Source: a virus (taxonomy: Duplodnaviria; Caudoviricetes). Taken from it: DNA of 25,526 bases. Shown one piece after another: positions 1 through 25,526 of the stretch. A program made the position numbers and the translations under genes. Position 1 is the stretch's first letter. Every line of letters starts with the position of its first letter. The stretch spans positions 1 through 25,526 of IMG/VR virus record IMGVR_UViG_3300031472_000007. The stretch is one strand, 5' to 3'. The notes beneath the pieces were generated by a model. It was not told the origin of the DNA. It saw nothing but the letters and a program-made list of their open reading frames with translations, and made no database searches.

Positions 1-4
1 CGCA

Positions 5-1633
5 CTAAGGCGCGGGGCCGACCGTCGCGCTGGAGGAGCCTGGCCCGTAGACGACGCCCGTTTGTCCCTGCAGGTCGGCGTTCGTGACGCTCAGCCCGCC
101 CGACACAGCTATCCCGACCGTTGTCACGGCATACACCCCGCTGACGCTGCTGATGGCCTGGCTGATGAGCGACCAGCGCGCGGCGTCGCCCGGTCCCAGC
201 GTGCTCAGGTAGGCCGCGATGGCCGCATCAATCGGACCGATCAGCAGGACCGGTTGGGGCACGCTGGCCAGGGGCGCGAACGTGTACGACACGATGAGAG
301 GAAGAGGCGTCAGGAGCGCGACCGACACGACGATACCGAATCCATGGGTGTTGGCGATGGCCGCGTTGATCGCGTCGACGACATCCGCCGGTGGTGGGGC
401 AGCGGCCGTCACCGCCTGTACCAACGCCTGGCCTGGCCCCGGCAGTCCAACCGGTGGGTTAAGCTGGGCGTCGACGCCGTAGGCGCGCAGGACGCCGGGC
501 ACGGCCGCGACTGACCCCACCACCGAGGCCTGTGTCCCCGTGTTCGATTGTGCCAGGACGGTCGGCGCGCGTTGGCGCAGGCCCAGGCGCGTCCCGTCGC
601 TGTCGTCCGGCTCGGGATCCAGGCCACCGACGCCCGCGTTGGCCATGTTTTGTGCCGGCAGGGCATACACTGTCGTCGCCTGACCCGTATCGTCCAGACT
701 GACGGCGGGTGGGACAATCGTCCCCAGCAAAGCAACCTGGGGCGCGGCTGCCGTGCCGCCGACGACCTTGAGGACGTCAACGGCCGCCGCCGGTTCACCG
801 CTGCCGTCGCCCGTTGGATTATAGGAAATCGTGACGCGCGTCACGAGTGACACCGTGGACGGCCCCTGCGTCGTTCGTCCGATGGGCCCGGGCGTCGTCG
901 CGCCGGTCGCGCCCCGCGCGACCAACTGATACTGATAGAGCGTGAGACCCTCCGCCTGCCCCGCGGGAATCGTCACCGCAGGCGCGCCAGGCGGGGTGAT
1001 GGGCGGATTGCCGATCGTATCGACGCCCGGCAACAGGTCGCCGGCACTGGCAAGCTGACCCGGCGCGATGTTGCCCGCGGCGCCCGCCACGTCGGCCTGG
1101 GCCAGTCCGTAGCTACACGTTTGATTGGCTGGGATGATGGCCGCCAACTGCTGCCCCGGCGTGCTGAGGCGCGCATCCGCGATCGTGTGGGCTGAGACGG
1201 TCGGATTGCCGGTGCGGTCCCGCGCGTACACCTGTTTGCCCGCCGCCACGGGGACGGCGCTGGCTGACGCCGCGCGTCGACTGAACTTGACGGCCCAGAT
1301 GGATGGCGCGCCGGGGATGCGGTCCGTCACCAGTGCGACGAGGCGCTCCAGGTCCGCCCCGCCCGCGGTCATCAGATCGAGCGCGTCCTCGATCGCGGAC
1401 TGGCGCGCAAACAGGGCGTCGCCCAGCAGGGCGACGAACTCGCAGAACGTGCGGATGTCCGAGCCGACCGACACATCGGGCGGGATCGTCAGGCCGTTGT
1501 AGGAGGCGGTGAGCCGCGTTTGGGCCAGGGCCAGCAGCCATTGGAGGATGTCGTCGTAGCCCAGCGCCCCCGCCGTGCTCGGGGCGGGCACGGCCGCCGG
1601 CGCGGAGGGGGCAGGGCTCGGGTTGCTGGTCAT
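5..1633 (-). CDS. Baseplate J/gp47-like wedge protein
   Basis: 542 aa. Motifs 'TA.G.DL.RL', 'A...GAAGNI.PGQL', 'G.DPE.D...LRQR', 'V.AVPGV..A', 'I.SVSGV..V'. Lies directly after the gp25-like gene; GGAGG RBS upstream. Confidence 0.9.
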   Translation of the reverse strand: MTSNPSPAPSAPAAVPAPSTAGALGYDDILQWLLALAQTRLTASYNGLTIPPDVSVGSDIRTFCEFVALLGDALFARQSAIEDALDLMTAGGADLERLVALVTDRIPGAPSIWAVKFSRRAASASAVPVAAGKQVYARDRTGNPTVSAHTIADARLSTPGQQLAAIIPANQTCSYGLAQADVAGAAGNIAPGQLASAGDLLPGVDTIGNPPITPPGAPAVTIPAGQAEGLTLYQYQLVARGATGATTPGPIGRTTQGPSTVSLVTRVTISYNPTGDGSGEPAAAVDVLKVVGGTAAAPQVALLGTIVPPAVSLDDTGQATTVYALPAQNMANAGVGGLDPEPDDSDGTRLGLRQRAPTVLAQSNTGTQASVVGSVAAVPGVLRAYGVDAQLNPPVGLPGPGQALVQAVTAAAPPPADVVDAINAAIANTHGFGIVVSVALLTPLPLIVSYTFAPLASVPQPVLLIGPIDAAIAAYLSTLGPGDAARWSLISQAISSVSGVYAVTTVGIAVSGGLSVTNADLQGQTGVVYGPGSSSATVGPAP

Positions 1634-1646
1634 CGCACGATCCTCC

Positions 1647-2096
1647 CTATGCCCCGCGGTAGCCGAAACGGTCGAACACCAGCGGCACGTCGACCACGAC
1701 GCCCGAATCCCGTAACTGAACCGTCGGCGTCACCCGCAGGTCGCCCGTGCCAGGGTCACTCGCGACGTCCACGGCGGAGACCGCGGCCACGATGGCGTCG
1801 GCCAGCAGTTCCGCCTCCACCTCCTGAGCGAGCAGCGCCACGTCGGCGTCGCCGATGGGCGTGCCCACCCGGTCGCACAGCGACGCGCCGTAGGTGGGAT
1901 GCAGTAGCAGCGCGCCTTTGGGCGTCGCCAATCGCCGCCCGAAGCGCTGCTGCAACAGGGCCAGGCCCGCCACGCGCAGCAGCCCGCCGCCCGGCCCGTA
2001 GGACCAATCGCCGGCCGTGTTGTCGTAGCCGAAGCCGAGCAGTTGGAGAATATCCGCGCCTTGCGGCGGGGACGCGGGTGTGCTGACCATGGACAT
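1647..2096 (-). CDS. Baseplate wedge/sheath initiator, GPW/gp25-like
   Basis: 149 aa with 'RL.TPKG.L.LHP.YG.L' and 'L.D..V..V' patterns; lies between spike and baseplate J. Confidence 0.85.
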   Translation of the reverse strand: MSMVSTPASPPQGADILQLLGFGYDNTAGDWSYGPGGGLLRVAGLALLQQRFGRRLATPKGALLLHPTYGASLCDRVGTPIGDADVALLAQEVEAELLADAIVAAVSAVDVASDPGTGDLRVTPTVQLRDSGVVVDVPLVFDRFGYRGA

Positions 2097-2117
2097 CGCT
2101 CAGCCCCCCCCTTCCCG

Positions 2118-2627
2118 TCACGTCAGTGTCACCCCATGCCAGGCCAGCGCGCCGCCGACCTCCTGCCGGCACACGTAGAGCGCGTCGGCCGTCGTCGTCC
2201 CGCCATCCGACAGGAGGACCAGGCAGCCTCGCAGGTCTGGCCGGGGCGTGGGCAGCGCCGAGACGCGCGGCAGAGGGGTGGGCCGCGCCGCCGTCACCTG
2301 CCCTCCCACCCACAGGTCGCCCTCGATGGACAGGTGCGCGTCGGGCGGACGATGGCGGGCGGTATAGATGACATAGGCCACGGCCACGGGCTCCCCGTGG
2401 TCCAGGTCCAGGCGGCACGTGTCGCCGCGCCGCAGGGGCAGGCGCAACCCGCCGGCGACCGTGGCCACCGGCAGGGAGCCCGTCGTCCCGCCGCCGGGCT
2501 CCATCCTGACGCGCGCGGCGTGCGTCACCTCGTCGTAGGAGAGGACCGTGCCCCACGCACCGCCCCGATGCTCCGCCAGCAGGCGCAACACCAGCCGCTC
2601 CACGTGCGCCATCACCTCGTCGAGCAT
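2118..2627 (-). CDS. Baseplate central spike (gpV-like OB-fold N-terminus)
   Basis: Start re-called at ATG 2627 (GAGGATAGG RBS), 169 aa. 'GTV.SYD.....ARV.......T..LPV', 'L.RGD...L....G.P' and 'L.IEGDL.V.GQV' fit gpV-type spikes; follows the hub gene. Confidence 0.75.
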   Translation of the reverse strand: MLDEVMAHVERLVLRLLAEHRGGAWGTVLSYDEVTHAARVRMEPGGGTTGSLPVATVAGGLRLPLRRGDTCRLDLDHGEPVAVAYVIYTARHRPPDAHLSIEGDLWVGGQVTAARPTPLPRVSALPTPRPDLRGCLVLLSDGGTTTADALYVCRQEVGGALAWHGVTLT

Positions 2628-2650
2628 CGTCCTATCCTCGTTCACGTCCG

Positions 2651-4984
2651 TCAGAATCCAAAACGACTGGTGTCGGTCTGGGCTATGCCCCACGGCCGCG
2701 TGCCGCACCGGATGGACAGGGCGATCCCCGTCTGGGGCTCGTACGACCGCTCCACGTGGAGCGGGTAGAGCGGGTGAGCGGGGCCGGTCATGTCCTCCGG
2801 CAGATAGTCGCTCCGCAGCACGACGGCCTGTCCCCTCGTCAGGGGCACGAGGTCCGTCGTCTCGATGTCCGTCAGCACCTCGGTCGCGACGTACACGGCC
2901 AGCGCGGCGTCGGCCATACGCTGCAACTGGCGCGCCGACGTGCCCGCCGGCGCGGTCAGCGTCTCCTCGCTCGGACTGTCGTGGTTGCTCTTGCGCGCCG
3001 TCGCCGTCAGCGCCTGACCGGTTTGGGGGTCAAACGATTGGTACGTCACCTTGTACTCGCGGCCGGCGTGGGGCTGCGGCACGGGATGCACGCGCGAGAC
3101 GGGGCCGACCGCCGCGCCGCCGCTCTGCCAGCACGTGAGCACGAGGGGCGCGGGCGGCGCGGCCGGCCGCTTGAACACCAGCACGCTGCCGTCGAAATAG
3201 AGGTCGTACCCCTGATCCTGCGCCAACTGGACACAGATATCATACTCTTTTTGGCCCGAGCGGCGCGTCTTGATGGCGTCCGTCCCGAACACGGAGCCCG
3301 TCACCTCGCCCGTCGTGTCGGCCTCCACCGTGAGGCCCTGCCCCGCGGCCGGGCCGGGCGCGTTGTGCGCCAACAGCAGGCGTGACACGATCTGGTCGGC
3401 GCGCTGATTGGCGAAGTTGTCGCCCAGCGCCGACAGTTGGCTGCTGGTGGCGGCCTGGCCCGACAGCAGGATGGAGAGGTCAGGGCATGAGAGCGTCACC
3501 GTCTCATCGGCGTTCTCGGCGTTCACGTCGATGTCCGGTGACTCGATCAGCCCCACGAACACCAACCGCAGGCAGCGCCGCATCTCCGCGCCGCCGGCGT
3601 CGGGCGCCATGTAGCCCAAATAGCCTTTGACCTCCACGTACCGCTGCCGGAAGAATTGGCGCATCACGCGCCGGCCGCGTTCCGTCGTAAACAACGCATA
3701 GGGCAACGTCGCTTTGAGCGAGCCGGGCTGGCGGTACGCCGCCTCGACCACGGATAGGCTCTCGACCGGGAACAACTCCCCGCCGATGGACACGGCCGCC
3801 GTGCCGATCAGCCCGAGATGGGCCGCGCGAGCTGCGTCCCGGTGCAGCGCGGCCCATTGGAGGCGGCCCGGCGCGACCCGAACCTGCTCCACGGGCAACT
3901 GCGGCGTGGTGTCCTGCGGCACGGGGTCCGTCGTCGCGTCGTAGGATGGCGTGCCCGCGCCCGCGGATCCGCCGCTTCCGGCGCTCGACCCGCCCACGCC
4001 GGCGGGAGCGGTCCCGTTGGGCGTCAGCGCCACGTCACTTCTGGCCTGATCCATGTAGGTGAGGTACGGTGGCGACGGGACAATGCCCGTGCGCGGATCG
4101 GGCGGCGGGTTGTAGGTGCTCCAGAAGTTCCAGTTCGTCCCCTTCGCGGAGATCGCGGCCATGGCCTGCGCGTTGTACGCCCCCTGGAACAGGAGATCGT
4201 GATTCGGGTACTCGGGGTGGGCCAGATCGTTGATCTGCCACAAGCCCCTGTCGGTGGAAACGATGGCGCCCGCGTTGTCGCGGTTATAGTTGGTGGCGTC
4301 GAGCTTGAACTGGCTCTCGGCGCGGCAGATAGCGATGCACACAGCCATCTGGTCGGCGGGGATGCCCGCCGCCTTCGCCCAATAGATCGCGTTGGCCGGC
4401 GTGACCGTGCCTGATGAGGCGGGCGTGACGACGCCCCCGCTTGCGCCCCCGCCACCTCCGCCCGTGGCGACGCCCGCGCCACTGAAGTACGGCGCAAGGT
4501 CCACGTCGCCCGACGCGATGTTGCGATCCAGGAGCGTCATCAGGTGTAGGTGCGCGCCGCTTGAGTTACCGCTGTTGGTCCCGACGCCTTGGGGCGGATC
4601 GCCGCCTGACAGTCCAACCTGCTGACCGCGCTTGACGCGATCTCCGATCCGCACATCGTGGCGCGAACAGTGCCCGAACAAGGTTGAGACATGGGGTGGG
4701 CTGCCGTCCGGGTTGTCGTACTCGATGCAGAGGTAGAGGCCGTAGCTACCGTTGAACTGGGGGCCGGACGGGTCCAACTGCTGGGCGCGCCACACCGTGC
4801 CGTCGGCGCACGCCAGGAGCGGCGTCTTATCGAGCAGTTCCATATCCCAGCCGGTGTGCCAGTGCGCCCATCCGTGGCCGGCAGGTTCGTAGGGCTGCGT
4901 GTCCTCATTATGGCCGTACTTTTGATAGAGACTGTACCGATTGAGCGCGCCCTCCCACGGCGGCGACAGGGAGATCGTCGGCAT
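2651..4984 (-). CDS. Baseplate hub fused to M23 peptidase and lysozyme/SLT-like domain (tail-associated lysin)
   Basis: M23 motifs 'HTGWD', 'YG.Y..I', 'T.FGH', 'V.IGDRVKRGQ.VG.SG..GNSSG.HLH'; then 'AI..AES......N.......DRGLWQIN..H...N..A...I...G..W..WSTY'; C-terminal gpD/gp27-like region ('VF.G.I....V......VTL.C.D', 'LAQ..GY.LYFDG..LVF'). Start ATG 4984 after GAGGAG. Confidence 0.85.
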   Translation of the reverse strand: MPTISLSPPWEGALNRYSLYQKYGHNEDTQPYEPAGHGWAHWHTGWDMELLDKTPLLACADGTVWRAQQLDPSGPQFNGSYGLYLCIEYDNPDGSPPHVSTLFGHCSRHDVRIGDRVKRGQQVGLSGGDPPQGVGTNSGNSSGAHLHLMTLLDRNIASGDVDLAPYFSGAGVATGGGGGGASGGVVTPASSGTVTPANAIYWAKAAGIPADQMAVCIAICRAESQFKLDATNYNRDNAGAIVSTDRGLWQINDLAHPEYPNHDLLFQGAYNAQAMAAISAKGTNWNFWSTYNPPPDPRTGIVPSPPYLTYMDQARSDVALTPNGTAPAGVGGSSAGSGGSAGAGTPSYDATTDPVPQDTTPQLPVEQVRVAPGRLQWAALHRDAARAAHLGLIGTAAVSIGGELFPVESLSVVEAAYRQPGSLKATLPYALFTTERGRRVMRQFFRQRYVEVKGYLGYMAPDAGGAEMRRCLRLVFVGLIESPDIDVNAENADETVTLSCPDLSILLSGQAATSSQLSALGDNFANQRADQIVSRLLLAHNAPGPAAGQGLTVEADTTGEVTGSVFGTDAIKTRRSGQKEYDICVQLAQDQGYDLYFDGSVLVFKRPAAPPAPLVLTCWQSGGAAVGPVSRVHPVPQPHAGREYKVTYQSFDPQTGQALTATARKSNHDSPSEETLTAPAGTSARQLQRMADAALAVYVATEVLTDIETTDLVPLTRGQAVVLRSDYLPEDMTGPAHPLYPLHVERSYEPQTGIALSIRCGTRPWGIAQTDTSRFGF

Positions 4985-5024
4985 AGCCCGCACACTCCTC
5001 TGCCACCATCTATCGGTCTGTGGC

Positions 5025-5420
5025 TCAGCGCGGCAGGATCAGGCGCTGTCCGACGGTGAGCGCGATGAATGTGAGGCCGTTGGCGCGCTGGATGTCACCG
5101 TAGGCCAGGGCGTCGCCCAGATAGTCCTGCGCCAGGCCGAACAGTGTGTCGCCCTGGCGCACGGTAACGGCGCGCGGGGCCTGCGGCGCTAACTCGCGTT
5201 GCAACAACAGGATCGCCGCGTCGCCGAGCGTGGCCACGCGCCGGGCCGCCAGGAGGGCCTGCCGGCTCACCGTGGACGGCGTGACGGCCAGCAGGGCGCG
5301 GGCCGCCGCCACCCGCGCCTGCAAAGCCACGATCTCGGAGCGGATACCATCCGCCTCCGCGGAGTTTGCCGGGACAAGGGCGGGCGCGGCCCCCGCGGCG
5401 GGGATGGGGTTCTGGCTCAT
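5025..5420 (-). CDS. LysM-domain baseplate/tail protein
   Basis: C-terminal LysM 'VTVRQGDTLFGLAQDYLGD...Y..I.RANGL....L.VGQRLILP'. Confidence 0.9.
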   Translation of the reverse strand: MSQNPIPAAGAAPALVPANSAEADGIRSEIVALQARVAAARALLAVTPSTVSRQALLAARRVATLGDAAILLLQRELAPQAPRAVTVRQGDTLFGLAQDYLGDALAYGDIQRANGLTFIALTVGQRLILPR

Positions 5421-5432
5421 CTCCGTCGCTCC

Positions 5433-5900
5433 TTAGAGGCCCGCCGCCGCCTTGATACCCGCCGCTGCCGCGCTGTACTGATCGGCCTGGTCGCGGCCGG
5501 TCGGCGTCGTGTCGCGCGGATCGCCCGTCGCCAGCAGGCCGTCCTGTTGGCGGAACATCTCCAGGTCATACTCGTACGTGTTGAAGCGCACGGCGGTCAG
5601 GTCGCACTTGGTCAGCGTGACGACCGCGCGATGGCCGTCCAGGTAGGCCACGACGGGTTGCCCCGCCTCGAACACGGTCTGCAACCCGCGCCGCAGCGTC
5701 TCGGGTGTGCCGAAGGCGTTGGTCTCCTGGAGCAGGCCCTGGAGAGGAACAACGCCGCGTGTCGGCCCCGTCCGTTGCAACACATTCGTACCGTCCGACA
5801 AGCGCCGCTCCCGTTTCTCCAGGGTGCGGGGGTCGGGCGTGCGCTCGGGCATGTTCCCGCCCGCCAGTGTCACCGGGCCAATCGTGATCGTCGCCGCCAT
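5433..5900 (-). CDS. Putative tail tube initiator/baseplate protein
   Basis: 155 aa between TMP and LysM genes; 'I.IG.V.L', 'L.DG..V.Q..GP.....L.G' resembles tube-initiator proteins; mostly synteny. Confidence 0.55.
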   Translation of the reverse strand: MAATITIGPVTLAGGNMPERTPDPRTLEKRERRLSDGTNVLQRTGPTRGVVPLQGLLQETNAFGTPETLRRGLQTVFEAGQPVVAYLDGHRAVVTLTKCDLTAVRFNTYEYDLEMFRQQDGLLATGDPRDTTPTGRDQADQYSAAAAGIKAAAGL

Positions 5901-5974
5901 CTCATCTCACGCTCCCTCTAGGTTGGTTTTTGTGTGTGACACGGGCGCTCTCACGGCTTAAAGCCACGGGAGTG

Positions 5975-8284
5975 TCAAGTCGGCTCCATGTTCAGGAGGC
6001 CCTTGCCGTGGTAGCGGTTGTGCCACCGCGCGCTGGCCGTGATCTCGTGCCGCACACGCTTCGCCACGACGGTGGCCAAATCGTTCGAGGTGGCGTGATC
6101 GGCCCCATTGATCGCGATGGACACCGGCGACCCATGATGGTGATGATGCACTTCGGTCGTCTGGTGCGTCGTGGCGTGGAGCGATCCGCCGCCAATCAGG
6201 GCCATGCCGCCGCTCTTATGCGGGATCAAAGGTGGTGTGGGCGTGTGATGCGGAACAGGGTGACTGACGGGGTGATGGTGCACAAACGTTTCGGTGGTCC
6301 GCGCATGAACGCCCGTTATCCACTCCCATCCCGACCGGGGCGGCGCAACGATTGTGCGTGGATGATCCACGCGCGTCACGGGATGCGTGAGGGCGCGCGC
6401 GTGGGGAGGCGTTCCCCATCCGCCGCCGGCGGTGGCCCAGCTGTGTCCTTTCGCGCCCGCCGCCGTGTTCGCGCCAGGGTGGGCAAACGCCTCCGTCACC
6501 TTGGTCGTCGTCGCTGGATGTAAGACGTCCATCAGGGACTGATACGCGACCATCAGTTTTTTGATCGCGTCGACGGCCAGAGAAATGGGTTGGAAGGCGA
6601 TGCCCAGGGCGTCGCCGATGGTCCGGCCGATACCTGCAAAGCCGCCAACCCACGTGATGACGTGGGCAATAGCCAGGCCCAAGGCCACGAACGGTGCGAC
6701 CAATAGGCCCACGGGGATCAGGAGCCCGGCGATGACCTGGCCGATGACGCCGCACTGACCGGTCAGTGCGCCTAACGGGTGCGTCAGGAAGGCGATAACT
6801 TGGCCCCAGTGGGTGAACACCCATGTCGCGCCCGCGATGGCCGCGACCACGCCCACGACAGCGGCCGTGAAGGGCAAGAACGTGCCCGCTGTCACGATCC
6901 CGGCCGCGCTCAGGATACCGAACGCGCCGGCCGCCACTAGCACGGGCGCCGCGATGAGGGACGCCGCCGTCGCCACCAGGGCAAAAATGGCGATGAATTG
7001 GGCGATGTCGGAGTGGTAGACCAGGAAATTGCGCACGGCGTTCGTCAACTCCACGAACGCGCGCAACACGGGCAACACGACGGGGAGTAACTGCCGCCCC
7101 AGCACGGTCGAAATGTCGGTCAGGTTCGAGTGGAATGTCCGCATCTGGCCCTGGAACGTCTCGTACAGCGTCTGCTGATTTTGCGGCGTGGAGGGCAGCC
7201 CCGTTGGCCCGAGCAGGTTCTGGATCGACTGATACGCCTTGATCGAGCTGGGCCGGGCCAGCACGCTGAACGCCTGCGATCCCGTCACCAGGAACGCCTG
7301 GTTGAGCAGTTGGAGCGCCCGCTCCTGATTCCGACGCGCCTGGGGGCTGGCCAGGAATCGCTCCACGATGTTCAACGTGTTCACGAAACCGCCAGCCGCC
7401 TGGAAGCTGCCGTTTTTGAAGAAGTGTCCGCCGCCCACGCGCTCCACCGCGCTCAGGGCCTCGTTGCGGATGCCCGGTCGCAGCGTCGGCGTGATGGTGC
7501 GGAAGATCGCCGCCAGGCGACTGGCGCCGCCTGCGCCGCTGATGAGGCCGACGCGCGCCGCCAGCGAAATAGACGAGATGATATCGGTGGGCGTCATGCC
7601 CAGCGTCGCTCCGTAGGGCGCCATGCGCGAGACGGAACGCGCCAACTGATTGGGCGACAGTCCGCTCACCAGTTCGGCGCGCGAGGACAGATCGAGCAGG
7701 GCGTTGAACTGGGCGAGCTGCCGGTGGTTCACACGTCCCGACCGATCCACGGTCGGGACGGCGCCCAGCGTCTGCGCAATGGCAATCGACGCCGAAATGC
7801 TCTCCTTGGGCGCGATCTTGCGCAGCGCCTGGTCCACCTCCGCCAGATTGGCCAGCTGCGGGATGACCGATAACAAGACGGTCCGATTGTTTAACCCAAG
7901 TGAGGCTGCTTGAGCCTCAAAGTTTGACACATCTAAGGCACTAAAACGAGTCTTGGCTGAGATATCGAATGTGACGTTCTCTAAGGCCGCCAATTGCGCG
8001 GCCGTCCCCTGCGATGCCATGCGGACGTTCGCCATGGCCGTCTCTAAACGGCCCGCGTTCTCGATCCAGCCTCCGAGCACCCGCGCGCCGGCCATCCCGC
8101 CCGCGAACAGGGCCATGCCGCCCGCGATGAGGCCCAAGCCACGATTGAGCTGGGCTGTCGCACCCGTCGTGCTAGCGATGCGCGCCTGTAAGTTCGCAAG
8201 CGCCCTGGTGGCAACAGGGATGCCCGCGGTGAGCCCACTCGCGTTAAAGGACAATCGTATCGCTAAATCGTATAGCACTTGCAC
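5975..8284 (-). CDS. Tail tape measure protein
   Basis: Start re-called at GTG 8284 (GGGAGG RBS), 769 aa. Ala/Gly-rich helical protein, TP901-like core ('T.FSA.DV......A.LG'), hydrophobic segments; follows the chaperones. Confidence 0.9.
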   Translation of the reverse strand: MQVLYDLAIRLSFNASGLTAGIPVATRALANLQARIASTTGATAQLNRGLGLIAGGMALFAGGMAGARVLGGWIENAGRLETAMANVRMASQGTAAQLAALENVTFDISAKTRFSALDVSNFEAQAASLGLNNRTVLLSVIPQLANLAEVDQALRKIAPKESISASIAIAQTLGAVPTVDRSGRVNHRQLAQFNALLDLSSRAELVSGLSPNQLARSVSRMAPYGATLGMTPTDIISSISLAARVGLISGAGGASRLAAIFRTITPTLRPGIRNEALSAVERVGGGHFFKNGSFQAAGGFVNTLNIVERFLASPQARRNQERALQLLNQAFLVTGSQAFSVLARPSSIKAYQSIQNLLGPTGLPSTPQNQQTLYETFQGQMRTFHSNLTDISTVLGRQLLPVVLPVLRAFVELTNAVRNFLVYHSDIAQFIAIFALVATAASLIAAPVLVAAGAFGILSAAGIVTAGTFLPFTAAVVGVVAAIAGATWVFTHWGQVIAFLTHPLGALTGQCGVIGQVIAGLLIPVGLLVAPFVALGLAIAHVITWVGGFAGIGRTIGDALGIAFQPISLAVDAIKKLMVAYQSLMDVLHPATTTKVTEAFAHPGANTAAGAKGHSWATAGGGWGTPPHARALTHPVTRVDHPRTIVAPPRSGWEWITGVHARTTETFVHHHPVSHPVPHHTPTPPLIPHKSGGMALIGGGSLHATTHQTTEVHHHHHGSPVSIAINGADHATSNDLATVVAKRVRHEITASARWHNRYHGKGLLNMEPT

Positions 8285-8360
8285 GTTTATCCTCCCAGCG
8301 TTGATGTGGTAGAGTAGGCGCAGAGTGAGGCAAGCGGGCGACAAGAAGGAGGGGCGGGTG

Positions 8361-8663
8361 ATGCAGGGAGAGGCGTGGGAATTGTGCGAGGTGCGGTATG
8401 TGCCTTCGGGTGGGCTGTGGAAGTTTCATCATCTGCTGGAAGCCGTGGCGACGGGACCGGGCGGGCAACGCATCGTGACCCGCGTGAAAGCCGCAGCGTT
8501 CCGACGACCGCGCGACACCGAACGCGATCCGACGTTCATCGACGCTCGGCGACAGGTCACGGAGGCCATGCTGCGTGACGGGTGGGAACCGCTGCCGAGC
8601 ATTGTCGATAGTCACGGCGTCATGTTGCCGCGCTTCCGGCGTCGCCTCTCACCGCCTCCCTAA
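8361..8663 (+). CDS. Hypothetical moron protein on the opposite strand (WE.C...L.DGWEP...FRR pattern)
   Basis: AAGGAGG RBS at 8346-8352, 100 aa, fills the gap between chaperone and TMP genes; candidate extended -10 TGG-TAGAGT at 8307-8315. Confidence 0.7.
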   Translation: MQGEAWELCEVRYVPSGGLWKFHHLLEAVATGPGGQRIVTRVKAAAFRRPRDTERDPTFIDARRQVTEAMLRDGWEPLPSIVDSHGVMLPRFRRRLSPPP

Positions 8664-8868
8664 CCGCCGTGTCCCGCTCTCCACTTTTGACGTGCGTTCC
8701 GCCTCGGCCGCTCCGGCCTGTTCTTGGCTGTTGTACGCCATAACAAACGCCCGCCGTTCACTACCCACCATCCGCGAGGCGTCTATCCAGGACAGGCCAG
8801 CGCGCACAAGGGCGACGCGCTCCTGGAACACGCCGTTCTCCAGGAGCGCGTTAACGCGCGTCAGAAAA
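8649..8868 (-). CDS. Tail assembly chaperone C-terminal extension (T-like ORF), probably expressed by frameshift
   Basis: Open frame overlapping the chaperone 3' end with no evident RBS; 'LV..GLSW.DA..M...ERRAFV.A' is typical of G-T extension ORFs; TTTT run at 8868-8865. Confidence 0.65.
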
Positions 8869-9297
8869 CGTGCCGTCGCTGTCGTCGTCCAGACCATTGA
8901 CCCGACCGAAGGTCTGCCCGATCTTCGCCAGGTCCCGCAGCGGATATTCCATCAGGTAACTGTCGAGCATCGCGACCGTTTTGATCGGCTTTTGGGACAC
9001 GCCGTCGATGTCCGCGATGGAGTACACGGCTAGCGCCATGCCGTACGCGCGTTGACTAGTACTATTTTTCTGGCTTAGGAGACGCTCAACGCTGTCCGAG
9101 TCCAGGCCGTTGAGCTCTCTGACCCGGACAACCTGCCCCTTGCTCAGGCGCACCTGATCCGGTCCCAGCGCGGGCGCATCGACCGCGGGGTCGGGCGCCG
9201 CGGTCGCATCCGTGAGCACGGGGACGGGCGCTTCCACGGGTATCGGCGTTGGTGCGGGAATCATGTCCACACGCAATCCACCGTCATTCTCGCTCAT
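8851..9297 (-). CDS. Tail assembly chaperone (G-like)
   Basis: 148 aa acidic protein after the tube gene; 'V.L..G.VV.VRELNGLD', 'SI..IDG', 'L.DL..I...F..VNG'; GGAGAG RBS. Confidence 0.75.
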   Translation of the reverse strand: MSENDGGLRVDMIPAPTPIPVEAPVPVLTDATAAPDPAVDAPALGPDQVRLSKGQVVRVRELNGLDSDSVERLLSQKNSTSQRAYGMALAVYSIADIDGVSQKPIKTVAMLDSYLMEYPLRDLAKIGQTFGRVNGLDDDSDGTFSDAR

Positions 9298-9339
9298 CTG
9301 TGTCTCTCCATGGTCTCACGACCGACTGTTGGTGACGCG

Positions 9340-9789
9340 TCAAGCAGCGATGTACCCCTTGAGGACGATGGTCTGCTCCGCGACTTTGGCCGCATCGGGC
9401 ATCATGAAATCGCCTGGCTGCAGGGCGCAGCGGACGTAGATCTCGTCGATGCCCTCGTGGCCGTTGACCGACGGAGCCTGGAAGTGCACGCGATATTTGG
9501 ATGGCTCCGCGCCGGCGCGGCGCGACCGTTCGAGTTCGCGGTAGAGCACCATAAAGCCAGCGTCGGCCCGGCCGCCTTTGATCGTGATCATGACGGGCAT
9601 ACTCATTAACTGGTCGTGCTCGTCGGGCGAGCCCTGGGGATGCGTGGTGTTGTACTTCGGCTCCGGCCGATAGGTGACGTCGTCGACCTCGAGCACGAGG
9701 CCGAGGCTGCGGCCGGTCCCGCTCTCAGCCGTGATCGTGGTCGTGATCGTCCCGCCGGGGATGCGTAATCCGCCCTGGTGTCCCGCCAT
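9340..9789 (-). CDS. Tail tube protein
   Basis: 149 aa, beta-rich, immediately after sheath; GGAGGAGG RBS. Confidence 0.75.
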   Translation of the reverse strand: MAGHQGGLRIPGGTITTTITAESGTGRSLGLVLEVDDVTYRPEPKYNTTHPQGSPDEHDQLMSMPVMITIKGGRADAGFMVLYRELERSRRAGAEPSKYRVHFQAPSVNGHEGIDEIYVRCALQPGDFMMPDAAKVAEQTIVLKGYIAA

Positions 9790-9809
9790 TGCCTGTCCTC
9801 CTCCCGTCC

Positions 9810-9843
9810 CGCTCGTGCCGCTCGTGGCGCTCGTGGCGCTCGT
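9810..9843. repeat. Four tandem copies of a 9-nt unit (CGCTCGTGS), intergenic
   Basis: CGCTCGT at 9810, 9819, 9828 and 9837, between sheath stop and tube RBS. Confidence 0.8.
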
Positions 9844-9885
9844 CGTGTCATGACGCGCGTCGTCTTATGGTCTGCGCCGCGACGT

Positions 9886-11985
9886 TTAGCTTTGCGGCAG
9901 GACAACGATCAGTTGTGTGCCGAATTGGAACCCGATGATGACGCGCTTCGTGTTCGGCTTGATCTGCACCTGCATTTCGGCGAACATGTCCGTCGTGGCC
10001 ACGCCGCCCGGCCCGACCAGGTTGTTGTCGTCGTTACAGATGGCGGCGTAGCCCCGCTGGCTGCCGGCGGTCAGTGTGCCGGCCTGCGTCGTTGCGCCCG
10101 AACCCGTGGCCGGCTGCGCCAGACTGGCGCGCCGACCCGTCGTCAGAACGGGCGTGGCGACGGGCGCCTGGCCCGTCTGCGGATTCGACGGGATCGTGTC
10201 GTCGCGCGCCAACGAATCGAGGAACGAGGTGAGGCGGTCCTGGAGGAGGGAGCGGGCGACGGCGTCGTTTGTCTCGCCGATGAAGTCGCCACCGATCACA
10301 ATGCCAGCGTCGGCAATCAGACCCGTGACGCGCAACACGTAGAGGTCCGTGCCATCCAATGTCTGCGCCGCCAGGAAGCCCAGCGCGTTCTTGCGCGGGA
10401 TTTTCCGGGTCAACGGGGACACATAGGCGGGCGCGCTGATCAGCGTCGCCAACTGCGTGTCCGAAAAATCGAACTCCGGCCCCAGCACGTCCGCCGGCAT
10501 CGCTTTGTTGAAGCCGGCCGTGGCCATCGCCTGCACCGCCTGGATGCCGGCCAACAGCGGCGTGGGCGCGGCCAAGACAACTGACCCGCCGTTGTAGGCG
10601 GGCAGATTGAGCTTTGCCCACGGGTAGGGAACCGCCAGTCGGCCGGCCTGCGGCGTGCCGATGACGCCCGAGGCGGCAACGGCCGCTATCGCCCCGGCGT
10701 CGGTTGTCCCCTGCGGTAGACAGGCCAACGCGATCCAGTTGTTGGTCAGCGCCAATGCCGCCAGCGTGGCCCACGTCGTGGTATCGGCCGCTACACCCTC
10801 GCCCAGAAAGACAAAGTGCGGGTGCGGGTCCAGTCCGGTCAGGGCATAGAGACCTGTGTTCGGCGCGCCGGGCGCGCCCATGTGCCGTGCCGTTCCCGCA
10901 TCAGCGCCATTGTTCCCTGGCGCGCCCGTTGGTCCCGCCACGGCGGGGAACGCAACCGCGCCCGCCACAGGAGCCAAAATGGAGGCGCTGGGGCCGGCCG
11001 TGGCCTGGTGGCGGACCGTGTACCCGCCCGTCGGTAGCCACACCTGGGCGGGCCGCTGCTGATTGGCGACGGGCGGCGCCGTGATCGTGAGCACGGTTGT
11101 CGACGCCGGCGATAGAAGCGGCGTGGAGGCGGCGAACGTTTCCGTGTTTGGCGCGCCGTTGGCCTGTGTCACATACGCGGTCAGCGGCGCACCCGTCGGC
11201 GTCCCCGCCGCAACTGTCCCCGGCGTGACGCGCACGCTGCCCAGGGCAGGGACGGTCAGCGGGCCGAACTCCGCGGACGGCAGCGATTCGGATGCACCGG
11301 GCACGCCAACAGTGATCAGGCCGTAGTAGACGCCGGCGGCGAGCGTGCCTGAGCCAGCCGCGCCCGCCGTCACGATTGGCGCGCCGGGCAGCGCCAGAAC
11401 GGGCGGCGTGGCGACGACCAGCGTGGCCGACCGATTGATCTGCGCGATGGCCGCGGCCCACGCCGCGGCGCTGCCCAGCGGCAGGTTTGTGAGATAGTCA
11501 CGCTCCTGCGTCGCCGCGTTGACCACGGACAGATTCCACGACGCGGGCGACGCGCCTGGGCCGTTGAGTGACACGGCCATCTGAAGCGATGTAGCCCATG
11601 TGCCCGGCGTCGGGGCGTGCAACGTCAGGAGGGCGGCGGCGGCGCTATCGACCAGCGTCGCATAGGCGCTGGCGGCGGTCGCGCCCGCCACCCGCACCGC
11701 TTTGATGAGGCTGACGCCAGGCAGAAGGCTGGCGTGGCAGTCCGTGTAGAGTGAGAGCGGAGGCGGGGTGGCCTGTGTGCTGCCGGGATCGGCCACGGCG
11801 TTGCCGTACGTGTGCCGAAAATCGTTGTCGTCGCCGATGTCCTGGCTATAATCGAGCACGCCGCGGTCGGCCTCGCCCACGATGCCCAGGATGTCACTCC
11901 CGGCGGGGTTCGAGAACGACGGCGACGGCCGCTCGTAGATGTACACGCCCGGCAGGGGCGACGTGGGCGCGGTCGTCGTAATCAT
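9886..11985 (-). CDS. Contractile tail sheath protein
   Basis: Start re-called at ATG 11985 (GGGAGG RBS), 699 aa. N-terminal 'LPGVYIYE', 'GIVGEA.RG', 'F...YG', 'AVRV', 'A..PG.W'; C-terminal 'FIGE.ND', 'FL..L', 'ICN..NN', 'VQIKP...R.I'. Confidence 0.92.
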   Translation of the reverse strand: MITTTAPTSPLPGVYIYERPSPSFSNPAGSDILGIVGEADRGVLDYSQDIGDDNDFRHTYGNAVADPGSTQATPPPLSLYTDCHASLLPGVSLIKAVRVAGATAASAYATLVDSAAAALLTLHAPTPGTWATSLQMAVSLNGPGASPASWNLSVVNAATQERDYLTNLPLGSAAAWAAAIAQINRSATLVVATPPVLALPGAPIVTAGAAGSGTLAAGVYYGLITVGVPGASESLPSAEFGPLTVPALGSVRVTPGTVAAGTPTGAPLTAYVTQANGAPNTETFAASTPLLSPASTTVLTITAPPVANQQRPAQVWLPTGGYTVRHQATAGPSASILAPVAGAVAFPAVAGPTGAPGNNGADAGTARHMGAPGAPNTGLYALTGLDPHPHFVFLGEGVAADTTTWATLAALALTNNWIALACLPQGTTDAGAIAAVAASGVIGTPQAGRLAVPYPWAKLNLPAYNGGSVVLAAPTPLLAGIQAVQAMATAGFNKAMPADVLGPEFDFSDTQLATLISAPAYVSPLTRKIPRKNALGFLAAQTLDGTDLYVLRVTGLIADAGIVIGGDFIGETNDAVARSLLQDRLTSFLDSLARDDTIPSNPQTGQAPVATPVLTTGRRASLAQPATGSGATTQAGTLTAGSQRGYAAICNDDNNLVGPGGVATTDMFAEMQVQIKPNTKRVIIGFQFGTQLIVVLPQS

Positions 11986-12025
11986 GGTCAGGCGATCCTC
12001 CCGCCGGCCGGGCCGGGCATAGGCA

Positions 12026-12061
12026 CGAACAAACGCCCCGCCTGGGACCAGGCGGGGCGTT
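12026..12061 (-). terminator. Probable intrinsic terminator upstream of the sheath gene
   Basis: Perfect inverted repeat AACGCCCCGCCTGG (12032-12045) / CCAGGCGGGGCGTT (12048-12061), running into TTTGTTCG on the minus strand. Confidence 0.65.
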
Positions 12062-12101
12062 GAAACAGGAAACGGTGGGGCGATGACGGACAAAGCGGTG
12101 A

Positions 12102-12776
12102 TCAGGAGGCCGGCGTCTCAAACAGGGCCGTGACCAGCACACGACGCACGACCGGGAGGGTGTCAACGCGATACACGCGCGCTGTCGCTTGATACAGCAA
12201 CTGGTGGCGGTAGACGGCGCGCGTCGTATCGCCCCCGTCGTCCGGGTGCTCGCTCGCCTTGACCAGCGTGGCTGTCAGGCCGTACCGCGTCAGCGTCGGG
12301 TCGACGATGGTCGGCGTCGTCAGTGAGTCGGGGAGCGGGATCGTGATCTGTGTTCCTGTCGCGGCGCGGATGCGCTGGGCCAGGTAGTCACGCACGGTTT
12401 TGCCGCCGTCGCCCGCCGCCAGGACGATGATCCTGACGGCCGTCTGCTCACGTCCCACCTCGGTCAGGACAACCTCGGTCGGCGCGTTGGGCAACAGCGG
12501 GTCGGGTGGGGGACGCAGCCGCGTCGGGGCCGTCACTCCCAACGCGCCAGAGGAGGGCTTACTGTCGCCCAGACCGATGATGACGAGGCGGCCCTGGTTG
12601 GCCGATTGGACATGTAAGGCGCTCACGAGCTGGGCGTCGTCGTAGGCGTCACGGATCGCACCCGGCGGCATGCTATCGCCCAACACCGTCACGAGGAACG
12701 CTCTGAGGCCGGCCAGCAGGTGGCCGCGCGCGTCAATGACAGGGAGAAGAGACGCGGGGGCAGATGAGCCGGACAT
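12102..12776 (-). CDS. Putative tail terminator/neck protein
   Basis: 224 aa immediately before sheath; GGGGGAG RBS; synteny only. Confidence 0.55.
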   Translation of the reverse strand: MSGSSAPASLLPVIDARGHLLAGLRAFLVTVLGDSMPPGAIRDAYDDAQLVSALHVQSANQGRLVIIGLGDSKPSSGALGVTAPTRLRPPPDPLLPNAPTEVVLTEVGREQTAVRIIVLAAGDGGKTVRDYLAQRIRAATGTQITIPLPDSLTTPTIVDPTLTRYGLTATLVKASEHPDDGGDTTRAVYRHQLLYQATARVYRVDTLPVVRRVLVTALFETPAS

Positions 12777-12814
12777 CCGTTCTTCCTCCCCCCCCTTGCC
12801 CGCTTGCGCGTTTG

Positions 12815-13276
12815 TCAGTCGAACGCGGACCGGACCGCGACATCCACGCGGCGCAGCACGCCCACCTGTTCCTCCTCGATCGCTGGGACAAGAAATGGCC
12901 GCGGCGGGATCGGGTGGGCGCTGATGCCTTCCGTCCCCAACTCCTGCGCACGGGCATACGCCCCAGCCGGGCTATCCAGGGGCACGCCAATGACGGACAC
13001 CACGCCATCGGCTGTCCGCTCCTCGGTCGCCGTGATGCTGTCGCGCAACGCGCCCGTCCTGAGCAGGGGCTCGTCAGCCGGGAAGCCCAGGCGGTCTCGC
13101 TCCAGGCCCGTCGTGTCAGAGAGCGAAGCCCAGCCCTCCTGATACACACCCAGCCTGTTTTGAGCGTTGTGAACCACGGCGTCCGCGCCCTCGCTCAGGG
13201 CCATGTCGATCTCACCCGCGCGAAAAAGGTCGGCTAACCCCGACAGGTGGCGGGACAGGTCCGCGATGCCGGCCAT
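12815..13276 (-). CDS. Tail completion/virion morphogenesis protein (HK97 gp10-like)
   Basis: 'L.RTG.LR.SI', 'YA..QE.GT', 'IPPRPFL.PA' motifs. Confidence 0.85.
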   Translation of the reverse strand: MAGIADLSRHLSGLADLFRAGEIDMALSEGADAVVHNAQNRLGVYQEGWASLSDTTGLERDRLGFPADEPLLRTGALRDSITATEERTADGVVSVIGVPLDSPAGAYARAQELGTEGISAHPIPPRPFLVPAIEEEQVGVLRRVDVAVRSAFD

Positions 13277-13278
13277 GG

Positions 13279-13647
13279 CTAGCTCCCGTGCGCGCCGGCG
13301 GGCGGATCGACCAGCACGGCAGCCGTCGTCGCCACGGGATCAGCCGTCACCGGGGTGAGGGGTGCGTTTTGTGGCGGCACGGGCAGGGGCGGCAGCGTAG
13401 ACTGCCCGTTGGGCTGAGTGGGTGAGGGCGCGGACGCGGCCGTCGGAAGAGAGGAGGGCGTTGCCGTTTCCGCGCTGTACCCATGCGCGGTCATCGCCTC
13501 CACGTCAGCCGCGCTCACGTTGACCGCCACACCGGCCGGCGTGTCCCGTGCTTCATACTGTGCACCGTTCGGCAGGTACGTCGTCGCGCCTGCCGTGATG
13601 CCGTCGGGCGCGTGCAGCACCGTCGTCGTGTGTTGCTCCTGCGTCAC
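13279..13647 (-). CDS. Hypothetical protein, Pro/Thr/Ala-rich C-terminus
   Basis: GAGGAG RBS 9 nt before GTG; fits the gap in the head-tail cluster. Confidence 0.6.
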   Translation of the reverse strand: MTQEQHTTTVLHAPDGITAGATTYLPNGAQYEARDTPAGVAVNVSAADVEAMTAHGYSAETATPSSLPTAASAPSPTQPNGQSTLPPLPVPPQNAPLTPVTADPVATTAAVLVDPPAGAHGS

Positions 13648-13701
13648 TGTTCATGGCTCCTCTCGTCTCATCGTCTCGTCTCGTCATGGCGTGTCCTGGT
13701 C

Positions 13702-14358
13702 CTAAAGACCGCCGGCGGTTGCATCCACCAACACCTGATAGGCCCACGGCACACCTTCGGCGTCCAGGTCATTGACCTGCTGCACCGTGCCCTCCTGACC
13801 GTTCGGCATCACCAGGGTGTCACCGAGGCGAACATCCGCGCCCAGCGGGACATAGAGCGTGCGAACACCGGCGGGTTGGGGACCGCCGGCGTCGTTGGTC
13901 AGCGGATTGTTGTCGTTGGAGAGGCCCGCGCGCACGGTGAACGTCGTGACGGGCGCGATGGACGCCGGGAGCGCGATGGGCCGGCCCGTGCTATCCCACG
14001 TCATGGCCTCGTCGTAGGCGTTCAGGACCGCGGGAAGGGCGGGGTCCTGCTGGCGCTTGACGGTCAGCACCAGCGGAATGGGCAGCAAAAGCGTTCGCGT
14101 CACGCTCGGCACGAGCATAACAACGCTGACGCGCATCACGTCGGACACGATGTACCACAAGACGCCCTGCTGAAGCAACTGACCGGGCGCGATCAGCGTC
14201 CCCGCTGGCAGATCGCCTTCCGTGCTTTTGCTCGCCTCACGCCGCGTCTTAATGGCCTGATAGTTGGAGACGATCAGCAACACGGGCGTGGGGTTGCTCC
14301 CATCGGCGTCATAGCGCGTTGCCGCCTGACCCGCATCGGCGTAGAGCGCATCGTACAT
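13702..14358 (-). CDS. Putative head closure (head-tail connector) protein
   Basis: C-terminal 'TLYVP.GADVR.GD.L.......V..V' resembles SPP1 gp16-type stoppers; start uncertain (ATG 14358 or ATC 14367). Confidence 0.6.
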   Translation of the reverse strand: MYDALYADAGQAATRYDADGSNPTPVLLIVSNYQAIKTRREASKSTEGDLPAGTLIAPGQLLQQGVLWYIVSDVMRVSVVMLVPSVTRTLLLPIPLVLTVKRQQDPALPAVLNAYDEAMTWDSTGRPIALPASIAPVTTFTVRAGLSNDNNPLTNDAGGPQPAGVRTLYVPLGADVRLGDTLVMPNGQEGTVQQVNDLDAEGVPWAYQVLVDATAGGL

Positions 14359-14415
14359 GGAAGCGATGGCGGTACCCTCTCTCCCGCGGGACACGCGACG
14401 TCTCGCGAACGCCCC

Positions 14416-14955
14416 TTACCACGCGGTGCGCTGCGCCGATGGTGGCGCGATAGCCAGATACGGCGCGTCAGGGTCGATGAGGGTCGGCGTGGGACTGCCC
14501 ATCTGGAGCGCCGGGACCATCACCACTGGCCGCAGTAAGGCCAGTGTGGTGTTGGCCTGACTGGCAAACGCAGCCCGCGCCGCATCCCAGTCAAGATCCA
14601 ACTGACGCGCCACAATCTCGCTCTTTTCCATCAACGGCACTAAAAGGCGGACCTGCGGCACAAGCAAATAGCAACACCACAGGATGCATCCCTCCAAAAG
14701 AAGGTCCCTGGCTGTCGCCGCGTCCCCATCGGCATAGACGGATGGCGCGGCCCCGGTCACGATCAACGTCCAATCGGGGCCTAGACGCCGCATCACCAGG
14801 CGTTCCGCCATGAGACCGACGCCTGGCCCGTCGATCAGCGTATCAGGGAGTAGTTGCGCCGCTTTGGCGGACGCGGTGCCCGGCAGGAGCGGCAGGAGGA
14901 GTGCGCGCACGCGGTCATGCGTCAGGTTCGTCGTGCTCAGGATGTGAAGCGGCAT
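14416..14955 (-). CDS. Putative head-tail adaptor
   Basis: 179 aa helical protein, 'VRALL.....LPD..I', 'L....I....Y.L.P'; GAGGAG RBS; position after capsid. Confidence 0.6.
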   Translation of the reverse strand: MPLHILSTTNLTHDRVRALLLPLLPGTASAKAAQLLPDTLIDGPGVGLMAERLVMRRLGPDWTLIVTGAAPSVYADGDAATARDLLLEGCILWCCYLLVPQVRLLVPLMEKSEIVARQLDLDWDAARAAFASQANTTLALLRPVVMVPALQMGSPTPTLIDPDAPYLAIAPPSAQRTAW

Positions 14956-15000
14956 CAGTGGACGCTCCTCTCAGTCACGTGTTCGCCCTGGAGGTCGTCG

Positions 15001-15486
15001 CTACTGTCCGGGAGGCTGAGCGGCCAATCCATCCGCGACGGTCGTCACCGCGGTCTCAAAGCCAGGCGTCACGATCCCGCTTCCGGTATCGCCGTTCTGT
15101 GCCGCCTTCTTCTTGCCACTCCCACCATTAGCGGCCAGAGCGGCATCGACCGCGGCCTTGATCTGGGCGTCGAAGTCGGCCTTGGTGATGGCCATCGTCT
15201 GCGGTGTGGCCGGGCGGCTGTCCGCGACGCGCTGGCGCTCCGCGTCCTGCTCGGCGTTGATGCGCTCCACGTCGGAATCGCGCACCTCCTCCAGGCGCCC
15301 CTCGTTGATCGCGGCGCGCACGCCGGCCGTATCCGGCACGTGATGGACGGGACGCACGGCGTTACCATCCTGGTCGAACCCGGTGACGTGCGTGGCGTGG
15401 TGCTGGCCCGTGTCCGGGTGCTCCGTGTCCTCACGATAGATGCTGTAGGCGTTGGCCAGGCGCACGTTGCGCATAGTCGTTGGCAT
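15001..15486 (-). CDS. Hypothetical head-associated protein
   Basis: Start re-called at ATG 15486 (GAGAGGGG RBS), 161 aa, GC-rich codon usage, 'V..AI..GRLEEV' patch; first co-oriented gene after the capsid. Confidence 0.7.
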   Translation of the reverse strand: MPTTMRNVRLANAYSIYREDTEHPDTGQHHATHVTGFDQDGNAVRPVHHVPDTAGVRAAINEGRLEEVRDSDVERINAEQDAERQRVADSRPATPQTMAITKADFDAQIKAAVDAALAANGGSGKKKAAQNGDTGSGIVTPGFETAVTTVADGLAAQPPGQ

Positions 15487-15541
15487 GGTTGCCCCTCTCT
15501 TTCCCCTAAATAATTTAGAAGGCATAAGGTATGCTTACGGT

Positions 15542-16087
15542 ATGAAAGATATACCTTTTGGTTTTTGCCAATGCGGTTGTGGCGAGAAGACCTCATTGGT
15601 TCCCCACAACAACGAGAAGGCTGGCCGCGTCAAGGGCCAGCCGTACCGTTTCGTCCACGGCCACGCGGGCCGCACCTACACGACGACCTACACCGTGACG
15701 GATACGGGATACAAGACGCCGTGTTGGCTGTGGGATGGGCGCACGCTTGCCAATGGCTATGCCGCAATGAACGTTGGCTCAAAAGGGGCGAAGCGAACGA
15801 AAGGTGCACACAGGGAGTACTACGAGGCGACATACGGCAAGGTAAAGCCTCGTCTAACCCTCGACCACCTGTGTGACGTGCGCCATTGCGTCAATCCCGA
15901 TCACCTCGATCCCAAGACCAATGCGGCCAACTGCCAGCGCGGGAAGGCGAGCAAGCTCGATTGGGAGAAAGTCGCCTTCATCCGCGCCTCTGAACTCCCT
16001 ACAAACGACCTGGCGCGGCATTTTGGTGTCTTTCAGACGACCATCGACGATGTGCGCGCGGGTCGGACGTGGAAGGCACAATCTTAA
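15542..16087 (+). CDS. Free-standing HNH (His-Me finger) homing-type endonuclease
   Basis: 181 aa from ATG 15542. N-terminal 'CQCGCG...RF.HGH'; nuclease core 'CW.W.G....GY...AHR..YE...G......LDHLC..R.CVNP.HL...T.A.N..RG'; C-terminal HTH 'LARHFGV....I..VR.GRTW'. Confidence 0.9.
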   Translation: MKDIPFGFCQCGCGEKTSLVPHNNEKAGRVKGQPYRFVHGHAGRTYTTTYTVTDTGYKTPCWLWDGRTLANGYAAMNVGSKGAKRTKGAHREYYEATYGKVKPRLTLDHLCDVRHCVNPDHLDPKTNAANCQRGKASKLDWEKVAFIRASELPTNDLARHFGVFQTTIDDVRAGRTWKAQS

Positions 16088-17373
16088 GCGAAGGTAAGTG
16101 TGCTTGACGCAGAAGTGATTATTTTCGCGAAGCCCGTGACCTGGCTGATGGCCAGGCGGTCGCGCTGGTTCTCGATGTCCTTGTCGGTCTCCGTCAGATC
16201 CGAGCCTTGCTCCATCAGCATCTCCAGGGCGTAGCCATTGTTGATGCCGGTCAGCAGACCGCCGGGCGCAAAGGGCAGGTAGACAACCTGGATGTCGCCC
16301 CACATGTCATCCTCGGGCAGCTTGAGCTTACCCATGCCCACGTCATTGCCGGGGGCCAAAAGGGCAAGCAACAATGTGGGGTTAATGGACGGCATCTGAA
16401 TCTGCAATAGTTGCAGAATCTCGTTCATCCTGCCGATGACGTGGGTCATCTTGAGCGCATACAGCGACGTACGCCACGACAGCCATGCTTGGTATGTGAG
16501 GCGCTTGGCGATGATCGAGGGGGCCGTGGCGTCACCGATGCGCGCCAGGTAGGGGTCCGTCACGGAGCCAGGGCCGGCCGGGGCCGTCGGATCGAGCGCC
16601 GACACATTGTAATTGAGGGCGGCGTTGTTGTTGCCGTCGCCGTTGATCGTGATGTTGATGGCTTCAGCGGCCAGGTCAAGACGCATCTGCTGGCGGATGC
16701 GCTGCAACAGGATGGTGAAGATGGGCAGCTTGATGCGCCGGCTGTACTCGTACGTTCCTTCCAGCATCGCGCCGTACTTGACGACGCTGACGGCCTGCGC
16801 GCCGACCTTCACGAAGAGGCGCGGCAGGGCTCCATCCTCGCCAACACGGTACGTGCGCCGGTTGAGCACCGTGTCCTGCAGGTAGATACCGGTGTACGAC
16901 TGGGAGTCGATCATCGTTGTCTCGGCGATCAGCGTGGCCAGCACGTCGTTGGCCAGCGGCACCACGCGCAGGATGCGATTGATGAACTCCGGGAACAGCG
17001 CCCATGATTGGGGCTGATTGCTCATGAAAAAGCGTTGCGTGTCCTCGTCCCGCTGCTTGAGATCGCGCGGCGCGTAGTCGTCCACCTGGATGCTGGTGCC
17101 GTCGAACCGCTTGGGATGCCAAAAGTCATCGACCGAACTGGCGGGGATGCCGCGCTCCAGGTCCGTGCGGGTGCGGATATTGTAGCGCAAGAGTTGGCGC
17201 TGGAAGGCATCGGTTTTGTCGGTCGATTGACTGGGGTTAATCTCCTCCAGGAGGGCGGTCAGGGAGCAGCCGGCGCGCCGGGCCGTCTCCAGGGTGGTGC
17301 GCGATAGGCGCACCTCACGCGGGTCGACGACGCGATCCGCGCTCTGCTGCGTGATGGTCATGGACGTGGCCAT
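16084..17373 (-). CDS. Major capsid protein (HK97-like fold expected)
   Basis: 429 aa; 'ALFPEFI.R', 'RVGE...LP........V.V.KYG..L..TYE..R', 'INGDGNNN.A', 'E.DK.I..Q.....IS...GF'; GGAGGAGG RBS; follows protease and decoration genes. Confidence 0.88.
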   Translation of the reverse strand: MATSMTITQQSADRVVDPREVRLSRTTLETARRAGCSLTALLEEINPSQSTDKTDAFQRQLLRYNIRTRTDLERGIPASSVDDFWHPKRFDGTSIQVDDYAPRDLKQRDEDTQRFFMSNQPQSWALFPEFINRILRVVPLANDVLATLIAETTMIDSQSYTGIYLQDTVLNRRTYRVGEDGALPRLFVKVGAQAVSVVKYGAMLEGTYEYSRRIKLPIFTILLQRIRQQMRLDLAAEAINITINGDGNNNAALNYNVSALDPTAPAGPGSVTDPYLARIGDATAPSIIAKRLTYQAWLSWRTSLYALKMTHVIGRMNEILQLLQIQMPSINPTLLLALLAPGNDVGMGKLKLPEDDMWGDIQVVYLPFAPGGLLTGINNGYALEMLMEQGSDLTETDKDIENQRDRLAISQVTGFAKIITSASSTLTFA

Positions 17374-17487
17374 AGGGCCGTGCCTCCTCCCATCGCGCCC
17401 ACAACGGGTGGATCGCGATGCACTGACACTAGACAGGGGATACGGATAGACAATAGGCGGACGTGGTGAGTGATCGGAGTGAGGCCG

Positions 17488-17955
17488 TTAGCCGAGGTCG
17501 ATCAGGGCCACCAGCGCGGGCGTCTGGCCGGGCACGAGGGTGTGCGGATCGCTGTCGAACCCAACGCAACGGGCGCGGGTCACGGTCCCGGCGGCCGCCG
17601 CCTGCACCTTGCCCGTTCCGTCACAAACGACGTAGCCGTTGACGGCGGGCGGCGTCGTGGTGTTGAACGGGACGTAAACGTAGCCGTGTTTACGTACCAC
17701 GGCCACGCCGTCGGGGTCCACGCCCCACAGTTCGCCTTCCACCGGGTTGGTCGCGGCGCCCAGGCCCACCGTGGGCCGGCTGATGCCTGTGCCGCTGCCC
17801 GTATTGACCAGCGCGATGGCCATGTGCAATTGTGGTGACATGGATGGGTTGTAGCCCTGGAAGCCGACGACGGGTGGCACGATCGTGCCGTCCGTCAGGT
17901 ACGTGACATCGTTGCGATTAATGCCGAGATAGCCCGTGGTTCTCGGTACGGCCAT
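17488..17955 (-). CDS. Capsid decoration/cement protein
   Basis: 155 aa Gly/Val-rich beta protein ('DG...V...G...VP', 'VV.DG.GKV.AA') directly before the capsid gene; GAGGAG RBS. Confidence 0.7.
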   Translation of the reverse strand: MAVPRTTGYLGINRNDVTYLTDGTIVPPVVGFQGYNPSMSPQLHMAIALVNTGSGTGISRPTVGLGAATNPVEGELWGVDPDGVAVVRKHGYVYVPFNTTTPPAVNGYVVCDGTGKVQAAAAGTVTRARCVGFDSDPHTLVPGQTPALVALIDLG

Positions 17956-18031
17956 TGTTCTTTCTCCTCTGGCCGCGCGCGGCGGCTATCTCTGTCGTCG
18001 CGCGCCCCAGAAGAGGGTGCACGCTGGTCTG

Positions 18032-19543
18032 CTATATTTCGACGAGGTGCAGGTTGCGCTCATCGTCGCGGCGTCGGGATGCGTCGTCGTCGGCACGCTG
18101 ATGGGCCTCATCGCCGCGGCGCGTCGGTGGCGTCCCACCCGCGGGCATCGTCTGCCGGCCGCCGACCTGATCGGCAACCTGACCGCGCAGGCGCTCCGTC
18201 TCCGTATCGGACTGGCCGGGTGTATCCTTGCCGTACAGGCGCTTCGCCACGGCGTTGCGTTCGCCAATGAACCCAAGCAGGTCATCGGTCGTCATAGAGC
18301 CCATCGCGCGCTCGTGACGTTCCCGGTTATACTCCGCCCCGTAGGCCCGTACACCAGCTTTGTGGTACAGGGCCACGAGGTCAGAGCGATAGCGCGTCCC
18401 GTCCTGCGCCCTGGCCAGCAGGTCGCTCAATCCGGTGTCGTTCTCCACGCCTGCGGTCCGCAGCGCCACGACAAGCGGATGGTCCGCCGCCGGCTGCCGG
18501 TCCTGCTGTTGACGCGACGCGTCATCCGTCGTCGTGCCCGTGCCCGTGCCCGTGCCCGTGCCCGTGCCCGTGCCCGTGCCCGGCGCCTCCCCCTCACCCA
18601 GGGCGTCGTCGAGGACCTGCCGCCGCTCATCATCGACCGCCGCGTCGACCCCGGCCGGTCCGGTTCCGGCCGTCTTCTCTCTCTGCCCCACCACAAACCT
18701 CCCCGTCGTCCGTTTGAGAGCCTGCCAATCGAGAGCGTCCGCCATGTGACGCCCCGTAACGCGGTCAATGTCCACGATATCGGCGTGGCTGAGCACCCCA
18801 CGCGTCACCAGATCGCTCGCCTTCCGTAGCAACTGGGCGCTCGGATTCGACCCGCGCCACACATGTGAATACTCTTTGAGGCCCGCGTCCATCACCGTCG
18901 CCGTCGCTCGATGGCTCTTCGTGCCGTTGTCGCTCGCGATGACCATGCCGGGATAGTGCGTGCAGTCGCTGGAGCGCAGCAAGTTTTGTCCGCACTCGTC
19001 GCAGCGATACCAATATCCGCTCCCCCGCGGCTTTGTATTGCCGAAGCCCACCGACACATCGGGCAGGATGCCCGCGTCGATGGCGCGAATCAGGTCATCG
19101 TTGCTCGTTGACGAGGTCGTGACACCACGCGGTAGATAGTGTGCACTGTAGACGGCCGGCTTGGTCTTGGTGGCGTGTAGCGTCGTGCCTCTGGGCGTCT
19201 TGTAGTCGTCACGCACCACCTGCCCCGCAAACGAGCGGCCAATGGGGAGGTCAATAAAGCCGCTGCCGGCGGCGCCGTGGCTGTTGAGGATCGGCACCCC
19301 CTCCGTTGCGTCCTCGGCAAAGTGGGTGAGCGTCGTATCCGGATCCATCCGCGTGAAGTGTGAATCGACCGACGTGTCACTGGGCCGTGCATCGACGACG
19401 ACAACATCGTGTCGTGTCAGTGTTTTACGCGCATGCCGATTGATGGCTGCTAGTTCTTCATCGCTCGGTTCGCCGTAGGACAACACGTCGCCGCGCGTCA
19501 CGTCGAGGTCGAGCGCCGCTGTCTGATGATCCATCAGTGTCAT
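18032..19543 (-). CDS. Prohead protease fused to scaffold-like C-terminal region
   Basis: Start ATG 19543 (ATGA overlap with the upstream stop), 503 aa. 'L..IN......L', 'D...D....R', 'L.SH......PIGR.F', 'I..GI..DVSVGF', 'C..CG......C.H.PG', 'E.S.V..GS.P.A'; charged helical C-terminus. Confidence 0.8.
   Translation of the reverse strand: MTLMDHQTAALDLDVTRGDVLSYGEPSDEELAAINRHARKTLTRHDVVVVDARPSDTSVDSHFTRMDPDTTLTHFAEDATEGVPILNSHGAAGSGFIDLPIGRSFAGQVVRDDYKTPRGTTLHATKTKPAVYSAHYLPRGVTTSSTSNDDLIRAIDAGILPDVSVGFGNTKPRGSGYWYRCDECGQNLLRSSDCTHYPGMVIASDNGTKSHRATATVMDAGLKEYSHVWRGSNPSAQLLRKASDLVTRGVLSHADIVDIDRVTGRHMADALDWQALKRTTGRFVVGQREKTAGTGPAGVDAAVDDERRQVLDDALGEGEAPGTGTGTGTGTGTGTGTTTDDASRQQQDRQPAADHPLVVALRTAGVENDTGLSDLLARAQDGTRYRSDLVALYHKAGVRAYGAEYNRERHERAMGSMTTDDLLGFIGERNAVAKRLYGKDTPGQSDTETERLRGQVADQVGGRQTMPAGGTPPTRRGDEAHQRADDDASRRRDDERNLHLVEI
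18534..18581. repeat. (GTGCCC)8 in-frame microsatellite encoding (Gly-Thr)8
   Basis: Eight perfect hexamer copies read directly from the sequence. Confidence 0.95.
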
Positions 19544-19764
19544 CGTGTGTGCCCTTCTGGCGTGTGGCCCAGCGCGCGCGTCGTCGGCAAGTGGCCATCG
19601 GACCCCGCACGCGTCGCGATCTTCGTGTCGCACTGAGGACACAGGGTAATACTGTCACCGTCCACCAGAACGCGGACGGGCGCCTGACACACAGGACACG
19701 ACACGCGCTCATGCAACGTCCGCGGCGCGTGCGTCCACGGTGATGCGGGTAGCGTCTCCATCAT
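19540..19764 (-). CDS. Small Zn-ribbon protein (C-x2-C-x15-C-x2-C), Com-like spacing
   Basis: CPVC...CPQC; GGAGGGG RBS; fills the portal-protease gap and is coupled to the protease start. Confidence 0.7.
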   Translation of the reverse strand: MMETLPASPWTHAPRTLHERVSCPVCQAPVRVLVDGDSITLCPQCDTKIATRAGSDGHLPTTRALGHTPEGHTR

Positions 19765-19781
19765 CCCCTCCGCTTCGTTCT

Positions 19782-21287
19782 CTATGGCGTGTGTGGTGGC
19801 CCAGCGGGCGCCGCAGGTTTGTTGTCCGGGATGGGCGTCACAGGCGCGGGCGCAACGGCTTTGCTACCCGTGATCGCGAGTGACGCTTGATCCTGATCGA
19901 TCCATCCCTGGTCGCGCGCATAGGCAGCGTTGGCTTGTTCTTGCGCTTCAGCAACCGCAATTTTACCCCGGTCGTGTAATTCAATCGAATCCCAGATGGG
20001 CTCAATGGTTGCCTGATATCCTTGCAGTCGAAGGGCCACATTGAGCCCCCACGCAAGCAGACGGCCAACAGGGTTACGAAACGCCGCAATGGACGCTGCG
20101 TAAATCTTCATCTCAATGGTCGCGTAAGTCTCGGTATCGCCCAGATGTTCTCCCATCAGCACCGGCAATTGCTTGAGGGCGCTGATGATCTGAGAACGGA
20201 TGATCTGCATCAGCGCCTGCACGTCGAACAGGTTCGACCCGGCTTTGGCGGCGTCGCTATTGACCTTGACGTAATCAGGGTGGACATACGCGTCCTCAGG
20301 GGCCATGCCGTTATAGGCCGCCAACACCTCGCCCATGCGGTCGCGCAGCCAGTTGTTGCGCAATTGGTCGTCCTGGCGCACGTCCTCGGGCATGTAGCGA
20401 TCCATGATCTCCGTCAGCACGCTGAGGTCGATCTTGGGCCAGCCCTGGGCATGGATCACGCGCTGAAGATCACGGAGAACCTGCACCTGAAAGAACACGA
20501 CCTGCAGCACGGGCGCGGCGGGCGCTGAGCCGTACACGTCATCCACGTACGGATCGATGGGTGTATACGAGAACAACTCGGTGTTGAGACGACGATAGGG
20601 CGCGACGCCCGTCCCCCACATCAGACTCTGGCGTTGGAACGGCACGGCCACCTGATTGGCGTCACGTTGGAACCAGATCGTCGAGGGGTTGACCGCGTAC
20701 AGGTCCTCGATGTCGTCCAGCGCGGGCGTGGGCGCCACGTCGAGGCACACCGCGCCCTGCAGATAGGCCGTCATCAAAAGTTGCGTCACCACGGCCCCAA
20801 AGCCGCCCGCCGCCTGATTCACGCGCGCCATCAGGTCGTCGACCAACCCCTGACCCAGGGCGTCGTCCTTGCCCGTGAGCGTCGTCACGTGGAACGTGAG
20901 GGCGTCGCCCGCGATGCGCAGCACATTCCACCGCGCCCGCCCAATATCAGGGTTAAGGTCGGCCAGAATGACCAGTAGTTGACCAGGGTCGAAGGCCTTG
21001 ATGTCGAACGTGGCCGGGTCCAGGTCCTGATACTGCCGGCGCGGAATCAGCGTTAAGGTACCAAGGCCTAAAGGGTTGGTGTTGACGGGGAGAGTTTGAC
21101 GCCCCGCCGCCAGGGCGGGAGCACTCGAAATAGGACCTTGTGGTTGTTTATTGATCGTTGCAGCTGGGATCACAGGGGCGAGAGCGGGGAGTCTATCTGT
21201 CGAAGGATCAGGGTCGCGTACAACAGGGACAGGACGTCGAAACGCCTGGAAGGCCGCACGGATGCGAGAGGCCCACGTCACCGCCAT
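19782..21287 (-). CDS. Portal protein
   Basis: 501 aa after TerL; 'GA...V.......L..V.P.TI.F', 'Y...D...D..YG..P', 'I..ALK..P.L.G....TET.A'; GGAGG RBS. Confidence 0.85.
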   Translation of the reverse strand: MAVTWASRIRAAFQAFRRPVPVVRDPDPSTDRLPALAPVIPAATINKQPQGPISSAPALAAGRQTLPVNTNPLGLGTLTLIPRRQYQDLDPATFDIKAFDPGQLLVILADLNPDIGRARWNVLRIAGDALTFHVTTLTGKDDALGQGLVDDLMARVNQAAGGFGAVVTQLLMTAYLQGAVCLDVAPTPALDDIEDLYAVNPSTIWFQRDANQVAVPFQRQSLMWGTGVAPYRRLNTELFSYTPIDPYVDDVYGSAPAAPVLQVVFFQVQVLRDLQRVIHAQGWPKIDLSVLTEIMDRYMPEDVRQDDQLRNNWLRDRMGEVLAAYNGMAPEDAYVHPDYVKVNSDAAKAGSNLFDVQALMQIIRSQIISALKQLPVLMGEHLGDTETYATIEMKIYAASIAAFRNPVGRLLAWGLNVALRLQGYQATIEPIWDSIELHDRGKIAVAEAQEQANAAYARDQGWIDQDQASLAITGSKAVAPAPVTPIPDNKPAAPAGPPHTP

Positions 21288-21416
21288 AACGTCGGCCTCC
21301 GATCACAGGGCAGCGGTCTTTAGGGTGGCAGTATCATGTGTTGTTGGGCTGCTGCTGTTGCGTCTTTGTGAGCCTTGTTTGCCTGACGCGCGGCCTTCCC
21401 GCCCCGTGATGTCTCT

Positions 21417-22961
21417 CTACGACCGGCGTGGACGACCACTCGTCCATCCACCCGTGGCCGCCAGGCCAGGCGACCACCCAGAGACAACAGGAGGTGGCGC
21501 TGTCCGCACTTGCTCCGCAATAGCATAGGCCATCACGCGGTCATCCTTGAGCTGCCCGCTGGCCTCGGTCTTTCCGCCGTCCTTGACCACATACGTCCGC
21601 GCCTCGCTGATAAAGGCGGCATTATGGAAGGGCCGACGCTCTTTGATAACAACGGCCAAACCATCAATCATGATCGGCTTCGTCTTCGTGTTCGTGGGCC
21701 AGCCCACGCGCTCGGTGGCCCCCTCTGTCGCGTCAAAGTTTTTGTGCTCATACAGATGGCGGTAGCCCTCAATACTCTTAAGAGCCAAGAGCACCGTGCC
21801 GCCATGATTATTCCGCTCGACGCCGAGAATGGCGTTGTTGTAGTGCCGACACACAACAGTCATGTGATGGGCGAACGTTTCGGGTTCCCAGTGCCCGTGC
21901 AGTTCAGCCACATCCTCGCCCGTCCGCCCATCAACGATCACCGCGGCATCGTAATCGCCCTTGGGCAAACCTTCCGCCGTGTCCGCGCCGCACACGTAGC
22001 GCCGTCCCGGTTGCGGCTCCTCCCACACACGGAAGTAGCCGCCGGCGAGGTCGTCAACGCGTGTAGGAGAATGACAGGACGCGACCGCAATGTCATCAAG
22101 GGCCACGTGGTCGAAGCGCGACCGTCCCGAGAGGGCAAACGCACGCGCCGGCGTCGAGGGGTAATCCTGGTGCTTGAACCACTCCTCATAGCCCTGCGTG
22201 TTGCGATCGTACCACGCCTGGTCGCGGCCCGGCCGCACGTCCCACGGCAGAAAAATGCCGTGCATGGCGCCCGGTTCGCCGTTTTCCCAGGCCAGCCACA
22301 ACTCATGGAAGATATCGCCAGCCCCGTTGGCCGTCGAAATGACGAGAATCTTGTTCCCTGCTGAGCGCGCCGTCACCGACGCTGCCTGGAAGATCGCCCG
22401 CGCATACTCCTGATGGGCAAACTCGTCGAGGATCAGGAGTTGGCAGTTGAGGCCGCGCGCACTGCCTTCTGTCGCCACCTGGGGCAAGATACGTGACCCA
22501 TTCACCAACTCAAGCGTCGTCGTCAAGCGCGGGTTACGCAGCGACGCACGTAACCACACGGGGAGGTGATCCCAGGCGATGCGCGTTTTGTTGGCAAACT
22601 CCGTCGCGTGCGGCCCGTCCTGGCTGATAACAATGACCTTATTATGCCCGTGAAAGTTGATCTGCCACAGGGCGTAGGCGGCCGCCAGTTCGGACACGCC
22701 TAACTGGCGGGCCTTGAGCATCACACACTCACGATGCTCGATCCAGGCCACCAACACCGCGCGTTGGTACTCATACAAACGGAACGGAATAACGCCGGCG
22801 CCCGTGTCCGCTTCGACCATGCAGTAGGTGTCGATGAAATAGGCGGGGTCACGCGCGCACCGCCGGCGCTCGTCTTCGCGCCAGGCAATTTCGATGTCAA
22901 GGGTACGGCGTCGATCAGTCAGACTCAGCAAGGGACGCGCGATAGGCGGCAAGCTCGTCAT
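21417..22961 (-). CDS. terL: Terminase large subunit
   Basis: Adenine-binding 'LYEYQ', Walker A 'LKARQLGVS', Walker B 'LLILDEFAH', 'ISTANG', RNase H-like 'YVCGADTAEG...GD', 'VERNNHG', 'DDRVMA.AIA'. Confidence 0.96.
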   Translation of the reverse strand: MTSLPPIARPLLSLTDRRRTLDIEIAWREDERRRCARDPAYFIDTYCMVEADTGAGVIPFRLYEYQRAVLVAWIEHRECVMLKARQLGVSELAAAYALWQINFHGHNKVIVISQDGPHATEFANKTRIAWDHLPVWLRASLRNPRLTTTLELVNGSRILPQVATEGSARGLNCQLLILDEFAHQEYARAIFQAASVTARSAGNKILVISTANGAGDIFHELWLAWENGEPGAMHGIFLPWDVRPGRDQAWYDRNTQGYEEWFKHQDYPSTPARAFALSGRSRFDHVALDDIAVASCHSPTRVDDLAGGYFRVWEEPQPGRRYVCGADTAEGLPKGDYDAAVIVDGRTGEDVAELHGHWEPETFAHHMTVVCRHYNNAILGVERNNHGGTVLLALKSIEGYRHLYEHKNFDATEGATERVGWPTNTKTKPIMIDGLAVVIKERRPFHNAAFISEARTYVVKDGGKTEASGQLKDDRVMAYAIAEQVRTAPPPVVSGWSPGLAATGGWTSGRPRRS

Positions 22962-23379
22962 CCGACATCGCCTTTACATCGACCGGTTGATACGTCTGTG
23001 TTCCATCGGGCGTCACGGGCGCGATCTTCGTCGGCGCGTCCAGCCCCAGCAATTTCCGCCGACTCTCACTCACCCGCAGCGCCCGATCCACGGCCCCCAG
23101 ATCACCTTTCCCTAAGTGCCCCGCGATACTGATGAGCAGGGCGTCCAGGCGCGCTATCTCCAACAGGCGCAGGGCGTCGGCGTCTGTGAGCGCCTCGGCG
23201 CGCAACTCAGTCAGCACCGCCTGCACATCCTCACGCACCGTCTCGTGGCTGACGTTCACCTGTTCCGCAATCATGCGATACGTCGCGCCGTTCTTACGCA
23301 GCGCCCAGACCTGCTGGCGCCGCTGCACGATGCGCTCGTTCTCGCCCGGAAACACCTTCCTCCGTCTTTCTCTTGACAT
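22915..23379 (-). CDS. terS: Terminase small subunit (HTH type)
   Basis: N-terminal HTH 'LR..GATYR.IAEQ..VS..TV..D', 'E..RLD.L', 'RRKLLGLDAP'; overlaps the TerL start. Confidence 0.8.
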   Translation of the reverse strand: MSRERRRKVFPGENERIVQRRQQVWALRKNGATYRMIAEQVNVSHETVREDVQAVLTELRAEALTDADALRLLEIARLDALLISIAGHLGKGDLGAVDRALRVSESRRKLLGLDAPTKIAPVTPDGTQTYQPVDVKAMSDDELAAYRASLAESD

Positions 23380-23402
23380 GCCATATCACCATGCTGTATA
23401 CT
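23373..23402 (+). promoter_or_regulatory. Near-consensus sigma70 promoter for the ASCH gene
   Basis: TTGACA (23373-23378) - 18 nt - TATACT (23397-23402), 50 nt before the ASCH start; the -35 box overlaps the terS start codon. Confidence 0.75.
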
Positions 23403-23452
23403 ATGAGTAGAGACATATGCGCTATCTAGAGCGATGAGCGAGGCAAAGATTG

Positions 23453-23815
23453 ATGAAAGCCTTAACGATGCGGCAGCCTTGGTTATCATTATTGATTGAC
23501 GGCGAAAAGCCATGCGAGTATCGCTCATGGTCCACGTCGTATCGTGGACCTGTCCTATTGCACGCGGGACGGGCACGCGACACGACGATGGATGCGCGTG
23601 TGTGCGACGATGCGCCGCGCGGCGTCATCGTCGCACAGGCCATGCTGGACGCCATCTATCACCTCACCGCCGAGGATGCTGAGGTGCTCACGACAGATCA
23701 CGAAACGCCTGTCGTCGGCGCGTACGCCTGGTGGTTCTCGCGCATCACGCCGTTGCCCCAGCCTATTCCCTATCGAGGGGCGCTGGGTCTGTGGGAAGCC
23801 AGGATACCCCTGTAA
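23453..23815 (+). CDS. ASCH domain protein
   Basis: Signature 'MKALT.RQPW..L...G.K..EYRSW.T.YRGP.L.HA', 'P.G.IV', 'YAW', 'PIP.RG.LGLW'. Confidence 0.92.
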   Translation: MKALTMRQPWLSLLIDGEKPCEYRSWSTSYRGPVLLHAGRARDTTMDARVCDDAPRGVIVAQAMLDAIYHLTAEDAEVLTTDHETPVVGAYAWWFSRITPLPQPIPYRGALGLWEARIPL

Positions 23816-23822
23816 GGGGTAA

Positions 23823-23894
23823 AGCGTGGAGGTGGGAATCGAACCCCCTCAGCTGGACTGGACGCCCAACCTGCAACCAGTACATCATCCACGC
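23823..23894 (-). tRNA. Non-canonical tRNA-Gly(TCC)-like element
   Basis: Minus strand reads GCGTGGA TG ATGT ACTGGTT GCAG G TTGGG CGTCCAG TCCAG CTGA GGGGG TTCGATT CCC(A)CC TCCACGC T. It has a 7-bp acceptor stem, D-loop GG, a 5-bp anticodon stem (two G-U), anticodon TCC at 23862-23860, canonical T-loop and U73. No encoded CCA. Confidence 0.8.
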
Positions 23895-24481
23895 ATGAGC
23901 GCTGTATGAAGCGCGTCAATGCGCGCTTTGACAGCGGGAGTCAGTCCATACGCCAACTTTTGAGTGGGTGTTGTCACCATCTTATGCGAGACACGCCGCT
24001 CCGCGCCTGACCCATAACGGTCATGGAAGGTCTTGATCGACATCTTCTCACCCGTCGTTGTGATCTCCACGGCACTTGGGTTGCGATTGAGTGCAACCAT
24101 CTTCCACCCACACGCGCGATACGCCGTCGCCGCCTCATCCAGGCCGCAATAGGTCAACAGCACACGCAAATGGGGATACTGTCTGGCAATCAACGTGCAG
24201 GACACGCCAAGCGCGCGACTTTCACTATTGCGCGGCGGCGTGTCGTCCACGATCATGCGGCGCAGTTCCAACGCGTCACGCGATCGCAGGCCCAACGCAT
24301 GAACGGCGTTGTTGACGACGGGGCTGCCCCAGGCCAACACCCCATGCAGCTGTCCTTCCCACACGAGACCAAGATAGACACTGCCGGGTTGTGACGCGTT
24401 GCGCTCATGATGCTGATCCATGAAACGCTCAGCTGAGCGGCGCTCAATAGGCGTGAGGCGCAGGCTACCTTTGAGTGACAT
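23885..24481 (-). CDS. Mom-family GNAT-fold DNA adenine-modifying enzyme (Mom-like)
   Basis: 'I....A..F...HH', 'LGL...G.L.GV..WG.P', 'LEL.R....D..P.NSESR.L', 'LLTY', 'AY.A.GW' follow the Mom-family pattern; location just upstream of terminase is typical of phage DNA-modification genes. Confidence 0.82.
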   Translation of the reverse strand: MSLKGSLRLTPIERRSAERFMDQHHERNASQPGSVYLGLVWEGQLHGVLAWGSPVVNNAVHALGLRSRDALELRRMIVDDTPPRNSESRALGVSCTLIARQYPHLRVLLTYCGLDEAATAYRACGWKMVALNRNPSAVEITTTGEKMSIKTFHDRYGSGAERRVSHKMVTTPTQKLAYGLTPAVKARIDALHTALMRG

Positions 24482-25085
24482 CTTTGATGCGCGCCATCAT
24501 CGCCTGACCCAGACTCTCGGGGCTCGGCAAGCGATCACTCCCCAAAAACGCGCACAAGAGGGGCTCGTCGTTGTCGGTGTAGGAGCAACTAAAACGATGC
24601 GTCATCGTCGGTTCAATAACGGGCCACGCCTGCTCCGTGATAGCGCCGCTGTCGGGGACCACGCCTGCTGTCATCGCCAGATCGTCCAGCACGCCCTGAA
24701 GCGCGGCGCTCTGCGTGTCCACCGTGCGCAACAGGTCGCCGACGACCTCGCGTGACGGGACCGCCATCGCCCCGATAGGGTCGAACAGCGCCAACACCTT
24801 GCGCTCTTCGTCGAGGGACAGGTCCACGTACTCCACGGACACAACGGGTTCATCGCGTGACAGAGCCAGCTCGACGCGCAGATGACCGTCGATCAGGTGC
24901 TGGGTGCGCCGATTGACGATGACGCGCTGGACGATGCCCACCTCGTCAATCAAGTCAGAGAGAGCCTCACGCTGCGCCCTGGGATGGATGCGAAAATTAG
25001 AAGGATTTGCGAGTAGATGAGATGGGTCCTCTTCCCCTACACCCACAATCCTATTGCGCCACGACTCGTGTGCCTTGCGTGTCAT
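24465..25085 (-). CDS. ParB/Srx-like N-terminal domain protein (DNA-modification associated type)
   Basis: 'L.ANP.N.R.HP..Q...L...I.EVG....VIVN..T..LIDGHLR...A......V.V.YVDLS..EE...L...D'; GAGGG RBS; overlaps the Mom-like start by 17 nt. Confidence 0.88.
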   Translation of the reverse strand: MTRKAHESWRNRIVGVGEEDPSHLLANPSNFRIHPRAQREALSDLIDEVGIVQRVIVNRRTQHLIDGHLRVELALSRDEPVVSVEYVDLSLDEERKVLALFDPIGAMAVPSREVVGDLLRTVDTQSAALQGVLDDLAMTAGVVPDSGAITEQAWPVIEPTMTHRFSCSYTDNDEPLLCAFLGSDRLPSPESLGQAMMARIKDVTQR

Positions 25086-25127
25086 CCCTCATCCTCTGAC
25101 AACCACTGTTGTCAACCTCCCATGATG

Positions 25128-25370
25128 TCAACCTCGCCCCGCACATGCCCGCGCCTTTGCCTCTGCCTCACGTTGCTGCGCCATCCCGCAATACGTGTGG
25201 TGGCCCGCGCGCTCCTCGTCCCGTCGTCTGTTGTCATTCTGCCGGCGGATGAACGCGCGCCGCTCCCGCTCAGGATCGCACCCGTCACGCACGAGGCCAG
25301 TGAGGCCGTCATCCCTATCCAGGTGAGAGGACGGCGTGTCAATCGGATGACGGGGTACCCGTCGTGGCAT
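25128..25370 (-). CDS. Small hypothetical protein
   Basis: GAGG RBS before ATG 25370 (or GTG 25376); about 80 aa, Arg-rich with HHxxC; first ORF after the promoter and terminator. Confidence 0.45.
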   Translation of the reverse strand: MPRRVPRHPIDTPSSHLDRDDGLTGLVRDGCDPERERRAFIRRQNDNRRRDEERAGHHTYCGMAQQREAEAKARACAGRG

Positions 25371-25400
25371 CGTCACAACCTCACAGGAGAGCAGGCACGC

Positions 25401-25443
25401 AAAAGGGCCACACGTCCGTTATCACTGGACGTGTGGCCCTTTT
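25401..25443. terminator. Strong bidirectional intrinsic terminator
   Basis: Perfect 17-bp inverted repeat AAAAGGGCCACACGTCC (25401-25417) / GGACGTGTGGCCCTTTT (25427-25443), 9-nt loop, T-run on both strands. Confidence 0.85.
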
Positions 25444-25465
25444 TGGGGTGTATCTTTCTAGGGGT

Positions 25466-25495
25466 ACTATACCAGGGCCATCGCTACGGTGTCAA
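25466..25495 (-). promoter_or_regulatory. Putative late-operon promoter
   Basis: Minus strand TTGACA (25495-25490) - 18 nt - TATAGT (25471-25466) with an extended -10 TGn, pointing into the whole structural operon. Confidence 0.75.
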
Positions 25496-25526
25496 GTCAC
25501 CCCCCCCCCTCTCTCTCTCTCTCTCT

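Follow-up and report, generated by a model that had tools for sequence, protein, structure and literature searches.

The mom locus of the window

The window analysed here, 25,526 nt long, is the whole of the linear virus record IMGVR_UViG_3300031472_000007, which has a G+C content of 66%, is 24% complete according to CheckV and is represented in rock-metagenome runs. Its late operon, with terminase, portal and capsid genes recognised by Pfam and PHROGs, runs on the minus strand. Upstream of the terminase genes, on the same strand, lie a promoter-like site, a ParB-like gene, a Mom-like gene and a tRNA-Gly-like RNA (Table 1), and an ASCH gene on the plus strand, which has a promoter-like site of its own, faces this ParB-mom-RNA unit. 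Three sigma-70-type sites were found versus 0.8 ± 1.0 in shuffled sequences. The hairpin directly behind the RNA is a possible 3' boundary or processing signal.

Table 1. Features of the mom locus and of the adjoining packaging genes in the window
Feature	Position	Strand	Basis or remark
tRNA-Gly-like RNA, 72 nt to U73, anticodon TCC, no encoded CCA	23823..23894	-	cloverleaf; model R1
Bulged A between T-stem positions 63 and 64	23833..23833	-	fold; kept in 10/10 distinct protein-found relatives
Anticodon loop G33-U34-C35-C36-A37, 5 nt, closed by C32-G38	23859..23863	-	fold
Mom-family GNAT, 198 aa, divergent clade with TYC motif	23885..24481	-	PF25680, phrog_1384, fold match
ParB-like gene overlapping the mom start	24465..25085	-	phrog_620 E 8e-7, phrog_498 E 9e-10
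ASCH-domain gene, TRIP4/EOLA1 type, tail to tail with the RNA	23450..23815	+	PF04266 E 1e-5
Sigma-70-type promoter-like site upstream of ASCH, 11/12	23373..23402	+	motif match
Sigma-70-type promoter-like site upstream of the ParB-mom-RNA unit, 11/12, extended TG	25466..25495	-	motif match
7-bp hairpin immediately after U73 and across the ASCH stop codon	23805..23821	.	hairpin search
Terminase small subunit gene (HTH)	22915-23379	-	Pfam, PHROGs; packaging-module context
Terminase large subunit gene	21417-22961	-	Pfam, PHROGs; packaging-module context

A contig from a run of another study (X2) covers positions 23749-23941 with 0 differences, so the G33 and the bulge of the RNA are not assembly errors. 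In run X3, one contig (depth 4.9), which comes from a related phage, joins 23718 to 25033, skipping 1314 nt, and is without most of parB, mom, the RNA and the 3' end of the ASCH gene; its upstream sequence has diverged, and the diverged variant is present in run X2 too. This one contig is a hint that parB, mom, the RNA and ASCH may be lost together as a block.

Several other features of the window were recorded. A perfect 17-bp hairpin with a terminal T run (25401-25443, minus strand) follows the promoter-like site at 25495 at a distance of about 20 nt and might serve the late operon in attenuation or antitermination. Within the minus-strand head operon, an HNH endonuclease gene on the plus strand (15452-16087) faces the end of the capsid gene. 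A 536-aa ORF upstream of the capsid gene contains a run of Gly-Thr dipeptide repeats (18530-18580), and a baseplate-type protein (2651-4993) has M23 peptidase and lytic transglycosylase domains.

A tRNA-Gly-like RNA family with a bulged T-stem

The RNA of the window starts with nucleotide 1 at 23894 and ends 72 nt later with U73 at 23823; the stop codon of mom makes up its nucleotides 8-10, the overlap of gene and RNA being 10 nt. It keeps the complete bacterial glycyl-tRNA synthetase (GlyRS) identity set, as tabulated in the available portion of PMC9976931 (G1-C72, C2-G71, G3-C70, U73, C35 and C36), with the anticodon TCC at 23862-23860. Position 33 (23863) is G, an extra A bulges from the T-stem, the weak D-stem has an A10/G25 mismatch and a U13-G22 pair, and positions 15 and 48 are C and A. 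All features and coordinates stated in the original prediction were confirmed in the sequence. It did not mention that C32 can pair with G38, giving a 6-bp anticodon stem and a 5-nt loop that is 5 kcal/mol better than the 7-nt loop, that no CCA is encoded, TTA following U73, or that pair 4-69 is U-A. The T-loop is TTC. U33, a 7-nt anticodon loop and an unbroken 5-bp T-stem are all missing from this RNA.

Standard annotation overlooks or underrates this RNA: ARAGORN called no tRNA at this place, and RF00005 gave 14.6 bits, below its cut-off of 29. A tRNA-Sec was rejected (28.7 bits versus a cut-off of 47, no long variable arm, Gly identity), and so was a mismatch register of the T-stem (G50/A64 with an extra C), which is 3.3 kcal/mol worse, covariation favouring the bulge register. 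The folding of the RNA alone was modest (z -1.9, with 7 of 200 shuffles as good), and a chance origin of the cloverleaf is unlikely because of the evidence from its family rather than the fold score of this single copy. Model R1, built without the window, assigned the RNA 58.2 bits (E 6e-14), the next match in the window reaching 16.2 bits. The exact 22-nt T-arm pattern of the window copy had 0 viral matches.

Relatives were sought from the protein side, which yields a set of RNAs unselected for the bulge. All eight loci found with a peptide pattern of the Mom clade hold the RNA (five are independent: L125, L126/127, L128/129, L130/131 and L132, where all points on L132 rest on an unpublished genome, G005), as do six of the seven mom loci from 401 Chloroflexota genomes, while two false pattern matches without Mom hold none. 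In the clade loci, the RNA lies in frame with mom, just downstream of it, or, in L125, L126 and L128, 200-1000 nt downstream behind an antisense gene. The bulged A is kept in all ten distinct RNAs of this set, and in their alignment A6, which was fitted to the model, acceptor and T-stem cells are 100% paired around the bulge. Of the 11 rows, 4 have a change of both bases in the neighbouring pair 49-65, 2 in 50-64 and 5 in 51-63. A second clade pattern gave no new clade locus and two false matches, and a related-locus search with the three closest proteins (including P0002 and P0003) found none in viral contigs and, in metagenomes, the record of the window only. No RNA was found near mom in nine of the ten cultured-phage loci examined (Mu, JD024, PX29, PMBT8, Phynn, SplendidRed, Darwin, P12002L and WaterT), nor in searches of the whole records of Mu, JD024 and P12002L.

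The best-scoring cultured match was Psychrobacter phage Y8A (OQ059336.1, L002), which has the ParB-mom-terminase synteny. Its Mom gene is unannotated and is followed by a tandem pair of D-armless RNA copies (L002:2162-2226 and 2234-2299), both showing the bulged A of the window RNA. This cultured phage is a ready experimental system. A bulged-arm motif derived from the Y8A copies and the window matched about 1400 viral stretches, of which 120 were listed; in this set the bulge and the acceptor end are fixed by the search pattern, and the 5' half lies outside the motif. The original prediction had expected relatives to carry the RNA beside mom, which is what both approaches gave: a Mom profile match lies on the same strand in 107 of the 120 listed loci, with a weak opposite-strand match in one more. 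The remaining 12 have no Mom match, eight of them being short or cut. The other four (L009, L029, L033 and L066) are full-length loci with the bulged RNA and without a Mom profile match within 1.5 kb, and possibly contain very distant Moms or another partner. In almost all listed loci the RNA and mom overlap or adjoin, with the RNA in frame at the 5' or the 3' end of the gene. The acceptor stem is fully paired (7/7, best offset chosen) in 114 loci, CCA is encoded in 89, and ARAGORN accepts 25 of the 120.

The listed loci contain 115 distinct RNAs, of which 76 full-length ones with a perfect acceptor stem were aligned, leaving out 33 short RNAs, six imperfect ones and the window. In this alignment 95.3% of cells pair and 15 of 22 pairs show a compensatory change, the seven invariant pairs being fixed by the motif and hence uninformative; covariation was 0.629, compared with 0.163 ± 0.009 for shuffled versions and no more than 0.146 for slid controls. 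The stems thus show compensatory change instead of random decay. The NCC anticodon, U73 and T-stem bulge on which the proposed covariance-model check had turned are conserved, with the bulge and acceptor end fixed by the motif in the listed set, and the bulge kept in 10/10 of the protein-found set. The anticodon is TCC in 74, ACC in 36 and CCC in 5 of the 115 RNAs, CC at 35-36 occurring in every one (CC was sought in a five-place window). Position 33 is T in 57, A in 27, G in 25 and C in 6, so the G33 emphasised in the original prediction is real in the window and is not fixed in the family. The features common to the family are the bulge and an anticodon loop of 5-6 nt, rather than G33: in the best stem the loop has 5 nt in 76 RNAs, 6 nt in 33 and 7 nt in six. 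The T-loop starts with TGC in 73 of the 115, most of the D arm is absent in 33, and a pyrimidine at position 4 is the majority state (77).

In 13 host genomes model R1 also scored ordinary tRNAs, up to 57 bits, and the ten best non-mom matches were all tRNA-Gly with U33, a 7-nt loop and no bulge. Model bits were consequently rejected as a test of membership, and the high scores of host tRNA-Gly indicate that the family originated from tRNA-Gly; its lesions and context define it, and the score does not. The RNA is real, conserved and strongly linked to mom.

A divergent Mom clade with an ASCH neighbour

The Mom-like protein matches PF25680 with E 7e-20 (71.9 bits versus a curated cut-off of 27.1) and also phrog_1384, and shows a sequence-level match to PDB 8BV8 (E 4e-7). 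Its AlphaFold model has a pLDDT of 92.9, and the best Foldseek match of this model is Mu Mom, 8BV8 (TM 0.70, E 9e-14). By profiles and a confident fold model, the protein belongs to the Mom family, as had been supposed from the letters of the window. Within the family it falls into a separate clade: a profile search showed a gap between 48 clusters at E < 1e-57 (part of the 48 being in the query) and the next matches at E > 1e-30. A quick tree, whose 50 rows comprised every second long clade protein, one in six of 72 other Moms, four clade loci and ten named phages, separates the clade from the rest by a branch of length 1.55 (SH-aLRT 100).

In Mu numbering, 54 clade proteins were compared with the 72 other Moms. 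H58, S124 and Y159 are kept in the clade. Y59, which is Y in 72/72 other Moms, is never kept (P in 39 of 54); R111, R in 72/72 others, is K in 49 clade proteins and R in five; D149, D in 72/72 others, is D in 36, E in 12 and G in three; and G156, G in 72/72 others, is A in 54/54. A148 is replaced by C in 53 of the 54, and two residues are deleted in all of them. The window enzyme keeps H58 and Y159 as well as the essential R111 and S124 (its R75 and S88), and has the changes Y59 to E, A148 to C, D149 to G, R151 to D and G156 to A; R151 is not conserved in the 72 other Moms either. As described in the available portions of PMC13219725, Mu Mom mutants at Y59 and D149, as well as R111K, lose most activity, and R151 mutants lose activity. 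Since Mu mutants at positions altered in the clade lose most activity, the chemistry of the clade may be altered relative to that of Mu. With Y59 to E, D149 to G and a clade that has an ASCH neighbour, the window enzyme is not a typical Mom, and its product need not be 6-NcmdA.

The ASCH protein of the window scores 26.5 bits with PF04266 (cut-off 21.2), and profile A5 matches the TRIP4 ASCH domain with E 4e-18; its G-x-K-x-x-E/T-x-R octapeptide is intact (K20, E23, R25). Besides the window, a PF04266 gene lies within about 0.9 kb of the RNA in L125, L126/127 and L130, and the antisense neighbours in L128/129 and L132, in which Pfam, PHROGs and hhalign recognised no ASCH domain, match ASCH by structure in the ESM Atlas (TM 0.71-0.86 and 0.81, respectively). 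An ASCH-fold gene is therefore present at six of six independent clade loci, the window included, five times tail to tail with mom, and a ParB-like gene lies upstream of mom in the five independent loci other than the window. By comparison, PF04266 was found in 0 of 46 other mom-plus-RNA records, most of which are fragments, and 0 of 97 control loci matched any of six ASCH proteins, although a fourth remote type could hide there. The three ASCH types do not detect one another with phmmer, which suggests that ASCH genes may have been recruited repeatedly. No fused Mom-ASCH form was seen among the longer proteins searched, which is weak evidence. In L125 (3074-4111), the ASCH gene and, on the opposite strand, a LAGLIDADG-like ORF separate mom from the RNA.

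Known activities of ASCH proteins are the hydrolysis of N4-acylcytidine and the removal of ac4C from tRNA, for which they use the K and E of the octapeptide; hydrolase activity varies among the GKER members (bioRxiv 10.64898/2026.02.27.708502, available portions). The domain has also been predicted to read modified adenine, and ASCH genes occur beside adenine methyltransferases (PMC4738411, available portions). The window protein resembles other members of the superfamily (YqfB, TthASCH, EOLA1, TRIP4) in keeping the K and E essential for ac4C removal. The L128 neighbour, in contrast, has Q in place of the catalytic K. The ASCH protein encoded beside mom would either read the Mom product or de-acylate it.

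A candidate glycyl donor for DNA modification

Aminoacyl-tRNA in cells is sequestered by EF-Tu. From the results above we consider it probable that the RNA is a dedicated glycyl donor, excluded from translation, for the protective modification of phage DNA by the adjacent Mom. The RNA would be cut out of the ParB-mom transcript by host RNase P at G1, a cleavage that would remove the last codons and the stop of mom too, and would receive its CCA from the host. Host GlyRS would then charge it with glycine by way of G1-C72, C2-G71, G3-C70, U73, C35 and C36. The bulge interrupts the three T-stem pairs read by EF-Tu (PMC3239215, available portion) and would let the RNA escape this factor, the 5-nt loop and the free position 33 would withdraw it from decoding, and Mom would pass the glycyl group on to an exocyclic amine in a DNA base, adenine N6 being the target of Mu Mom. 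Invariant CC at 35-36, a mostly encoded CCA and free positions 33 and 34 point to selection for charging and not for decoding; with the GlyRS set kept, the decoding positions drifting and the pairs read by EF-Tu broken, a private donor is the simplest account. No published measurement of EF-Tu binding to a bulged T-stem was found in the portions of the literature consulted.

Mu Mom itself takes glycine from Gly-tRNA-Gly, as the original prediction had noted, and probably reads the acceptor end only; all three E. coli tRNA-Gly isoacceptors serve it, and no private RNA is needed (PMC13219725, available portions). As Mu Mom works with host tRNA-Gly alone, the RNA described here is an accessory, and this independence of Mu Mom, together with the nine of ten cultured-phage mom loci without the RNA, speaks against a donor role. 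So do the window copy without CCA and an enzyme that departs from Mu at Y59, D149 and R151. The GlyRS of L. plantarum, which may not be the enzyme of the host, prefers a purine at position 4 and a pyrimidine at 69 and needs the whole L shape (PMC10464925, available portion); the U4-A69 of the window RNA is off this preference. Charging may be reduced by U4-A69 and, in some members, by the missing D arm, which counts against a donor as well.

The RNA could instead act in cis: as a tRNA-like part of the mom message, it would keep a toxic DNA-modifying enzyme in check, either by bringing about RNase P cleavage or by binding Mom or GlyRS, without ever serving as a glycyl donor. The near-constant, in-frame overlap or contact with mom and the stop codon that cleavage at G1 would remove here speak for this, and Mu has a translational control gene of its own, com, without an RNA. 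However, a cis element would not account for the CCA encoded in 89 of the 120 listed loci or for the full GlyRS set kept at both ends, and the position of the RNA is free (5' end, 3' end or in tandem in L002), those copies 200-1000 nt downstream in L125, L126 and L128 being unable to remove a stop. We regard a purely cis-acting element as unlikely, although such a role may coexist with that of a donor, since excision would cut off the mom stop codon. Very unlikely, in our view, is an unusual tRNA-Gly that still takes part in translation, or a decoy, with the task of replenishing glycine tRNAs that Mom depletes or host anticodon nucleases cleave. Pool compensation would fit the linkage to mom, GGA is used least among the Gly codons in 11 long ORFs of the window (46/476), and ARAGORN does accept 25 of the 120 listed members. 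Against it stand the 5-6-nt anticodon loops in 109 of 115 listed RNAs, the free position 33, A34 in 36 of the 115, the D arm lost in 33 and a bulge that lies in the EF-Tu site. Anticodon loops of 5-6 nt are not known to decode, and the staphylococcal case agrees.

The charged RNA might also serve a different partner or another pathway, such as the ParB-like protein or a T-box-type signal, the linkage to mom reflecting a shared module. A ParB-like gene indeed precedes mom at six of six independent clade loci, in L002 and in the Dehalococcoides modules, but the RNA is embedded in or abuts mom and not parB, and Mom is the one neighbour known to consume Gly-tRNA-Gly, which leaves this explanation with a slimmer chance still. 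A decayed tRNA or a leftover attachment site is hardly conceivable. The weak scores on standard models and the D-stem, the weakest arm, would fit decay; yet the same lesion recurs at the same place in 10/10 protein-found relatives with covarying neighbours, the whole cloverleaf covaries, and no integrase was recognised in the ORFs scanned around the RNA. Covariation, linkage to mom and the conserved bulge largely refute such a remnant.

The pairing of mom with a tRNA-Gly-like element is already in print, with no function given: McMurdie et al. (2011; PMC3146451, available portions) described a 76-bp tRNA-Gly-like 'pseudo-tRNA' inside the mom homologue of 16 Dehalococcoides ssrA islands. It shares with our RNA the ParB-mom context and a DCC anticodon in a 5-nt loop, and differs in lying within the first 150 bp of mom, whereas the RNA of the window spans the mom stop codon. 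The account predates the Mom chemistry, and the bulge is not mentioned in its available portions. In small Chloroflexota genomes, RNAs at the 5' end of mom score 53-66 bits with model R1 and have the bulged A; we infer that these are the loci of McMurdie et al. With Mu Mom (PF25680, PDB 8BV8; Silva et al. 2026, PMC13219725, available portions) the window enzyme shares the GNAT fold with an insertion, the residues H58, R111, S124 and Y159 and, as its linked RNA implies, a glycine donor. It differs in the substitutions Y59 to E, A148 to C, D149 to G and G156 to A, in the two-residue deletion, in the long branch of its clade and in the ASCH neighbour; Mu uses host tRNA-Gly and encodes no such RNA, and the text and supplementary files of PMC13219725 examined mention no phage-encoded tRNA. 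The present analysis adds a Mom of a distinct clade with altered catalytic residues and an ASCH-fold gene at 6/6 independent loci; the product of this Mom may differ from that of Mu. No paper stating a private mom-linked tRNA-Gly donor, or an ASCH-Mom linkage, was found in a search that mostly did not extend to subscription literature.

By analogy, the Mom RNA may work like the non-proteinogenic tRNA-Gly NP1-NP3 of staphylococci (PMC7826273 and PMC3239215, available portions), which are donors for GNAT-fold transferases, bind EF-Tu weakly and have a 6-bp anticodon stem, a 5-nt loop and a TGC T-loop. Those tRNAs, however, are chromosomal, belong to the staphylococcal lineage and feed FmhB, FemA and FemB for peptidoglycan synthesis, and their weak binding is ascribed to T-stem pairs, whereas the Mom RNA is phage-borne and bulged, has a TTC T-loop in the window copy and is not a member of that group. 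If the donor reading is right, phages encode an orthogonal aminoacyl carrier that feeds a DNA-disguising enzyme without competing with EF-Tu. This would be a second setting for a dedicated non-translating tRNA-Gly, after staphylococcal cell-wall synthesis, and one that uses a different device, a one-base T-stem bulge. It would also give a function to the 'pseudo-tRNA' noted in 2011 and a name to a large RNA family mostly missed by tRNA finders.

The ASCH-linked clade points to a possibly new, reversible modification of DNA bases. A further, tentative and rather doubtful proposal is a viral writer-carrier-eraser module composed of the private bulged Gly-tRNA, the remodelled Mom clade and an ASCH amidohydrolase as eraser, acting on a base mark other than 6-NcmdA. 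With Y59 and mostly also R111 replaced, the invariant Cys beside the D149 position might serve as a glycyl-thioester relay; the mark might be, for example, an N-glycyl amide that has not rearranged, at N4 of cytosine or N6 of adenine; and the repeatedly recruited, oppositely transcribed ASCH protein might remove or recycle it.

A trace of the RNA is visible in the proteins themselves: 18 of the 54 clade proteins (P0004-P0190) end in a GGSxPTxxL-like tail, which is the translated T-arm of the RNA and provides a marker for it at the protein level.
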